DNA of 63,918 nucleotides, counting the filler, from Myxococcota bacterium (GTDB lineage: Bacteria; Myxococcota; Myxococcia; Myxococcales; Myxococcaceae), in NCBI GenBank assembly GCA_049322255.1. It is 3 parts of 3 records of this genome, joined end to end, with 100 filler letters (N's around TTAATTAATTAA, not from the genome) between each part and the next. Parts side by side here need not be neighbours in the genome. Positions count along the whole stretch, not along the records: positions 1 to 21,821 come from JBMORE010000073.1; 2 more parts are not named here. One strand, written 5' to 3'. The notes beneath the pieces are model-generated. The model did not search any database, was not told the origin of the DNA, and saw only the letters and a program-made list of their open reading frames with translations. Each line of letters begins with the position of its first letter. Position 1 is the stretch's first letter. Position numbers and translations under genes: made by a program. Positions 1 to 63,918 of this stretch are shown here, in pieces.

Positions 1-125
1 ACCCGTTCAACTGCATCCAATCGCTTCCACTCCCGGTTGCTCAATTTCATCCCTCCCGGTTGCCACTTCGGAGACCGGAAGTTTTCGCTGAGCAGTTACT
101 CGGAAGTTATCGCTGAGCTACAACA
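1..125 (-). mobile_element. Left end of an IS (ISNCY/IS1202-like) with the start of its transposase (ATG at 50, runs off the window)
   Basis: Minus strand begins TGT at about 122-125. Two near-identical 18-bp repeats CGGAAGTT(T/A)TCGCTGAGC lie at 76-93 and 101-118. A GGGAGGG RBS precedes MKLSNREWKRLDAVER, which resembles ISNCY/IS481-type transposase N-termini. Confidence 0.6.
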
Positions 126-144
126 GGAAGGGGCTCTTGGCAAG

Positions 145-3100
145 CTACTGCTCGAGCTCCACCTCGCGTCCCACCTTCTGGGCCACCGCCGCAGGCCGCC
201 GGCGGATGACCAACATCTTCCGGGCGGAGAACTCCTGGCTCTCGCGGGCGACCACCAAAACGTGGTTGTTGCCTTCTTTGAGGGCAAAGTCGGTGGAGAA
301 GCGCAGCTTCTTGTCCGCTCCGCTGCCGCCTTTGAAGAAGACCTTCTGGTCGTTGACCAAGACGTACATGTCGAGCAGCTGGCCAGGATCGGTCACCACC
401 CCGGAGAGCACGTAGCGGTCTCCGGCGGCCACCACCCCTCCTTGGGCGGGGTTCACCGAGAGCGCGATGTGCGGCGGTTCGCGCGCCGCCAAGAAGTCGG
501 CCTGTCTGGCCGGCTGCGGTCTGCCCTTGGTCTCCTTGACGTCGGAGGCCTTGACGAAGACGAAGCGCTCCTTGTCCCACTCGACCTTGACCATCGCACC
601 CAAGCGGCCCAGCTCGGTGAAGGTGGCGCCCTTGCCCAGGCGAGCGATGGGAGGGGTCTGGGGGTCGGCGGTGCCGAACACCTCGGCCTTGTCGTTCACC
701 CTCACCTGTCCGCCCCGCCGGCCATCGACGACCTGCCCCTCGTCGCTCACCGGAATGAGGAGCTTGTCGGAGGTGAACTCCTCCAGCGGCTCGTCGACGA
801 TCGCCAGCTTCAAGGGGAAGGTGTCGTTCCGGTACGCCTTCTTCACCGTGAGCAAAAAGCGCGCGGTCTTGGTCTCCTTGGGGGCCAGCTCGCCCAGCTT
901 GAAGCGGCCCTTCTCGATGAAGACGTGCTGGTCGGCTGCGTTCTTGATCTGCGCGAACGCATCCAGCGCCTTGCCCTCGCCGACGTTGGTCACGTCCACC
1001 AGGAGCACCAGCTCCTCGCCGCGCTGCACGGTGCCATCGCCGTTGCAGCCTTGGCAGCTGTCGATCACCTGATAGTTGAAGGCGAAGGACGGCCGGGGCA
1101 GCTCGAGGAAGGAGAGCTCGCTCACCACCGCCTCGGAAAGCTCACCGCTCTCGTCGAAGAACTTCACCGTGACGTCGTCGCGGCGGGAGGTGAGGTCCTT
1201 GGGCAGCTTGACCGGCACTGACCACGAGCGTTTCTCTCCCGGCTCGAGGGCGCCGAACACGAACTCGCGGCGGTCGAGGAACCCGTTCTCCGACTCGGTC
1301 CAGGCGCGCAGGCGGCTGAGCGGCTCCGCCCCACGGTTCTCCACGGTGAGCTCGAGGTTCACCACCTCGCCGGCGGCAATCTTCGTCTCCGGACCGGGCT
1401 TGAGGGTCGCGGCCAGCTGCGCGTTCTTCGGGCGGGCGCCGCTCGACCAGTCGACCCCCAGCGCTCCGATGGCCGCGTTGATGCGCGTCTCCTCCTCGCC
1501 CCGCGTGTGCTCGACGAAGCCCTGGGCGGCAGCGAGCATGCGTTCGCGGTCGACGAAAGGCGCCTTGAGCACGTAGTCGCGGGCGAAGCGCACCTCGAAG
1601 TCTTCTTTGATCTCGTCCTGCGCCTCGGCGTCGAGCTGATCGTCCAGCTCTTCGTTGGTGGGCAGCTCGCTGTCGGTGAGAGGGTGCTTCTCGCCCTTTG
1701 GGCCCTTGGCGGCGATCTTCGCCTCGGCCGCGCGCTCCTCTTCCTTGAGGTACTTGAGCGACTCGAGCGGCTTGCCCCGCCCGATGACGTCGGCGCGCTT
1801 CTTGGCCGCCTCGGCGCTGGAGGGGTTGCCGAAGTGCCGGTCGAGGTCGGCCTCGCCCACCGAGCGGCGGGGAGCGAAGACGTCGATCCGCTCCTTTGTA
1901 ACGCGGGTGGGAACCAGCTCGATGTCGGGGACGATGCCCACTTCCTGGATGGAGACGTCTCCCGGGGTGAGGTACTTGGCGATGGTCAGCTTGAGCGCGC
2001 TCTCGTCGGGGAAGTCGTAGAGCACCTGCACGCTGCCCTTGCCGAAGGTCTGCCGGCCGATGATCACCGCCCGGTTCAGGTTCTTGAGCGCGCCGGCGAC
2101 GATTTCGGAGGCCGAAGCGCTGCCGGCGTTCACCAGCACCGCGACAGGGTAGGCGCCGTCGCCGTCGTCGGCGTGGGCGCGCTTCTCTTCCCGCAGCTTG
2201 TCGGAGAGTCCGACGGTGGCGACGATGGTGCCCTGCGAAAGGAAGAGGTCGGAGACGGAAATCGCCTGTTCGAGCAAGCCGCCGGGGTTGCCGCGCAGGT
2301 CGAGCACCAGGCCCTTGAGCTGGCCGTCGTTCGCTTGGGCCTGTTCTTGAAGCTGCTGCAGCGCCGCCTGCAAATGCCGGGTGGTGTTGCCCTGGAAGTT
2401 CTTCAGGCGCACGTAGCCGACGTTGTGGGCCAAGAGCTTCGACTGCACCGACTCGATGTTGATGAGCGCGCGGACGAGGGTCATGGCGTGCGGCTTGTCC
2501 CAACCTTTACGCTCGATGGTGATGGTGACCTTGGAGTCGACGGGGCCGCGCAGCTTCCCCACCGCCTCGTTCAAGTCCATGTTGACCGTCGACTCCTCGC
2601 CGATCTTGGTGATGAGGTCGTCTTTCTTGATGCCGGCGCGGTGCGCGGGGGTCTTGGGGAGCACCCGTACCACGGTGAGGTTGCCCTCCTTCATCTGGAT
2701 GACGAACCCCAAGCCGCCGAACTCCCCCTTGGTGGTGAGCTTCATCTCCCGGTACAGCTCGGGGCGCAGCAGCACCGAGTGCGGGTCGAGAGTAGAGAGC
2801 ATGCCGTTGACCGCCGCGTACTCGATGTCGCGGGTGTCATCGACGGGGCGCATGTTCTTGGCCACGAAGTCGAACACGTCCTTCAGGGTGAAGGACATCT
2901 TCCACAGGGAGTCGACGTGGCTGATGTCGAATTCCTTGAGCTTGCCGTTGACGTTGAGCTTGAGCTTGTTCGTCTCGGCGCTGCCCTCGACCATCACGTC
3001 GGGCACGCTCTTCTCCACGTACTCCAGCGCCGCCACCATCATCTCCTTGGGCTTGACGCGCTTGGGGTCGACGTAGTTGTCCTTCACGTAGATGATGACC

Positions 3101-3330
3101 TTGGTGAAGACCCGCAAGGCGGAAAGGTCGTGGCCGCTCTTCTCCGAGAGCGGGTTTTCGCGTGTCGGTTCCCAGCGAGTGGGGGCGGCCGCTGCGGCCG
3201 AGGTGGCGGCGTGAGGCCCGGCCACTGCTTCGCTCATGGTCAAAGGCAGCGGCGCGCGGTCGCTCCCCACGAAGGCCCATGCCCCGAGCAGGACGGCAAT
3301 GGCCAGGACGCGGCGTAGAATTCTAGGCAT
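145..3330 (-). CDS. S41 carboxyl-terminal processing protease with PDZ and C-terminal Ig-like domains (myxobacterial MXAN_5808-like)
   Basis: Signal peptide, LDPHS, GEFGGLG PDZ, DLRGNPGG, SASASEIVAG and TFGKGSVQ motifs. Start refined to MPRILRR. Confidence 0.92.
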   Translation of the reverse strand: MPRILRRVLAIAVLLGAWAFVGSDRAPLPLTMSEAVAGPHAATSAAAAAPTRWEPTRENPLSEKSGHDLSALRVFTKVIIYVKDNYVDPKRVKPKEMMVAALEYVEKSVPDVMVEGSAETNKLKLNVNGKLKEFDISHVDSLWKMSFTLKDVFDFVAKNMRPVDDTRDIEYAAVNGMLSTLDPHSVLLRPELYREMKLTTKGEFGGLGFVIQMKEGNLTVVRVLPKTPAHRAGIKKDDLITKIGEESTVNMDLNEAVGKLRGPVDSKVTITIERKGWDKPHAMTLVRALINIESVQSKLLAHNVGYVRLKNFQGNTTRHLQAALQQLQEQAQANDGQLKGLVLDLRGNPGGLLEQAISVSDLFLSQGTIVATVGLSDKLREEKRAHADDGDGAYPVAVLVNAGSASASEIVAGALKNLNRAVIIGRQTFGKGSVQVLYDFPDESALKLTIAKYLTPGDVSIQEVGIVPDIELVPTRVTKERIDVFAPRRSVGEADLDRHFGNPSSAEAAKKRADVIGRGKPLESLKYLKEEERAAEAKIAAKGPKGEKHPLTDSELPTNEELDDQLDAEAQDEIKEDFEVRFARDYVLKAPFVDRERMLAAAQGFVEHTRGEEETRINAAIGALGVDWSSGARPKNAQLAATLKPGPETKIAAGEVVNLELTVENRGAEPLSRLRAWTESENGFLDRREFVFGALEPGEKRSWSVPVKLPKDLTSRRDDVTVKFFDESGELSEAVVSELSFLELPRPSFAFNYQVIDSCQGCNGDGTVQRGEELVLLVDVTNVGEGKALDAFAQIKNAADQHVFIEKGRFKLGELAPKETKTARFLLTVKKAYRNDTFPLKLAIVDEPLEEFTSDKLLIPVSDEGQVVDGRRGGQVRVNDKAEVFGTADPQTPPIARLGKGATFTELGRLGAMVKVEWDKERFVFVKASDVKETKGRPQPARQADFLAAREPPHIALSVNPAQGGVVAAGDRYVLSGVVTDPGQLLDMYVLVNDQKVFFKGGSGADKKLRFSTDFALKEGNNHVLVVARESQEFSARKMLVIRRRPAAVAQKVGREVELEQ

Positions 3331-3401
3331 GTAGGGCTCTTTGCACGTGGGCGTGACCGATAAATGACCGTCGGCTCGGCCGCTCTGGCACCGACTGGGC
3401 A

Positions 3402-3430
3402 AGACTAATCACCGCCCCGGGGCGCTTCAA
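3402..3430 (-). promoter_or_regulatory. Putative sigma70 promoter of the S41 protease gene
   Basis: Minus strand TTGAAG-N17-TAGTCT. Confidence 0.5.
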
Positions 3431-3484
3431 GCGACGCAATTCGCACCTTGTAACCCGCTTGGGGTGCGCTGCGTTCCCTTCAAG

Positions 3485-4282
3485 TCAGCGCAGGTCTTGA
3501 AGGGCCGGTGGTGAAAGAGCCCCCGCGGCGCGAAGACCTCGGAAGAGCAGGGTGCCGGCGACGACCGCCAGGGGGATGAAGAAGAGGTTCAGCACCGGAA
3601 TCCACAGCAAGACGTAGATCGCCGCCCCAAACCCCAGCGCCAGACGCTTGCGCGACCACAGCGCCGGCACGACGTCGCGGAAGCGGTAGAGGTGGCGTGC
3701 CATCACCCCGCTCAGGTACTCGGCGGAGAGCCACCACATCGTCCACAGCGTGCTGGCCACGGTCCAAACGATGCTCCCGATGCCCGGCAAGAGGTGCAGC
3801 GCCAGGAGGAGCGCGTGCCCTCCAAGCAAGAGGGTGATGCGCTTGAGCGTGTGGGCGATGGACGCCAGCGCCCCTTTGAGGAAAAGACCCAAAGAGAAGG
3901 GCGGGGCGAAAAAGCCGCCGCACAGCTCCTCGGTGGCCTCGGAGAGGGGGTCTTGCAGGGGCGCGAGGAGCAAGAGTGGCACGGTGTTCGCCCCCACCAC
4001 CAGGAGCACCACGAAGGTCAACGCGGCCACGACGTACCAGAGGGCGGCGCCCACCCAGCCCTCCGGGCGGGCCCAAAACAGGCCCAAGAAGCTACCCGTC
4101 GCCGAGGGAAGGAAGACCAGCAGCGCGGCCAGCGCCACGAAAGTCACCACCGAGGCGAGGAGCGAAAGAAGAAAGAGCTTTCGGGAGCGAAAGACCAGGC
4201 CGACGGCGGTGAAAGGGAGCGACAAACCGCGGAGGAAGTCGGCCCACCCGGGCTGGGCGAAGGAGGGGACGGGGGTGCTCAT
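3485..4282 (-). CDS. EI24/CysZ-like membrane protein
   Basis: Multiple TM segments, APLQDPLSEATE, and C-terminal IPVLNLFFIPLAVVAGTLL. Confidence 0.85.
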   Translation of the reverse strand: MSTPVPSFAQPGWADFLRGLSLPFTAVGLVFRSRKLFLLSLLASVVTFVALAALLVFLPSATGSFLGLFWARPEGWVGAALWYVVAALTFVVLLVVGANTVPLLLLAPLQDPLSEATEELCGGFFAPPFSLGLFLKGALASIAHTLKRITLLLGGHALLLALHLLPGIGSIVWTVASTLWTMWWLSAEYLSGVMARHLYRFRDVVPALWSRKRLALGFGAAIYVLLWIPVLNLFFIPLAVVAGTLLFRGLRAAGALSPPALQDLR

Positions 4283-4376
4283 CACGGTCACATCTTGCTT
4301 TACAGCCGGGAGGGACGCCCATTTCGAAAGCGAAGCTGAATGGCAACGGGTGCTTCGAGGCCATAAACTGCCTCAC

Positions 4377-4955
4377 GTGAAGGCGCTCCACCGCAAGCCC
4401 GCCACCTACGAGGATCTCAAGGCGATTCCGGACACGATGATCGCCCAGATCGTCGGCGGGGAGCTCTACGCTTCCCCTCGCCCGGCATTTGGCCACGCGC
4501 GGGTGTCCTCGGTTCTCGGCATGAAGCTCGGAGGGCCCTTCGACCTGGGCGACGGCGGCCCGGGTGGCCGGTGGATTTTCTACGAACCCGAGCTCCACCT
4601 CCAGCGAGACATTCTCGTGCCTGACCTCGCCGGCTGGAGGAAGGCACGCATGCCCCGGCCGCCTGCTCCCAGCGAACCTTTTCTTACTCTGGCACCCGAC
4701 TGGGTGTGCGAGGTGCTCTCGCCCTCGACCGCCTCGCTCGACCGGGTGAAGAAGAAACATGTCTACGCACGCGAGGGTGTCTCGCACCTGTGGTTCATCG
4801 ATCCCCTGGCGAGGACACTCGAAGTGCTCCGCTTGGATGCCGGACGTTGGGTCGAGGTCGATTCCTACGAAGGCGACGCTCAGGTGCGCCCTGAGCCTTT
4901 CGAAGCGGTTGAGCTCGACCTCGCCGCTCTCTGGCTGCCGCAGGAGAACCCGTAA
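4377..4955 (+). CDS. Uma2 family PD-(D/E)xK endonuclease-like protein
   Basis: KPATYEDL...GELYASPRP...EPELHL...VPDLAGWR...APDWVCEVLSPST; GTG start. Confidence 0.9.
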   Translation: MKALHRKPATYEDLKAIPDTMIAQIVGGELYASPRPAFGHARVSSVLGMKLGGPFDLGDGGPGGRWIFYEPELHLQRDILVPDLAGWRKARMPRPPAPSEPFLTLAPDWVCEVLSPSTASLDRVKKKHVYAREGVSHLWFIDPLARTLEVLRLDAGRWVEVDSYEGDAQVRPEPFEAVELDLAALWLPQENP

Positions 4956-4968
4956 GCCACTTGCCCGC

Positions 4969-6309
4969 ATGTCTCTCGATCTGAAGACCGGTGAAGACCA
5001 GCCGGTCACCTCCCTGTCCGAGTTGGAGTCCTATTTCCGCGAGGCGGAGAAGCCCGCCGACGCGCTGCGGCTGGGGCTGGAGCACGAGAAGCTCGTCTAC
5101 CCGCGCGGGGGCGCGACTCCGGTGCCCTACGAAGGGCCGGCGGGTATCCGGGCCCTGCTCGAAAAACTCACCGCCGCTGGGTGGGAGCCATTTCGCGAGT
5201 CCCCTTCAGCGCCGCCCATCGCCCTCACCCGTGGAGAGGCAACCGTCTCCTTCGAGCCGGGAGGGCAGCTCGAGCTCTCCGGAACGCCGGTGACGACGGC
5301 CCGTGCGGCGCACGAAGAGAACTTGCGTCACCTGGCCGAGGTCAAGGCGGCGGCGGAGCCTTCGGGGCTCTCACTGGTGACGCTCGGGTACCGCCCCTTC
5401 GACAGCGTCGAGGCGATGCCGTGGATGCCCAAGAGCCGCTACCGGGCGATGCGGCAGACGTTGGGCGCGCGGGGGCGCTACGCGCTGAACATGATGTTGA
5501 TGACCGCCACCGGGCAGGTGTCACTCGATTGGACCGACGAGGCCGACTGCGCGCGCAAAGTCACTCTCGCCTCCCGGCTCACCCCGCTTTGGGTGGCGCT
5601 CTACGCCAACAGCCCGCTGGTCGAAGGCAGGCCCAGCGGTTTCATGTCCTTTCGCAGCGAGGTGTGGACAGGCGTCGACCCCTCGCGTTGCGGGTACGTG
5701 CCGGCGGTGTTCGACGGCTCGTTCAGCTACCGCGCCTACGTCGAGTGGGCGCTCGACGCGCCGCTTTTGTTCTTGCGCCGCCAAGGCGCCTACCTCACGC
5801 CGCCCATCACCTTTCGCGAGCTGCTCGCCCGCGGTTACCAGGGCACGGTGGCCACCCGCTCGGATTGGGTCGACCACCTCTCGACCCTCTTCCCCGAGGT
5901 GCGCATCAAGCGGGTGATGGAGGTGCGCGGAGCCGACGGGGTGAACCCCGCGCTCACCGGGGCGCTGGCGGCGCTTTTGCGCGGCATCTTCTACGACCGG
6001 GCGGCGATGGACGAGGCCGAGCAGCTTTTGCCCGCGCTCCGTCGCGACGAGCACCTCGCCTTTCACGCGGCGGCGCGGCGCGGTGGGCTTTCTCAGAGAT
6101 GGAAATCGGCGCGCCTGGCGGAGCTCGCCCTCGAGCTTTTGGCCATTGCGCGGCGGGGCCTTTTGCGCCTCGACGCGCTCGATGCGCCCCTGCTCGACCC
6201 ACTGGAGGAGCTGGCGCGCCAAGGCCGCTCACCCGCAGAAGAGGTGCTGGCGGCGTGGGCGGCGGCGCCCCGACCCGCGGAGCTGTTGCAGCGGTTCACC
6301 ATCGGCTGA
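4969..6309 (+). CDS. gshA: Glutamate--cysteine ligase (GCS2, plant/alphaproteobacterial type)
   Basis: LGLEHEK, EPGGQLELSG, WMPKSRY, ANSP, HLSTLFPEVRIKRVMEVRGAD. Confidence 0.9.
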   Translation: MSLDLKTGEDQPVTSLSELESYFREAEKPADALRLGLEHEKLVYPRGGATPVPYEGPAGIRALLEKLTAAGWEPFRESPSAPPIALTRGEATVSFEPGGQLELSGTPVTTARAAHEENLRHLAEVKAAAEPSGLSLVTLGYRPFDSVEAMPWMPKSRYRAMRQTLGARGRYALNMMLMTATGQVSLDWTDEADCARKVTLASRLTPLWVALYANSPLVEGRPSGFMSFRSEVWTGVDPSRCGYVPAVFDGSFSYRAYVEWALDAPLLFLRRQGAYLTPPITFRELLARGYQGTVATRSDWVDHLSTLFPEVRIKRVMEVRGADGVNPALTGALAALLRGIFYDRAAMDEAEQLLPALRRDEHLAFHAAARRGGLSQRWKSARLAELALELLAIARRGLLRLDALDAPLLDPLEELARQGRSPAEEVLAAWAAAPRPAELLQRFTIG

Positions 6310-6315
6310 AAGCCG

Positions 6316-8358
6316 TCAACCACGTCCGAAGAGCCGTTTGATGTTGCGCAAAAGGCCCTTGTCCGCCACAGGCTCCTCTCCCGGCAGGGGTGCTTGAGCC
6401 AAAAGCCCGCTGACCGTGGCTTCGCCGGCGTCGGTGGTGGCCAAGCTCAAGCGGGAGCTGCTCCCTCCCGGAACGGCAGCAGCGATGTCGAGCCGGCCGT
6501 CGGGGCTGACGGTGAAGCGTAAAGACAGATCCCCGCTCTTCTGTGCGGTCACCCGCAGCGCCCCCAGGTACTCGTTCTCCTCCGCCAGCGGGGAGCCTCC
6601 CTGGAAGACGGCCACCCCCATCGTCTGCCCGTTCTGCACCGGCAGGCTCACCGTCTTCTCCGCCGGCAGCCGGGTGTTGCGCTCCAGCACCCGCCGCATC
6701 GCCCCCCCGCGCACCGCGAAGCCGATGGGCGCCGAGAGCACTTCGGAGAGCGACACGCCCGCTTTGCCTTTTTCCTTGAGCAGCAGCGCATGCCCGAGGA
6801 TGGCCGCCCCCAATGCCACCGCCGAGTGCGGGTCGACATCGGTGCGCGCCGGCTTGTTCAAGAAGGCCTCCAGGCGCCGTCGCACCAGGGGCGCCCGGCT
6901 CTGTCCGCCAACCAGCAGCACCTCGTCGAGCATGTGCGGCGTCACGCCCCCCGCCTCCAGCACCGCCTGGGTGACCTCCACCGTGCGTTCCACCAGGTCC
7001 TGGGTGACCTCCTCCAAAGTGTTGCGGGCGACCTCGACGCTCAAGTCCACCGGGCTACCGTCGCCGCGGGTGGCGGCAAAAGGGACGTGCACCGAAGTCT
7101 TCTCCACGTCCGAGAGGGTGATTTTCGCTTGTTCGGCGGCGTCGCGAATGCGCTGCAGCGCGAGCAAAGAGCCGCTCACTTGCGCGCGCTCCTCTTCGGG
7201 CAAGCTGAGCGAGAGCCGCTCGGCCAGGCGGAGGTCGAAGTCCAACCCGCCTAGAAAGTTTTCGCCGCCCGTGGTGACCACCTCGAGGTCGTCGCCGGTG
7301 AGCTCGAGCACCGAGGCGTCGAAAGTGCCCCCACCCAGGTCGTAGACGAGAATGCGCTTGCGCGCCAACCCCCGGCCGTAGCCGAACGCCAGCGCCACCG
7401 CCGAAGGCTCGTTCAAGACGCGCAGCACCTCGAGGCCTGCGCGGCGACCGGCGTCGATCATCGCGGCGCGCTGGTGGTCGTTGAAGTAGGCCGGCACGCA
7501 CAGCACCGCCCGCGAAACCTCGTGGCCCAGCGCCTCCTGCGCCGAGGACTTGAGCACGCGTAGGAGCATGGCGCCGACTTCGGCGATGGGCACGACCTCG
7601 CCCCGAAGCTGCACCGCCGCGTCCCCGGCCTCGTCACTGACGATGGAATAGGGAAAGCGCTTGGCCAGCTCGTGCATCACGCGCGAACGGGCGCGCCGCC
7701 CCAAGAGCCGCTTTGCCCCGTAGATGGTGTGCTGCGGGGCGGTGAGCATCAGCGCTTTGGCGCGGGTGCCCACCAGCACGTGGCCCTTCTCGTCGATGGT
7801 CACCACCGAGGGAATGGCGGTCACTCGGCCGTCGTCCAACGGCACCAGGTGAGCCGCGCCGTCCTGGAACACTGCCACTCTCGAGTTGGTGGTGCCCAGG
7901 TCGATTCCCAAGACCACCTCCTGGGTGGCGCCGGCGAGGGAGGCGGGCTTGGGGAGCTCGGAGAGGAGGCGCCGCCGCGAGGGCTCGGCCCTCTCCGGCG
8001 TCGGTTCACGGGTGGGCTCGGGGGGCTCCGCCGGGGTACCGGTGCGGGCGTCGACCATCCGGTCGATGAACGCCTTGGTGCGAGCGTCGAGCCGGGTGAA
8101 ACGCACCGTCATCCCCGCGCGGCCTCCGCCCTGGTCGACCTGTGTTTTTTGCACCACCCCCTCGCCCCGCATCAGGCGGGTGCCGTCCTCGAGCACGAAC
8201 TCGAAGGCGATGCCGGTGCCTTCGGGTTTGATGGCCTTGGTGGCGATGAACACCCCGCCCCGGGCGACGTTGGAGCCGTACTTCTCGGTGAACTCCTCCT
8301 CGGTCCGGTAGGGGAGGCGGATGCGTAAGGGGACGAGCTTGGAGGGGGCGGTGCTCAA
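6316..8358 (-). CDS. TIGR02266 (PilZ-like) domain fused to Hsp70/DnaK-like ATPase with shortened substrate-binding domain
   Basis: N-terminal NVARGGVFI...GMTVRF; GIDLGTTNS, VPAYFND, YDLGGGTFDAS, VLLVGGQSRAP. TTG start inferred. Confidence 0.85.
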   Translation of the reverse strand: MSTAPSKLVPLRIRLPYRTEEEFTEKYGSNVARGGVFIATKAIKPEGTGIAFEFVLEDGTRLMRGEGVVQKTQVDQGGGRAGMTVRFTRLDARTKAFIDRMVDARTGTPAEPPEPTREPTPERAEPSRRRLLSELPKPASLAGATQEVVLGIDLGTTNSRVAVFQDGAAHLVPLDDGRVTAIPSVVTIDEKGHVLVGTRAKALMLTAPQHTIYGAKRLLGRRARSRVMHELAKRFPYSIVSDEAGDAAVQLRGEVVPIAEVGAMLLRVLKSSAQEALGHEVSRAVLCVPAYFNDHQRAAMIDAGRRAGLEVLRVLNEPSAVALAFGYGRGLARKRILVYDLGGGTFDASVLELTGDDLEVVTTGGENFLGGLDFDLRLAERLSLSLPEEERAQVSGSLLALQRIRDAAEQAKITLSDVEKTSVHVPFAATRGDGSPVDLSVEVARNTLEEVTQDLVERTVEVTQAVLEAGGVTPHMLDEVLLVGGQSRAPLVRRRLEAFLNKPARTDVDPHSAVALGAAILGHALLLKEKGKAGVSLSEVLSAPIGFAVRGGAMRRVLERNTRLPAEKTVSLPVQNGQTMGVAVFQGGSPLAEENEYLGALRVTAQKSGDLSLRFTVSPDGRLDIAAAVPGGSSSRLSLATTDAGEATVSGLLAQAPLPGEEPVADKGLLRNIKRLFGRG

Positions 8359-8366
8359 GACGGCGG

Positions 8367-8963
8367 CTATCCCAGGGGAATTCTCACATCGCCCATACCA
8401 CCGACCCCCGCCGGGAGCACCAGCGTCCACCCCCCGCGCTCGCCGCGGGGCAACTCAAAGAAAAGGACGATCTCCGAGCGCTCGTCTGGCGGAAAGGTGC
8501 GGTGCAGCGGCCGCGTGCCGGCAGCGCGCTGAGCGTCATGGGCCATCTCCACCTCCTGCCCTTCGTGCTCGAGGCGGGTGAAGGAGAAGTCGAGGGTGGT
8601 GGGCCCCGCGCCGACGTTTTGTGCGAGGAGCGTCACGCGGAGAAAAGTTGCTTCGGTCGTGAGGGTGAGCTTGCCGGCCGAGATGGAGTGACTGGAGGAC
8701 ACCCCGACGAGCTTCACCGCCACGGTTCCCAGGTGCACCGTGGGGTTGGCTTGCGGAAGGCGGCGCGCTCGCTCACGGTCGCCACGGGCGGCGAGGCGGG
8801 CGAGCTCTTCGTTCGGGTCCGGCGTGCCAGCTGCTGCCAATCGCTCCGATTCCTCCTTGAGCTTTCGCAAAAGCCGTTCGTCGTCGGGCGCGGGCTGGCC
8901 GGCCGGGCAGCCGCACAGGGCCGCGGGCACCAAGGCGAGCGCTCTCCAAGAGGGCCCCCTCAT
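8367..8963 (-). CDS. Putative lipoprotein with DUF4352-like Ig-fold domain
   Basis: MRGPSWRALALVPAALCGC lipobox-like signal; ATGA overlap with the alaS stop; FLRVTL..NVG...LFFELP pattern. Confidence 0.65.
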   Translation of the reverse strand: MRGPSWRALALVPAALCGCPAGQPAPDDERLLRKLKEESERLAAAGTPDPNEELARLAARGDRERARRLPQANPTVHLGTVAVKLVGVSSSHSISAGKLTLTTEATFLRVTLLAQNVGAGPTTLDFSFTRLEHEGQEVEMAHDAQRAAGTRPLHRTFPPDERSEIVLFFELPRGERGGWTLVLPAGVGGMGDVRIPLG

Positions 8964-11650
8964 CTCTTCACCAGCTCGTAGAGCCGGTCGAGCGCCGCGC
9001 TGATGCGCGAGGGGTCGGGGCCGCCGGCCTGCGCCATGTCCGCTTTGCCTCCGCCTGAGCCGCCCATCTCCTTGGCCAGCTCGCGCACCAGGTCGCCAGC
9101 TTTGAAGCCGCGCGCGACCACGTCTTTGGTCGCCGCCACCAGAATCAGCGCCTTGCCGTCGGGGGTTTTCCCGCCCAGCCCCACCACGCCACTCTTGAGC
9201 TGGTCGCGGTACTTGTCGGCGAGCCCACGCAAGAGCTTGGCGTCGGCGTCTTCCACCTGGCTGGTGAGGACTTTCATTCCGTTCACCTCCCGCACCTTTT
9301 CGGCGACCGCGCCGCTCTTCGCCGCTTGGGCGCGCAAGGTGGCGTCCTCGACCCGCTTCTCCAGCTCCTTGATGCGCTTCTGGGTCGCCTCCAGGCGCCT
9401 CACCAGCTCTTTGGGGCTGGTCTTCAGCACCTCGGAGGCCTGCCGGAGCTCGTGCTCCAGCTCGCGCACGTAGGCGAAGGCCCCCACGCCGGTGAGGGCG
9501 ACGATGCGCCGCACCCCGGAGGCAATCGACGACTCGGAGGAAATCTTGAACAGCCCGATGTCTCCCGAGCGGTGGGTGTGGGTGCCGCCGCACAGCTCGA
9601 CCGACTGCGGGTGCACGCTCACCACCCTCACCCGCTCGCCGTACTTCTCCCCGAACAGCGCCACCGCGCCGCTTCTCTTCGCCTCCTCGAGCGCCATCAC
9701 CTGGGTCTTGGACTCGGCGTTGTCGCGAATCCACTCGTTCACCAGGTCCTCCACCCGCTCGAGCTGCTCGGGAGTGGGCGCGGAGAAGTGCGAGTAGTCG
9801 AAGCGCAAATAGTCGGGTGCCACCACCGACCCTTTCTGGCTCACGTGCTCGCCCAACACCACCTTGAGCGCCCGGTGGAGCAGGTGGGTCGCCGAGTGGT
9901 TGGCACGAATCATCGAGCGTCGCCGGCCGTCCACCGCCAGCTGCGCCGTGTCGCCGTGGCGGAAGGTGCCCTTTTCCACCTTCACCCGGTGCACGATGAG
10001 CCCGGGCACCGGCCGGGTGGCGTCGAGCACCTGGGCCACCGCCTTGCCGCCATGGGCGGTCACCTGCCCGGTGTCCCCCACCTGGCCGCCCGCCTCTCCG
10101 TAGAAGGGGGTGCGGTCGAAGACCAGCTCGGCCTCCTCGCCGGCCGCAAGCTCGGTGAGCTCGTGGCCGCCCTTGAGGATGGCGCGCAAGGAGCCTTCGC
10201 CTTCGTGCCCCTCGCCGTCGTAGCCGAGGAAGGTGGTCTCCCCCAGCTTCTCGATGAGCCGGTGGTACACCTCACCCACCGCCTTCTCCCCCGAGCCGGC
10301 GAAGGCGCCTTTTTTGCGCTGCTCTTCCATCAACGCTTCGTAGCCGGGCAGATCGACCTCGTAGCCGCTCTCCCGGGCGATGATCTGGGTCAAGTCGGGA
10401 GGCATGCCGAAGGTGTCGTGCAGCTTGAAGGCCGCCTCGCCGGAGAGCACCTTGCCTTTGGTTTTTTTCAGCCGGGCAATCTCCTCGTCGATGAGCAAAA
10501 GCCCGCGGGTCAACGTGCGGCGGAAGGACTCCTCCTCGAAACGGGTGGCCTCGAGCACCAGCGCGCGGTTTTGGCGCAGCTCAGGGTAAGCGCCGCCCAT
10601 CAGCTCGAGCACCACCTCCACCGTCTTGGGCATGAAGACGTCGTCGAGGCCCAGCTTGGCGCCATGGCGAATGGCGCGCCGCATGATGCGACGCAGCACG
10701 TACCCGCGCCCCTCGTTCGAGGGCTGCACCCCATCGGCGATGAGAAAGGCCGCCGCGCGCGAGTGGTCGGCGATGACCCGCATCGAGGCGCTCACCGCCT
10801 CGTCCTTCCCGTATTGCTTCTGCGCAAGCTTTTCCACCTGGGCGAGGAGGGGGGTGAACAGGTCGGTGTCGTAGTTGGAGCGCTTGCCCTGCACCACCGA
10901 GGTGACGCGCTCCAGGCCCGCCCCGGTGTCCACCGAGGGTTTGGGCAGCGGGGTGAGGGGCGCGTCCTTCTCTTTGCGCTCGAACTGCATGAACACCAAG
11001 TTCCAAATCTCCAGCCAGCGGTCGCAGTCGCAGGCCACTCCCAGGCAGGGCCGCCCGGAGGCGACCTCGGCGCAGGGCAGGTCGTCGCCCTGGTGAAAGT
11101 GAATCTCCGAGCAGGGGCCGCAGGGGCCGGTGTCCCCCATCGCCCAGAAGTTGTCTTTGTACCCGAGCTTGTGAATGCGCTCCCGCCGCACGCCTTGCTC
11201 GACCCACAGCTCGAAGGCTTCTTCGTCCCACGGCAGGCCTTTTTCCCCATTGAACACGGTGACCGCCAGCCGCTCGGCCGGAAGCTTCAACACCTGGGTG
11301 ACGAATTCCCAGGCGTAGGCGATGGCTTCGGGCTTGAAGTAGTCGCCGAAGGAGAAGTTCCCCAGCATCTCGAAGAAGGTGTGGTGGCGGGCGGTGAAGC
11401 CCACGTTGTCCAGGTCGTTGTGCTTACCGCCTGCGCGCACGCACTTCTGCGAGCTGGTGGCGCGCGAATAGTCGCGCTTCTCCCGGCCGGTGAAGACGTC
11501 TTTGAACTGCACCATGCCGGCATTGGTAAACAGGAGCGTGGGGTCGTTCTGCGGTACCAGGGGGGAGGAGGGCACCCGGCGGTGCCCGCGCTTCTCGAAA
11601 AACGTCAGAAAAGCTTCCCGAACCTGGGGCGCGGTGAGCACGTGAGGCAT
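8960..11650 (-). CDS. alaS: Alanine--tRNA ligase
   Basis: DPTLLFTNAGMVQFK, RHHTFFEMLGNFSFGDYFK, editing NHSATHLLH and ELCGGTH, C-terminal GGGKADMAQAGG. Confidence 0.99.
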   Translation of the reverse strand: MPHVLTAPQVREAFLTFFEKRGHRRVPSSPLVPQNDPTLLFTNAGMVQFKDVFTGREKRDYSRATSSQKCVRAGGKHNDLDNVGFTARHHTFFEMLGNFSFGDYFKPEAIAYAWEFVTQVLKLPAERLAVTVFNGEKGLPWDEEAFELWVEQGVRRERIHKLGYKDNFWAMGDTGPCGPCSEIHFHQGDDLPCAEVASGRPCLGVACDCDRWLEIWNLVFMQFERKEKDAPLTPLPKPSVDTGAGLERVTSVVQGKRSNYDTDLFTPLLAQVEKLAQKQYGKDEAVSASMRVIADHSRAAAFLIADGVQPSNEGRGYVLRRIMRRAIRHGAKLGLDDVFMPKTVEVVLELMGGAYPELRQNRALVLEATRFEEESFRRTLTRGLLLIDEEIARLKKTKGKVLSGEAAFKLHDTFGMPPDLTQIIARESGYEVDLPGYEALMEEQRKKGAFAGSGEKAVGEVYHRLIEKLGETTFLGYDGEGHEGEGSLRAILKGGHELTELAAGEEAELVFDRTPFYGEAGGQVGDTGQVTAHGGKAVAQVLDATRPVPGLIVHRVKVEKGTFRHGDTAQLAVDGRRRSMIRANHSATHLLHRALKVVLGEHVSQKGSVVAPDYLRFDYSHFSAPTPEQLERVEDLVNEWIRDNAESKTQVMALEEAKRSGAVALFGEKYGERVRVVSVHPQSVELCGGTHTHRSGDIGLFKISSESSIASGVRRIVALTGVGAFAYVRELEHELRQASEVLKTSPKELVRRLEATQKRIKELEKRVEDATLRAQAAKSGAVAEKVREVNGMKVLTSQVEDADAKLLRGLADKYRDQLKSGVVGLGGKTPDGKALILVAATKDVVARGFKAGDLVRELAKEMGGSGGGKADMAQAGGPDPSRISAALDRLYELVKR

Positions 11651-11751
11651 GGGAGGGGCTTATGCCACCCACCCTCCCGTTTCAACCCGAGCGGGTTCTC
11701 TCACAACCCGTGTTTTGGCCAGGCGGGCCACGCTATGCTTGGACACTCTTC

Positions 11752-12474
11752 ATGCGGCCCTCGCTCGCGCTTCTCGTGCTTTTCCTCGCGCCGGTCGTTT
11801 TTGCGCAAACCGATGCGCGAATGGCCTTCTTGACCAAACAGCTTTCCTCCGCCTCCGACCCCCGTGTGCGCGCGCAGACGGCGGTCATTCTGGGTGCCTC
11901 CAAAGATGCGGCGGCCGTCTCCCCGTTGTGCCGTGCGCTCAAAGACTCCGAGGCGGTGGTGCGGGCCGCCGCGGCCAACGCGCTGGGCGAGCTACGGGCT
12001 GCCTCGGCCACCGCCTGTCTGCGCGAGCGCCTGGGTGAGCCCAACGCCGACGTGCGCGAAGCGATTTCCAAAGCCCTCGCCGTTCTCCAGGCGCGGCATG
12101 CGGTGTACCTGGCGTTGAACCCGGTGGCGGACAAGACCCACCGGCTCTCCCGCGCCGAGCTCGCCCTCTTGGAGGAAAAGCTGCGCGCCAAGCTGGTGCA
12201 GATGGGGGTGGTCTTCGCGCCCGAGAACGAATCGACGGGGGCGGCGGCCAAGGTGCTCAGGGAGAAGAAGCTCAAAGGTTTTCTCCTCCGTCCGGAGGTG
12301 CTCCCCCACGGCATCGACGGCCTGCAGCTGAAGATTTTGTGCATGACCTACCCGGACAAAGCGTTGCGAGGGCAGGCGGCCCCCAAAGGCCGAGGGCCTG
12401 TGCAGAAATTGCTGCCCGCTCTGGTGACGAGGGCAGTGGAAGACACCGCAGAAGAATGTGGATGGAGCGAATGA
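11752..12474 (+). CDS. Secreted HEAT-repeat protein
   Basis: Signal peptide followed by DPRVRAQTAVILG, DSEAVVRAAAANALG and ADVREAISKAL repeats. Confidence 0.8.
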   Translation: MRPSLALLVLFLAPVVFAQTDARMAFLTKQLSSASDPRVRAQTAVILGASKDAAAVSPLCRALKDSEAVVRAAAANALGELRAASATACLRERLGEPNADVREAISKALAVLQARHAVYLALNPVADKTHRLSRAELALLEEKLRAKLVQMGVVFAPENESTGAAAKVLREKKLKGFLLRPEVLPHGIDGLQLKILCMTYPDKALRGQAAPKGRGPVQKLLPALVTRAVEDTAEECGWSE

Positions 12475-13229
12475 TGAACCAACCTCTGGCTCATACCCCC
12501 GCCCCGGCGGTGGACAGCGGCGCACACCAGCGAAGGCTGCGCAACTTCCTCCTCGACGCGCGCTTCCAGCTCAAGTTCACCAGCTACGTGGTGGGCTTGA
12601 CCTTGGTGGTGGCCGCGCTCTTGGGCGTTTTCATCTGGCGAACCACCAACACCCTCTTTCAGGAGACCGCGGTGGCAGTCGAGGCCAGAAGCCGCGCCGC
12701 CGAGACGAGCAAGGAGCTGGGCAACGCGACCTTGGCCAACGAGGTGCTCCAGCACATGGAGGACCCTTCGTTCGAAAAGACGCTGCGCGAAAAGTCCGCG
12801 GCCATCGATCGGGCGTACGAGGCAGAAAAGAACGCCATCATCCAGGCGCGTGCCCAGCTGGTGCGCCGGCAGCAGATCACCCTCATCGCGCTGGTGGGGG
12901 GCTTTCTCGCCTTCGTCTTCTTCATCGGGTTGGCCTGTATCGTCACCACCCACAAGATTGTCGGTCCGCTCTTTCGCATGAAGCGCATGGCCAACGAGGT
13001 GGCCGCGGGGAGGCTCCACCCACCGACCTACGGCTTGCGCCTGGGCGATGAGCTCAAAGACGTGTTCGACGCCTTCGCCGCGATGGTGAAGGCGCTGCGC
13101 CAGCGCGAAGAGGCCGACCTTGCCCGCGTCACCGCCGCGCTCGAGCTCGCCGAGCGGACGAAAGCGAGCGCCGACCTCGTTCGAGAGCTGCAGACGCTCC
13201 AGGCGGAGGTGAAGGCCAAGCTGGAGTAG
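12471..13229 (+). CDS. Two-TM HAMP-domain membrane protein without output domain
   Basis: RNFLLDARFQLKF, two TM helices, THKIVGPLFRMKR...LRLGDELKDVFDAF; ATGA overlap with the upstream gene. Confidence 0.8.
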   Translation: MMNQPLAHTPAPAVDSGAHQRRLRNFLLDARFQLKFTSYVVGLTLVVAALLGVFIWRTTNTLFQETAVAVEARSRAAETSKELGNATLANEVLQHMEDPSFEKTLREKSAAIDRAYEAEKNAIIQARAQLVRRQQITLIALVGGFLAFVFFIGLACIVTTHKIVGPLFRMKRMANEVAAGRLHPPTYGLRLGDELKDVFDAFAAMVKALRQREEADLARVTAALELAERTKASADLVRELQTLQAEVKAKLE

Positions 13230-13371
13230 GGAAGGAGCGCTGGCAATGAAGCGCTCGAGCTCCTTCTTGGGACCAACGGCGATGGCGTAGCCGCCCGCTG
13301 GTGCGGCGCGTGCGGAAGGGGCCTGTCTAAATCCTTTTGCGCTGGCCAAATTTCAGAGCAAGGACGATTTC

Positions 13372-14679
13372 ATGGAGCAGACGAGCGGCACGCCGAAGCT
13401 CATCCTCCTGATCGAAGACGACATCGAGCTGGCGGAGCTCACGCAAACGGTGTTGTTCGACGAGGGGTACGTCGTTCTCCATGCGGGAGACGGGCGCCGA
13501 GCTCTCGCCGTCCTCGATGCCCTGCTTCCGGTCAGCCCGGCGGTCGTGATTGCCGACATGGTCATGCCGGTGCTCGACGGGCTGGGTTTCTTGAGAGAAT
13601 ACGCCGCTCGCCCGTCGCCCCGGCCGCCGGTATTGGCCGTCTCGGCGGTGGCTCCCTACCTCCGCGAGGCCCGGAAGCTGGGAGCGACCGCGAGCCTGGA
13701 AAAGCCCTACATGCTCGGTCAGCTTCTCGCCGCGGTTCGCCAGCTCGTCACCGGCGGATCGGTGGCGGTCACGCCGCCTCGGAAGATCACCGACGAGGAG
13801 GAGCGACGCCGCCTGCGCGCTCTCTTCGATCTCCGTCTCGATCAACCCGCGCCCGAGGAGGCGCTGCGAGCCTTCGTGGACCATGTGGCCCGCGTCTTCG
13901 AAGTTCCCGTCTGCCTGATCTCGGTCGTCACCGAATCGCGCCAATTCTGGACCGCCGGGTGCGGCGTTCCCGAGGTGCTCGCCGTCGAGCGAGGAACGGT
14001 GCGCGAACAGTCTTTCTGCACCCATGCCGTTGTCGGACGGACGGCCTTGGTGGTGCAAGACGCCGCCGACAACCCCTTCTTCTACGACAATCTACTCGTT
14101 TGGAAACACGGGGTGCGGCTGTATGCGGGCGTCCCCTTGATGAGCAGAACCGGTGAGGCGGTCGGAACGCTCTGCGTGATGGATTTCAAGCCCCGAATCT
14201 TCACGCACTTCGATCTGGAGCTACTCTCGGTTCTCGCCCGCCGGGTTCTCGCCGAGCTGGAGTGGAGAGAAAAGCGCGCCCGGCCGGAGGTGCCGGCCAG
14301 TGCCTTTCGTTACTTGAACTACGTGGACGCGGAGCTGGGGGTCCTCGGGCGTGCGGCCTTCCTCGACGTGCTCACGGTCGAGGCGGCCCGACTCGCGCAG
14401 AAGCGACGAGCTCTCGCGCTGGTCGGCGTATGGGTGCCGCAGACCGAGCTTGTGGGAGCAGCGCGCGCGTTGGAAAAGCGTTTCGACACCGGGTGGGTGG
14501 GGAGGCTTTGTCGCAATCAACTCGCGGTCATCTGTTCGGGAATGACGGCGCAAGAGGCGCAGGCCGCAGCCCAGGCGGTCCTCCCCAGGTCAGCGCGGCT
14601 GGTGGCGCAAAGAGCGCCTTCCGCACCGGTCGTGGTGGAGACGATGTTACGGGACGTGGAATCCAGGCTGACGGAATGA
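13372..14679 (+). CDS. Response regulator: REC + GAF + degenerate GGDEF-like domain
   Basis: ILLIEDD, ADMVMPVLDG, LEKPY; GAF SFCTHAV...YAGVPL...GTLCVMD; C-terminal DAELGVLGR...GRLCRNQLAVI. Confidence 0.85.
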   Translation: MEQTSGTPKLILLIEDDIELAELTQTVLFDEGYVVLHAGDGRRALAVLDALLPVSPAVVIADMVMPVLDGLGFLREYAARPSPRPPVLAVSAVAPYLREARKLGATASLEKPYMLGQLLAAVRQLVTGGSVAVTPPRKITDEEERRRLRALFDLRLDQPAPEEALRAFVDHVARVFEVPVCLISVVTESRQFWTAGCGVPEVLAVERGTVREQSFCTHAVVGRTALVVQDAADNPFFYDNLLVWKHGVRLYAGVPLMSRTGEAVGTLCVMDFKPRIFTHFDLELLSVLARRVLAELEWREKRARPEVPASAFRYLNYVDAELGVLGRAAFLDVLTVEAARLAQKRRALALVGVWVPQTELVGAARALEKRFDTGWVGRLCRNQLAVICSGMTAQEAQAAAQAVLPRSARLVAQRAPSAPVVVETMLRDVESRLTE

Positions 14680-14740
14680 TCTTCCCGCCGCGCGAGCCGA
14701 CCCTAAAGTTGGCGTGTGTTTTTTGGTCTGGCCGTCGGCG

Positions 14741-15655
14741 TCACGGGTACCGCTGGCCGACGTGGCTGAGCTTGGCGGTGGCGAGCACCGTGTGGATTTC
14801 GCGAATAAGCCCGCCCTCATCGACCTCGACCCGTAGGACGAACTTCGGCGCCTGGTTTGGGCTATGCACCGCGGCGTACTCGGCTACCAGCGCGGCGAAG
14901 CCGTTCACCTCGCGGATCTCGGCGCGCGACGGCACCCCGCGCATCTGCGCGAGACGGAGCAGGAGCCTGGCGACCTTCTTCGGCCCCACCACTGGCACGC
15001 GGGCGGCCAGGAACTCCCCACCGCCGTCGGAGAGCTGCCGCACCGAGGCCGCGAGCAGCCGCTCGATCTGCCCGACATCATCGGCCAAGAGCGCCGAAAG
15101 AAGCTTCTCGAGCGCCTCCTGGTTTCGTTTCCGCATGGCCCGGGTGGGCAGGGTGCGCGTCGCGTCGTACGCCTCGACGGCGCGTCGCGCACGAAGGTGG
15201 GTGGTCTTCACGCCGTCCTCGGACACGCCCAGGGCGTCGGCCGTCTCGCGCACCGAGTACTCGAAGACATCGCGCAGAAGCAGTACGGCCCGCTGCTTCG
15301 GGGTCAGCGCTTCCAGCGCGAGCAAGAAGGCGAAGGAGACGCTCTCGAGGAGATCGTACCGACCCTCGGTCGAGACCGGCTCGACGGCCACCTCGGCTGC
15401 GGTCTCCACCGGTGCGGGCAGCCAGGGGCCTGGGTACGGCGCCCGCTTTCGTCGCCGGAGCCCGTCGCGCGCCAGGTTGAGGGCCACCTTGGTTAGCCAC
15501 GGCCGCAGGGGAGCATCGAGGGAGGGTGGCTTCTTGAGGGCGCGGGCGAACGTCTCCTGCACCAGGTCGTCCGCGTCGGCGGCGCTGCCAGTCATGCGGT
15601 AGCACAGGCCCCAGAGGAAGCGCTCGTTTTGCGAGAGCTCGGCGTGGAGTGTCAC
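14741..15655 (-). CDS. ECF sigma factor, SigJ/ECF41-like, with C-terminal SnoaL-like domain
   Basis: YRMTGSAADADDLVQE, YPGPWLPAP, LEALTPKQRAVLLLRDVF, SDGGG motif. Confidence 0.9.
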   Translation of the reverse strand: MTLHAELSQNERFLWGLCYRMTGSAADADDLVQETFARALKKPPSLDAPLRPWLTKVALNLARDGLRRRKRAPYPGPWLPAPVETAAEVAVEPVSTEGRYDLLESVSFAFLLALEALTPKQRAVLLLRDVFEYSVRETADALGVSEDGVKTTHLRARRAVEAYDATRTLPTRAMRKRNQEALEKLLSALLADDVGQIERLLAASVRQLSDGGGEFLAARVPVVGPKKVARLLLRLAQMRGVPSRAEIREVNGFAALVAEYAAVHSPNQAPKFVLRVEVDEGGLIREIHTVLATAKLSHVGQRYP

Positions 15656-16902
15656 GCCGCGGCCTCCGGTGTACAGCCGAGTCGGCGGGCCACCTGCGCT
15701 GCCGAGCTGAGGGCGGCGTCGGCGAGCATCCCCTCAGGTCCCACCCAGTCGCCGCAGAGGTATAGGCCGCTCACGCCTGCCGCATCGACGGGCGGGCGTC
15801 CGTGGGGCGTGGGCACCGCGTGCGTCACCACCAGCTCGGGCAAGAAGCGTCGGGTCATCACGTGCTCGCGCCATCCGGGCTGAACCGCATCGACGAATGC
15901 CTCCAACTCGGGCAGCGCGGCCGCTCCCTCGTCGCAGCGGCTCAGGTACTTCGCCGCGAGCATCACGTGCAGCCCCTCAGGGCCGAGCCGGGCCACATGC
16001 GAATGTATGGAGAAGTAGTAGGGCCTGTCGATGCCCAGGGCGAAGGTGTGCCGCGGGCACGGCAACTCGCGGAGCACGAGGTCGAGGCACGCAGCACGAA
16101 TGGGGGTGAGCCGGTCGGCGAGCTGGTGCATCACCGCAAGCCCGCTGACGACGGCCGCGGCACGCGGAGGCACCGCCAGCACCACCTCGCGCGCCGCCAA
16201 CCGCTCGCCGCCAGCGTGCACCGCCGCCACGGCGCCGTGCGCCTGCTCGAGTCGTTCGGCAGGGGTGCCTTCGATGATGCGGACGCCAGCAGAGGTGGCC
16301 GCGGCCCGCAGGGCGTCGACCAGCGTCTGCCATCCTCCGTGCAGGTAGAGCACGTTCCCAGCGGCGGCGAGGCGGAGCTGCCGAACCGCCGCCCCGGCGG
16401 AAATGGACTCGGGGTGGTTGGCATAGCTGGCAAGCCGTACGACTGAGCGCAGCACCTCGCGACAGCGCTCATGCGAGAGGGCGCGCGCGAGCCACGCGTC
16501 GAGAGTCAAGCCCTCGAGCGCTGTGGCGTCGAGGTGCCCGAGCCCGGCGAGCAGCCGCGCCAGCTCGAGCTTCTCCTGGAGCGACAGGAGCGAGGTGGTG
16601 AGCAGCGACACGGTGCCCACCGGTAAGGCACAGAGCCGGCCTCCGCACCAGGCCAGGTTCCCCGAGAGCGGGGGGCTGCCGCCGGACGGTCGTATTCCCA
16701 GCGATCGCAAAAGCTCCATCGCGCGGCCGGCGCGGTAGAGCGCGTGCGGGCCTTGGTTGAACAGAGCTCCGTGAAGCGCCCGGGTGCGGGCGCGCCCTCC
16801 CGTGCGCGCCTTCTCGAACAGGGTGACGCGTTTCCCGGCGCGGGCCAGCCAGGTGGCCGCGGCCAAGCCCGCCAGGCCTCCTCCGATGACCGCTGTTGTC
16901 AT
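15652..16902 (-). CDS. FAD-dependent oxidoreductase (phytoene dehydrogenase/amine oxidase-like)
   Basis: VIGGGLAGLAAA, GGRART, NQGPHALY, LCGDWVG; GAGGAGG RBS; GTGA overlap with the sigma factor. Confidence 0.88.
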   Translation of the reverse strand: MTTAVIGGGLAGLAAATWLARAGKRVTLFEKARTGGRARTRALHGALFNQGPHALYRAGRAMELLRSLGIRPSGGSPPLSGNLAWCGGRLCALPVGTVSLLTTSLLSLQEKLELARLLAGLGHLDATALEGLTLDAWLARALSHERCREVLRSVVRLASYANHPESISAGAAVRQLRLAAAGNVLYLHGGWQTLVDALRAAATSAGVRIIEGTPAERLEQAHGAVAAVHAGGERLAAREVVLAVPPRAAAVVSGLAVMHQLADRLTPIRAACLDLVLRELPCPRHTFALGIDRPYYFSIHSHVARLGPEGLHVMLAAKYLSRCDEGAAALPELEAFVDAVQPGWREHVMTRRFLPELVVTHAVPTPHGRPPVDAAGVSGLYLCGDWVGPEGMLADAALSSAAQVARRLGCTPEAAA

Positions 16903-16999
16903 GGCTCGACTCCTCCTCATGAGCATCACGAACGACGGGCACCGGAGGTGACGGCCCGGTGCCGATGCCGCGTTGCAGCGGAGCGCCGCGGTCCTATGT

Positions 17000-17155
17000 T
17001 TGGGAACGACCATCGACGTGAATGATGAGCTGATGCGCAAGGCCAAGCGTCGCGCCGCCGATGAAGGTCTCACTCTGCGCAAGGCCTTCGAGCGAGCTTT
17101 GCGCGCGCAAGCCGTTGCACGATCTCATGGACGGCCTGGAGTGATTGCGGTCGAT
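17000..17155 (+). pseudogene. Collapsed vapBC relic: VapB/DUF2191-like antitoxin with internal deletion plus first five codons of VapC
   Basis: TTIDVNDELMRKAKRRAADEGLTLRKAFERALRA. An out-of-frame tail LHDLMDGLE* ends at 17144 and overlaps GTG ATT GCG GTC GAT (VIAVD, typical PIN N-terminus) at 17141. Confidence 0.65.
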
Positions 17156-17198
17156 TCGCTGGGCTGCGCGTCCGTCACCCCTTCGTCGAATAGGCGCG

Positions 17199-19997
17199 TT
17201 ACCCGGCGACCAGGCCGGGGAACAGCTCCGCTTGCGCCGGTGCCCGCGCGCGGGAGGGCGTCTTCACCGCTCCCATCTTCTGCAGCTCTTCGCGAATGCG
17301 AAGACGCGCCTGGGCCCAGGCAAGCGCCTCCACCCGGTAGCCCTCGAGCGCGTCGAAAACCTTTTGGCGGTACGCCTCGCTCCCCGGGTCGGCGATGATG
17401 ACCACCCCGCGGTCGTTCGCCGAGCGCAGGAGTCGGCCGACTCCCTGGCGCAAGAGCAAAAGCGCGCGCGGCAGCCGGTAACGCGCAAAGCCCGAGGTGG
17501 CCGCCTCGGCCAGGCGTTCTTCACGGGCGGCGACGAGCGGGCGGGCCTTGGGCTCGATGGGCAGCTTGTCGATGAAGACGCAAGTGACTCCCGGCCCGGG
17601 AATGTCCACGCCCTGCCAGAAGCTCTTGGTGCCCAGGAGCACCGAACCAAAGTCTTGCTCCTGGCGCTGGGCGAGAGAGCGCGCGTTGCCGTGAAACTGC
17701 CGCAAGACCTCGATGCCCAAAGGCTCGAGCACCGACTGCACCCGCTGGGCGACCGCATCGAGCCGGCGCGCGGAAGCAAACAGCCCCAAGAGCCGGCCAC
17801 CCATGAACGCGGCCAGCCCAGAGATGCGGGCCGCTGCCCACTCGGCAAAGCCGTCGTCGTTGGGGTCGGGGGCGTCGGTGACCAGCACCACCAGCGCTCC
17901 TTTCTCCACGTCGAAGGGGGAGAGCGCCTTCACCAAGCGCGCCCGACCCAAGCCCACGCGCGCGAGGGCGAACGGGCGCTCCCCACCGGTCGACAGCGTC
18001 GCCGACGTCAGCACCAACGAACGCTTGCCGGCGGTGAAGCCCTCTTGGAGTAACCCGGCGACCTCGATCGGCTGCGCGACGAGGGCGAAGCCTCCATCGC
18101 GCCAGCCTACCTGGTAGCAGCGCGCTGGGTGGGGACGCTCGGTGAGCTCCTCCACGAAGGTGGCGTGTTCCTCCAAGGCGGCCAGTGCGCTGGCCACCTC
18201 GCGCTCCTGGTGGGACTGCGAGGGAAGGGTGGGTGAAAGCTCCTTCAGCGCCGAGCCGAGGGCACGCAGCGCTGAACGCAGAAAGAGAAGCTCGCGCCGC
18301 AGAGGCTCGAACGTCGGCGAAGCATCGAGCCGGCGCTCACCCCCATAGGGCCCCGGTGGAAAGACCTCGCCCACCGCCAAAGTCAGGCGTTCCCTGGACT
18401 CGACCAAGGCCCGCGAAGCAGCGGCCAGCGGTGTCTCTTTCGCCAGGCGTAGGCGGAGCAGGCGCGCTTCCAGCTGAGCGAGCAGCTCCTCGGTCAGCTC
18501 GGCCGAGTAAGCCGAGGTGGCGGTGTCTTCCAGCTCGTGCGCCTCGTCGACGACGATGTGCCGCACCTCGGGGTAGCGCTCCGGCCAGGCGAGGGCGAGT
18601 GACTGGTTCACCACCAGGAGGTCGGCTGCCTTCGCCTGCGCCACCGCCGAGTGGTAGTAGCAGCGCTGGTAGTGCGGACAGCGTGGGCCCAAGGTCGCCG
18701 CGGCCTCCGAGCGTGTCGCCGCCGCCAACCTTGCCAACCCGGGGTAGCGCCCGCGGAACCAGTAGCTTAAGCGGTCTAAGTCTCCGTCGGCGCTGCGGCG
18801 TAAGAAGGCGCGCAGGTAGGCGCGGGGAGCGCGCTCCTCGTGCGGCAGCTCTTTGGCGCCCTGCGTGGAGGTCAGCTCCAGCGCCCGGCGTCGGCACAGG
18901 TAGTTGTTTTGGCCTTTGAGCACCGCGTAGCCGAACGCCCCCGCAGTCGCCTGGTGTAGCTTGGGCAAGTCCTTCTCCACCAGCTGGTCTTGCAGCGTCC
19001 GAGTGTGCGGGGCGACCGCGACCTTGATTCCGTTGCGCGCGGCGAAGAGCGCGGCGGGAGCGAGGTACGCCAAAGACTTCCCGGTGCCGGTTCCCGCCTC
19101 CACCGCCAGCGTCTCGCCTCGGTTGAAGGCCTGCGCCACTTCCCGAGCCATCGAGAGCTGTTCGGGTCTGGGAGTGAACCCCGCCGAGGTCCGCTCCAGC
19201 GCACCGCCAGCTCCGAGGAGGGACTCGAGCTCGGCGTCGAACACCGGGCGCACCCCTTCGGAGAGCGGAGTTGCTGCGGGCGAGAGCCGCTCGCGCTCGG
19301 GCCGCGCGGGGAGAAAGGGCGTCGAGGGGGTCAAGGTGAGGGTGGAGGGGGCCTGAACGCACAAGGCGTGCAAACCGCGCAAGAGCTCGACCAGCGCAGC
19401 TTCCCTTTGTGCACCGAGCAGAGGTTGGCTGGGAGCTGGGTCGAGCACCGCGAGCAAGTCGCGCAGGTCATCGGCGCGCGCCTCGCTGACGCACTTGTCG
19501 AGCGCGAAACGCAGGACCGCGAAGGTGTCTTCGCAGTCTTGGAGGGCGCGGTGTGCCGCCGCTTCGCCCACGTTGGCCCAGCGGACGGCCGCCTCGAGCG
19601 AGTGGCTGTCGAGCTCGGGGTAGAGGTAGTGGAGCAGCTCGCACGAGTCGAGCACCGGCGCGCGAAGGGGGACGAGCACCTCAGCGAGAAAACTTTCCTC
19701 GAAGGCGGCGTTGTGGGCCACCACCGTCCATCCACGTAAGGCCGCTTGCAGCTCCTGTCGGAACGAGGCGAAGGCAGGAGCCTCGCGCAAATCCTCGTCG
19801 CGAATTCCGGTGAGGCGGCGAATCGCCAAGGGCAAGGGCCGCGACGCGCGAAACAGCTTGGACAGCCGCCCGGTCACTTCGCCGCGCTCGACGAAGAGCA
19901 CGCCGAGCTCAATCACCTCGTCGCGGGAGGGGTCGAGCCCGGTCGTCTCCAAATCGACGAAGGCATGGTGCGTCCACAGCGAGGCGGCGCCGGACAT
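17199..19997 (-). CDS. dinG: DEDD 3'-5' exonuclease fused to DinG/YoaA-family ATP-dependent helicase
   Basis: FVDLETTG, HNAAFE, HRALQDC; EAGTGTGKS, DEAH, NYLC/CPHYQRC, FWQGVDIPG, QGVGRLLR. Confidence 0.92.
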   Translation of the reverse strand: MSGAASLWTHHAFVDLETTGLDPSRDEVIELGVLFVERGEVTGRLSKLFRASRPLPLAIRRLTGIRDEDLREAPAFASFRQELQAALRGWTVVAHNAAFEESFLAEVLVPLRAPVLDSCELLHYLYPELDSHSLEAAVRWANVGEAAAHRALQDCEDTFAVLRFALDKCVSEARADDLRDLLAVLDPAPSQPLLGAQREAALVELLRGLHALCVQAPSTLTLTPSTPFLPARPERERLSPAATPLSEGVRPVFDAELESLLGAGGALERTSAGFTPRPEQLSMAREVAQAFNRGETLAVEAGTGTGKSLAYLAPAALFAARNGIKVAVAPHTRTLQDQLVEKDLPKLHQATAGAFGYAVLKGQNNYLCRRRALELTSTQGAKELPHEERAPRAYLRAFLRRSADGDLDRLSYWFRGRYPGLARLAAATRSEAAATLGPRCPHYQRCYYHSAVAQAKAADLLVVNQSLALAWPERYPEVRHIVVDEAHELEDTATSAYSAELTEELLAQLEARLLRLRLAKETPLAAASRALVESRERLTLAVGEVFPPGPYGGERRLDASPTFEPLRRELLFLRSALRALGSALKELSPTLPSQSHQEREVASALAALEEHATFVEELTERPHPARCYQVGWRDGGFALVAQPIEVAGLLQEGFTAGKRSLVLTSATLSTGGERPFALARVGLGRARLVKALSPFDVEKGALVVLVTDAPDPNDDGFAEWAAARISGLAAFMGGRLLGLFASARRLDAVAQRVQSVLEPLGIEVLRQFHGNARSLAQRQEQDFGSVLLGTKSFWQGVDIPGPGVTCVFIDKLPIEPKARPLVAAREERLAEAATSGFARYRLPRALLLLRQGVGRLLRSANDRGVVIIADPGSEAYRQKVFDALEGYRVEALAWAQARLRIREELQKMGAVKTPSRARAPAQAELFPGLVAG

Positions 19998-20837
19998 CAA
20001 GTAGACCTCGACCGGTACATAGACCGGCCGAGGCCCCTCACAGAACCGGACGTGCGGGTTTCCCGCATCCGGCTCTTCGGTTGGTGGTTTCGTTCGGAAT
20101 GATGCTCCGAGGTGAGGTTGTTCAGCTTGTCGCCGCGTGGCGGCTCAGGGAGCGGGTTGAAGCGCAGCTTGCGCTGGAACTTCTCCCAGTCGAAGGAGTG
20201 CTTCTGGCTCCGTCGGTTGAGCCACTTGAAGAGGTGCCCGATGCAGACGAAGCGGTAGTGCGACAGCTTCGCTTCGTTGAAGCACACGCCGAAGTAGTTG
20301 AAGTGGCCGTTGAGCCGTGCACGTGCATCAGCCCAGAGCTGCCTCAGCGGCTTCTTGTTGCGCGTCGCCTTCACCCATTCGAGGAAGGCCTGCATGCTGC
20401 GGTGGAGTCTCTTCGCGGTTGTCTTGAGTTTCAGCAACCGGCCGCCCTGCTTGTCCCTGCCCCAGAAGAAGTCGAACCCGAGGAACGAGACGACCCCTTT
20501 AGGGGCTTTAGCCGAGAAGGACACGATGGTGCTCTTCGCGATGTTCAGCGAGAGCCCGGCCTCTTGCAGGCGGAGTTGCAGCGCCGCCTGCAAGGACCGA
20601 GCGGTTTCTTCATCGGTGAAGACGAAGACGGCGTCATCGGCGTAGCGGACGAACTCTCCTTTTCCGGCGTATTCCGCGTCGAACCAGCCGTCGAGGAGGT
20701 GATGCAGGCAGACGCCACCTCGCGATGGCGCTGCACGCAAGACTCGGTACCAGCAATGCGTCTTTTGCTGGGCGGGCCTGCTCGCCTGCCTCCCGGCAGT
20801 CGCTTTCCCGCTGGTCAGCGGCAACTTCGTGACGCAC
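19996..20837 (-). mobile_element. Group II intron, internally deleted (842 nt), inserted inside the dinG start codon
   Basis: 5' end GTGCG at 20837. Domain V GAGCCGGATGCGGGAAACCCGCACGTCCGGTTC (20075-20043). Domain VI hairpin with bulged A and terminal AT at 19997-19996. RT/maturase remnant inside. Confidence 0.9.
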
Positions 20838-20839
20838 AT
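19997..20839 (-). CDS. Truncated group II intron RT/maturase (end of RT4, YADD, RT6-7, domain X), open from the host ATG
   Basis: LHHLLDGWF, FVRYADDAVF, LSLNIAKS, FLGFDF, LNGHFNYFG, KWLNRRSQK. RT0-RT3 are missing. Confidence 0.8.
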   Translation of the reverse strand: MCVTKLPLTSGKATAGRQASRPAQQKTHCWYRVLRAAPSRGGVCLHHLLDGWFDAEYAGKGEFVRYADDAVFVFTDEETARSLQAALQLRLQEAGLSLNIAKSTIVSFSAKAPKGVVSFLGFDFFWGRDKQGGRLLKLKTTAKRLHRSMQAFLEWVKATRNKKPLRQLWADARARLNGHFNYFGVCFNEAKLSHYRFVCIGHLFKWLNRRSQKHSFDWEKFQRKLRFNPLPEPPRGDKLNNLTSEHHSERNHQPKSRMRETRTSGSVRGLGRSMYRSRST

Positions 20840-20845
20840 GATGCC

Positions 20846-20873
20846 AACCTAGCGGATAGGTCCGACACTTGAA
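20846..20873 (-). promoter_or_regulatory. Putative leaderless promoter of dinG/intron
   Basis: Minus strand TTCAAG-N16-TAGGTT-N6-ATG(20839); no Shine-Dalgarno. Confidence 0.5.
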
Positions 20874-20917
20874 GACTCCGCGCCACAAGGGAAACGCATC
20901 TGCATCTCCCGGGCTTC

Positions 20918-21072
20918 GTGGCTTTGCTGAAGCTCAGCGCTCTCTCGTCGCGCGCTCCCGCCAGCCGGCACTGCCCGGCGTCCCTTTTGAGGGTTCTTGT
21001 TCTTAACGCTGAATCATAAGCAAAAAGAACCTGCAAAAAGAACCCTGTCATTATACATCTTCAGCAAGCCAC
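20918..21072. repeat. MITE-like element / nested inverted repeats
   Basis: GTGGCTTTGCTGAAG (20918-20932) versus CTTCAGCAAGCCAC (21059-21072); AT-rich interior with GCAAAAAGAACC twice. Confidence 0.4.
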
Positions 21073-21642
21073 CCCCTCAAAAAGCTCCCGTTGGCCTCCC
21101 CGTTAGGGCTCGCCACAGCAGCGTCATCAGGGCTCTCCGCTCGAACCCATCCTGCATGCATCGGTCCCCCAAGGAGCGCCGTTGCCCACCCGCGGGAGCT
21201 GAGCTAGCACGCCTTCGATGGCCGACCGACCTCTTCCGGTAGGCGATGACGGCGCTACCGGCCTATTTCCGTCCAGTGCCATGGCTTTCAACTGCCCAAG
21301 CGCCGTCTTCTTGTTGTGCGAGCGTGAGCAGTCCATTTCGAGGTTCGGCTCCGTCTGGACGACATTCAAGCCTGTAGGTCATTTTGGTTTTGGAGGTAGC
21401 GAACTTCATCTCCTCGCGTAATTGGCATGATCCTGTCGCAAGTTCTGCCAAGAACCTGTTGAACGTGGCTCTTGAGCTCAAGAGCTCCGAAGTCCCTATC
21501 TCCAACGGTTACGGCGTCAAGGTACGCTGCCGCAGTTCGAGCGGGGTCTGCCCTGGTAGCGCGGACGTCGGCATCGAACTGCCTATCTTTTTTCGGCGCC
21601 GCGCGAGGGGCGCACTGATGGGCGAACAAGGAGATCGGCACG

Positions 21643-21705
21643 ATGCGAATCGGAATCATCGGGAGCGGGGATGTGGCCAAAGCCCTGGGGACGGGCGGCT
21701 CATGA
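21643..21705 (+). pseudogene. N-terminal fragment of an NAD(P)-binding oxidoreductase (F420-reductase-like)
   Basis: AGGAG RBS, then MRIGIIGSGDVAKALGTG Rossmann motif, then an immediate stop. Confidence 0.6.
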
Positions 21706-21821
21706 TCCCGCACAAGTAGACAGGGGTTTGTTGGGTCTGATCTAAGCCAGGCATGGGGCAGAAATCGCTCAGGCGTCAGAGGGTGGTCAGGGAGTTCGAA
21801 GGGGTCGTTCTTGGTGACCTG

Positions 21822-21921
21822 NNNNNNNNNNNNNNNNNNNNNNNNNNNNNNNNNNNNNNNNNNNNTTAATTAATTAANNNNNNNNNNNNNNNNNNNNNNN
21901 NNNNNNNNNNNNNNNNNNNNN
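21822..21921. other. Artificial contig linker
   Basis: N44-TTAATTAATTAA-N44, a six-frame stop spacer. Confidence 0.98.
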
Positions 21922-23184
21922 GACCCCAAGGTGGTCGAAGTCCGTCTTTCCGCCCAGAAGGCGAAAGTGACGCTGGAGGCCGGGCGCGAGGTGGAGATGT
22001 ACACCTACAACGGCGTCTTCCCTGGCCCGCTCTTGCAGGCGCGCGCAGGTGACCGAGTGGTGGTGCACTTCACCAACCAGCTTCCCGAGTCGACCACCAT
22101 TCACTGGCACGGCTTGCGCATCTCCGACCAGATGGACGGCAGCCCACGCATTCAGGCTCCCGTGCCCGCCGGCGGCACGTTCACCTACGACTTCGTGGCG
22201 CCGGAGGAGGGCTCCTTCTGGTACCACCCGCACATCCGCGCCAACGAGCAGGTGGAGAAGGGGCTCTACGGGCCCATCGTCATTCGTTCCGAAGACGAGC
22301 CTCGGTATGACGCCGAGCGGTTTCTCCTCCTCGACGACATTTACCTCCAGGGCAGCACCCTCGCCCCGTTCCTCGAGGACGGCATGGAGGCGATGCATGG
22401 GCGCTACGGCAACATCCTTTTGACCAACGGTGTGCCTTTCGGCGAAGGGCTCTCCGCGGTGGTGGAGCGCGGGCGCATGGAGCGCTGGCGAATCGTCAAT
22501 ACCGCCAACGCCCGGACGATGGAGCTGACGCTGAAGAACGCGGCCTTCCGCGTCATCGGTACCGATGGAGGCCTGCTCCCCGCCCCGTACACCACCTCAC
22601 GGCTCGAGCTGTCCGTGGGTCAGCGGTACGAGCTGGAGGTCACCTTCGAGAACCCCGGCAGCGTCGAGCTGCAGATGTTGGTGGCGACGAGCAATGGCTC
22701 GGGTCAGGTGGTGGAGACGCCGTACACCGTGTTTGCGCTGGACGTCGCGGTGAGCGGCGTCTCTCCCCGCGCGGTGAGCTGGCCGTTGCGCACCTTGCCG
22801 CAGCGGGTGGTGGACGAGACAGTCACCGTGGAGCTCGACGGAGTGAACGACCCGGTGCACGGCTTGAGGTGGCAAATCAACGGCCAGTCCCACCCCACCG
22901 CGCCGCTCTTCACCTTCAAGAAGGGCAGGACGGTGCGCATGCGCCTGGTGAACCTCGCCGGGCCCGAACACCCCTTCCACCTGCACGGGCAGTTCTTCCA
23001 AGTGGTGTCCGATTCGAGCCGCTTCTCCGTCCCCCCGGGGCTCAAGGACACCGTGCTCGTTCCCGGGCTGAGCACGGTGGAAATCGAGGCGTACATGGAC
23101 AACCCTGGCCGGTGGATGGCGCACTGCCACATCCTCGAGCACGCCGAGCTGGGGATGATGGCCGAGCTCGTCGTCGAGCCGTAG
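21922..23184 (+). CDS. Multicopper oxidase (5'-partial)
   Basis: IHWHG, WYHPH, HPFHLHG, HCHILEHAELGMM copper motifs. Confidence 0.95.
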   Translation, partial: DPKVVEVRLSAQKAKVTLEAGREVEMYTYNGVFPGPLLQARAGDRVVVHFTNQLPESTTIHWHGLRISDQMDGSPRIQAPVPAGGTFTYDFVAPEEGSFWYHPHIRANEQVEKGLYGPIVIRSEDEPRYDAERFLLLDDIYLQGSTLAPFLEDGMEAMHGRYGNILLTNGVPFGEGLSAVVERGRMERWRIVNTANARTMELTLKNAAFRVIGTDGGLLPAPYTTSRLELSVGQRYELEVTFENPGSVELQMLVATSNGSGQVVETPYTVFALDVAVSGVSPRAVSWPLRTLPQRVVDETVTVELDGVNDPVHGLRWQINGQSHPTAPLFTFKKGRTVRMRLVNLAGPEHPFHLHGQFFQVVSDSSRFSVPPGLKDTVLVPGLSTVEIEAYMDNPGRWMAHCHILEHAELGMMAELVVEP

Positions 23185-23282
23185 GGCGCCTCTCCCTGCG
23201 CTGGGCGAGGGGACGCGGAACGTGTCATATAGGTGCACGCCGCCGTCGCGGCCGGGCCGCTTTCCTTCAGGAAACTTCTCCC

Positions 23283-26200
23283 ATGTCCCACCGCCTCCGT
23301 GTCTTTACCGCAGCCGCGTTCGCAGCGACGCTCGCGGCGTCCTGCTCTCCTCCACGCACCGCTTGCGGCAATGGCAAGCTGGAGGGCTCCGAGCAATGCG
23401 ACGACGGCAACGCCACCGACGGCGACGGCTGTGAGAGCGACTGCACGCCCACCCCAGACGCTTCCGTCTGCGGCAATGCCGTCCAAGAGGGCTCCGAGCA
23501 ATGCGACGACGGCAACGCCACCGGCGGTGACGGCTGCGAAAAGGACTGTACCCTCTCCGTTGGTCCGCGCTGTGGCAACGGCGCTCCCGAGGGTTCCGAG
23601 CAGTGCGACGACGGCAACGCCACTCCCGGCGATGGATGCGAGAACGACTGTACTTTCACCGCCGGCTCGGTGCGCACCTGCCCAGGCGCCAGCCTGCCGC
23701 CACCGGCCGTGGGGACGTGCGAAGTCACCTCCGGCGATGCCAACCGGCTCTTCACCGGTGTGGTGCTCGCCCCCGGTGAGGTGCTGCTCGGCGGGCAGGT
23801 GCTCTTCGATGCCACCGGCGCCCTCGTGTGCGTCGACTGCGATTGCTCCACCGCGGCCGGTGCCGCCACCGCCACCCGCGTCACCTGTCCCAAGGGAGTC
23901 ATCTCCCCCGGCCTCATCAACTCGCACGACCACATCACCTTCCAGGCAGCCCCGTATGTCTCCACCTCGCAGGAGCGCTACGAGCACCGCCACGACTGGC
24001 GCGTGGGGCGTGACGGGCACACCCGCATCTCCAGCGGAGGCAGCGCCTCGAACGCGATGATTCGTTGGGCCGAGCTGCGCCAAGTGATGGCGGGCACCAC
24101 CTCGGTCGCCGGCTCGGGAGGCCAGGCGGGGCTTTTGCGCAACCTCGACCGCGCCGCGCTCCTCGAGGGGCTGGGTGGGAGCGCCGCGCGCTACGAGACC
24201 TTCCCCTTGGGCGACAGCAACGGCACCGAGCTCACTTCCAGCTGCGGCTATCCCTCCATCGTTCTGCCGTCGGTCATCCCCGCCACCGCCGCCTTCCTTC
24301 CGCACATCGCCGAAGGCATCGAGGCCTCGGCGCGCAACGAGTTCGGCTGCCTTTCCAGCAATGCCAGCGGTGGGCAGGACCTCATCGGCCCGCGCACCGC
24401 GGTCATCCACGGCATTGGGCTCAAAGCGGTGGACATCGCGCAAATGGCTTCGGAGGGCGCGGGGCTCATCTGGTCTCCGCGCTCCAACGTGATGCTGTAC
24501 GGCGACACGGCGGCGGTGGGAGTCTACCGGCGCCTAGGGGTGCCCGTCGCCTTGGGCACCGACTGGGTGCGCTCGGGGTCGATGAACCTCTTGCGTGAGC
24601 TGCGCTGCGCTGATTCGCTCAACCGCGACTACCTGGGCCGGCCGTTCACCGACGAGCAACTGTGGCGGTTGGTCACCGAGGCGGCGGCCGACGTCACCCA
24701 GACTTCGGACAAGCTGGGCAGGCTGGCAGCGGGCAAGCTGGCCGACCTGGTCATCTTCCGCCAGAAGGAGACGCACACCCACCGGTCGGTGCTCGAGGCC
24801 AACCCGGAAGACGTGGTGCTCACCGTGCGCGGGGGCAAGGTGCTCTACGGCGACCAGCCGCTGGTGGCCGCGCTTTCCACGGACACCTGCGACGCGCTCG
24901 ACGTATGCGGGGTGCAAAAAACGGTCTGCCTGATGAGCGAGACCAACGAGACGCTGGCTGACCTCACCGCCGCCAACGCCGCCACCTATCCGCTCTTCTT
25001 CTGCAACGGGCCCCCGCAGAACGAGCCCTCCTGCGTGCCGGAGCGCGCCGCCTCCAACGTGAAGAATGGCTCCACCACCTACTCCGGAGCCCAGGCCGCG
25101 GGCGACGCCGACGGCGACGGAGTTGCCGACGCGCAGGACAACTGCCCCAACGCCTTCAACCCGGTGCGCCCGATGGACAATGGCGTGCAGGCGGACCAAG
25201 ACGTCGACGGAATGGGCGATGCCTGCGACGTCTGCCCGCTCAACGCGAGCAGCGCCAGCTGCACCCCGGCGGATCCGAACGACGCCGATGGCGACGGCAC
25301 TCCCAACGCCACCGACAACTGTCCCGTCGACCACAACCCCACGCAGGTGGACGCGGACAACGACGGCAAGGGCGATGCCTGCGACGTGTGCCTCGCGCCC
25401 AACCCCGGTGCTGCGCCTTGCCCGGCGACCATCTACCAGTTGAAGTCCGGCACCGCGCTGCTCGGCCAGCGGGTGAGCGTGGGCAACGCGCTGGTGACGG
25501 CGGTCTCTCCCAATGGCTTTTTCCTCCAGGTACACGAGAGTGAGGCCGGCTATGCCGGGCGAGACCACTCGGGCATCTTCGTCTTCCTCCCCGCGCGCAC
25601 GGTGAGCGCTGGCGACCGGGTGAACGTCAGCGCCGCGCTGACCAGCTTCTTCGGCCAGCTGCAGCTATCGAGCGCCACTGTCACCACCGCCTCTACCGGC
25701 AACCCGCTGCCATCACTCACCACGGCGCTGCCCGCGGAAGTGGCCACCGGAGGAACGCGCGCTTCCGCCCTGGAGGCGGTGCTGGTGCAGGTGGCCAACG
25801 TCACCGTCACCAACCTCGCGCCGGCTCCCGGCCCGGGAGATACCGCCCCCACCTACGAATTCGAGGTCACCGGGGGCCTGCGGGTGAACGACTTCCTTTA
25901 CCGAGTCGCTCCCTTCCCGGCGCAGGGCGAGCAGTTCGCCTCCGTCGCCGGGGTCTTGCGCTGGGCGAACGGCCACAGCAAGCTCGAGCCTCGCTCCAGC
26001 GCCGACTTCTCGGGAGGAGCACCGGCCCTGGTAGGTTTTGGCCCGGCGATGAGCTTCATCCGCCAGGGTGCCACCGGGACGACGATTCCTGCTCCGCTCA
26101 CCGTCACTCTCTCCCGCGTCGCGGCGACGGACGTGACGGTACAAGTGAGCTCGGCCAGCACCGACGTCGCCGTGGCCAACGTAGGCGCAGTGACGGTGCC

Positions 26201-27188
26201 CGCCGGACAGGCCAGCGCCCCGGTGAGTCTCACCGGGGTGACCCAGAATGCGGGTGTCGTTCTCACCGCTACCTTGGGTACCACTTCCTTGAACGCCACC
26301 GTGCGGGTGGTGGGCGCCGCCGAGGTGGCGCGGCTTGACGCTTTGGATCCGCCCACCACGGGCGTGACCGCTGGGGGGTCGACCACTTTCACCGTGCGCC
26401 TCGACTTGCCTGCCCCGGCGGGCGGAAGCGCGGTGGCACTCGCCTTGAGCCCCGTCGCCTTCGGCACCGTGCCGGCGACGGTCGTCGTGCCGCAGGACCA
26501 ACTGGCGGCCTCGTTCCAGCTCACTGCGGCCGCTGCCGCCACCGGCAGCGCCACCCTCACGGCCTCCCTGGGGGCCGACGTGCAGGCCGCCACGGCGACG
26601 ATTCAGGCCTCCACCGGGCTGGTCATCAACGAGTACGACTACGACCAAGTCAGCGGCGACACCGGTGAGCTCGTGGAGATTTACAACCCCACCTCTTCCC
26701 CGGTGGACCTGACCGACCTCGCGCTGGTGTTCATCAACGGAGCCGCCGGAGCCAACAACGCCGAGTACTACCCCGCGGGGGGCACGAACCGGGTGATGCT
26801 GGCCACTGCGGGCCCGGTGCTCGCTCCCGGGCAGTATCTGGTGGTGGGGCTGGCGGCGGTGACGGGCGCGCTGCCTTCGGGGACACTCTCCATTACCTTG
26901 AGCGGCAGCAGCATCATGCAGAACGGTAACCCCGACGCGGTGGGTATTCTCGACACCGTGAAGGACGTTTTGCTCGACTCGCTCTCTTACGGAGGCGCGG
27001 TGAACGCGGTGAACCTAGGAGGCACCACCTACGACTTCCTCGAAGGCACCGCCTCCACCTCCACCTTGGTCGACTCGAACACCGTCGCCGGCTCCCTCTC
27101 CCGCAGGCCGAACGGGGTGGACACCAACGTCAACGCCACCGACTTCGTCTTCACCCCCAACGTCACCCCAGGAGCGGCGAACAACTAA
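23283..27188 (+). CDS. Large surface lipoprotein: Myxococcus Cys-rich repeats, amidohydrolase, TSP3-like repeats, OB-fold-like, Ig-like and lamin-tail domains
   Basis: LAASC lipobox; 3x CGN...EQCDDGN...DGC; PGLINSHDH, HIAEG, IHG, GTDW; DADGDG..DNCP; GFFLQ...SGIFVF; LVINEYDYD...VEIYN. Confidence 0.85.
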   Translation: MSHRLRVFTAAAFAATLAASCSPPRTACGNGKLEGSEQCDDGNATDGDGCESDCTPTPDASVCGNAVQEGSEQCDDGNATGGDGCEKDCTLSVGPRCGNGAPEGSEQCDDGNATPGDGCENDCTFTAGSVRTCPGASLPPPAVGTCEVTSGDANRLFTGVVLAPGEVLLGGQVLFDATGALVCVDCDCSTAAGAATATRVTCPKGVISPGLINSHDHITFQAAPYVSTSQERYEHRHDWRVGRDGHTRISSGGSASNAMIRWAELRQVMAGTTSVAGSGGQAGLLRNLDRAALLEGLGGSAARYETFPLGDSNGTELTSSCGYPSIVLPSVIPATAAFLPHIAEGIEASARNEFGCLSSNASGGQDLIGPRTAVIHGIGLKAVDIAQMASEGAGLIWSPRSNVMLYGDTAAVGVYRRLGVPVALGTDWVRSGSMNLLRELRCADSLNRDYLGRPFTDEQLWRLVTEAAADVTQTSDKLGRLAAGKLADLVIFRQKETHTHRSVLEANPEDVVLTVRGGKVLYGDQPLVAALSTDTCDALDVCGVQKTVCLMSETNETLADLTAANAATYPLFFCNGPPQNEPSCVPERAASNVKNGSTTYSGAQAAGDADGDGVADAQDNCPNAFNPVRPMDNGVQADQDVDGMGDACDVCPLNASSASCTPADPNDADGDGTPNATDNCPVDHNPTQVDADNDGKGDACDVCLAPNPGAAPCPATIYQLKSGTALLGQRVSVGNALVTAVSPNGFFLQVHESEAGYAGRDHSGIFVFLPARTVSAGDRVNVSAALTSFFGQLQLSSATVTTASTGNPLPSLTTALPAEVATGGTRASALEAVLVQVANVTVTNLAPAPGPGDTAPTYEFEVTGGLRVNDFLYRVAPFPAQGEQFASVAGVLRWANGHSKLEPRSSADFSGGAPALVGFGPAMSFIRQGATGTTIPAPLTVTLSRVAATDVTVQVSSASTDVAVANVGAVTVPAGQASAPVSLTGVTQNAGVVLTATLGTTSLNATVRVVGAAEVARLDALDPPTTGVTAGGSTTFTVRLDLPAPAGGSAVALALSPVAFGTVPATVVVPQDQLAASFQLTAAAAATGSATLTASLGADVQAATATIQASTGLVINEYDYDQVSGDTGELVEIYNPTSSPVDLTDLALVFINGAAGANNAEYYPAGGTNRVMLATAGPVLAPGQYLVVGLAAVTGALPSGTLSITLSGSSIMQNGNPDAVGILDTVKDVLLDSLSYGGAVNAVNLGGTTYDFLEGTASTSTLVDSNTVAGSLSRRPNGVDTNVNATDFVFTPNVTPGAANN

Positions 27189-28399
27189 AAGCGAACGCGC
27201 ATGCCGGCGCCGATGCGGCTTTCGCCCTCGCTGTCATGACTGCCGGAGAGCGCGAAGTCTACGTGGGAGGAGTGACGGTAGGAGGCTTCCAGGTTGGCGG
27301 TGGTGCGCTCGGCGCCGAAATCGTGGGTCAAGCCGGCGGAGAGGTTGAAGCTCTCCCGTGGCCGGTAGGAGGTTTCCAGGCTGGCGGTGGTGCGCTCGGC
27401 GCGAAAGTCGTGCGCCGCCTTGGCGGTGACGTGGAGGCTCTCGAGCGGTCGGTACCCCAGCTGGGCGTTGAGGGTCTTGAACCCCTGCGCATCGGCGTTC
27501 GCGCCGGAGGACAGGCTCCACTTGGGGCGCGCGATGGAGTAGCCCACCTCGGCGGCGGAGAGCCCTTCGCGGGTGTTGACGCTCACCGCGCCGGAGAGCA
27601 CCCCCGGCCCGGCGTTGAGGTGTCCGCGCGCTTCCAACCCGAGGGTTTGTTTGTCGGCGCGCGCCTTCAGTTCCAGCCGTTTGTCGAAGAAGCGCCGTTT
27701 CAGCTCGGGTTTGATGCCCAGTTGCTCGAGCCGTCCGGCCCCGCTGGTCCACGCTGCGTAGCCCACCGCCAGCGCGAGGCTCCCGGCCAGTGAGTAGTAG
27801 GCGGCCGGCGAGTCACGGCGGAACTGCTTCAGCTCCTGCTTGAAGTCCTTGATGATGTCCTTGGCGATGTCCGAGCCGAGCTTGCCCAAGTCCTTGAGCT
27901 GCAAGGTGGAGGGGTCGGTCACCTTGATGTCGTGCTCGGCCAGCCGCGCTTGAATGGTGGTCGCCAGCCCGGGGGCGAGCGCGCCGAGGGGGATGCTGAG
28001 GAGCAGCTCGTTGGCTGCCTCGTCCAAGGTCGCCAGTTGCGCTTCAGTGAGAGGGTCGTCTTGGTGCGTGGGTCGCATCAGACGAGCGGCCGAAAGCGGG
28101 TCGTGGTGGAGCGTCGTCTCCACCCGGCTGGTGAAACGGTCGATGGCGGCGCGCATTTGCCGGCCTGCTGGCGAGAGCTCGGCAGGCGAGGGTGTCTTCA
28201 GCTCCAAGGCCCGCACGTTGAGCGAGGGCAGCGGGGCGCCGGTGGTGACGGTGTTCCCTGAGGGGCCCGGGCCCGGCTGCCAACCGGTAGGAGCGCTGGA
28301 GGCAACGGGTGGCCCGCTCGCCGCCGTCGTCGTACCCGAATCGGTGCTCGGAAGCGACGATGTCGCAGGAACTGGAGGGCCGCCGATGCGCTCGGGCAT
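27185..28399 (-). CDS. Hypothetical protein with C-terminal beta-strand-rich (barrel-like) region
   Basis: 404-aa ORF, alternating beta pattern, terminal Phe, internal 29-aa duplication. Confidence 0.65.
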   Translation of the reverse strand: MPERIGGPPVPATSSLPSTDSGTTTAASGPPVASSAPTGWQPGPGPSGNTVTTGAPLPSLNVRALELKTPSPAELSPAGRQMRAAIDRFTSRVETTLHHDPLSAARLMRPTHQDDPLTEAQLATLDEAANELLLSIPLGALAPGLATTIQARLAEHDIKVTDPSTLQLKDLGKLGSDIAKDIIKDFKQELKQFRRDSPAAYYSLAGSLALAVGYAAWTSGAGRLEQLGIKPELKRRFFDKRLELKARADKQTLGLEARGHLNAGPGVLSGAVSVNTREGLSAAEVGYSIARPKWSLSSGANADAQGFKTLNAQLGYRPLESLHVTAKAAHDFRAERTTASLETSYRPRESFNLSAGLTHDFGAERTTANLEASYRHSSHVDFALSGSHDSEGESRIGAGMRVRF

Positions 28400-28438
28400 A
28401 TGGCCGAAAGCATCGCCGATGGGCTAGGCATACGTCCA

Positions 28439-28765
28439 ATGACCCTTCTCTTCATCGACCTGGCAGCGTTGCTCGATCAAAGCAAAGTGGGCGCCGAGGC
28501 GGCCAAGGCGCTCGAGCAGCAGTGGGCGGCAGGGCAGGAAAAGCCCGATGACCAGAAGCGCGCGCTCTGGGAAAAGCTTCAGGCGCAGCGCGACAGCTTG
28601 CGCAAGCGCCTGCTCGAGCGCGCCCGGCCGCACGTGGAGAAGCTGGCCAAGGCGAAGAAGGCGGTGGCGGTGTTGGAGAAGTCGGTGGTGGTGTGGGGCG
28701 CCGGAGAGGACATCACCGCGCAGGTCATCGCCCAGGTGGATGCGCAGGGGCCACTCGAGGCGTAG
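28439..28765 (+). CDS. Short OmpH/Skp-like protein
   Basis: FIDLAALLDQSKVG...VLEKSVVVWG..DITAQVI; no signal peptide. Confidence 0.7.
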   Translation: MTLLFIDLAALLDQSKVGAEAAKALEQQWAAGQEKPDDQKRALWEKLQAQRDSLRKRLLERARPHVEKLAKAKKAVAVLEKSVVVWGAGEDITAQVIAQVDAQGPLEA

Positions 28766-28771
28766 CGCTCT

Positions 28772-29941
28772 TCATGCCAAGAGCGAGAGCTTGACGATTT
28801 CCGGCGGGCTGCCCACCCGCAAGGGCGGCCCCCAAAAGCCGGTGCCCCGGCTCACGTACAGGTGGCCTTCGCGGTGGGTGTAATGGCCGGCGCTGTGCTC
28901 GTACACCAGCGGCACCACGAGCGTGCCGGGGAAGAACTGCCCTCCGTGGGTGTGCCCGGACAGCTGTAGCCCGATGCCCCTGGCCACCGCGTCGCGAAAG
29001 CCCAGGGGCTGGTGGGCGAGCAGCACCGCGGGTCGCTCGGGGTCACGGCCGAAAGTGGCTTGTGCCAAGTCGTAGCGGCTCTTTCCTCGGCCGCGCCAGT
29101 CGTCCACTCCCACCAGGTCGAAGGAGGCGCCCGCATCACCGACGACCACCCGGCGGTTACGTAAGACTTGCAGACCAAGGCCGGGCAGCGCGTCGGCCCA
29201 CTCCACATCGCCCGAGTAGTACTCGTGGTTGCCGGTGACGAACCAGGCGCCGTGCGGCGCTTGCAGCTTGCGCAGCTCGGCCACCGCTGGCCCCAAGGTG
29301 GGCACGTCGCCGTCCACCAGGTCGCCGGTGACGGCCACCAAGTCGGGCGAAAGCGCGTTGACCCGCCCCACCAGCTCGGCCATGAACTTCTGCTCGATGA
29401 CGCCCCCGACGTGGATGTCGGAGAGGAGCACGAGGGAGAAGCCCTCCAGCGCCTTGGGCAGGCCGCGCAGGCGCAAAGAGAGCTCTTTCACCACTGGCGG
29501 GTGAAAGGCGCGCCAGTAGCCGAAGCTCACCGTCCCGCCAGAGAGCGCTGCCGCCGACCCGGCCACCGCACGCGCCACGAACAGCCGCCGCGACTCGTCG
29601 ACCGGGGTGGGCACCGCGCGCCGAAATCGCCCCACCAGCCGCCGCCCCACCCAGAACGCATCGGTGAGGAGAAAGAAGAGGAAAAGGTAGATGGCCAAGC
29701 CCATCCACAGCCAGGCGCCGGTGACGAAGGGCGTCAACAGCGAGCGGGGCAGCACCATCGAGGCCAGCCGTGCCGAGAGCATTCCCACCGCCAGAAGAGT
29801 CATCGCCACCATGCCCAGCCGGAGCCACAGCTTGCGGCGCAGCGTGTCTCGCACCAGCCGGCGATAGAGGTAGAGGTGCACGCTCCCCACCAGCAGGGTG
29901 GAGACAGTGAGAAAGAGGACGAGGCGTGAGTCGAAGACCAT
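28772..29941 (-). CDS. Membrane-anchored metallophosphoesterase (YkuE-like)
   Basis: SDIH, TGDLVDG, GNHEYY, LLAHQP, GHTHGGQ, SRGTGFWGPP. Confidence 0.93.
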   Translation of the reverse strand: MVFDSRLVLFLTVSTLLVGSVHLYLYRRLVRDTLRRKLWLRLGMVAMTLLAVGMLSARLASMVLPRSLLTPFVTGAWLWMGLAIYLFLFFLLTDAFWVGRRLVGRFRRAVPTPVDESRRLFVARAVAGSAAALSGGTVSFGYWRAFHPPVVKELSLRLRGLPKALEGFSLVLLSDIHVGGVIEQKFMAELVGRVNALSPDLVAVTGDLVDGDVPTLGPAVAELRKLQAPHGAWFVTGNHEYYSGDVEWADALPGLGLQVLRNRRVVVGDAGASFDLVGVDDWRGRGKSRYDLAQATFGRDPERPAVLLAHQPLGFRDAVARGIGLQLSGHTHGGQFFPGTLVVPLVYEHSAGHYTHREGHLYVSRGTGFWGPPLRVGSPPEIVKLSLLA

Positions 29942-29947
29942 CGAAAG

Positions 29948-31885
29948 TCACTTTCGGCGCTTGAGCGCGGCGTCGAGCCCTTCGCGGGTGATGACATCCT
30001 CCACCTGGAGCATGCCTGGGCTCAAGGTGAACAGGAGTCGGTGGTGAATGCCCACCCGGGCCGAGTAGAGGTCTTTGAGACCCTCCAGCCGTTTCGTTTC
30101 GCGCCAGGCGGAGACATCTCCGGTGGCGAGGTCCGCCGCTTTGGCCACCGCCTGCCGGGAGACACGCAAGGGTAGCCGTTGCAGAGCATGGCGGGCCGTC
30201 TCGTCGAACATTGGAAGCAACAGCCCCACCGGTCGCGCGCCCTCGGCCGCTTCGCCCACGTCGGTCTGCTCCTCCGCGGGAAGCGCTTCCTCTGCGGGTG
30301 CGGCGGCCATCGTCTCCGACAGCTCGGTGAGGGAGCGGCGCAGCTGGACGCGCTCCTTGTTGCTTTCGGCAATCTGCGCCTTGAGCTCTTCGACCTTGGA
30401 GCGCAAGCGGCGGCGCTCCTCGGGGTCCAGGGTGGCGGTCTGGGGGGTGGCGGGAGCGCGGGTCTCCGCCAACCCCTTTTCCATCTGGCGGATTCGCTCA
30501 GAGGCCTCGGCGAGCTGGCGGCGCAGCTCCTCGGCATGGGCGGCAAGCTTCTGGGTGCGCTCGTCGGTGCGCCGGGCCTCCTGTTTCTGGGCGCGGCGGC
30601 GCTCCCGCTCTTGCTGGAGGGCATCGAGCACGTCCCAACCGGGGTCTCCTCCCGGCAGCCCCAGGCGGTCGCGCGCGTCGTCGGTGGCGTAGAGGAGCTC
30701 TTCTGCCTCGGCCGGGTGGACGGTGGCGAGGGCGCCCCGGGCGAGCACGATGCCCAACGCCGGGTAACGGCACAGCAAGCCGAAAGCCACATCGGCCAGC
30801 GCGGGAGGAGTTTCGCGTAAGCCGGTTTCGACGGCTGCGGTCAGCTGGTCGACCAGCGGAGATTCTTTCGTCAGCAGCTCCAGCTGAAGCGCGAGGGAGG
30901 CAGAGAGGAGGCGCTTGTCCTCGAGGCGCGCCACCTGTCGCTCGGCGACGGCCACCTGCCCGTCCTGCACCGCGCTGTAGATGAGGTCCAGCCGATAATG
31001 GTCGAGCGGGCCGGGACGGTCCTTTCGGGTGGAGAGCACCTCCAGCGCGCGCTCGGCCTCTTCCCACCTGCGGGCGTCGCCCAAACGCCGCATCGTCTCC
31101 GCCAGCGGAATCGTCCGCAGCGCGCCCAGGTCCAGGCGCCGCAGGTCCATCACCGCCAGCTGGCGCACCTGCTCGGGGGTCAGCTCAGGTGACATCGCGC
31201 GCAGCTGCTCGCGCCGCGAGGACAGGGGAGGCGCTTCGGTGAGCCCGTGGCACTTCTTGTACTTGAGCCCGCTGCCACAGGGGCAGGGGTCGTTGCGGCC
31301 CACTTTGGGCTCCACGCGCTTCTGGGTGAGAGGCAGCGCCGGTACTTCGCGGTCTTCGTGGAGCAACTCCAGCACCGGGAGGGTGCGCTGTTCGCGGACG
31401 ACGTCCACGAGCTCCTGGGCGTCGGGAGCGAGCGGCTCGCCTCGAAGGAGGCGTTGCGCCACCCGAAAATACTCGCAGGCGTGCTGGCCCAGCTCACGGC
31501 GGAAGCGCCGCTTCAGCTCGACTTCCAGCGCCGGCCGCCGCGCGTCCTTTGGCTGGTGGGCAAGGAGGTCGGCCACCACCAGGAGCGAGAAGCAGTCGCG
31601 CTCGTTGTCCATGTGGTCTCGCGCAAGGAGCGTGAGGAGGAGGTCAGCAGGGTCGCCCTCGCTGCGAGCGGCGAGCACGCCCAGCGAGGTGACGTCCTCC
31701 AGGTCGGGCAGCACGCGTAGAAGCTCGTGGTGCTTGGGCGAGCGGCCGTTGGCGGCACCCGCGAGGAGGAGGGTGGCCGCCCGCTCGGCATCGCCGTCTT
31801 CCAGAGCGGACGAAAGCTCGGCCTCGAGGTCGAGGCGGCCCTTCTTCAGCTCTTCGAGCACGGGGGAGACTTCGGCGCGGGTCAT
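29948..31885 (-). CDS. SEC-C motif protein with coiled coil and C-terminal RelE/ParE-like domain
   Basis: [22 protein letters not shown]-terminal [22 protein letters not shown]. Confidence 0.75.
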
Positions 31886-31936
31886 CGGAAAAAGAAATGT
31901 GACACAGCCGCGCGGGCGCTTCGAGAGCGGCGCGCA

Positions 31937-32721
31937 CGCGCGGCCGAGGAGTCAGCGAACGCTTCGGCGGCGAAGCGCCCGGTAGGCCAGAAAAAGCAGG
32001 CCCAGCGGCAGCATCCACCCAGCGGGCGTCGAGCTGGACGTGCAGCCGCAGCCGTGGGTGGTGACGGGCGTCTCGCCGCCGTCGGCCTCAGACGTGCCCG
32101 CGTCGGAGTCGTTCGGCCCCGCGTCGGTGTCGACCGGAGGGCCTGCGTCCGCCATGGGTCCGCCGTCTGGAGTGGTTCCGCTGTCGGGAGTGGCTGCCGG
32201 CTCCACGCGCAAGGTGACGACTTCCGAGTCGGTGAGGACGCCATCGGTGACGGAGAAGGTGACGGCGTGGTTGCCCTGCTGCCCGGCGGTGGGGCTCCAG
32301 AGAAAGCCGCCGGTGGAGGGGTCGAAGCTCGCTCCGGAAGGGAGGGGCGATGCAGAGAGCGTCAGGGCGTCGCCGTCTGGGTCGCTGGCGGTGACGACGA
32401 ACGTCAGCGTCGCGCCCTCGACGACGGTGCGTTCTCCAATGGGGCCGAGCACCGGAGGGCGGTTGTTGGGTGGGGCGGCCGTCACGGTGATGGAGAACGT
32501 CTCGGCGTCGGACAGCACACCGTCACTCACGGAGATGGTCACCGAATAGACACCGGCTTGGCCGACCGAGGGCGTCCAGCTGAAGGCGCGCGTCGCCGGG
32601 TTGAAGGTGGCTCCCGAGGGAAGGTTACTGGCAGAGAAGGTGAGCGCATCTCCGTCGGGGTCGGTCGCGGTGGCGGCGAAGGAAAGCGTGCTGCTCTCCA
32701 CCACCGTCCGGTTTCCGATGG
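31937..32721. repeat. 785-bp direct repeat, copy 1 (two Ig domains + linker + MYXO-CTERM)
   Basis: Line-by-line identical to 40877-41661 (offset 8940). Confidence 0.95.
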
Positions 32722-34252
32722 CGCTCAGCACGGGCGCGCGGTTGTTGCATCTGGATGGGAGGCCGATGCACTCCGAGCCAGTGTAGGCACCGATGTTCAC
32801 CGCGGCCCCACCGCTGGTTCCGCCCACTCGGCCAGCGTTGATCGCAGGCGATCCGGACTGGAGCATGTAGTTGGTCGCGACATTCCCACCGCCAGGGACT
32901 TGAAAGAGGGGATCGCTCCCGGCAATCGAGTTCGCATCCGGAGCTTCGCTCAGCGCTTGCCACGCCCCGAGTGTGGTGTAGGTGGTGCCGCGCGCTTGCT
33001 CCTGGATGTTGAAGTGGGCACCCCCGGTACCCCAGTACAAGTTGTAATTCAGCAAACTGTTGGCAATGATCCCCGCCGTCGCGTCGTGGACCTGTTGCCC
33101 GCGCGTTCCACTGCTATCACTGCTATTCCGCACAAAAATATTATTGTAGATCCAGATTGGACGCTCACCACCAGATAATCCGAGCGTAGGTCCGGGATCG
33201 GCAATCGCCCCAATCCGCCCAGGCGACGCCACGCCGCTTTCATTCGTTGCTGCGGTCCCGCCCCAACATGTGTTGTTGTAGAAATAAATGTTCTTAATTG
33301 ACGCATTGCCCTGGAGCCGCAAACAAATTTCGCCAGGATTCGCGATGACATTGTTTCGAATGATGTCACCGTAGGCATTCCGCAAGGCGTTGGCATTGCC
33401 GACTTGGATGGCGGCCCAATTCGTTCGGTAGATCAGGTTATTTTCAACAAGCGTATTTTGATTGCTACTTTTAATGTGGATGCCCGTGTTGCACGTTCGG
33501 ATGTCGTTGTTATAGATACGAATATCGTTGTTGCCGTAGAGCTTAATCCCTGCGGCGTTGGCGTTGGCGCGGTCTTCGTTGTAGTACACGTCTCCAATGT
33601 CGTTATTGCGGGCAATACACGCGATACAGGCTTGAAAGTAGATTGCGCTCCAGTTCCCTGTCCTGTCCCACGCGGACGGATACCCTTTGCGGATATACAA
33701 GTTCTCGATGATGCAGCCGGTCAGCGAGGTCGTTTGCGCCTCGCCGCCCCCGTCGCAACGCGCATCGGTGCCAGCCCCCAGCTCAAACCCCGACCACGTA
33801 ATGTAATTCTTATTGGCGCCAGAGGCCCCAATGACCGGGTTATTGTCGCCATCCTGGCGCAGGTTGCGCGTGACCACGGGACGATGGCCTGGATAGGCGC
33901 GAAACGTAATTGGGTTGCCAGCGGTCCCAGCGTTCGTCGGATTAAATTTGACCGTAGGGTCGTTATCGACGGCGGTCGTGTTGTCTGCGTAGGTGCCGTT
34001 CTTCACGTAGACGGTGTCGCCCGCGACGACCGGGCTATATGGCCCACCACTGCCGCCAGTCTCTCGCGTTGGAACACCGTCCGTCGCCCGATGGAGCGTC
34101 AGCCATGGTGCGGACTCGCTCGTCCCGGCGTTCGCGTCCGACGCGTTCCCGTGGTTCTGGTCCACGTAATACGTGGCCGCGGCGGCCGGGTGCATATTCC
34201 ACAGCCAGAACGCCAGAACCTTTAGCGCCCAGTGAACGGAGAGACCACGCAT
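31952..34252 (-). CDS. Surface protein: right-handed beta-helix (pectin lyase-like) head, 2 Ig/cadherin-like domains, MYXO-CTERM-type anchor
   Basis: Signal peptide; TYYVD...APWLT...AGDTVYVKNGTY; Asn-rich NN repeats; SPAINAG; DPDGDALTF; GCGCTS + TM + RRR. Confidence 0.88.
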   Translation of the reverse strand: MRGLSVHWALKVLAFWLWNMHPAAAATYYVDQNHGNASDANAGTSESAPWLTLHRATDGVPTRETGGSGGPYSPVVAGDTVYVKNGTYADNTTAVDNDPTVKFNPTNAGTAGNPITFRAYPGHRPVVTRNLRQDGDNNPVIGASGANKNYITWSGFELGAGTDARCDGGGEAQTTSLTGCIIENLYIRKGYPSAWDRTGNWSAIYFQACIACIARNNDIGDVYYNEDRANANAAGIKLYGNNDIRIYNNDIRTCNTGIHIKSSNQNTLVENNLIYRTNWAAIQVGNANALRNAYGDIIRNNVIANPGEICLRLQGNASIKNIYFYNNTCWGGTAATNESGVASPGRIGAIADPGPTLGLSGGERPIWIYNNIFVRNSSDSSGTRGQQVHDATAGIIANSLLNYNLYWGTGGAHFNIQEQARGTTYTTLGAWQALSEAPDANSIAGSDPLFQVPGGGNVATNYMLQSGSPAINAGRVGGTSGGAAVNIGAYTGSECIGLPSRCNNRAPVLSAIGNRTVVESSTLSFAATATDPDGDALTFSASNLPSGATFNPATRAFSWTPSVGQAGVYSVTISVSDGVLSDAETFSITVTAAPPNNRPPVLGPIGERTVVEGATLTFVVTASDPDGDALTLSASPLPSGASFDPSTGGFLWSPTAGQQGNHAVTFSVTDGVLTDSEVVTLRVEPAATPDSGTTPDGGPMADAGPPVDTDAGPNDSDAGTSEADGGETPVTTHGCGCTSSSTPAGWMLPLGLLFLAYRALRRRSVR

Positions 34253-34409
34253 GACCCACCCCCATGGAATGGAAACGAAGTGTAGCTTCCACGCTCGTAC
34301 GTCTTCAATGCCGCGCGAGGTTGCACACGGGGTTCCAATTTCGGGCCTGGTCTGTTTTTACTTGTTCGAGTCTCGTTCGGGCGACCAAAGCCCGATGTAG
34401 AGTTCCGTC

Positions 34410-34874
34410 ATGGCGTACGAGGTGGACTTCGCGAACGTGTCGACCGTCGGGCTCGAGTCGTCGCCGGTGGCGGCCGCGCTGGCGGGGCTGCGCGCCAACG
34501 AGGCGCGCTACTTCAAGAACAAGTACGGCCAAGCCTTCGTCGTCGAGCCGGCGAGGAAGGCGAAGAAGCTCATCGACTACGTGCACCGGATCCTGAAGCA
34601 GGAGCGCGACATCGTGATCGAGTCGCGCCCGCTCGAGGCGACGGAGCTTCATGTCGAGAACATCCTTTGGACCTTCGTGTTCTACGAGAGCGGCCTCGCG
34701 ATCAACGTGCTGTACACGCTCGATGACGAGAAGAAGCGCGCCGTCGGCTTCAAGCTCTCCGACGGGATGGAGGTGCCGCCCGAGCTCGCGTCGCGCTTCA
34801 AGTTCGCGAAGCAGAAGTCGAAGCTCGCAGGCACCATCCGCGGCTCGTTCTTCGTGATCAAAGGAGAGTATTGA
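34410..34874 (+). CDS. Hypothetical protein (AGLRANEARYF motif)
   Basis: Clean 154-aa ORF with strong GC3 bias; TAGAGT -10 element 6 nt upstream. Confidence 0.8.
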   Translation: MAYEVDFANVSTVGLESSPVAAALAGLRANEARYFKNKYGQAFVVEPARKAKKLIDYVHRILKQERDIVIESRPLEATELHVENILWTFVFYESGLAINVLYTLDDEKKRAVGFKLSDGMEVPPELASRFKFAKQKSKLAGTIRGSFFVIKGEY

Positions 34875-34896
34875 AAGATGTCGGCACGTCCGGGGC

Positions 34897-35080
34897 TCAG
34901 CCGAGCTCTTGGGCGAGCTCGATGAGCAATCCTTCGGGCCCCCGCATGTAGCAGAGCCGATACGCGTCTTCGTGCTGGACCACTTCGCCGGCGAGCTCGA
35001 GGCCCAGCTCAGCGAAAAAAAGAGATGGCGGTATCGAGCGACTCCACCACGATGCCGAGGTTGTCCATTCGCTTGACGCG
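34897..35080 (-). pseudogene. VOC/glyoxalase family gene with internal deletion and frameshift
   Basis: KRMDNLGIVVESLDTAISFF (T7 frameshift) AELGLEL joined directly to GEVVQHEDAYRLCYMRGPEGLLIELAQELG*. Confidence 0.75.
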
Positions 35081-35202
35081 GGCGCACGCCCGCGGCCGCG
35101 CGCCGGCCTCCTTCGCAGCCGGCTTCACGGTCTTCGTCGTCTTCTTGGCCGTCTTCTTAGCGAGGTCGACCAGTTCCAGCACGCCACATACCTACCACAC
35201 GC

Positions 35203-35892
35203 CTATGTGTCACCCCGTGGCCTGCGGCTTGGCCCGACGATCGAGCGTGGCGCGCGACCTCGCGCCAGCGTTCCCGCGCGGGCGCCGGCGAGGACAGTCC
35301 GCACCGCGAGGGTTAGCCAAATCGTATCCAACCGGCGAGAGGAGCTGCGCGAGTCTACGATCGCGCGGACGAAATCTAAGAGGAGCTGCGGATCGGTTCC
35401 CGGCGGGAATTCACCCCGATCGATGGCGCGCGCCACCATCGACCTCCACTCATTGCGACGCTCGTCCACCGCATCTCCGACGATTGCTTCGACCTCGGGG
35501 CTGTGTCGCTCATCGAGCAACCGCGCCCAAGCCCGGCCGTCGAGCTTTCGACCGAAGGTGAATCGCCGCGCGAATGCTTCGACCAGGTCGCTCTCGATCT
35601 GTCCCGTGTCCGGCAATGGGCTGTCGCGAAGGGGCGTCCGCATGCGGTCGACGAGAGCGGCAACCAGCGCCGCACGGCTGGGCCATCGCCGATAGATCGT
35701 GGTCTTGTTGACCGCAGCCCGAGACGCGACTTCCTCCATCCGGAAGCCGGCGTATCCGGAACGCGCGAGCTCAACAAGCGCGGCATCGAGCACGCGGCGG
35801 ACCACCTGCTCGCTACGTCCCCCGAGGATCCCCAGGGTTCGACGCGCTGATCCGGCGGAACGACCCATGGGCCCGAACACTAGCAGCGGCAT
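35203..35892 (-). CDS. TetR/AcrR family transcriptional regulator (start may be 35868)
   Basis: VLDAALVELARSGYAGFRMEEVASRAAVNKTTIYRRWPS HTH. Confidence 0.9.
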   Translation of the reverse strand: MPLLVFGPMGRSAGSARRTLGILGGRSEQVVRRVLDAALVELARSGYAGFRMEEVASRAAVNKTTIYRRWPSRAALVAALVDRMRTPLRDSPLPDTGQIESDLVEAFARRFTFGRKLDGRAWARLLDERHSPEVEAIVGDAVDERRNEWRSMVARAIDRGEFPPGTDPQLLLDFVRAIVDSRSSSRRLDTIWLTLAVRTVLAGARAGTLARGRAPRSIVGPSRRPRGDT

Positions 35893-35899
35893 CTTTAAG

Positions 35900-35972
35900 A
35901 TGGCAACTGCGCGTTGCCTTCATGCCCCCAGACGCGCTAGGTTGATCTCACATGGCAACAGTGTGTGGCCAT
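35900..35972. promoter_or_regulatory. Two putative TetR operators
   Basis: ATGGCAAC-N5-GTTGCCTT (35900-35920) and ATGGCAAC-N5-GTGGCCAT (35952-35972), between divergent genes. Confidence 0.65.
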
Positions 35973-35987
35973 GTGAGAGGAGTCTCG

Positions 35988-36301
<314 letters not shown>

Positions 36302-36305
<4 letters not shown>

Positions 36306-36482
36306 TTGTCGACAGCGTTGCGACTCTTGCCACCCGAGGTAGCAGGCCTCGGCCGGAATGGCGCTCGGAATTCCCTCTTGCACGACCGTCAGCTCCGTGT
36401 CGACGGACACCTTCTTCAGGGAAACGGTTGTCTGCATCTGACCGGTCATGTTCGGGTCGAGGAAGGCTCGATAGATCCTCAT
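36302..36482 (-). pseudogene. SRPBCC/AHSA1 gene remnant with internal deletion
   Basis: RIYRAFLDP joined directly to NMTGQMQTTVSLKKVS...QEGIP..IPAEACYLGWQES. Confidence 0.75.
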
Positions 36483-36778
36483 TTACGATAGCCGTACAGC
36501 CAGCGCGACTCGCCGCGCCCGAGGTTCCGAACCGTATGCCTCGCGCGAGCGGGGATGAAGACCTCCTCGCCAGGCATCGGCCGGTGGGCCTTGCCGTCGA
36601 TCTCGCGCTCGACGTCGCCCTCGACGATCATCGCGAGCTCGTCGACATCGTGCACGTAGTCGGTCCAAACCTGGCCGGGTGGATCGACCCAGAGCCCGCA
36701 CGAGAAGCCGCGCTCGCGCCAGCTTCGCGCGATGGCATCCCGATCGACCGGCGCGGCATTCAGCCGTTCATCATTCAT
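36479..36778 (-). CDS. Cupin domain protein
   Basis: WTDYVHDVDE...GEEVFIPARARHTVRN. Confidence 0.85.
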   Translation of the reverse strand: MNDERLNAAPVDRDAIARSWRERGFSCGLWVDPPGQVWTDYVHDVDELAMIVEGDVEREIDGKAHRPMPGEEVFIPARARHTVRNLGRGESRWLYGYRK

Positions 36779-37706
36779 CGAGCATCTCCACGAGCTTCTG
36801 CACCGTGTTCCAGTTGCGCGTCGTGACCGCGCCGCGCAAGGCCAGCTTTCCGAGCGCAGCCGCGAGCGGGCTCCGTCCCTGGCCGTTCGGGTGCCAGGTG
36901 TAGATCTCTTTCCCTGCGACGTTGAAGAGCTCTGGCTTCCAGTCCAGCGCGTGGAGCGGCGCCACCTCCGCCTTCGTTGGCGCGTGCGACAGGAACGTCA
37001 CGCAGAGGTACGCGGGCTTCGTGGCCACCTTCGCGAACGGGTTGCCGTCGACGATGGCCTTCATTTGGTCCAGCGTCCGGAGCGTCGTCGCGATCGGCCG
37101 GCCCATGTAGGCCTCGAGCGCATGCTCGATCGCCTTCGTGAGCGCGGTCTCGGAGAGCTTCGTTCCGAACACCGCGTTCCCGCTTTGCACGTACGTCTGC
37201 ACGTCGGTGCATCCAATCTTCGTGAGCATGACGCGCAGCTCCGCCATCGGCAGGCTGTTCTTCGTGCCGACGTTCACGCCGCGGAGCAGGAGGGCGTAGC
37301 GGGTCATCGCAAAAGCGCCCGCAGCTTCGCCGGCATCGGCCGGCACGCGCAGTTTTTTCTCGTGCGCCTGGTGCCACGCGAGCCGCTGCAGGGTCGCGAC
37401 GAATTCAGCGCCGCGCCCAACCCACTTTCCGACTGCCTTCTCGGAGCGACACCCTTCCGGGGCCACGAACACGTAGCCTTTCATCGGCTTCCCGGTGAAG
37501 TCCATCGGCCGCACGTGCGCCTGCGCCAGCGCCGCCTCGTAGCGGTCGGGGCCCACGCGGACCATGAGGTCGTCCTTCACGATCCCGACGAACATCTTTC
37601 CGTCGAGCAAGAACGCGATGCCGCCGAACATCTTCTTCTCGGTCACGTCGGGACGCGGCCCGACTGCCTGCCGAATGCGCTCCGCGAGTTGCTCGTCGTA
37701 GGCCAT
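36771..37706 (-). CDS. In-frame TfoX_N + DUF1697 (internal ATG at 37307)
   Basis: MAYDEQLAERIR..EKKMFGG...MDFTGKPMKGYV; YALLLRGVNVG...TYVQSGN...TTRNWNT. Confidence 0.8.
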   Translation of the reverse strand: MAYDEQLAERIRQAVGPRPDVTEKKMFGGIAFLLDGKMFVGIVKDDLMVRVGPDRYEAALAQAHVRPMDFTGKPMKGYVFVAPEGCRSEKAVGKWVGRGAEFVATLQRLAWHQAHEKKLRVPADAGEAAGAFAMTRYALLLRGVNVGTKNSLPMAELRVMLTKIGCTDVQTYVQSGNAVFGTKLSETALTKAIEHALEAYMGRPIATTLRTLDQMKAIVDGNPFAKVATKPAYLCVTFLSHAPTKAEVAPLHALDWKPELFNVAGKEIYTWHPNGQGRSPLAAALGKLALRGAVTTRNWNTVQKLVEMLDE

Positions 37707-37734
37707 CGCTCCGTTCTACTCCTTTCCAGGCGGG

Positions 37735-37830
37735 CGCTACCCGTCTCGACGTAGTGCTTCAACCCGGCGAAGAATCCCCTGATGCCGGCGTCCCACCTCC
37801 ACCGGACCATCATCGCGTCCATCAGCTCGG
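37735..37830 (-). pseudogene. C-terminal fragment of an SRPBCC/polyketide cyclase-like gene
   Basis: ELMDAMMVRWRWDAGIRGFFAGLKHYVETG with no upstream part. Confidence 0.55.
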
Positions 37831-37916
37831 TGCCGGCGCCTCATCGCTCGGACTCGGTTTTTGCAAGCACAGGTCGCACCAGTACTTGCAAAACGCAAGC
37901 GATGCGGAATCGCACA

Positions 37917-39041
37917 TCAACGTGCAGCTGCGACGTCGAAGGTTCCGGCGCGAATGGCCACACCGTTCACGAGCACGTCCACGGCGTGGGTCCCTGGTCG
38001 AGGCTTGCGAGTCGTGTGGACAGCCAGGGAGACCTTCGTCGCGAGCTCGACTTGCCCTCGCGGGGGCAGATCGATGCGCTTCAACTTGAAAACCTTTGGC
38101 GATCCGTTGCCGTTCGCCTTCACGAAGTGGACGGCAAGGTCGACGAGCAAGCTCTGCGAGCTTCGCGCGGTGCTGCGCAGCGTGAAGCGCACCGCGACCC
38201 GTTCGCCGATCACGACCTTCTTTGGCTCAATACGCACGTCCTCGAGCGCGACCGTTGGTTTCTTGCCGAAGCCGAGGAGCCGGAGCGCAGCCGGATCTCC
38301 GCGCTTCACGGCGCTACGAAGGGCGTGCTCGATGAGCGCACGACGCTCCGCCGACGCGCCCTCGAGCCAGCGCGCGCAGGTCTCGACCAGGAGCTGCGGG
38401 TGGACCTTGCCGAGGTCGTTCAGGTTGTTCGCCACGCTCCGGCGAACGAGCGTCGTTGGGTCGTCCTTGAGGAGCTCGAGGAGCTCCAGCACCCGATCCG
38501 GATTGCGGTCGAGCCACGGCACGCGCATCGCCCACGGCAAGCGCAGCCGCGTCCCCTCCGAGACGAGCCGTCGCACGTGCGCGTTGTCGTCGCTGGCCCA
38601 CTTCCGCAGAACGGCGAAGGTTCGCTCGGGGTCCTGGGCGATGTACGGTCGGATGCTGCCCTCGGCACTGAAGCGCTTGGTGAGCTCGTACTGCGCGCGC
38701 ATCGAGAGGTCGAAGTGGTCGAGACCGCGCTCGGCCACGAAGAGCACGTGCGGGAGGTAGAAGAACGGCGCCATCCCCATGCCCACGAGCTCCTCGGTCG
38801 CATGCTCGGGACCAAGCGACCGAAGGAGCACGTCGAGCGCTTCGGGGTACGCGGACGGAAGGTGTTTGCCGAGCGCGCTCGCGATGTGCTTGCCGCGGTC
38901 GATCAGCTCGAGCTCGGAGAGGCCCGCGGTCGCGTCCTTGATGAACGCGCGCGATGGAAACGTCGGCTCCACCCGCGTGAGGTCGCCGGCCAGACGGCGC
39001 ACGAGGGCGGGAGAGAAGAACGTCTTGAGAGGCTCACCCAT
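37917..39041 (-). CDS. DNA alkylation repair protein (AlkC-like HEAT-repeat glycosylase with C-terminal Ig-like domain)
   Basis: ELTKRFSAEGSIRPY, HVRRLVSEGTR.RLPW, VRRSVANNLNDLGK, KVFKLK, TTRK. Confidence 0.88.
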   Translation of the reverse strand: MGEPLKTFFSPALVRRLAGDLTRVEPTFPSRAFIKDATAGLSELELIDRGKHIASALGKHLPSAYPEALDVLLRSLGPEHATEELVGMGMAPFFYLPHVLFVAERGLDHFDLSMRAQYELTKRFSAEGSIRPYIAQDPERTFAVLRKWASDDNAHVRRLVSEGTRLRLPWAMRVPWLDRNPDRVLELLELLKDDPTTLVRRSVANNLNDLGKVHPQLLVETCARWLEGASAERRALIEHALRSAVKRGDPAALRLLGFGKKPTVALEDVRIEPKKVVIGERVAVRFTLRSTARSSQSLLVDLAVHFVKANGNGSPKVFKLKRIDLPPRGQVELATKVSLAVHTTRKPRPGTHAVDVLVNGVAIRAGTFDVAAAR

Positions 39042-39192
39042 CAGCGGCTCGCAGCGTCATACGCGTGCGGCTCTCGCCCACGGACTTGATGTTGACGCAC
39101 CATTCCGGCGCCTTGTCCGGGTCGCCTGCGTAGGCAGCCACCGCCGCGAGCGGGCGGTCGATGACTGTCTCCGTGATGATGTCGACCGCCAT
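39034..39192 (-). pseudogene. SRPBCC gene collapsed to 52 aa by two deletions
   Basis: MAVDIITETVIDRPLAAVAAYAGDPDKAPEWCVNIKSV|GESRTRMTLR|AADG*. Confidence 0.7.
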
Positions 39193-39196
39193 GCGC

Positions 39197-40444
39197 TCAC
39201 CCTGCAACGATCTGCAGCCGCCGCTCTAGCACATCCCTCACGGCGATCGACGGCGCAGAGGCCAGCGCCGCATCCCGATAGCGCTGCGCGCTCTCGCCAT
39301 TCCCGCATCGGCGATGGAGGTCGGCCAGGACGGCCATCCACATGTACGAGCCCGCGAGCCACGACGGCGGCTCGAGCCCCTCGAGTATTGCGAGCCCCTC
39401 CCGGGGCCCGCGCCATTCCGCTACTGCAACAGCACGATTCAGCGTGTGCAGCGCAGAGGGGGCCAGCCGTTCGAGCAGGGCGTAGCACTCGACGATTCGG
39501 TCCCATCGCGTCTCCTGGAAGGACGGTGCCAGGCAGTGCTCCGCGGCGATGCCGGCCTCCGCGTGGTAGCGGGAAAACACGTCGCCCTGGGCCGACTTGG
39601 CCAGCCACGCGAGGCCAGTCTCGATCTCGCGCTGGTCCCAGCACGTGCGGTCCTGCTCCTCGAGCAACAGAAGTCCGCCGGATCCATCTTGTCGGGCGCT
39701 CATGCGCGCGGTGTGCAGATGCATGAGGGCCAGGAGCGCGAACGTCTCTGGAGCTCCACCGAGGGGATGCTCAGCGAGAATGCCAGAAAGCCGCTTCGCC
39801 TCGTTGCACAGCTCCCGGCGGATCGCCTCCTCCGCCTTGGACGAGAGGTAACCCTCCGTGAAGAGGAGGTAGACGATCGACTGCACCGCGGGCAGGCGCG
39901 AAGCCAGCTGTTCCGTCGAGAGGTCGTCCGGCTCGAACGGAAGCTCTCGGAGCCGACTTCGGGCGCGGCCGAGTCGCTTGTACACGTTCGCCTCAGTGGT
40001 GAAGAGGCGCTCGGCGATCTCACGGACGTCGAAGCCGCACAGCGTCTTGAGCGCGATCGCCAGCTGCGATTCGACGGGAATCGAGTCATCGCAGCAGACG
40101 AACAGCATTCTGAGGAGGTCGTCGCGAACTTCTCCCGCCAACATTGCCGCCGGCGCAGTGACTGTTGCAGCCGCATCCTCGAGGCCGCGCTCCGCCACCA
40201 AACGATCGCGGCGCGCCCGTTGGCGCAGCTCCCCGACGACTCGATTGTGTGCCACGCGGAAGAGCCACGCCGACGCGTTCTCCGGCACGCCGCCCCTCGT
40301 CCAGGACTCCAGGGCGGAGAGGAGTGCGCTCTGAACGGAGTCCTCGACCATCTCGAGATGACGCATCCCCACGCGGCGCGAGAGCATCGCCACCAGGCGG
40401 CCATACTCGTGGCGAAAGAAGTGTTCTTCGATCTCGTGCGTCAT
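39197..40444 (-). CDS. ECF sigma factor with C-terminal TPR-like extension (YCII-associated type)
   Basis: FFRHEYGRLVA, DDLLRMLFVCC, IYLLFTEGY-like motif, LLEEQDR, LNRAVA; ATGA overlap with YCII. Confidence 0.9.
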   Translation of the reverse strand: MTHEIEEHFFRHEYGRLVAMLSRRVGMRHLEMVEDSVQSALLSALESWTRGGVPENASAWLFRVAHNRVVGELRQRARRDRLVAERGLEDAAATVTAPAAMLAGEVRDDLLRMLFVCCDDSIPVESQLAIALKTLCGFDVREIAERLFTTEANVYKRLGRARSRLRELPFEPDDLSTEQLASRLPAVQSIVYLLFTEGYLSSKAEEAIRRELCNEAKRLSGILAEHPLGGAPETFALLALMHLHTARMSARQDGSGGLLLLEEQDRTCWDQREIETGLAWLAKSAQGDVFSRYHAEAGIAAEHCLAPSFQETRWDRIVECYALLERLAPSALHTLNRAVAVAEWRGPREGLAILEGLEPPSWLAGSYMWMAVLADLHRRCGNGESAQRYRDAALASAPSIAVRDVLERRLQIVAG

Positions 40445-40785
40445 CCAGGCGTGTGGATCTCGATGACCTCCACGCCCGATCCTGGGCGTACCAAGCCGGG
40501 GCACTGGCGAGCCACTTCGATCGCCTCCTCGATGTTTGCGGCCGTGACGATCATGTACCCGCCGACCAGCTCCTTGACCTCCACGAGCGGCCCGTCGGGC
40601 GCGGGCTGCGAGGTGACGAGCCGTCCGGCGCCGAGCCTGCCGCCCATGTCGGTCAGGTTCTTCTGGAACTTCTCACGCCACTCGTTGAACTTCGCGTACA
40701 TCGCCTGCATCTGCGCGGGCGACGGCTTTCCACCTTCTTGCTCCGCTCCCGAAAGGTTCCTCTGCAAACACAGGTACTTAGGCAT
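40441..40785 (-). CDS. YCII-related protein
   Basis: DGPLVEVKELVGGYMIV..EEAIEVARQCP; AAGGAG RBS. Confidence 0.9.
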   Translation of the reverse strand: MPKYLCLQRNLSGAEQEGGKPSPAQMQAMYAKFNEWREKFQKNLTDMGGRLGAGRLVTSQPAPDGPLVEVKELVGGYMIVTAANIEEAIEVARQCPGLVRPGSGVEVIEIHTPG

Positions 40786-40876
40786 GTCTTCTCCTTGAAC
40801 TGGTTGGGGTCGGCTCCGCGACCGATACCCTATGACGCGTGACCCGTCTCGTGTTGGACACTCATTGTTCCACTAC

Positions 40877-41661
40877 CGCGCGGCCGAGGAGTCAGCGAAC
40901 GCTTCGGCGGCGAAGCGCCCGGTAGGCCAGAAAAAGCAGGCCCAGCGGCAGCATCCACCCAGCGGGCGTCGAGCTGGACGTGCAGCCGCAGCCGTGGGTG
41001 GTGACGGGCGTCTCGCCGCCGTCGGCCTCAGACGTGCCCGCGTCGGAGTCGTTCGGCCCCGCGTCGGTGTCGACCGGAGGGCCTGCGTCCGCCATGGGTC
41101 CGCCGTCTGGAGTGGTTCCGCTGTCGGGAGTGGCTGCCGGCTCCACGCGCAAGGTGACGACTTCCGAGTCGGTGAGGACGCCATCGGTGACGGAGAAGGT
41201 GACGGCGTGGTTGCCCTGCTGCCCGGCGGTGGGGCTCCAGAGAAAGCCGCCGGTGGAGGGGTCGAAGCTCGCTCCGGAAGGGAGGGGCGATGCAGAGAGC
41301 GTCAGGGCGTCGCCGTCTGGGTCGCTGGCGGTGACGACGAACGTCAGCGTCGCGCCCTCGACGACGGTGCGTTCTCCAATGGGGCCGAGCACCGGAGGGC
41401 GGTTGTTGGGTGGGGCGGCCGTCACGGTGATGGAGAACGTCTCGGCGTCGGACAGCACACCGTCACTCACGGAGATGGTCACCGAATAGACACCGGCTTG
41501 GCCGACCGAGGGCGTCCAGCTGAAGGCGCGCGTCGCCGGGTTGAAGGTGGCTCCCGAGGGAAGGTTACTGGCAGAGAAGGTGAGCGCATCTCCGTCGGGG
41601 TCGGTCGCGGTGGCGGCGAAGGAAAGCGTGCTGCTCTCCACCACCGTCCGGTTTCCGATGG
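40877..41661. repeat. 785-bp direct repeat, copy 2
   Basis: Identical to 31937-32721. Confidence 0.95.
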
Positions 41662-42976
41662 AGTCCAACACCGGAGGGCGGTTGGGGGGTGGAGCGGCCG
41701 TCACCGTCATGGAGAACGTCTCGGAGTCGGACAGCACCCCGTCGCTCACGGAGATGGTCACTGAATAGACACCGGCTTGGCCGACCGCAGGCGTCCAGCT
41801 GAAGGCGCGCGTCGCCGGGTTGAAGGTGGCTCCCGAGGGAAGATTGCTGGCGGAGAAAGTGAGCGCATCTCCGTCGGGGTCGGTCGCAGTGACGGTGAAG
41901 GACAGGTTGGCTCCTTCCACCACCGTCCGGTTTCCGATGGCGCTCAGCACGGGCGCGCGGTTGGTGCCCGGAGCGTCGTAGTCGAAGGACCAGGTCTGAG
42001 GCGTCGCTCCCGACTGGGCACCGCCCACCAAGATGGCCCTGTCGAGAGGCGGCACGTACACCATGGAGAAGTGGTGAACCACCGGGCGCGTCGCCGGCGT
42101 CTCATTGGTCCACGGGTATGGAGCGACGGGGTGGAACGACCAGGTCTGGTCTACTTCGTCCTCGAGGATGATGCGGTCGCTCTGGGTGTCGTACACCATC
42201 GCCGGCTCATCGCTGGAGTTGGGTCGGCTCGTCGAAGCGGAGGCAAGGCTCTCCCACCGGTTGTTGTCGTAGTCGTACGCCCACGTCTGGGCGCTGCTCG
42301 AGCCGAACACCAGAATGCGGTCGCGAGCGCTGTCGTAGGCGACGGCGGGGAGGCTGATGGCGGGTGGCCGGCTGCCCGTCATCGCCGGGCTGGCGGCGGT
42401 GTTCCGGTTCTCCCACCGGTTGTTGTTGTAGTCGTAGGCCCAGGTCTCATCGCCGCCGCTACCGTATCTGCCGTACAGGATGATGCGGTCGCTTTGGCTG
42501 TCGTAGGCCATCTGCTGCCCAAACCGGGCGCTCGGACGCGGCGAGGTCATCGTCGGGTCCATGCTCTCCCAGCGGTTGTTGTTGAAGTCGTACGCCCATG
42601 TGTCGTCGAGGGTCGTGTTCCCAGGGCACCCTTGGCCGCCGAAGACGATGACGCGGTCGCTCTGGCTGTCGTAGGCCATCCCGTGGTGGCCGCGTCCTGG
42701 CGGTCTGGAGCCGCTCATCGTCGTGTTCATGTTCTGCCAGGAATTCGTCTGAAAGTTGTATGCGTAGACGATGTCTCCGTTGGGACAGGCGTCGTGCTGT
42801 CCCAACAAGATGAGCCGTTCGCTCTGGCTGTCGTACGCCAGGCCCGCACCGTCTGAGCGTGCGGGGTTGTCTCCAGTCGGGTTGAGCTGTGTCCAGGTAC
42901 CGGCCTCGACGGCCGTCACTCCCAGTACCCAGGTGGTGGCCAATACCCGCGACACCGTAAAAGGAGTCATCTTCAC
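40892..42976 (-). CDS. Surface protein: Kelch-like beta-propeller head, 3 Ig/cadherin-like domains, MYXO-CTERM-type anchor
   Basis: Signal peptide; repeated MAYDSQSDR.I..G...TWAYD.NNNRWE blades; DPDGDALTF-type repeats x3; GCGCTS + TM + RRR. Confidence 0.9.
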   Translation of the reverse strand: MKMTPFTVSRVLATTWVLGVTAVEAGTWTQLNPTGDNPARSDGAGLAYDSQSERLILLGQHDACPNGDIVYAYNFQTNSWQNMNTTMSGSRPPGRGHHGMAYDSQSDRVIVFGGQGCPGNTTLDDTWAYDFNNNRWESMDPTMTSPRPSARFGQQMAYDSQSDRIILYGRYGSGGDETWAYDYNNNRWENRNTAASPAMTGSRPPAISLPAVAYDSARDRILVFGSSSAQTWAYDYDNNRWESLASASTSRPNSSDEPAMVYDTQSDRIILEDEVDQTWSFHPVAPYPWTNETPATRPVVHHFSMVYVPPLDRAILVGGAQSGATPQTWSFDYDAPGTNRAPVLSAIGNRTVVEGANLSFTVTATDPDGDALTFSASNLPSGATFNPATRAFSWTPAVGQAGVYSVTISVSDGVLSDSETFSMTVTAAPPPNRPPVLDSIGNRTVVESSTLSFAATATDPDGDALTFSASNLPSGATFNPATRAFSWTPSVGQAGVYSVTISVSDGVLSDAETFSITVTAAPPNNRPPVLGPIGERTVVEGATLTFVVTASDPDGDALTLSASPLPSGASFDPSTGGFLWSPTAGQQGNHAVTFSVTDGVLTDSEVVTLRVEPAATPDSGTTPDGGPMADAGPPVDTDAGPNDSDAGTSEADGGETPVTTHGCGCTSSSTPAGWMLPLGLLFLAYRALRRRSVR

Positions 42977-43195
42977 AGTGACCTCCCGGTTGGGCTCCGG
43001 CGCCGCCAGCCGTGGAGAAACAATAGCAGCAGCGCGGTCAACAAAAGAACGGGGACCGCGTCTTGTCCGGCCGAACAGCCGCAGCCGACGCGGAGATGGA
43101 GAGGGGTCAAAGCGCCGCCGTCCGCAGTGGTTCCCCCATCGACTTCGGAGCCTCCATCGTTCGCTGTTCCTCCGTCGGGCGGAGTTCCTCCGTCG
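42973..43195 (-). CDS. 3' end of a third MYXO-CTERM-type surface protein (5' part lost at contig end)
   Basis: DGGTPPDGGTANDGG...VGCGCSAG..VPVLLLTALLLLFLHGWRRR...*; GTGA overlap with the Kelch gene start. Confidence 0.8.
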
Positions 43196-43295
43196 NNNNN
43201 NNNNNNNNNNNNNNNNNNNNNNNNNNNNNNNNNNNNNNNTTAATTAATTAANNNNNNNNNNNNNNNNNNNNNNNNNNNNNNNNNNNNNNNNNNNN
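43196..43295. other. Artificial contig linker
   Basis: N44-TTAATTAATTAA-N44. Confidence 0.98.
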
Positions 43296-43375
43296 CGGTC
43301 ACAGTGGCGCGACCGCGCCGGATTCTCACCGGCTTCCCTTTTCGACGCCCTCCTTGGGCACCCAAAGGCGAAACC
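43296..43375 (-). promoter_or_regulatory. Cobalamin (B12) riboswitch, 5' part
   Basis: Minus strand GGTGCCC..GGGC..AAAAGGGAAGCCGGTGAGAATCCGGCGCGGTCGCGCCACTGTGA, matching the B12-element core. Confidence 0.88.
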
Positions 43376-43443
43376 GCTTGTACGCGCGGGCGCCGACAGC
43401 GTCAAGGCTGCACCCGCCAGCGACCCGCCCATGTCGCCGAGCT

Positions 43444-43735
43444 TCAGCTTGGTGACTTGCCTCGCAGGCGGTCCCGGATGGCTCGGAGCTCACGCTCGAC
43501 CATCCGGTCCTTCTCTCGTCCAAGGTGGGCCTTCCCCGCGATGAGGTCGTCGATGGAGATGACCCGGCAGGGGTGACCCATCACCTCGAGGACCGCGGCG
43601 CGCTCGGCGAGCTTCTCGTAGGGTCCGATGGGCGGCCGAGCCATGGGCGACGGCGGCCACGCCCCCGATGATGACGAAGTCCACCTGCGCTTGGAGCAGG
43701 AGCCTGAGCAGCTCAGGGGTGCGCTGGACCGTCAT
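43444..43735 (-). pseudogene. Nucleotidyltransferase (TA-associated) with internal deletion/frameshift
   Basis: VDFVIIGGVAAVAHGS, then out of frame PPIGPYE...VISIDDLIAGKAHLGREKD. Confidence 0.75.
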
Positions 43736-43883
43736 CGGTCGGCCTCAGCAGCTCATAGAGCTCGGTCATCTGCTGCAGCTGCTCGAGCCGCTGGGTCGGC
43801 GTGAGCGTCAGATTGTGCTCCAGGAGCGAGACGTCGATGCCGTATTCGATGGCCGCGTCCCAGTCGGGACCGTAGCTGGGCAT
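43713..43883 (-). CDS. Small antitoxin-like partner of the nucleotidyltransferase
   Basis: YGIDVSLLEHNLTLTPTQRLEQL motif; overlaps the NTase start. Confidence 0.65.
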   Translation of the reverse strand: MPSYGPDWDAAIEYGIDVSLLEHNLTLTPTQRLEQLQQMTELYELLRPTDDGPAHP

Positions 43884-43959
43884 CTGGGCCGAGCGCTCTG
43901 CCAACCTCCTCGCCCCCCATCGCACCTCCAAATGCATGCGCCCAGCCCGATGCTTGTGG

Positions 43960-44030
43960 AGGTTTTGCAAGGAGGCTCAGGGTCGCCGTTGGGGTGGTTG
44001 TGTACGAGGACGATGCGCGTGGGCCGCGCT
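43960..44030 (-). pseudogene. RadC/JAB domain fragment
   Basis: IVLVHNHPNGDPEP motif only. Confidence 0.6.
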
Positions 44031-44531
44031 TCAGAGCGCGGTGTGTTCGCGCATGAAGGCGGCGAACCCTTCGGGGAGCAAGAAGCGCATCTCCACATAG
44101 CCGAAGCGCAAGGCGACCCCGTCGTGGAGCGGGGCCGGGCGGCGGGGGACGAGCCGGTTCCCGTCACAGAAGGTGCCGTTGTGACTCTCGGCGTCCACCA
44201 CGTGCCACACCCCGGTCTTTTGGTCCTTCTGAAAGTAGGCGTGAAAGCGGGAGACGGTGGAGTCATCGACGGCGAGGTCGTTGTTCTGCGTGCGCCCCAG
44301 GGTGATGCCCACCCCGAAGGCGTTGGCCTTCTTGCTCGTCTTCTCCACCCGGTAGAGCAAAGGGTCGTGGCTGGGAGGTTCGGGGCGGTAGTCGCCCAGC
44401 GTTCCCCACAAGAGCGCCTTGGGCTTGGCGGCGGGCGCGGTGGCCCAGACGAGGACCGGCTCGGTCTGCCGCAGGATGGGCGAGGGGTTCTCTCGAAACC
44501 GCACGGTGAGGATGGAGAGGCGTTCGGACAT
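44031..44531 (-). CDS. FHA domain protein
   Basis: ITLGRTQNND...TVSRFHA...SHNGTF. Confidence 0.9.
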   Translation of the reverse strand: MSERLSILTVRFRENPSPILRQTEPVLVWATAPAAKPKALLWGTLGDYRPEPPSHDPLLYRVEKTSKKANAFGVGITLGRTQNNDLAVDDSTVSRFHAYFQKDQKTGVWHVVDAESHNGTFCDGNRLVPRRPAPLHDGVALRFGYVEMRFLLPEGFAAFMREHTAL

Positions 44532-44671
44532 CGGTGGGTAGACAAGATACCGCGTTTCCCAACCGATGAGAGGGGTGATGGTGCAGCGGCGCTCGTCCGC
44601 CTGGGGGGATGATCCGCCGCTGTGCGCACGGGCTGCTGCGCGGCACCGGTGTGGATTCGCGCAGGTGCGCC

Positions 44672-44687
44672 CGGCACGGGGACTGCT
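44672..44687 (+). promoter_or_regulatory. Putative sigma54 promoter of the hypothetical-comEA operon
   Basis: CGGCACGGGGACTGCT, GG-N10-GC spacing. Confidence 0.55.
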
Positions 44688-44768
44688 TTGGGCCCGCACG
44701 GGCGCGACAAAGGACGCGTCACCCTCGGGCCATGGCGGCGCGAGGCGAACGAACCAGTAGGAGGAGTC

Positions 44769-45011
44769 GTGGAGACGAAGAAGCGGTACGCGGTGTTTTC
44801 CATTCGCAAGAAGGAGAACGCCCCGTCGGTGTGGGTACGGGCCGGTTCGGCTTTCGTGAACCGGGACGGGTCGATGAACCTGTACCTCGATGTCTTACCC
44901 ATCGACGGCCAGCTGCACGTACGTGAGCCGGGCGAGAAACGGGAGCAGGCGCCGGTGAACACCGGCTTCGACAACCCGGTCGCCGAGGCGGCCGCCGCGG
45001 GAGGGCACTGA
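44769..45011 (+). CDS. Small hypothetical protein (W.RAG.AFVNRDGS.N..LD.LP)
   Basis: AGGAGGAG RBS + GTG; stop lies 1 nt before comEA. Confidence 0.75.
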   Translation: METKKRYAVFSIRKKENAPSVWVRAGSAFVNRDGSMNLYLDVLPIDGQLHVREPGEKREQAPVNTGFDNPVAEAAAAGGH

Positions 45012-45012
45012 A

Positions 45013-45387
45013 ATGACGCGTGCTCTGTCGATGGCGACTGTGGCGGCGGTGGCCCTGACGTTGGGGGCCTCCGCGGCCGAGGCCGGGAGGAAGAAGACGG
45101 TGACGGTCATCACCGGGGTGTTGAACCTCAACACCGCCAACGCCCGGGAGTTGGAGAAGCTCCCCGGCGTGGGTGAAAAGGCGGCGATGAAAATCATCGC
45201 CTACCGGGAGAAGGCGAAGTTCACCCGCATCGAGGACCTGGTGAAGGTGAAGGGCTTCGGCAAAAAGCGCTTCGAGAAGCTCAAGGCGCACCTGACCGTC
45301 ACCGGGCCGACCACGTTGGCGGTGAAGAAGGTGAAGCAGGAAGGAGGTGGCGCCACGCAGGCGCGTCGAGAGCCGCCGAAACGATGA
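45013..45387 (+). CDS. comEA: ComEA family helix-hairpin-helix DNA-binding protein
   Basis: Signal peptide; LNLNTA..ELEKLPGVG..AA..II.YRE...DLVKVKGFG. Confidence 0.88.
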   Translation: MTRALSMATVAAVALTLGASAAEAGRKKTVTVITGVLNLNTANARELEKLPGVGEKAAMKIIAYREKAKFTRIEDLVKVKGFGKKRFEKLKAHLTVTGPTTLAVKKVKQEGGGATQARREPPKR

Positions 45388-45397
45388 GCGGTTGGCG

Positions 45398-45434
45398 CGG
45401 CCCCTGGTGGAGACACCGGGGGCCGTTGCCTTTC
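45398..45434 (+). terminator. Terminator-like hairpin after comEA
   Basis: CGGCCCCTGGTG-GAGA-CACCGGGGGCCG followed by TTGCCTTT. Confidence 0.55.
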
Positions 45435-45483
45435 ACAGCAGCAGTCTTCTCCCAGGGGCGCGAGACGCTATACATGCAACTCC

Positions 45484-46101
45484 ATGGACGAACGTGAAGC
45501 CCCACGCGACCCGCTCCGCACGCACCTGCGCAAGACGATGCTCGCGGGGCTGGTGTTCTCCGTCCCGTTGGTGGTGACCGCGTGGGTGCTGGTGACGCTG
45601 TTCAACACCGTCGACGAGTGGCTCGGTCCTGCGCTGGCCAAGGCCACCGGGTGGGAGGTCCCAGGGTTGGGCGTGCTCGTCACCATCGCGCTGGTGTACG
45701 CCCTGGGGCTGTTCGCCCAAAACGTCGCCGGCCAGCGCCTCATCCACCTGTGGGACTCGCTGGTCACCCGGGTGCCCCTGGTGCGCGGTGTCTACAAAGC
45801 AACCAAGGAGGTTTCCCAGGCTTTCGGCCGCGAGCAGCGCCCATTTCGCGCGGTGGTGGCGGCGGAGTTTCCCCGCAAGGGCATCTGGACCTTGGGCTTT
45901 GTCACCGCCGACGCTCCTGCCGGGGTGGCGGTGCCCAAAGGCTCGGTGTTCGTCTTCATTCCCACCACTCCCAACCCGACCAGCGGCTGGCTCATCCTCC
46001 TGCCCCAGGAAGAGCTGCTCACCACCCCTTATAGTGTGGAAGAGGGCATGCGCATCATCATCAGCGCGGGCATCGTCAGCCCCTCCCAGCCGCCTCGTTG
46101 A
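45484..46101 (+). CDS. DUF502 family membrane protein
   Basis: [38 protein letters not shown]. Confidence 0.93.
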
Positions 46102-46147
46102 CACCAGCGCTGCGTTTGCTTGGCAGTCTTCACACGCGGCACCTAGC

Positions 46148-46675
46148 ATGGGGCCTGTGGCTCTACTCGATCGTCAAACCATCGAAGCTGCGCTCATGCA
46201 GCTCAACGACCGCCTCGCGGAAAAACAGCAGCGAGCGGAGCTGTTCCTCGTGGGCGGAGCGGTGATGTGTTTGGTTCATCAAGCTCGCCCGGCGACGAAG
46301 GACGTCGATGCCTGGTTCACCAGCCCTCAGCTCGTTCGGCAGGTAGCCCGCGAGGTGGCGGCGAACATGGACCTGCCGGAGGACTGGCTCAACGACGCAG
46401 CGAAGGCGTTCGTGCCGCCAAACGCTGGCTTCGAAACTTGGCGCGAGCTCTCGAACCTCACAGTCTCCACCGCCGACGCCCGCACCCTGCTGGCGATGAA
46501 GGTGGCCGCCGCGCGCACCATCGAGGATGCCGATGACATCCGGTTCCTCGCCAACTTACTGGGTTTGAAGAGATCCGCGGAGGCGCTTGACATCGTGCTG
46601 CGCTACTACCCGGAGGAACGCCTTCCGGTGCGAGCTCGTTTGTTGCTCGAGGAGATGCTCGATGACCGCCGCTGA
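46148..46675 (+). CDS. DUF6036-like nucleotidyltransferase (putative TA component; start may be GTG 46157)
   Basis: LFLVGGAVM...RPATKDVDA...DWLND...[15 protein letters not shown]. Confidence 0.8.
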
Positions 46676-47021
46676 GCTCGTCGCGCGCTGCAATCAGGAC
46701 CGCGGGCACTTTCAGCTCGAAATCAACAACTTCATCGACGCAATGAGGAGGGGCTCCGCAGCGGAGCGCCAGGCGATGCTCGCTGACGGACCTTCGCAAT
46801 CGGCACCAATGGAGGGGCTGGTCGCCGCGGTAGCCAGCGCGCTCTGCCGCGAGCTGGGGATTGCTCCGCCAGACTGGGTCGCTCGAACGGGGAGCCCAGA
46901 GCCGTTCTTCGTCTTCCCAGCCAAAAGCTTCGCGCTCCGGGTGCGTCTGATGCTCGAGTCGCCGCCTCCTTTTCGCGCCCGGAATGTTTTCGTTCCGGAA
47001 AATTACCTCTCGCGAGCATGA
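46662..47021 (+). CDS. Partner of the DUF6036-like NTase (antitoxin-like)
   Basis: Overlaps the NTase; APPDW...PFF...[13 protein letters not shown]...LSRA motif. Confidence 0.7.
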
Positions 47022-47067
47022 TCCGGAATAGGAGGCCGACCGGGAGGTTGGCCAACGGCCGCCGACT

Positions 47068-50000
47068 GTGAACCTGGAAACCCCACCGCAGGCACCTGAC
47101 GCCTCCTTGCCGCCTGCGGTGGCGACGCCTCCTCCTTTGCCGCCTGAGAAGCCGGGACACGAGCGCTTGCTCTGGAAGGTGCGCGAGCGCCAGCGCCGGC
47201 AGCTGTGGCTCGAAGGAGCGCTGTGGGGCCTGTGCTCTCTCGTCGTCCTCTGGACCGCCGCCGGTTTTGCCGGCCACCTCGCCCCTTGGATGGGAAAGGC
47301 GTTCTTCCTCGCCGGCCCCATCGCCCTGGGGCTTCTGGCCAGCGCCTTCGGAGTCGTCTTGCGGCTCGTTCGGGTGGGCGACGACGAGCGCACCGCGCGC
47401 CTGTGCGCGAAGAAACTCCCGGAGCTGTCGCACGACGTCTTGGCGGCGATCGAGCTCCAGCGGGCTTTGGGCAACGGTTCCGGTTTCTCCGAAGAGCTGG
47501 CCCGCGCTTTCCTCGCCGACGTCGACGAGCGCGCTTCTCACGCCGACCCCGCGCGCACCGTGGATCCACGCTGGGCCAAACGCGCCGCCGCCGCTTTGGG
47601 CGCCTGTTGCCTTTTGACGCTCTTTGTCCTCGTGGCCTGGTCCAAGACGTGGCTCGTCGGCCTCTCCACCAGCCTGGCGCCCACCGAGCAAGCCGCGGTG
47701 ACCGCCAAGCGCGAGCCCATCACCGGAGACATCGAGCTCACCTACCGCTACCCCGCTCACACCGGTTACGCCCCGCGCACGGTGACGGGCACCAACGGCG
47801 AAGTGTCCGCCCCCAAGGGCACCGAGGTACAGCTGCGCACGCGCGCCGACCGCGAGGTGGCCCGGGCCGACTTGCTCCTCGACGGCGCCCGCGTGCCGCT
47901 CACCGTCTCTTTAGGGCGCGACCTTGCCGGTAGCTTCGTCGTCGAGCGTGCGGGCAGCTACCGCTTCGTCTTCCTCAAGAGCTCGGGGCGGACGCTCGCC
48001 GAGGGTCCAGACATTCCCGTCACGGTGGAGCTCGACGCCTCGCCGCAAGTGCGCCTCACCGCTCCGGTGGAAGAGTTGGAGCTCGACCCAGGCAAGGATG
48101 ACGTCTCCTTGCGCTACGAGGCCTCGGACGACTTCGGGCTCACCGGGCTTTCGCTGGTGTATCGCGCCCCGGGGAAGGAAGAGCAGCGCGTCACCTTGCG
48201 CCACGACGAAGGTCGGCGTACCCAGGGCACCTACCAGTGGGATGTGGGAAGCCTCGCGCTCAAGCCTGGCCAGCGCGTCACCTACTACCTCGAGGTGAAA
48301 GACAACGATGGGGTGGAAGGCCCGAAGAAAGGCGTCTCCCGCACCCAGGTGCTCAAGCTCTACAACGCCGCCGAGCACCGCCGGCTGGCAGTGAAGAAAG
48401 CCGAGGAGCTGTGGGAGCGGCTGGTGCTCCATTTGGCCGATCGGCTCGAAGGGCCCGAGCTGGCCAAGGACAGGGACGTGGAGAAAGTCGCCGCCGCCAC
48501 CGCCATCGACTTGAAGGGCACCCAGCTCGCCGCCGACCTGGTGGGCACCGCCGGCGAGCTCGCCCGCGAGCGCGACGTCCCCGAGGAGCTGCTCGCCGCC
48601 TTGATGAACATCGGCGAGAGCTTTCACCGCGCGGTGGGCAGAACCGCCGACGCCCGCCGCTTGTACCTGCGCTACGCCCGGGCCAGGGCCAACGACTTCG
48701 ACACCGGCAAGCGGCTGTCCTTCGTGGCTGCGGCGGAAATCGAAGAGACCGAGAAGGACGTGCTTTATCTCGAGAGCCTGCTCGACCGGCAGAAGCTCAG
48801 GGACCTGCGCGAGCTGGCCGAGGAGCTGCGGCGCGACCGGCGGGAGCTCGCTTCGCTCATCGAGGACTTCAAGAAGACCTCCGACCCCAAGGCGCAAGAG
48901 GCGGTGCTCCAAGAGATTCAGCAGATGCGCCAGCGCATCAGCGAGCTGATGCAGCGCATGGCCGAGCTGGCCAAAGGCATTCGTGACGAGCACTTAAACC
49001 AGGAGGCGCTCAAGGAGATGATGCAGGAGCGCGACCTGGACGGCGCCCTGGACCATGTCGAGCGTTTGCTCAAAGAAGGCAAGCCCGACGAGGCGCTGGC
49101 CAAGCTGCAAGAGCTCTCCATGCAGCTCGACCAGATGCTGGAGAGCCTCGAGCGCGGCGAGGAGGAGAACGGCGAAGAGCAGTACCCGGAGCTGGCCAAG
49201 AAGTTCCAGGAGTTCATGGACGAGCTGGAGAAGACCACCCAGGAGCAAGCGGCCAACGCGGAGAAGACCAAGGAGCTTCGCGACCGCTACAAACGGCAGT
49301 TGCGCGAGCGGCTGGCGCAAAAGGGCGCCGCGTTCAAGGACGAGCTCATCGCCAAGGCCGACCAGGTGCTCGAGGACTATCAAGACTTCCCCTCCGAGCG
49401 GCTCAACCCCCGCATGGAGAAGCCTCTGGAGGAGGCCGAGGCGGAGCTGGAGAACTTGAAGACCGCGCTCCAGGTGGAGGACTACGACCTCGCCGCCGAG
49501 AGCGCCGCCCGCGCCGAACGCGCCTCCCAGGAGCTGGCCGCCTACGGTGAGCAGCAGCGCCAGGTCGACGAGCTGTTCCAAAACCCGCCCGAGGTGCGCA
49601 AGAAGTCGCGCGAGACGGCGCAGCGGCTGGAGCGCGACGCTCAGAAGGTGGAGGACATTCAGCAGAAGCTACAGCAGCTCTTCCCCCAGCCGGGCTCGAT
49701 GCTCTCCGAGGGGGACAAGCAAAAGCTCAAGGAGCTCTCGGCGCGGCAAAAAGAGCTCCAGCGCGACGCCGATTCTTTACGCCAGCAGATGGACGAGATG
49801 AGCCAGATGGCGCCGGTATTCAACGAGGAGCAACTCGAGCAAATGCAGCGCATCGGCCAACGCATGGGCGACGCCGCCCAGCGCATGGAGGCCAAGGACC
49901 CCAGCCGCGGCTACGGAGAGCAGCGCTCGGCGCTCGAGCAGCTGCAGCAGTTCCAAAAACAGATGCAGCAGAGCCGGCAGGGCAAAGGCAAAGGCGGGCT

Positions 50001-50190
50001 GCCGCTGCCCATGTATGCCGGGCCACGCGACGGGCCGGGGCGCGACCGGGACAAGGTGAAGATTCCCGACGAGGACCCCACCGGCGCCCCCAAAGACTTC
50101 CGCAAGGACGTGCTCGATGCGATGAAGCAGGGCGCGCCGGACAAGTACAAAGACCAGGTGAAGCGCTACTACGAGGAGTTGGTGAAGTGA
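47068..50190 (+). CDS. DUF4175-like membrane protein with long coiled coil
   Basis: N-terminal TMs, YPAHTG, ASDDFGL, YYLEVKDND, long E/Q-rich coils, terminal VKRYYEELVK. Confidence 0.85.
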   Translation: MNLETPPQAPDASLPPAVATPPPLPPEKPGHERLLWKVRERQRRQLWLEGALWGLCSLVVLWTAAGFAGHLAPWMGKAFFLAGPIALGLLASAFGVVLRLVRVGDDERTARLCAKKLPELSHDVLAAIELQRALGNGSGFSEELARAFLADVDERASHADPARTVDPRWAKRAAAALGACCLLTLFVLVAWSKTWLVGLSTSLAPTEQAAVTAKREPITGDIELTYRYPAHTGYAPRTVTGTNGEVSAPKGTEVQLRTRADREVARADLLLDGARVPLTVSLGRDLAGSFVVERAGSYRFVFLKSSGRTLAEGPDIPVTVELDASPQVRLTAPVEELELDPGKDDVSLRYEASDDFGLTGLSLVYRAPGKEEQRVTLRHDEGRRTQGTYQWDVGSLALKPGQRVTYYLEVKDNDGVEGPKKGVSRTQVLKLYNAAEHRRLAVKKAEELWERLVLHLADRLEGPELAKDRDVEKVAAATAIDLKGTQLAADLVGTAGELARERDVPEELLAALMNIGESFHRAVGRTADARRLYLRYARARANDFDTGKRLSFVAAAEIEETEKDVLYLESLLDRQKLRDLRELAEELRRDRRELASLIEDFKKTSDPKAQEAVLQEIQQMRQRISELMQRMAELAKGIRDEHLNQEALKEMMQERDLDGALDHVERLLKEGKPDEALAKLQELSMQLDQMLESLERGEEENGEEQYPELAKKFQEFMDELEKTTQEQAANAEKTKELRDRYKRQLRERLAQKGAAFKDELIAKADQVLEDYQDFPSERLNPRMEKPLEEAEAELENLKTALQVEDYDLAAESAARAERASQELAAYGEQQRQVDELFQNPPEVRKKSRETAQRLERDAQKVEDIQQKLQQLFPQPGSMLSEGDKQKLKELSARQKELQRDADSLRQQMDEMSQMAPVFNEEQLEQMQRIGQRMGDAAQRMEAKDPSRGYGEQRSALEQLQQFQKQMQQSRQGKGKGGLPLPMYAGPRDGPGRDRDKVKIPDEDPTGAPKDFRKDVLDAMKQGAPDKYKDQVKRYYEELVK

Positions 50191-51881
50191 GGGCGCTGGG
50201 GCTCTTCCTCTTCTGGGCCCTGCCTGCCCTGGCTTCCGACGAGGTCAAGGCCGAGGCCAAAGCCCGGCTGCAGAACGTCGAGCAGCACCTCAACGACTGG
50301 AACGTGCCCATGGCGCGCTCCGAGCTTGCGGCGCTGGAAAAGGTGATGCCCGCCGACGTCGAGCCGCTCGCCTACTTTCAGGGCCGCTTGGCCTTCGAGG
50401 AGGGCCGGTACCAGGAAGCCATCGACAAGCTGACCGCTGCGGGCGTCTCCGACAAACCCGGCAGCTACCTGCGGCTGGCCAAAGACACCTGGCGCGTCAC
50501 CCAAGACCACCAGACGGTGGAGAGCGAGCACTTCGTCTTCCGCTACCCCAAAGGCAAAGACGAGGTGCTCGCCCCTTACGCGCTGGAGACGCTGGAGGCG
50601 ATTCGTGCCGCGCTGGCCGAGGACTTGGGCTACGCGCCGCCAGACAAGATACGGGTAGAGGTGGTCAACGACGCCGAGGAGCTGTCGAAGGTCTCCACCC
50701 TCACCCAGGAGCAAATCCGCACCACCGGCACCATCGCCATCTGCAAGTTCAACAAGCTGATGGTCACCAGCCCCAAGGCGGTGGTGCGCGGTTACGACTG
50801 GCAAGACACACTGGCCCACGAGTACGTGCACCTGGTCGTCTCGCAAAAGAGCCTCAATACCGTGCCCATCTGGCTGCACGAGGGGCTGGCCAAGTTCCTC
50901 GAGTCGCGCTGGCGGGGGCCACCCGGGCAGGCGATGACTCCTTCCACCTTGGCGCTCCTCGGGGCGCGGGTGAAGAAGAACGAGCTCGTCCCCTTCGAGA
51001 AGATGCACCCCTCGATTGCGCTCTTGCCCACCGCGGAGGACGCGGCCACCGCCTTCGCCGAGGTGTTCTTCGCCATCGACCTCATTCACAAAGAGCACGG
51101 GGCCCAGGGGCTGCGTATCCTCCTCGACCAGCTCAAGGCGGGCGTGAGCGACAAGAGGGCGGTGGAGGCCGCCACCCGCAAGAGCTTTTCCGGCTTCGAG
51201 CGCGCTTGGCTCACCCACGTGCGCCGCCAGCCCTTCCCCAAGGACCTCGTCCCCCGCTCGGAAGAAATCGAGCTCAAGGCCGACGCGCCCGGCAAAGCCA
51301 AAGAGAAGAAGGGCAAGGAGATTTCCTTCGGGGACTTCGCCGAGGTTCGAGAGGTCGAGGCGCGGCGCTTCGCCCACCTAGGGGAGCTCTTGCGCGAGCG
51401 CAACCGCCCCGCCGCCGCCGCGGAGGAGTACGCCAAGGCGCACCGGCGGGTGGGCAGCCGCTACGAGTCCGTCTCCAACAAGTACGCGCTGACATTGCTC
51501 GAGCTGCGCCGCTTCGACGAGGCCGAACAGGTGCTTCGTGCTTCGCTCACCATGCACCCCGGCTCACCGGGGACGCAGGTGAAGCTGGGCCGGCTCTACG
51601 TACGCAAGCGCGAGTGGAAGGCGGCACGCGAGGCCTACCGCGCCGCGCTGGCGGTCGACCCTTTCGACGAAGAGATTCATCTGGCGCTCTTCCGTATCCA
51701 CGACGCGCTGAAAGAGCACGCCCTGCTCGAGCGGACCCGCGCCGCGGTGGTGACGCTCACCGGGCTTCCACCGAAGGAAGTCGCTCTCGTCGCCGGGCGT
51801 CTGTTCGACCGCGACAACCTGGTCGAGGTCGAGGTGCCGACGAAGGCTTTGCCTTCCGACGCCGGCCCGTCGGTTCGCTAG
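50187..51881 (+). CDS. Peptidase MA-like zinc metalloprotein with TPR repeats
   Basis: Signal peptide; LAHEYVH...VPIWLHEGLA; TPRs; GTGA overlap with the upstream gene. Confidence 0.88.
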   Translation: MRALGLFLFWALPALASDEVKAEAKARLQNVEQHLNDWNVPMARSELAALEKVMPADVEPLAYFQGRLAFEEGRYQEAIDKLTAAGVSDKPGSYLRLAKDTWRVTQDHQTVESEHFVFRYPKGKDEVLAPYALETLEAIRAALAEDLGYAPPDKIRVEVVNDAEELSKVSTLTQEQIRTTGTIAICKFNKLMVTSPKAVVRGYDWQDTLAHEYVHLVVSQKSLNTVPIWLHEGLAKFLESRWRGPPGQAMTPSTLALLGARVKKNELVPFEKMHPSIALLPTAEDAATAFAEVFFAIDLIHKEHGAQGLRILLDQLKAGVSDKRAVEAATRKSFSGFERAWLTHVRRQPFPKDLVPRSEEIELKADAPGKAKEKKGKEISFGDFAEVREVEARRFAHLGELLRERNRPAAAAEEYAKAHRRVGSRYESVSNKYALTLLELRRFDEAEQVLRASLTMHPGSPGTQVKLGRLYVRKREWKAAREAYRAALAVDPFDEEIHLALFRIHDALKEHALLERTRAAVVTLTGLPPKEVALVAGRLFDRDNLVEVEVPTKALPSDAGPSVR

Positions 51882-51915
51882 GCCTCCAACGACGGGGGCA
51901 CTTCTTTCCGCCATA

Positions 51916-51942
51916 TTCATACGGTAATTTCATCCGTATGAA
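51916..51942. promoter_or_regulatory. vapBC operator palindrome enclosing -10 and overlapping the start codon
   Basis: TTCATACGG-N9-CCGTATGAA perfect inverted repeat. Confidence 0.65.
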
Positions 51943-52147
51943 GAAGACCCTGATCATCGATGAAGCGCTCCTAAAAGAGGCACGGCAGGTGACTGACGCG
52001 AGCACGGACACCGAGACCGTTCGTTTGGGCCTGGAGAGCCTCGTCCGGCACGCGGCATACCAACGCTTGCGGGCCCTTCGCGGCTCGGAGCCTGGCGCCG
52101 ACGACGTGTCCAGGCGCCGCGAGAAGCCAAAGCACGGGCGATCGTGA
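51938..52147 (+). CDS. vapB: VapB family antitoxin
   Basis: MKKTLIIDEALLKEARQVT...TETVRLGLESLV...RLRALRGSEP. Confidence 0.85.
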   Translation: MKKTLIIDEALLKEARQVTDASTDTETVRLGLESLVRHAAYQRLRALRGSEPGADDVSRRREKPKHGRS

Positions 52148-52484
52148 TGGTCCTGGTGGATACATCGGTGTGGATTCGCTTCCTCTCCGATCGGGAGCCG
52201 TACGCCAGCGAGCTGGAGCGGCTCCTCGAACGCGAGGAGGTGACCGGCCACGAGCTCGTTTTCGGAGAGCTGCTCATTGGCGATCGTGGTGGGCGAACGA
52301 AAGTCCTTTCCGCGTACGAGCAGATGCAGCAAGGCAAGCGGGTTCCGCACCTCGAGGTGGTACTTTCGTGCGTGAACGCCACCTGCATGGCCGCGGAGTG
52401 GGCTGGGTAGACATTCACTTGCTGGCCACTGCGGTCGTAGGGGGCACTACGACTTTTGCGACGAGGTACGCGCATTCCACCTAA
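52147..52484 (+). pseudogene. vapC: VapC PIN toxin, frameshifted near 52360 and C-terminally degraded
   Basis: MVLVDTSVWI...VFGEL in one frame; FVRERHLHGRGVGWVDIHLLA in another. Confidence 0.8.
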
Positions 52485-52778
52485 ATACCGGCGCCGCCCC
52501 GCCGCCAAGGCAGGCACTGTTCCGGTGGAAAACCTGCGCGAAGCTGCCTGGATGATGCTCTTCGCGGATGAAGTGAAGCTCCGACAGGTTCGAGCAGAGC
52601 ATCACAAGCTTCCAATCGGCGTCGTGCCTCGAAGACGCACGGGCACTCAAGCGGCTACGGTTAAAGCAGGTTGGTGGACGAGCTTCACCGAAGGCTGCGC
52701 CCGTTCTTCTTTGCCGCGTCAGCTCGTTTCTGCCTCTGGCCCTCGCGTGTCTGGAATCGATGCGCGGCCGCAGGGTTG

Positions 52779-53309
52779 TTAGACGACAATGCCGCTGGTG
52801 CGGCTCACCCAGCGCTGCGGCCGAAAAGGGGGAATCGGCTTGGGCTTCAGCATCGGGGCGCCCTCCTTCCAAAAGGACTTGAAGGGCCGCTTCTCCCCCG
52901 TTCGATAGAAGTGGACGAGGTAGGCAAAGTCGCAGGCGGAGTAATCCGACAACCACTGGTCGAAGTGGCTCACCCCCGCCTCGTGGAAGAGGGTCATCGA
53001 GTACTGGCAGGCCTCGTGCTCGTAGGCCTTGAGCTTCTGCAGCTGCTCCTCGGTGGGGTTGGGGTAGAGCCGGTAGCCAATCTCGCGGGACTCCGGGCTG
53101 GTGTTCCACTGCACCGTGTGACCGAAGAGGTGGGCGATGATGAACAGCGCCGTCTCCACCTCTTCATCGTAGTCGACGTGAATCTCCGCGCCGTCCAAGT
53201 CTCCGGTGAAAGGGTCGGGCACGTCGCGCACCCGCACCGGAACGCCGTAGCGCTCCTCGATGTGCTTCTCCAACCGGTTGAAGGCGTCGCGTAAGTCTTT
53301 GTCGGTCAT
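52779..53309 (-). CDS. Hypothetical zincin-like protein (HxxxH...E)
   Basis: TGDLDG..I...IAHLFGHTVQW...YEHEACQY; ATGA overlap with the upstream gene. Confidence 0.7.
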   Translation of the reverse strand: MTDKDLRDAFNRLEKHIEERYGVPVRVRDVPDPFTGDLDGAEIHVDYDEEVETALFIIAHLFGHTVQWNTSPESREIGYRLYPNPTEEQLQKLKAYEHEACQYSMTLFHEAGVSHFDQWLSDYSACDFAYLVHFYRTGEKRPFKSFWKEGAPMLKPKPIPPFRPQRWVSRTSGIVV

Positions 53310-53866
53310 CGCGGCGCCTGCCTCTCCCAGAGGTGGCGCGAGGCTTGATACCCCTCGAGCGCTCCCAACAGCTCCACCACCGCGTACACCACCACCGAGA
53401 CGACGACCGTCACTCCGCCCACCAGCATCCAGGTTTGGCCCTGACCGAAGGATGCCTTCTCCAAGAGCGCGCCGGTGCCAAGACCGAGCGTACCCATGAC
53501 TGCAGCCAAGGCGGGCCAGCGCGCACGACGCCACCCCTCGGCCCGCGCGACGCTCACCTCTCCCCGGTAGAGCGCGTCGTTCGCGAGCCGGGTCACCTCG
53601 GGGACCAGCCACTGGGTGAGCAGCACGCCGGTGAAAAGGCCGAGCGCGGCGCCCCCGGAGAAGACGAGCGGGTCCGGCCGGCCGTGGGCCTGGAAGTAGA
53701 CCGAGGACACCGAGAGCCCGGCCGCGGTGGCGAGCGCAGCGGAGCCGAGGAGCACCCCGGTGCCGGCGGCGGCGACCTTGCCCATCGCCCACGTCGATGC
53801 ACGCGGAGGGTCGGCCACCGCCGCGAAGGCTCCGAGGAGGACGAGAACGACGGCCAGGGCGCGCAT
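53306..53866 (-). CDS. Hypothetical membrane protein
   Basis: Signal peptide and about four hydrophobic segments. Confidence 0.6.
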   Translation of the reverse strand: MRALAVVLVLLGAFAAVADPPRASTWAMGKVAAAGTGVLLGSAALATAAGLSVSSVYFQAHGRPDPLVFSGGAALGLFTGVLLTQWLVPEVTRLANDALYRGEVSVARAEGWRRARWPALAAVMGTLGLGTGALLEKASFGQGQTWMLVGGVTVVVSVVVYAVVELLGALEGYQASRHLWERQAPR

Positions 53867-53945
53867 GAAAACGAATGAAACGGGCTGCGGCTCTGGGCGG
53901 TCAAGCCCTCTCGACAGCTCGGTGGCTCCGTGGGAGCTTGAGTGG

Positions 53946-55214
53946 ATGAGCACCCGGCGCGAAGTCCTGCAGGCGGCAGCTGCGCTGGGCGCTGGCCTGG
54001 CGGTGGGCTGCGGCAGCCCGGAGCCGCCGGCGGATCCACGCTTCCCCTTGGGGGTGGCGAGCGGAGACCCGACGAGCAGCTCCGTCTTGCTGTGGACCTG
54101 TTACCGCGGCCGGGCCGAGCTCGTGGTGAGCGTCGATGACGAAGCGGGTGCCCGGGTGTTCTCCGCGCCGGTGACGGTGGCCGACGGTGGCTTCGCCCAC
54201 GTCGACGTCCCCGGGCTCGCTCCCGGCCGCGCCTACCGCTACCTTTTTTCCGACAGCGACGGCTCGACGAGCGAAGGCCGTTTTCGCACCGCTCCCGACG
54301 ATGACGCGCGGGTGCCCCTCTCTTTCGGCGCCACCTGCTGCACCAAGCTCGGTCACCCGATGGACACGCTGGAGCGCGCTGCCGGCCGCGCCCTCGATGC
54401 CTTTCTGCTCCTGGGCGACACCGCCTACGTCGACGGCGCGCACACCCTCGCCGAATATCGAAGGAACTGGGCGAAGACGCTTTCCACCGCTCCGCAGCGC
54501 GCCTTACGGGCCGCGCACGCAGTCATCGCCACCTGGGACGACCACGAGCTCGCCAACAACTGGAACGCGGAGAACATCGGCCGCGAGCGCTTCGAGACCG
54601 CGGCGAGCGTCTTCTTCGAGCACCAGCCCGCGCGGCGCCAACCGCACGCTCCCTTTCGTGTCTGGCGGCGGCTCCGCTTCGGCCGCACCGCGGAGGTCTT
54701 CGTGCTCGATACCCGTGGCGAGCGCCGGCCTTCGGCCCAGGAGTTCCTCTCACGCGCGCAGCTCGACTGGCTCGAGGCCGGGCTGGCCGAGAGCAGCGCC
54801 GCCTTCAAGCTGGTGCTCAACCCGGTGCCCATCGCGGCCTACCCGGGGGCGCTCTTCCAGAGCTTCGAGCTCGACCGCTGGCAGGGTTACCCCCAGCAGC
54901 GCACCGAAATCCTCCAGCACGTGGAGGACCGGGACATTCGCGGGGTGCTGTGGCTCGCGGGCGACTTCCACCTCGCCTGCGCTGGGCGCGTCTCGCTCCA
55001 AGGGCCGGGACAGAACGCGGTGGAGGTGCTGGTGGGCCCGGGTGCGCAGGCCGCCAACCCTTCGCCCACCTACCCCGCGCCGCCGCAGTTCGACTGGGCC
55101 AGCGGGGTGAACAACTACACGGTGATCGACCTCGACCCGGCGACCTTGCAGGCGCGGATCCGCCACGTCGACGGCGGCGACGCCACCCTCTTCGACCACA
55201 CCTACGTCCTGTAG
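53946..55214 (+). CDS. phoD: PhoD-like alkaline phosphatase, Tat-exported lipoprotein
   Basis: STRREVL Tat motif + AVGC; FPLGVASGDP, LGDTAYVD, WDDHE, LDTR, DRWQGY, GDFH. Confidence 0.92.
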   Translation: MSTRREVLQAAAALGAGLAVGCGSPEPPADPRFPLGVASGDPTSSSVLLWTCYRGRAELVVSVDDEAGARVFSAPVTVADGGFAHVDVPGLAPGRAYRYLFSDSDGSTSEGRFRTAPDDDARVPLSFGATCCTKLGHPMDTLERAAGRALDAFLLLGDTAYVDGAHTLAEYRRNWAKTLSTAPQRALRAAHAVIATWDDHELANNWNAENIGRERFETAASVFFEHQPARRQPHAPFRVWRRLRFGRTAEVFVLDTRGERRPSAQEFLSRAQLDWLEAGLAESSAAFKLVLNPVPIAAYPGALFQSFELDRWQGYPQQRTEILQHVEDRDIRGVLWLAGDFHLACAGRVSLQGPGQNAVEVLVGPGAQAANPSPTYPAPPQFDWASGVNNYTVIDLDPATLQARIRHVDGGDATLFDHTYVL

Positions 55215-55454
55215 CTGACGACCAGGCAAGCAACGTCATGACACCTCCCGTCCAAGCCGTTCCTCCCGGCGAGAACCCGCTCGAGGTCGTGCAGCCGGAG
55301 CGCGTCGACAGGCCCGGGACATCCTCTCTGCTCACACCACCCGGTTCGCGGTGGGCCTCTCGATGGCCAGGGTCATCGACACCCTCCTCGTTCCGCTGGA
55401 ACGTTGCGCCTTCCCCGAGCTGTCGCCCATGCAGGTGATGTCCCATTGGTTGGG

Positions 55455-55483
55455 TTGCGACGAAACATGATATTTCATACCTT
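55455..55483 (+). promoter_or_regulatory. Putative leaderless promoter of the mazEF-like operon
   Basis: TTGCGA-N17-TACCTT-N6-ATG; ATGA-N4-TCAT palindrome in the spacer. Confidence 0.55.
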
Positions 55484-55489
55484 TATAGC

Positions 55490-55735
55490 ATGAGTGCTAC
55501 TACCATAAAGCTAGAGGGAGAACTTCTGGCGAAGCTTCATAAATTGAAGCCGCCCTCGATGAGCATCTCAGCGTACGTGCGGGGCCTCATCGAGGGTGAG
55601 GTGCGGCGGCAGTCGCTGGCGGCGGCGGCCCGCGAGTATCAGGAGTTCATTGCCTCGACTCCCTCGGAGCGGGATTGGCTGGACGATTGGATGGCCGCGG
55701 ACTTGGTCCACCCGCCGCGGGAGAAGAAGCGGTGA
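55490..55735 (+). CDS. Ribbon-helix-helix antitoxin
   Basis: TTIKLEGELL...SISAYVRGLI; GTGA overlap with the toxin. Confidence 0.75.
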   Translation: MSATTIKLEGELLAKLHKLKPPSMSISAYVRGLIEGEVRRQSLAAAAREYQEFIASTPSERDWLDDWMAADLVHPPREKKR

Positions 55736-56055
55736 AGCGCGGCACGCTCTGCTGGGTGAACCTAGAGCCCTCCCATCCTCCAGAGTTTGGCAAAACTCGG
55801 CCAGGGGTGGTCGTCTCCAACTCGGAGCAAAATGCGGTCTTGGAGACGGTCGTCATCGTCCCCGTCTCCAGTCAATCACCCGAGATCTGGCCACTGCGAT
55901 TGGCCATCCACATGCCCCAAGGGAAAAAATCCTTCGCAGTGCTCCCGGGCATCCGGCAGGTGAGCAAACGGCGAATCACGCAGACGGTGGGGCTGCTTTC
56001 CCTCTCTGAGCTCGAACGGCTTGATGAGGCGCTGGGCGTCTACCTGCAGGACTAA
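55732..56055 (+). CDS. mazF: MazF/PemK family toxin
   Basis: KRGTLCWVNLEP...EFGKTRPGVVVSN...VVIVPVSS...IRQVSKRRI. Confidence 0.9.
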   Translation: MKRGTLCWVNLEPSHPPEFGKTRPGVVVSNSEQNAVLETVVIVPVSSQSPEIWPLRLAIHMPQGKKSFAVLPGIRQVSKRRITQTVGLLSLSELERLDEALGVYLQD

Positions 56056-56067
56056 CAACAACCGGAA

Positions 56068-57069
56068 TCAACGTCCCAAGACCTCACCGTAGATTTCACC
56101 CAAGCGCCGAGCTTCCGCCTCGATTCCGAACCGCTCGCGCGCGTCGGCGGCGGCGACACGGCCAATTTCCTCTGCACGTCGCGGGTCGGCCAGCAACGGC
56201 TCGAGGAGCGAACGCAGCGCGGCCAGGTCTCCAGGCGCGTAAGTGAAGCCATTGCGCCCGTGCTCGACGAGCCCTTCGGTATACGGCAGGCGCGTCGTCA
56301 CCACGCAGCAGCCGGCGGCCATCGCCTCCAACAAAACCAGCGAGTAACCCTCGGTGTACGACGGGTGAACCAACACGGTGAGGCCCTGGTACCAAGGCAG
56401 AATGTCCGCCTGCTCGCCGGGAAAGGTGAGCCGGCTTCCCAGACGCGCGCCCAGGCCTTGGGCAAACGGTCTGAACTTCGGCGTCACCAGGCCGACCAAG
56501 GCCGTGTGCCACTCGGGGTGCCGCGGCAAGAGCGGCGCCACCGCTTCGACGAAATCCTCCTGGCCTTTGGCGGGGCGAATTCGCCCGACGACTCCCAGCC
56601 CGTGGGTTCCCACCAGCCCCAGCGAGCGCCAGGCGGCAACGCGATCCACCGGCGGGGCGAACCGCTTCAAATCCACCCCGTGACCCACCACGGCGGCAGG
56701 GGTGCGAATCATCTCTGCGCTGACCCGGGTGAGCGTCACCACCTGGTCTGCTTTCGAGGCGAGGGCGCGCGTGTACCACCCGGGTGCCTCTCCCGCGTGC
56801 CGGGTGAAGACCACCTTCACTCTCGGCGCCAAGGCGCGCAACAAGAGCCCCACCAACAGCTCGCTGTTCCGGTGAGCGTGCCAAATCACCGGCTCTCTCC
56901 TGGCCCGGCGAAGAATCTCGCTCACCGACGCGCGGGGAACATCGGCGGTCAGCGAGCGCCCGATGGACACGCCGTGCCAGCGCCCGTTGAGCGCTCGAAC
57001 CATGTCCTCCACGTGCCGGGTGGCACCACTCCGGCGGTGGTGGAAGTGGGGGTGCACCACGAGCGTCAT
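56068..57069 (-). CDS. Glycosyltransferase family 4 (LPS core LpcC-like)
   Basis: RRSGAT, WHAHRN.E, HGVD..RF, GRIRPAKG, EGYSLVLLEAMAAG. Confidence 0.9.
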   Translation of the reverse strand: MTLVVHPHFHHRRSGATRHVEDMVRALNGRWHGVSIGRSLTADVPRASVSEILRRARREPVIWHAHRNSELLVGLLLRALAPRVKVVFTRHAGEAPGWYTRALASKADQVVTLTRVSAEMIRTPAAVVGHGVDLKRFAPPVDRVAAWRSLGLVGTHGLGVVGRIRPAKGQEDFVEAVAPLLPRHPEWHTALVGLVTPKFRPFAQGLGARLGSRLTFPGEQADILPWYQGLTVLVHPSYTEGYSLVLLEAMAAGCCVVTTRLPYTEGLVEHGRNGFTYAPGDLAALRSLLEPLLADPRRAEEIGRVAAADARERFGIEAEARRLGEIYGEVLGR

Positions 57070-57079
57070 GTCGTCTCGC

Positions 57080-57541
57080 TCAGGGCCGAGCGCGTTTGGT
57101 CGAGTCGACGCCGTAGTCGCGCAGCATCTTGTGAATGACCAGCGCGTGCTGCTCTTCGGCGGAGATCATCCCCCGCGCGTATTCCTCGAGGTAGATGCTG
57201 CGGTCCTTGGCCAGCTCCAGCAGCCGCTGGTACTTGCCGATGGCCGTCTGCTCGTGGGCCAGGCTCTCGGCCAAAATGGCGTGGATCTCGTGCTCGTTGG
57301 TCTCGTCGAGCTTGGTGATTTTCATGCTCGGGTGTCCCCCCAGGCCGGTGAGCAGCTCTCCTGCTTGCTGGGCGTGGGTCAACGCCTCGGTCGCCTGGCT
57401 CCGCAAGAACTCGACGATGGGAATCCGGTTGGGGCCGATGACCATCAGCGAGTAGTGGGTGAAGCGCACCACCCCCGCCAGCTCGAACTCGACGATGCCG
57501 TTGAGCACGTCGATGACCGCCTTCTTGTTGAGGGGCTTCAT
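57080..57541 (-). CDS. Ferritin-like/bacterioferritin-related protein
   Basis: ELAGVVRFTHYS, EALTHA, ESLAHE, EEQH diiron-type motifs. Confidence 0.85.
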   Translation of the reverse strand: MKPLNKKAVIDVLNGIVEFELAGVVRFTHYSLMVIGPNRIPIVEFLRSQATEALTHAQQAGELLTGLGGHPSMKITKLDETNEHEIHAILAESLAHEQTAIGKYQRLLELAKDRSIYLEEYARGMISAEEQHALVIHKMLRDYGVDSTKRARP

Positions 57542-57633
57542 GGCGGCGAAAGGCCTAGCACACCCGCGCGCGCGGAAGAAAACCTTGTCCCGCGCGTTGG
57601 CAACTCATGCGCCGCCGGTTAGAAGTCGCGCCC

Positions 57634-58629
57634 ATGGAAAACGCAGGCGACTTGCGTGCGGTGGAGGAGCTGGCCTCGGCGCGCTCGCGCATTCTCGACC
57701 AGATTGAGAAACGGGTGGTTGGCCAGCGCGAAGTGGTCGACCACTTGCTCATCTCGCTCTTCTCCCGCGGGCACTGCCTCTTCGTCGGCGTGCCCGGGCT
57801 GGCCAAGACGCTGCTCATCTCCACGCTGGCCGATGTCCTCAACCTCTCCTTCAACCGCATTCAGTTCACCCCCGACCTGATGCCGTCGGACATCACCGGC
57901 ACCGACATCCTCGAGGAGGACCGCTCCACCGGCCGGCGCGAGTTTCGCTTCGTCAAGGGCCCGCTGTTCGCCCACATCATTCTCGCTGACGAGGTGAACC
58001 GTACCCCGCCCAAGACACAGGCCGCGCTGCTCCAAGCGATGCAGGAGTACCGCGTCACCGCCGGCGGCCGCACCTACCCGCTCGAGCTGCCCTTCCTGGT
58101 CTTCGCCACCCAAAACCCCATCGAGCAGGAGGGCACCTACCCACTCCCCGAAGCCCAGCTCGACCGCTTCATGTTCTTGGTCGACGTCGGCTACCCCTCG
58201 GCGGAGGAAGAGGTGCAAATCGTCAAGACCACCACCGCGGGACAGCAGCCGGCGCTGGAGAAGGTGCTCTCCCCGGAGCAGATTCAAAAGCTCCAGGACT
58301 TGGTGCGCCGGGTGCCGGTGCCCGACCACGTGGTGCGCTACGCGGTGGAGCTGGTGCGCCACACCCGCCCCAAGGAGCCCCACGTGCCCGAGTTCATCGC
58401 CAAGAACGTCTCCTGGGGCGCCGGCCCGCGCGCCAGCCAATACCTGGTGATCGCGGCCAAAGCGCGCGCCATCCTCTCCGGGCGCTTCGCCGCCTCGGTG
58501 GAGGACGTGCAGGCGCTGGCCAAGCCGGTCTTACGCCACCGGGTGCTCCCCAACTTCCACGCCGAATCCGAGGGCATCACCAGCGCCAAGCTGGTGGAGC
58601 AGCTGCTCGAAGTGGTGAAGACGGCGTAG
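57634..58629 (+). CDS. moxR: MoxR family AAA+ ATPase
   Basis: GVPGLAKT, RIQFTPDLMPSDITG, ADEVNRTPPKTQ, EQEGTYPLPEAQLDRF. Confidence 0.96.
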   Translation: MENAGDLRAVEELASARSRILDQIEKRVVGQREVVDHLLISLFSRGHCLFVGVPGLAKTLLISTLADVLNLSFNRIQFTPDLMPSDITGTDILEEDRSTGRREFRFVKGPLFAHIILADEVNRTPPKTQAALLQAMQEYRVTAGGRTYPLELPFLVFATQNPIEQEGTYPLPEAQLDRFMFLVDVGYPSAEEEVQIVKTTTAGQQPALEKVLSPEQIQKLQDLVRRVPVPDHVVRYAVELVRHTRPKEPHVPEFIAKNVSWGAGPRASQYLVIAAKARAILSGRFAASVEDVQALAKPVLRHRVLPNFHAESEGITSAKLVEQLLEVVKTA

Positions 58630-58638
58630 AGGCGTCTT

Positions 58639-59523
58639 TTGCAAACCCTCGACGCCCACATGCTGGCGCGGCTGCAAGGGGTGAAGCTGCGCGCCCGCGC
58701 GGTGGTGGAGGGCGTGCTCTCCGGCCTGCACAAAAGCCCCCACCAGGGCCAGAGCGTGGAGTTCGCCGAGCACAAGGTGTACGCCCCCGGCGACGAGCTT
58801 CGCCACCTCGACTGGAAGGCGTTCGGAAAGTTCGACAAGTACTACGTCAAGCGCTTCGAGCACGAGACCAACTTACGAGCGGTGATGACGCTCGATGGCT
58901 CGGCGTCGATGGGTTACGGCAGCACCGCGCTCTCCAAGCTCGAGGTGGCCAAGGTGTTGGCGGGGGCGCTGGCCTACCTCTTGGTGCGCCAGCAGGACGC
59001 CGCAGGGCTGGCGGTAGTGACGGGAGAAAGCTTCGCCGACGTTCCTCCGCGCGCGGCCGCGGGCCATCTCACCACCTTGATGGAGTCGCTCGAGCGACTT
59101 TTGCCCCGCGGTACCACCGACCTCTTCGGCGCCGCCGAGCGCTTGGCGGAGAAAGTCACCCGGCGCTCGCTCATCGTCGTCTTCTCTGACCTCTTCGACG
59201 ACCGCCCCGAGGCCCTGCGGCGCATCCTCCAGCTGCGCGCGCGCAAGAACGACGTCGCGGTCTTTCACCTGGTCGACCCCGCCGAGCTCTCCTTCCCCTT
59301 CGACGACCCCACCCTCTTCCTCTCCATGGAAGACGAGCGGCGCATCGAGGTGAACCCGCGGGAAATCAAGGAGAGCTACCTGGAGGAATTTTCCGCCTTC
59401 CTCGCCCAAATGAAGTCCACCTGCGCCGAGGCCGACGTCGACTACGAGCTGGTGCGCACCGACGAGCCGCTCGACGCGGTGCTCTTGCGCTTCCTCGCCC
59501 GGCGTCAGGGAGGGCGGCGGTGA
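58639..59523 (+). CDS. DUF58 protein
   Basis: GLHKSP..GQSVEFAEHKVY.PGDELRHLDWK, VKRFEHET, DGSASM. Confidence 0.95.
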   Translation: MQTLDAHMLARLQGVKLRARAVVEGVLSGLHKSPHQGQSVEFAEHKVYAPGDELRHLDWKAFGKFDKYYVKRFEHETNLRAVMTLDGSASMGYGSTALSKLEVAKVLAGALAYLLVRQQDAAGLAVVTGESFADVPPRAAAGHLTTLMESLERLLPRGTTDLFGAAERLAEKVTRRSLIVVFSDLFDDRPEALRRILQLRARKNDVAVFHLVDPAELSFPFDDPTLFLSMEDERRIEVNPREIKESYLEEFSAFLAQMKSTCAEADVDYELVRTDEPLDAVLLRFLARRQGGRR

Positions 59524-61628
59524 CCTTCGCCCAACCCCTGATGCTGTTGGGCGCGCTGGCGGCGCTCATCCCGCTGCTCATTCACCTCTTCGACCGCCGC
59601 CGGCCTCGCCCTCACCCCTTCGGCGCCATCTCCTTCGTGCTCAAGAGCCAGCGGCGCACCGCCTCGCGGCTCAAGCTCAAGCGGCTCATCCTCTACGCCT
59701 TACGCACCCTCATTCTTCTCGCGCTGCCCATCGCGCTGGCCCGGCCGGAGTGGAGGAAGGAGGCGCTCCCGGGTGCATCGGCGCGCGGCCCCGCCGCCAC
59801 CGCCATCGTGCTCGACGCTTCGCTTTCCATGCGCTGGGCCGACGGGACGTCGCTCTTTGCCGAAGCGCAGGAAGAGGCCCGCGACGCGCTCGCCGGTCTT
59901 TCCGCTGAGGAACCGGCCACGGTGCTCCTGTGCGGCCTGCACGCACGGCCGCCTTTGGCCGCCGGCTTCGATCGCGCCCGCCTGCGTTCTCTCATCGACC
60001 AAGCCCAGCCCAGCCACGGCAGCGCCGACCTGACCCGTTGCCTCGACCTCGCCGCCCATGCGCTGGAGGAGAGCCCCTTACCCGCCAAGCGGTTGGTGGT
60101 GGTTTCGGACTTCACCGCCCACTCGCTTCGGCTGGAGGCGCCTCCTCCTTTGGTGAAGGGGCCCACCGGCGAGCCGGTACGCCCGGAGATGGTACTGGTG
60201 GACGCCGCCCGCGGCCGCCCAGAGCTGCCCAACCACGCCATCGTCGATTTGAAAATCGAGCCGGCGATGCAGGTGGGGCCGCGCGCGTTTCAGTTCACCT
60301 TCACCGTGCGCAACTTCTCCTCCCTGCCGGTGAAGGACCTCGAGGCGAGCTTGCGGGTGCAGGGGCAGGTGGTGGCCAAGGGCTTTCTCGACCTCGCTCC
60401 CGGAGGCACCTCGCAAAAAGTCCTCACCCACCGCTTCGACGAGGGCGGCACGGTGAGCGGCGAGGTGGCCATCGCTTCCGACCAGCTCGCCGAGGATGAC
60501 CGCCGCCCCTTCGTGCTCGCGGTGCCCAAGGAGCTCACGGCGTTGGTGGTGAACGGCTCGCCGAGCACGGTGAGGCTGCGCGACGAGACCTTCTTCGTCG
60601 AGGCCGCCCTCACCGCTCCTGGCTCTCCGGTGCGCGCCTTCGTGCGCGATGCCGAGGCCGGTTTGCGCGAGGACCTCTCCCAGTATGACGTGGTGATGCT
60701 GCTCAACGTGCCCCTCCCCACCGAGGAGCAGGCGCAGGGGCTGGCCGCGCTCGTGGAGAAGGGCGGCGGTCTCTTCCTTTCCATGGGAGACAACGTCGTC
60801 GACGTGCCCCTCTACAGCGCACGGCTCGCCTCGGTGCTGCCAAGGCCCTTGCGCGACACCAAGACCGCCGTCGACCCGGAGGCGCCCGACGTCACCGCCC
60901 GCGCCGCCAAGCTGGCCTCGGTCTCCACCGAGCACCCGGTGTTCTCGGTCTTCACCGGCCCGGCGCGCGAGGGGCTCCTGAGCGCCCGCTTCTACCGCTA
61001 TGTGCTGCTGGAGGGAGAGCAGGTGACGGCTGGGCAAAAAGCGACCTCGCAGGTGCTGGCGACCTTCGACGACGGCGCACCTGCCTTCGCGGTGGCGAAG
61101 AAGGGTCCAGGCCGAGTGATGCTCTTCACCTCCACCGTGGACCGCGACTGGAGCGACTTTGCCATTCGCACCGCCTTTCTCCCGTTTTTGCAGCGGGTGT
61201 GTGCCTACCTGACCGGCTCGCTGGAGGAGCGCGACGAGCTGCGTGCGCAAGTGGGGGAGGTGGTGACTTTCCGCCCCTCGAGCGAGCACAAACCAACGGC
61301 GGCGAAGGGGCCGCAAGGAGAGGAGCTCAAGCTCGACGCTCAGCCCGATGGCAGCTTCCAGCTGGGCCCGGTGGAGACGCCGGGCGCGTACACGGTGCTC
61401 GATGGCAAGGGCCAAGCGCTCCCCGCGCTCTTTTTCGCCGTCACCCTCGACCCCTCGGAGAGCGACCTTTCGCGCATCAAGCCCGAGGTGCTCTCGGCCT
61501 ACTTCGGCGAAGAGATGGTGCGCACCGCGGGCGGCCCCGAGCCAGAGCGAAAAGTGCCGCTGTGGACCTGGCTCATTCTCCTCGCCGCCTGCGCCTTCTT
61601 CTTCGAGGGCCTGCTCTTGCGGCGGTGA
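59520..61628 (+). CDS. BatA N-terminal/vWA domain membrane protein
   Basis: MTFAQP..L...IPLLIHL, DASLSM, VVSDF, ESDL, C-terminal TM. Confidence 0.9.
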   Translation: MTFAQPLMLLGALAALIPLLIHLFDRRRPRPHPFGAISFVLKSQRRTASRLKLKRLILYALRTLILLALPIALARPEWRKEALPGASARGPAATAIVLDASLSMRWADGTSLFAEAQEEARDALAGLSAEEPATVLLCGLHARPPLAAGFDRARLRSLIDQAQPSHGSADLTRCLDLAAHALEESPLPAKRLVVVSDFTAHSLRLEAPPPLVKGPTGEPVRPEMVLVDAARGRPELPNHAIVDLKIEPAMQVGPRAFQFTFTVRNFSSLPVKDLEASLRVQGQVVAKGFLDLAPGGTSQKVLTHRFDEGGTVSGEVAIASDQLAEDDRRPFVLAVPKELTALVVNGSPSTVRLRDETFFVEAALTAPGSPVRAFVRDAEAGLREDLSQYDVVMLLNVPLPTEEQAQGLAALVEKGGGLFLSMGDNVVDVPLYSARLASVLPRPLRDTKTAVDPEAPDVTARAAKLASVSTEHPVFSVFTGPAREGLLSARFYRYVLLEGEQVTAGQKATSQVLATFDDGAPAFAVAKKGPGRVMLFTSTVDRDWSDFAIRTAFLPFLQRVCAYLTGSLEERDELRAQVGEVVTFRPSSEHKPTAAKGPQGEELKLDAQPDGSFQLGPVETPGAYTVLDGKGQALPALFFAVTLDPSESDLSRIKPEVLSAYFGEEMVRTAGGPEPERKVPLWTWLILLAACAFFFEGLLLRR

Positions 61629-61636
61629 GCAGGTGT

Positions 61637-61660
61637 GGTTGCGCAGGAGACTGCGCAACC
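61637..61660. terminator. Hairpin after the BatA gene (no U tract)
   Basis: GGTTGCGCAG-GAGA-CTGCGCAACC perfect 10-bp stem. Confidence 0.4.
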
Positions 61661-61720
61661 TGCGCAGAGCTCGCTTCTCAAAGACAACGTCCCTCCCCTG
61701 CGATGTCCACTGACGCCGAA

Positions 61721-61736
61721 CGGCATGGCTCCTGCT
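61721..61736 (+). promoter_or_regulatory. Putative sigma54 promoter of the cytochrome gene
   Basis: CGGCATGGCTCCTGCT, GG-N10-GC. Confidence 0.45.
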
Positions 61737-61761
61737 CACGGTGCGGCCCGGAGGTGGACCG

Positions 61762-63624
61762 ATGCGAACGCCACGGCGACTTTGGGTGCTGCTGCTCCTG
61801 GGAACTGCGGCAGGCTGCCGCGACTATGGAGACAACTGGTTTACCCGGCCTTCGCGCTCGCGGCCCACTCCAGAAGCGGGGACTGCGGCGTGCGCTCCAG
61901 CCGACCTTCTCATCAGTACCGAGTCGGCGGTGACCTCCAGCTTCGCGCCCCCGGTGAGTGGCGGGACGCTCATCGTGCCCGAAGGGGGAACGACCGCGGT
62001 GGCCGCTGACCCTGACCGGGACGTGGTGTGGATTGCCGATCTCGGCGAGCGCATGACGACTTCGGTACAACTGTCGCGAGGTGATGAGCCGGGGCGCCTG
62101 GTGGCGGACGAGCAGGGCCGGGTGCACGTGGCATTGCGTCGAGGCGGAGCGGTGGTGAGCATCGACCCCGCCACCGCCACCGTGCTCGCCCGGCGCCCGG
62201 TGTGCTCTGAGCCGCGGGGCATCGCATACGACGTGCTGTCGGCGACGCTGCATGTGGCTTGCGCCACTGGGGAGCTGGTCTCCCTGCTGGCCGAGGGCGG
62301 CAACCCCACCCGCCGTCTCCAACTGGGCATGGACCTGCGCGACGTGGTGGTGCAGGACGGGCGCATGTTCGTCAGCCGCTTCCGTTCCGCCGAGCTGCTC
62401 GAGGTCTCCGCGGACGGGAAGTTGGCGCTGTCGCGCCGGCCCGATGAGTGGATGCCGGTGGAACGCGGTCGCGCCGCCGTCGCCTGGCGCACCCTCGCCT
62501 CCTCGGGCCGGGTGGTGATGCTGCACCAGCTCGCTACCTCGGCGGACGTGGACATCAGCTGCACCCAGCCCCCCGGCTCCAGCTACGGAGGAGGAGGAGG
62601 TGGTGGTGGTGGTGGCGGCGGGAGCTTCGGCGACGTGGGGCAACACGTCCCTCTGGTGGCGCCGGCAATCACCTCGTTCTCGGGCGCCTCGCACAGCGCC
62701 CCCCTTTCCTTCCAGGGCGTGCTGGCGGTGGACATCGCCGTCTCCGGCGACTGCCAAAAGATGGCCATCGCTGCGGCGGGCGGCGACCTCGTCAAGCTGG
62801 CGACTGGAACCGGCAACGCATGCGCGTTCGACCAGCCCAACGACGCAGGGGTCTTCTTCTTCTCGGAGCCGGTTGCGGTCGCTTTCACCGAGAGCGGCGC
62901 CCTGGTGGTGCAGACCCGCCAGCCAGCCGGGTTGCACGTCATCGAGCAGGGCCAGGTCACCCAGAAGCTGCTCTTTTCGACGCAGGACGTGAGCCACTCG
63001 GGGCACCGCCTCTTCCACAAAGACGCCGGGCGCGGCATCGCCTGCGCTTCTTGTCACCCCGAGGGGCGAGAGGACGGCCTGGTGTGGCGCTTCCGCTCCA
63101 CGCCGGGCGCCATGGCTGAGCCGCGGCGTACCCAGCCGTTGGGGGGAGGCCTGCTCGCCACCGCACCTTTCCACTGGGAAGGGGACCTGAACGACGTCGG
63201 AGCGCTGATGCGCGAAGTCTTCGCCCGGCGCATGGGCGGCCTTTTGCCCTCCGAGACCCAGCTTTCCGCGATGAACCGCTGGCTCGACGCGCTGCCTCCG
63301 CCTGCGCCCCCTGCGGCGCAAGACACTGCGGCAGTCGCCCGCGGCCAAACCCTCTTCGAGGATCAGGAGGTCGGCTGCGCCCGATGCCACTCGGGCCCGC
63401 GCTTCACCAACAACGCCACCCTCGCCGTGGGTACCGGGGCCCCCTTTCAGGTTCCTTCCCTCTTGGGGCTGGCGGCGCGCGACCCGTACATGCACTCCGG
63501 CTGCGCCTCCACCCTCTTCGAGCGCTTTCTCCCCGACTGCGGAGGAGGCGACCAGCACGGGAAGACCTCTCACCTCACCGGCGAGCAGCTCGACGACCTC
63601 ATCGCTTACCTCCAGACCCTCTGA
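61762..63624 (+). CDS. Lipoprotein with beta-propeller and diheme cytochrome c (peroxidase/MauG-like) domain
   Basis: AAGC lipobox; CASCH and CARCH; RRTQPL..TAPFHWEG; VPSL....PYMHSG. Confidence 0.88.
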   Translation: MRTPRRLWVLLLLGTAAGCRDYGDNWFTRPSRSRPTPEAGTAACAPADLLISTESAVTSSFAPPVSGGTLIVPEGGTTAVAADPDRDVVWIADLGERMTTSVQLSRGDEPGRLVADEQGRVHVALRRGGAVVSIDPATATVLARRPVCSEPRGIAYDVLSATLHVACATGELVSLLAEGGNPTRRLQLGMDLRDVVVQDGRMFVSRFRSAELLEVSADGKLALSRRPDEWMPVERGRAAVAWRTLASSGRVVMLHQLATSADVDISCTQPPGSSYGGGGGGGGGGGGSFGDVGQHVPLVAPAITSFSGASHSAPLSFQGVLAVDIAVSGDCQKMAIAAAGGDLVKLATGTGNACAFDQPNDAGVFFFSEPVAVAFTESGALVVQTRQPAGLHVIEQGQVTQKLLFSTQDVSHSGHRLFHKDAGRGIACASCHPEGREDGLVWRFRSTPGAMAEPRRTQPLGGGLLATAPFHWEGDLNDVGALMREVFARRMGGLLPSETQLSAMNRWLDALPPPAPPAAQDTAAVARGQTLFEDQEVGCARCHSGPRFTNNATLAVGTGAPFQVPSLLGLAARDPYMHSGCASTLFERFLPDCGGGDQHGKTSHLTGEQLDDLIAYLQTL

Positions 63625-63688
63625 CACCCGCACTGGCATCCGGCAGCCGTCGGCGTAGGCTCGCCCTCCCCTTCGCAGGAGAGGTGAC

Positions 63689-63918
63689 ATGACGCGTTTT
63701 GCCGTAGCCGCAGGGAGCGTGGTGGTTTTGATGTCGTCAGCCGTTTGGGGGGACGAAGTGGCTGCCGACGACGGTGCCGTCGACGTTCGTGACGCCGACG
63801 CCGCGGTGGGCATTGGAGCCGGCTGGACTTTCCCGGAGGAAATCCTACGCCCCAATACGGTGAGCGCTCGCCTTCGTTTCGGGAAGTTTGCCATCGAGCC
63901 GGGAGTGTCGCTGGGCGG
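63689..63918 (+). CDS. Secreted/outer-membrane hypothetical protein (3'-partial)
   Basis: GGAGAGG RBS; MTRFAVAAGSVVVL signal; GIGAGWTFP...PNTVSARLRF. Confidence 0.6.
   Translation, partial: MTRFAVAAGSVVVLMSSAVWGDEVAADDGAVDVRDADAAVGIGAGWTFPEEILRPNTVSARLRFGKFAIEPGVSLG

Follow-up and report, generated by a model that had tools for sequence, protein, structure and literature searches.

A group II intron remnant in the dinG start codon of a myxococcal genome belongs to a lineage that inserts at start codons and may permit host gene expression independent of splicing

The tolerance of hosts towards group II introns is usually put down to splicing or to the avoidance of genes. Class C (IIC) introns, such as GsI-IIC and those of Eubacterium rectale and Roseburia intestinalis, are found a few nt downstream of terminator or attC hairpins; they have a short IBS1 (3–4 nt) and no IBS2, and their reverse transcriptase (RT) lacks an endonuclease (En) domain. 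In the yeast mitochondrial introns aI1 and aI2, the intron protein is translated from the upstream exon through the 5′ ribozyme domains as a single fused frame; proteolysis then processes the product, and translation does not resume at the downstream exon. Bacterial IIB1 introns that interrupt or adjoin start or stop codons were described by Michel et al. (2007, Biochimie, as cited in Gomes et al. 2025, PMC12584367). According to the Introduction and Results of PMC12584367, introns of this clade encode a CL1-lineage RT with a C-terminal endonuclease domain and have one specific housekeeping target each, and insertion of the groEL intron turns the TAA codon into TAG.

Here we analyzed a stretch of 63,918 nt from a Myxococcaceae genome (GCA_049322255.1; "the window"), in which a group II intron copy interrupts the start codon of dinG. 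The features of the locus are:

17199..19997, minus strand: dinG, an intact exonuclease-helicase gene of 932 codons counted from the rebuilt ATG
19995..19999, minus strand: TGATG, in which the intron-frame stop TGA (19999–19997) overlaps the rebuilt dinG ATG (19997–19995)
19996..20837, minus strand: group II intron copy of 842 nt (GTGCG...TTGAT) with an internal deletion
19996..20077, minus strand: domains V and VI (DV, DVI), with the branch-point A at 20002, the 7th base from the 3′ end
19997..20839, minus strand: open frame of 280 codons, from exon AT plus intron G to the TGA
20006..20009, minus strand: GAGG, a Shine-Dalgarno (SD)-like word in the DVI 3′ strand that precedes the rebuilt ATG by 8 nt
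20078..20713, minus strand: RT remnant, beginning at LHHLLD (RT domain 4) and including YADD and the thumb/X region
20713..20714, minus strand: deletion junction, at which about 1075–1089 nt of the full-length intron are absent
20714..20837, minus strand: intron 5′ piece of 124 nt, corresponding to positions 1–124 of full-length relatives
20838..20839, minus strand: 5′ exon AT, bases 1 and 2 of the dinG start codon as it stood originally
20846..20851, minus strand: TAGGTT, a −10-like hexamer 6 nt before the original ATG, of leaderless promoter type
20859..20867, minus strand: TGTCGGACC, an upstream motif common to dinG orthologues and a probable promoter or operator element

The first-pass annotation had placed a group II intron within AT|G of the dinG start, and both junctions lie where it put them. 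The sequence is GGCATCAT|GTGCG at the 5′ junction (first intron base, 20837) and CTACTTGAT|GTCCGGC at the 3′ junction (last intron base, 19996), both on the minus strand, and the Rfam model Intron_gpII (RF00029, DV–DVI) matches 20077–19996 with 52.3 bits (gathering score 40, E = 2.2e-7). Two further elements of that annotation are likewise seen, namely the second ATG rebuilt from intron AT and exon G (19997–19995) and the 280-codon frame (20839–19997), which starts at the upstream ATG (exon AT at 20838..20839 plus intron G at 20837) and ends at a TGA overlapping the second one.

The ends of the copy (GTGCG...GAT) agree with the GUGYG 5′ end and AY 3′ end of group II introns, and DV and DVI with a bulged branch A are present; the scaffold and exon-binding sites of domains I–IV (DI–DIV) are missing, and with them the region that matches the Rfam model D1D4-6 (RF02005) in relatives. 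The copy consists of 124 nt of the 5′ end and the last 718 nt of the intron. Its 5′ piece is 90–91% identical to intron 5′ ends found at three contig ends of the same genome (C171, C65, C12) and aligns with positions 1–123 of two metagenome loci (L080 and L094). Since most of DI, DII, DIII, and RT domains 0–3 are absent, the window copy is, as judged from its sequence, a remnant without a working ribozyme, for which self-splicing is not possible. On the 280-aa frame, RVT_1 matches aa 48–123 (model 137–204 of 205) with 28.7 bits, against a cut-off of 29.6. The RT remnant shares 78% and 72% amino acid identity with the RTs of C187, a sister contig, and of L064, a relative, with dN/dS of 0.26–0.45.

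The dinG product matches RNase_T (E = 1.9e-20), DEAD (2.4e-9), and Helicase_C_2 (1.3e-26), with ResIII also present, so that the RNase_T, DEAD/ResIII, and Helicase_C_2 set required of a DinG-family protein with an N-terminal exonuclease is found in the host gene. The reading frame is intact with all domains, although the ribozyme core is absent from the intron copy. Orthologues are 54–58% identical across the first 300 aa. Relatives had been expected to start dinG at the same place, and an ATG or GTG does lie within 3 codons of the aligned position at all 14 loci that reach the N-terminus; by this alignment, the ATG at the intron 3′ junction is the orthologous dinG start. The motif TGTCGGACC is found in the same or near-identical form 5′ of dinG at the loci of at least 9 of the 14 relatives, and TAGGGT-like hexamers occur 6–11 nt 5′ of the start codon in dinG orthologues. 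The combined motif, TGTCGGACC followed by TAGGGT (at least 9 of 14 relatives), adjoins the intron 5′ end in the window.

It may be that the 842-nt form, and with it the single frame of 280 codons, arose as an assembly artifact. The true dinG locus would then carry a full-length intron (∼1.9 kb), and a 5′ flank contig (CAT + 124 nt) would have been joined to a 3′ contig. We take this as a serious possibility of somewhat below even chance. The junction 20714|20713 falls at the exact base where C171 ends, with C65 and C12 ending 1 and 3 nt earlier, and its distance from the start of the shared sequence, 127 nt (CAT + 124 nt), equals the contig overlap of the assembly; the 3′ flank contigs likewise hold about 124–128 nt of intron, and the intron interior is absent from the assembly. 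However, the 5′ piece has 12 mismatches to the C171 type over 127 positions and no 127-mer in common with it, no assembly-graph path that would create the join was found, and the first 70 nt past the junction are unlike the contig-end sequence of C187. Moreover, internally deleted members of 796 nt (L090) and 1027 nt (L093, with a clean loss of 933 nt) occur in independent metagenome contigs, and dN of the window lineage is raised against the same partners (0.152 vs. 0.109, 0.151 vs. 0.103, and 0.192 vs. 0.145), which is what a dead RT remnant should show. In public contigs, the deletion junction is neither spanned nor contradicted. Neither the loss of DI–DIII nor the suspect nature of this join figures in the first-pass annotation.

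The intron is one of a family whose members come, in this survey, from a single bacterial family of Myxococcota and from metagenome contigs. Metagenome loci were retrieved with a pattern for DV only, which placed no condition on the 3′ end, and 29 of the 42 loci carry the family 3′ end. In the host genome, the 5′ flanks of sister copies (C171, C65, C12) all read ...CAT|GTGCG and an ORF follows TTGAT|G in each of the 3′ flanks (C187, C76, C35, C101); the same junctions are present in the relatives G018, G003, G013, G393, G387, G285, and G317, and the GTGCG-type reading of the 5′ end is identical in all family copies for which this end was found. Because sister copies in the same genome and copies elsewhere repeat these junctions, the arrangement at dinG is far beyond chance. 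The preference for AT|G anticipated for homologous introns is borne out by a G at position +1 in 36 of 36 distinct 3′ flanks, and the 18 distinct 5′ flanks carry T at −1 (17 flanks), A at −2 (16), C at −3 (14), and A at −13 (13).

The genes hit are numerous and unrelated. A long ORF (≥100 codons) is opened at 23 of 27 decidable sites, compared to 40.9% of genomic CATG sites (p = 2.8e-6); the other four (L064/L130, L076, L102, L110) are not gene starts. Pfam models match 16 of 28 downstream proteins and start at the N-terminus, as in DivIVA (aa 3–132, model 1–130), SDF (9–102, 1–94), and ABC2_membrane (7–215, 4–210), and an in-frame stop lies within 34 codons upstream at 12 of 14 sites. On these comparisons, the insertion sites of the family are start codons, with a near-universal AT|G habit. 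In one lineage (L095/L100), the exon AT is missing and the first intron ORF is broken.

The sequences upstream of the insertion sites were compared with genomic CATG sites. TANNNT with a spacer of 6–8 nt is present in 7 of the 18 family 5′ flanks, as against 0.8% of genomic CATG sites (p = 6e-11), and the relaxed form NANNNT in 12; genome-wide, TANNNT is enriched 6–12 nt before ATGs that open long ORFs. The family flanks thus look like leaderless promoters (TANNNT, 6–8 nt, ATG), and we infer that the target genes are transcribed without a leader. That the exact TANNNT is limited to 7 of 18 flanks counts against the leaderless-promoter reading.

The distribution of sites could also reflect survival rather than targeting, the intron inserting at any (C)ATG and only those copies persisting that sit in a start codon, rebuild the ATG, and are harmless enough. 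The very few conserved exon positions (−3 to +1), the four decidable sites that are not gene starts, and the failure to find an upstream hairpin or a long IBS all fit such an origin. Start codons should then be in the minority relative to neutral intergenic CATG sites; most sites, however, open long ORFs, and the −10-like box of the family stands at a fixed spacing of 6 nt, which is tighter than the genome's own peak at 8–9 nt. Fixed spacing and long ORFs point to recognition of, or a need for, promoter-proximal starts, and we consider survival alone unlikely.

Intact copies contain two ORFs, ORF1 followed by the RT, such that every intron base is coding on the sense strand. The single 280-codon frame, in which the deletion join fuses ORF1 in frame with the C-terminal part of the RT, is by this comparison peculiar to the deleted copy in the window. 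ORF1 starts at the host ATG (exon AT plus intron G), is stop-free across DI–DIII, and ends in GTGA on the RT start. Its frame contains no stop over 460 nt in 14 of 15 copies that are only 62–94% identical, while the other sense frames contain 1–8 stops, and its stop overlaps the RT GTG in 12 of 14 copies. Conserved peptide motifs of ORF1 coincide with conserved ribozyme sequence, and the ORF1 protein as such may have no meaning. A separate SD-like word (GGAG/GGGGGG) stands 8 nt upstream of the RT start, and with it coupling between ORF1 and RT may not be needed.

The RT frame, 487–495 codons long, runs through domains IV, V, and VI to a terminal stop at the host ATG. Homologues had been expected to end in TGA-T, and a T(G/A)A-TG overlap is indeed found in 30 of 31 distinct tails (17 TGATG and 13 TAATG), the remaining one reading GGATG(A). 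Across these tails the DVI helix shows covariation, and DVI indels come in multiples of three in 30 of the 31. GAGG occurs in 25 tails; 3 others have a different SD-like word, and 3 have no such word. A GAGG before the host ATG permits independent initiation instead of coupling, and the purine at intron position −3 could be kept for RNA structure and not as part of a stop codon. All three deleted derivatives (window, L090, L093) retain open frames up to the host ATG. Ribozyme and protein models also match the relatives: RF00029 scores 51–53 bits in four, RF02005 scores 74–118 bits in all four full-length copies, with the D1–D4 match beginning 35–75 nt from the intron 5′ end, and the relative L064 has a complete RVT_1 domain (126.5 bits). 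The Pfam maturase model GIIM gave no match. The DVI indels in threes and the stop-free ORF1 support selection for translation as far as the host ATG.

It could be argued that the family depends on splicing like an ordinary group II intron, that the AT|G target and the AY end give rise to the rebuilt ATG and overlapping stop as mere by-products, and that no host gene is expressed until the intron has been spliced out; the window copy would then be a dead remnant, and dinG silenced or poorly expressed. The ATG at the 3′ junction is indeed automatic for introns that end in AY and target a +1 G, and the ribozyme parts matched by RF02005 and by the DV–DVI model are conserved. A by-product would, however, leave unexplained why the RT frame runs through DV–DVI to the last bases with frame-preserving indels, why position −3 is restricted to G or A, both of which give stops (30/31 tails), why 14 of 15 diverged copies have no stop in ORF1, and why the frame chain is kept in three of three deletion derivatives. 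In addition, dinG is intact over 932 codons with all domains despite the missing ribozyme core. We regard strict dependence on splicing as improbable.

We rather favor, as the probable reading, a start-codon lineage in which ORF1, RT, and host gene form a coupled chain and host expression is independent of splicing. Introns of this lineage insert between T and G of start codons, mostly in genes with a −10 box 6–8 nt upstream, and by beginning with G and ending with AT leave an ATG standing at both junctions. The RT would be made from the borrowed host promoter and start codon, uninterrupted translation across the insert would avert polarity, and ribosomes ending the RT frame would re-start at the host ATG. 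Host protein could thus be made from unspliced RNA, splicing being needed chiefly for intron mobility. The window copy, as assembled, is a dead derivative in which the fusion of ORF1 to the RT tail keeps one uninterrupted frame from the promoter-proximal ATG to that of dinG, and dinG would be expressed through translational coupling. More tentatively, and with some doubt on our part, the lineage may be specialized on the transcription and translation start of leaderless genes, the target being found via the promoter (the melted non-template strand of the open complex, or the −10 box 6 nt away) so that 2–3 nt of 5′ exon suffice; host expression would again be independent of splicing, with the host gene as the last cistron of the translated chain, and the dinG copy, which lacks the ribozyme, would illustrate this in nature.

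The sequence architecture of these introns suggests a third route of tolerance, i.e., to land on the first codon, rebuild it, and keep ribosomes moving into the host gene. If so, a retroelement could draw on the promoter and start codon of a host gene to make its own enzyme and yet not silence that gene, and the persistence of dead, unsplicable copies in important genes would be explained. Such introns would offer a natural design for insertions that leave the target gene active, and the tight link to a −10 box makes an old question, target finding by En-less introns with almost no base pairing, directly testable.

Compared with the IIB1 start/stop-codon clade as presented in PMC12584367, the lineage is alike in inserting in or beside an initiation or termination codon that is kept functional (here by rebuilding ATG), and in both the insertion falls between codon positions 2 and 3. 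It differs in that only 469–550 nt, matching Rfam D1D4-6, separate the intron 5′ end from the RT start, and in having an RT without En domain and many unrelated target genes. Membership in this clade was rejected on account of the short 5′ part, the En-less RT, and the closest solved RTs, which are IIC. The Introduction and Results of PMC12584367 make no mention of an ORF1–RT–host reading-frame chain.

In the 476-aa RT protein, RVT_1 was the sole domain found, and the last ∼40 aa are encoded by DV–DVI; to our knowledge, an RT frame running through DV–DVI is not a trait of IIC introns. By sequence matching, the closest solved structures are IIC RTs (7uim, 6ar1, 5hhj, 5hhl; E about 1e-42), ahead of a IIB RT (8e-35) and LtrA (4e-24). 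The En-less RT, IIC-like by sequence alone, the many dispersed target sites, and the very short exon recognition, here about 3 nt plus the +1 base, with conservation limited to −3 to +1, are reminiscent of class C. Unlike class C, the targets are start codons beside −10-like boxes and not hairpins: no upstream hairpin recurred, and DNA folds of 45 nt at 18 sites gave a mean z of −0.3 against shuffles. By these comparisons, the lineage is neither the published IIB1 start/stop-codon clade nor typical IIC. As in aI1/aI2, ribosomes would initiate within the exon upstream and translate across the 5′ ribozyme domains; in contrast to the yeast introns, they would here meet two overlapping ORFs (GTGA) and then a stop-start overlap on the host gene.

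The copy of the group II intron in the window is 842 nt long and lies on the minus strand, where it splits the start codon of dinG. The features on which the analysis rests are as follows.

20867-20846, minus strand: conserved motif upstream of dinG, directly adjoining the first intron base
20837, minus strand: 5' junction, ...TAGGTTGGCATCAT|GTGCGTCACG...
20839 to 19997, minus strand: 280-codon ORF, starting at the ATG formed by exon AT and intron G (20839) and ending with the TGA at 19999-19997
20714|20713, minus strand: deletion junction inside the intron
20077-19996, minus strand: group II domains V-VI (Rfam model, 52.3 bits; gathering score 40; E 2.2e-7)
19997-19995, minus strand: rebuilt dinG ATG, sharing bases with the TGA
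19996, minus strand: 3' junction, ...GAGGTCTACTTGAT|GTCCGGC...

The statements of the first-pass annotation on the junctions, domains V-VI, the 280-codon frame and the TGA/ATG overlap were all correct in the window, and excision of 20837-19996 gives TAGGTT-GGCATC-ATG-TCC. The 280-codon frame contains only the C-terminal part of the reverse transcriptase (RT), matching positions 137-204 of 205 of the RVT_1 model with 28.7 bits, slightly below the cut-off. The gene downstream is intact and encodes a 932-residue DinG-type helicase with an RNase_T exonuclease domain at the N-terminus.

With the closest genomes in other genera, at a DinG identity of only 54-58% across the first 300 residues, comparison with an empty site at the DNA level gave way to an alignment of the protein N-termini and to the upstream motif. 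The relatives had been expected to start dinG at the same place, and the alignment bore this out: an ATG or GTG was found within three codons of the position aligned to the window ATG in each of the 14 loci from relatives that extend to the N-terminus (MGGAAELF..., MQDGRALF... and MSKNPPLL... in relatives, MSGAASLW... in the window). As judged from these alignments, the rebuilt ATG is where dinG truly begins, and the intron has inserted precisely. At least nine of the 14 relatives share an upstream arrangement of TGTC(G/A)G(A/C)CC, 7-9 nt, TAGGGT, 6-11 nt and the start codon, which is probably the conserved promoter/operator of this exonuclease-helicase gene. The motif crosses genera (window 20846-20867, minus strand; loci L035-L048 and L059 of relatives). 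An Rfam scan of the 1 kb upstream of the intron returned only a chance-level miRNA match. Further upstream, the roughly 300 nt preceding the promoter (20933-21246) have a relative with 76-83% identity on another contig of the source genome (C54:57373-57607), two public contigs part from the window at 20933 and 20992, and the contig end (21677-21821) overlaps the start of contig C40 over 145 nt at 96%. On another contig of the window, a cobalamin riboswitch was matched at 43161-43380 (minus strand; 34.5 bits, gathering score 31.5), with part of the match falling in a masked run of N.

Compared with L064, a full-length relative of 1945 nt from a Myxococcaceae MAG, and with other full-length copies, the window copy consists of positions 1-124 fused to the last ~718 nt. 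The greater part of domain I is missing, as are domains II and III and RT domains 0-3, and the copy cannot act as a working ribozyme. The dN of its RT remnant exceeds that of C187, a contig with a sister copy, against the same partners (0.152 versus 0.109, 0.151 versus 0.103 and 0.192 versus 0.145), a rise that would fit a dead copy.

Sister copies break the assembly of the source genome. Contigs C171, C65 and C12 end 121-124 nt into the intron 5' end, C76, C35 and C101 begin ~124-128 nt before its 3' end, C187 holds the last 780 nt, and the intron interior was not found anywhere in the source assembly. The deletion junction falls at exactly the base where C171 ends, CAT plus 124 nt making 127 nt, and this length looks like the assembler's k because the 5' and 3' flank contigs both carry about that much intron. 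The 842-nt form might thus be an assembly artefact, in which case dinG would carry a full-length member of the family. We regard this as possible but somewhat doubtful: 12 of the 127 positions in the 5' piece of the window deviate from the C171 type, the sequence just past the junction is unlike the C187 contig end, and a graph route to a false join was looked for and none was found. Moreover, internally deleted members occur in independent metagenome contigs (L090, 796 nt; L093, 1027 nt, with a clean 933-nt loss). The Logan contigs of the best-holding sequencing run (X1) neither bridge nor contradict the junction, being exact over 19700-20417 and 20891-21000 and leaving 20668-20711 and 20844-20887 uncovered; over 20438-20641 they represent only the C187 paralogue, with which 17 of the 17 differences listed agree. 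The sequencing-run search listed four DNA runs and no RNA run with the window stretch. On balance, the deletion junction is probably real. Were it an artefact, only the single 280-codon frame would fall, and the findings on the family would still apply.

Further copies were gathered with a 26-letter pattern inside domain V, so that the 3' junction was not part of the condition. Of a sample of 401 genomes from across the phylum, 7 contained the pattern; they belong to a single bacterial family, being 6 of the 171 genomes there and the source genome itself. Among 42 metagenome loci, 29 carried the family 3' end, the other 13 being other elements or reaching the contig end first. Metagenome copies and relatives' copies together supplied the flank profiles, with 36 different sequences 3' of the intron and 18 different sequences 5' of it. 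The bias towards AT|G sites and a terminal stop, postulated from the window copy, was found in nearly all of the family: the first exon base 3' of the intron was G in all 36 flanks, the exon bases 5' of it were C (14/18), A (16/18) and, last, T (17/18), and the 31 distinct tails ended in TGATG (17), TAATG (13) or GGATG(A) (1), giving T(G/A)ATG in 30 of 31. One site (L099) is GT|G, a GTG start turned into ATG by the intron. In the variant at L095 and L100 the 5' exon ends in GA, not AT, and the frame entered from the host ATG (ORF1) breaks after 57 codons; another frame, from the intron's own GTG, is stop-free. Five loci (L079, L092, L105, L111 and L112) share the domain V sequence, followed by a different, mutually conserved sequence in place of the family domain VI; they could represent a further derivative or a separate element. 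Three relatives' genomes (G015, G020 and G029; loci L012, L016, L021-L027 and L030-L033) contain unrelated multi-copy group II intron families that break these assemblies and have ordinary 3' ends (e.g. CTACCCGAC) without a stop-ATG overlap.

The insertion sites are predominantly gene starts. At least 100 codons were opened at 23 of 27 decidable sites, as against 40.9% of all CATG sites in the high-GC source genome (p 2.8e-6), and in 12 of 14 sites an in-frame stop lay no more than 34 codons upstream. Sixteen of 28 downstream proteins had a Pfam match, with the models starting at the very N-terminus or just past a signal peptide.

Pfam matches in proteins downstream of the intron
DivIVA: residues 3-132 on model positions 1-130
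SDF: residues 9-102 on model positions 1-94
ABC2_membrane: residues 7-215 on model positions 4-210
Protein kinase: residues 14-143 on model positions 3-131
Gamma-glutamyltranspeptidase: from residue 54

The host genes are mutually unrelated and none is housekeeping. Four sites are not starts, namely L064/L130 (within the end of a gene), L076, L102 and L110.

The 5' flanks also have a common layout. Position -13 was A in 13 of 18, and an exact TANNNT starting at -14 to -16 was present in 7 of 18 (NANNNT in 12 of 18), compared with 0.8% of genomic CATG sites (p 6e-11). The base following the hexamer was G in 11 of 18 flanks, and the base preceding the A of the ATG was a pyrimidine in 15 of 18. 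Read as a promoter, this layout would comprise a -10 box followed by a discriminator, with the start site at the A of the ATG, from which we infer that transcription begins at the start codon. In the source genome as a whole, TANNNT was enriched 6-12 nt before ATGs opening ORFs of at least 150 codons (51-90 per spacing against a baseline of ~20-30, with a peak at 8-9 nt), a surplus that points to some 300 genes lacking a leader or having only a very short one. Of these spacings, the intron sites prefer the shortest, 6 nt. If the transcript is leaderless, its 5' exon would be 2 nt long, and very short exon recognition would make sense. A IIC-type hairpin was also sought upstream of the sites and none was found (mean z -0.3).

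In intact copies of the intron, the ORF1 frame stayed open across the first 460 nt in 14 of 15, in a region only 62-94% identical among them, while the other two sense frames had 1-8 stops each. ORF1 has 156-183 codons; in 12 of 14 copies its TGA shares bases with a GTG of the RT frame (GTGA), whereas in the other two ORF1 ends 30 nt earlier. A Shine-Dalgarno-like GGAG/GGGGGG stands 8 nt before this GTG. The possibility that a -1 frameshift on the G-run preceding GTGA fuses ORF1 to the RT was set aside, separate initiation at the GTG with its Shine-Dalgarno-like word being simpler. The RT frame, of 487-495 codons, passes on through domain V and domain VI as far as the terminal stop. In 30 of 31 tails the domain VI loop varies in length by 3 or 6 nt, and the helix of this domain covaries. 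The chain thus runs from host ATG-ORF1 through GTGA, RT and T(G/A)ATG to the host gene. The ORF1 peptide had no Pfam match, and where it is conserved the ribozyme sequence is conserved too; on these patterns it looks as if the openness of ORF1, not a protein, is under selection. All three deleted derivatives have open frames up to the host ATG, through an in-frame ORF1-RT fusion in the window, a 311-codon loss in L093 and complex losses in L090. L090 and L093 retain the 5' ribozyme part in full and could be RT-less copies open to splicing or mobilisation in trans.

What the copies show directly is where the junctions lie, which sites are preferred, and how the frames are arranged and conserved. 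We propose that the host promoter and start codon would drive translation of ORF1, with the RT following by coupling or from its own Shine-Dalgarno sequence, and that unbroken translation over ~1.9 kb would guard against polarity. Ribosomes finishing at T(G/A)A could re-start on the overlapping ATG, and a GAGG that lies 8 nt before the rebuilt ATG in 25 of 31 tails, and is otherwise hidden within domain VI, could help them. Unspliced RNA would then yield the host protein, and splicing would serve mobility. At dinG the remnant is unable to splice; the gene is nevertheless intact and lies behind a conserved promoter motif, a single open frame and a TGATG overlap. The original observation is confirmed, and its interpretation is supported by comparative evidence, with expression of dinG irrespective of splicing as its putative functional core.

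A homologue search with the RT remnant returned one close relative (L064) and eight distant ones, mostly from Verrucomicrobiota, with 30-38% identity. The distant relatives were ruled out as sharing the architecture in the seven examined (L065-L071), whose ORFs stop without a domain V or a stop-ATG overlap nearby. Among unrelated group II introns in relatives, the position of the RT stop relative to domain V was clear only at L010, 17 nt before domain V, the loci being short and high-GC ORFs spurious. A full-text literature search found no description of the lineage, the ORF chain or leaderless targeting, though Michel et al. 2007 could mention the lineage. According to PMC12584367, domain I in the IIB1 start/stop-codon clade of Michel et al. 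2007 contains an insertion of 300-700 nt, and the RT, of the CL1 type, carries an endonuclease domain; measured against that description, the present lineage has neither. It also differs from IIC introns in lacking their hairpin habit, whereas its RT is nearest to solved IIC RTs (E ~1e-42, against 8e-35 for a IIB RT) and its D1-D4 region matches Rfam RF02005.
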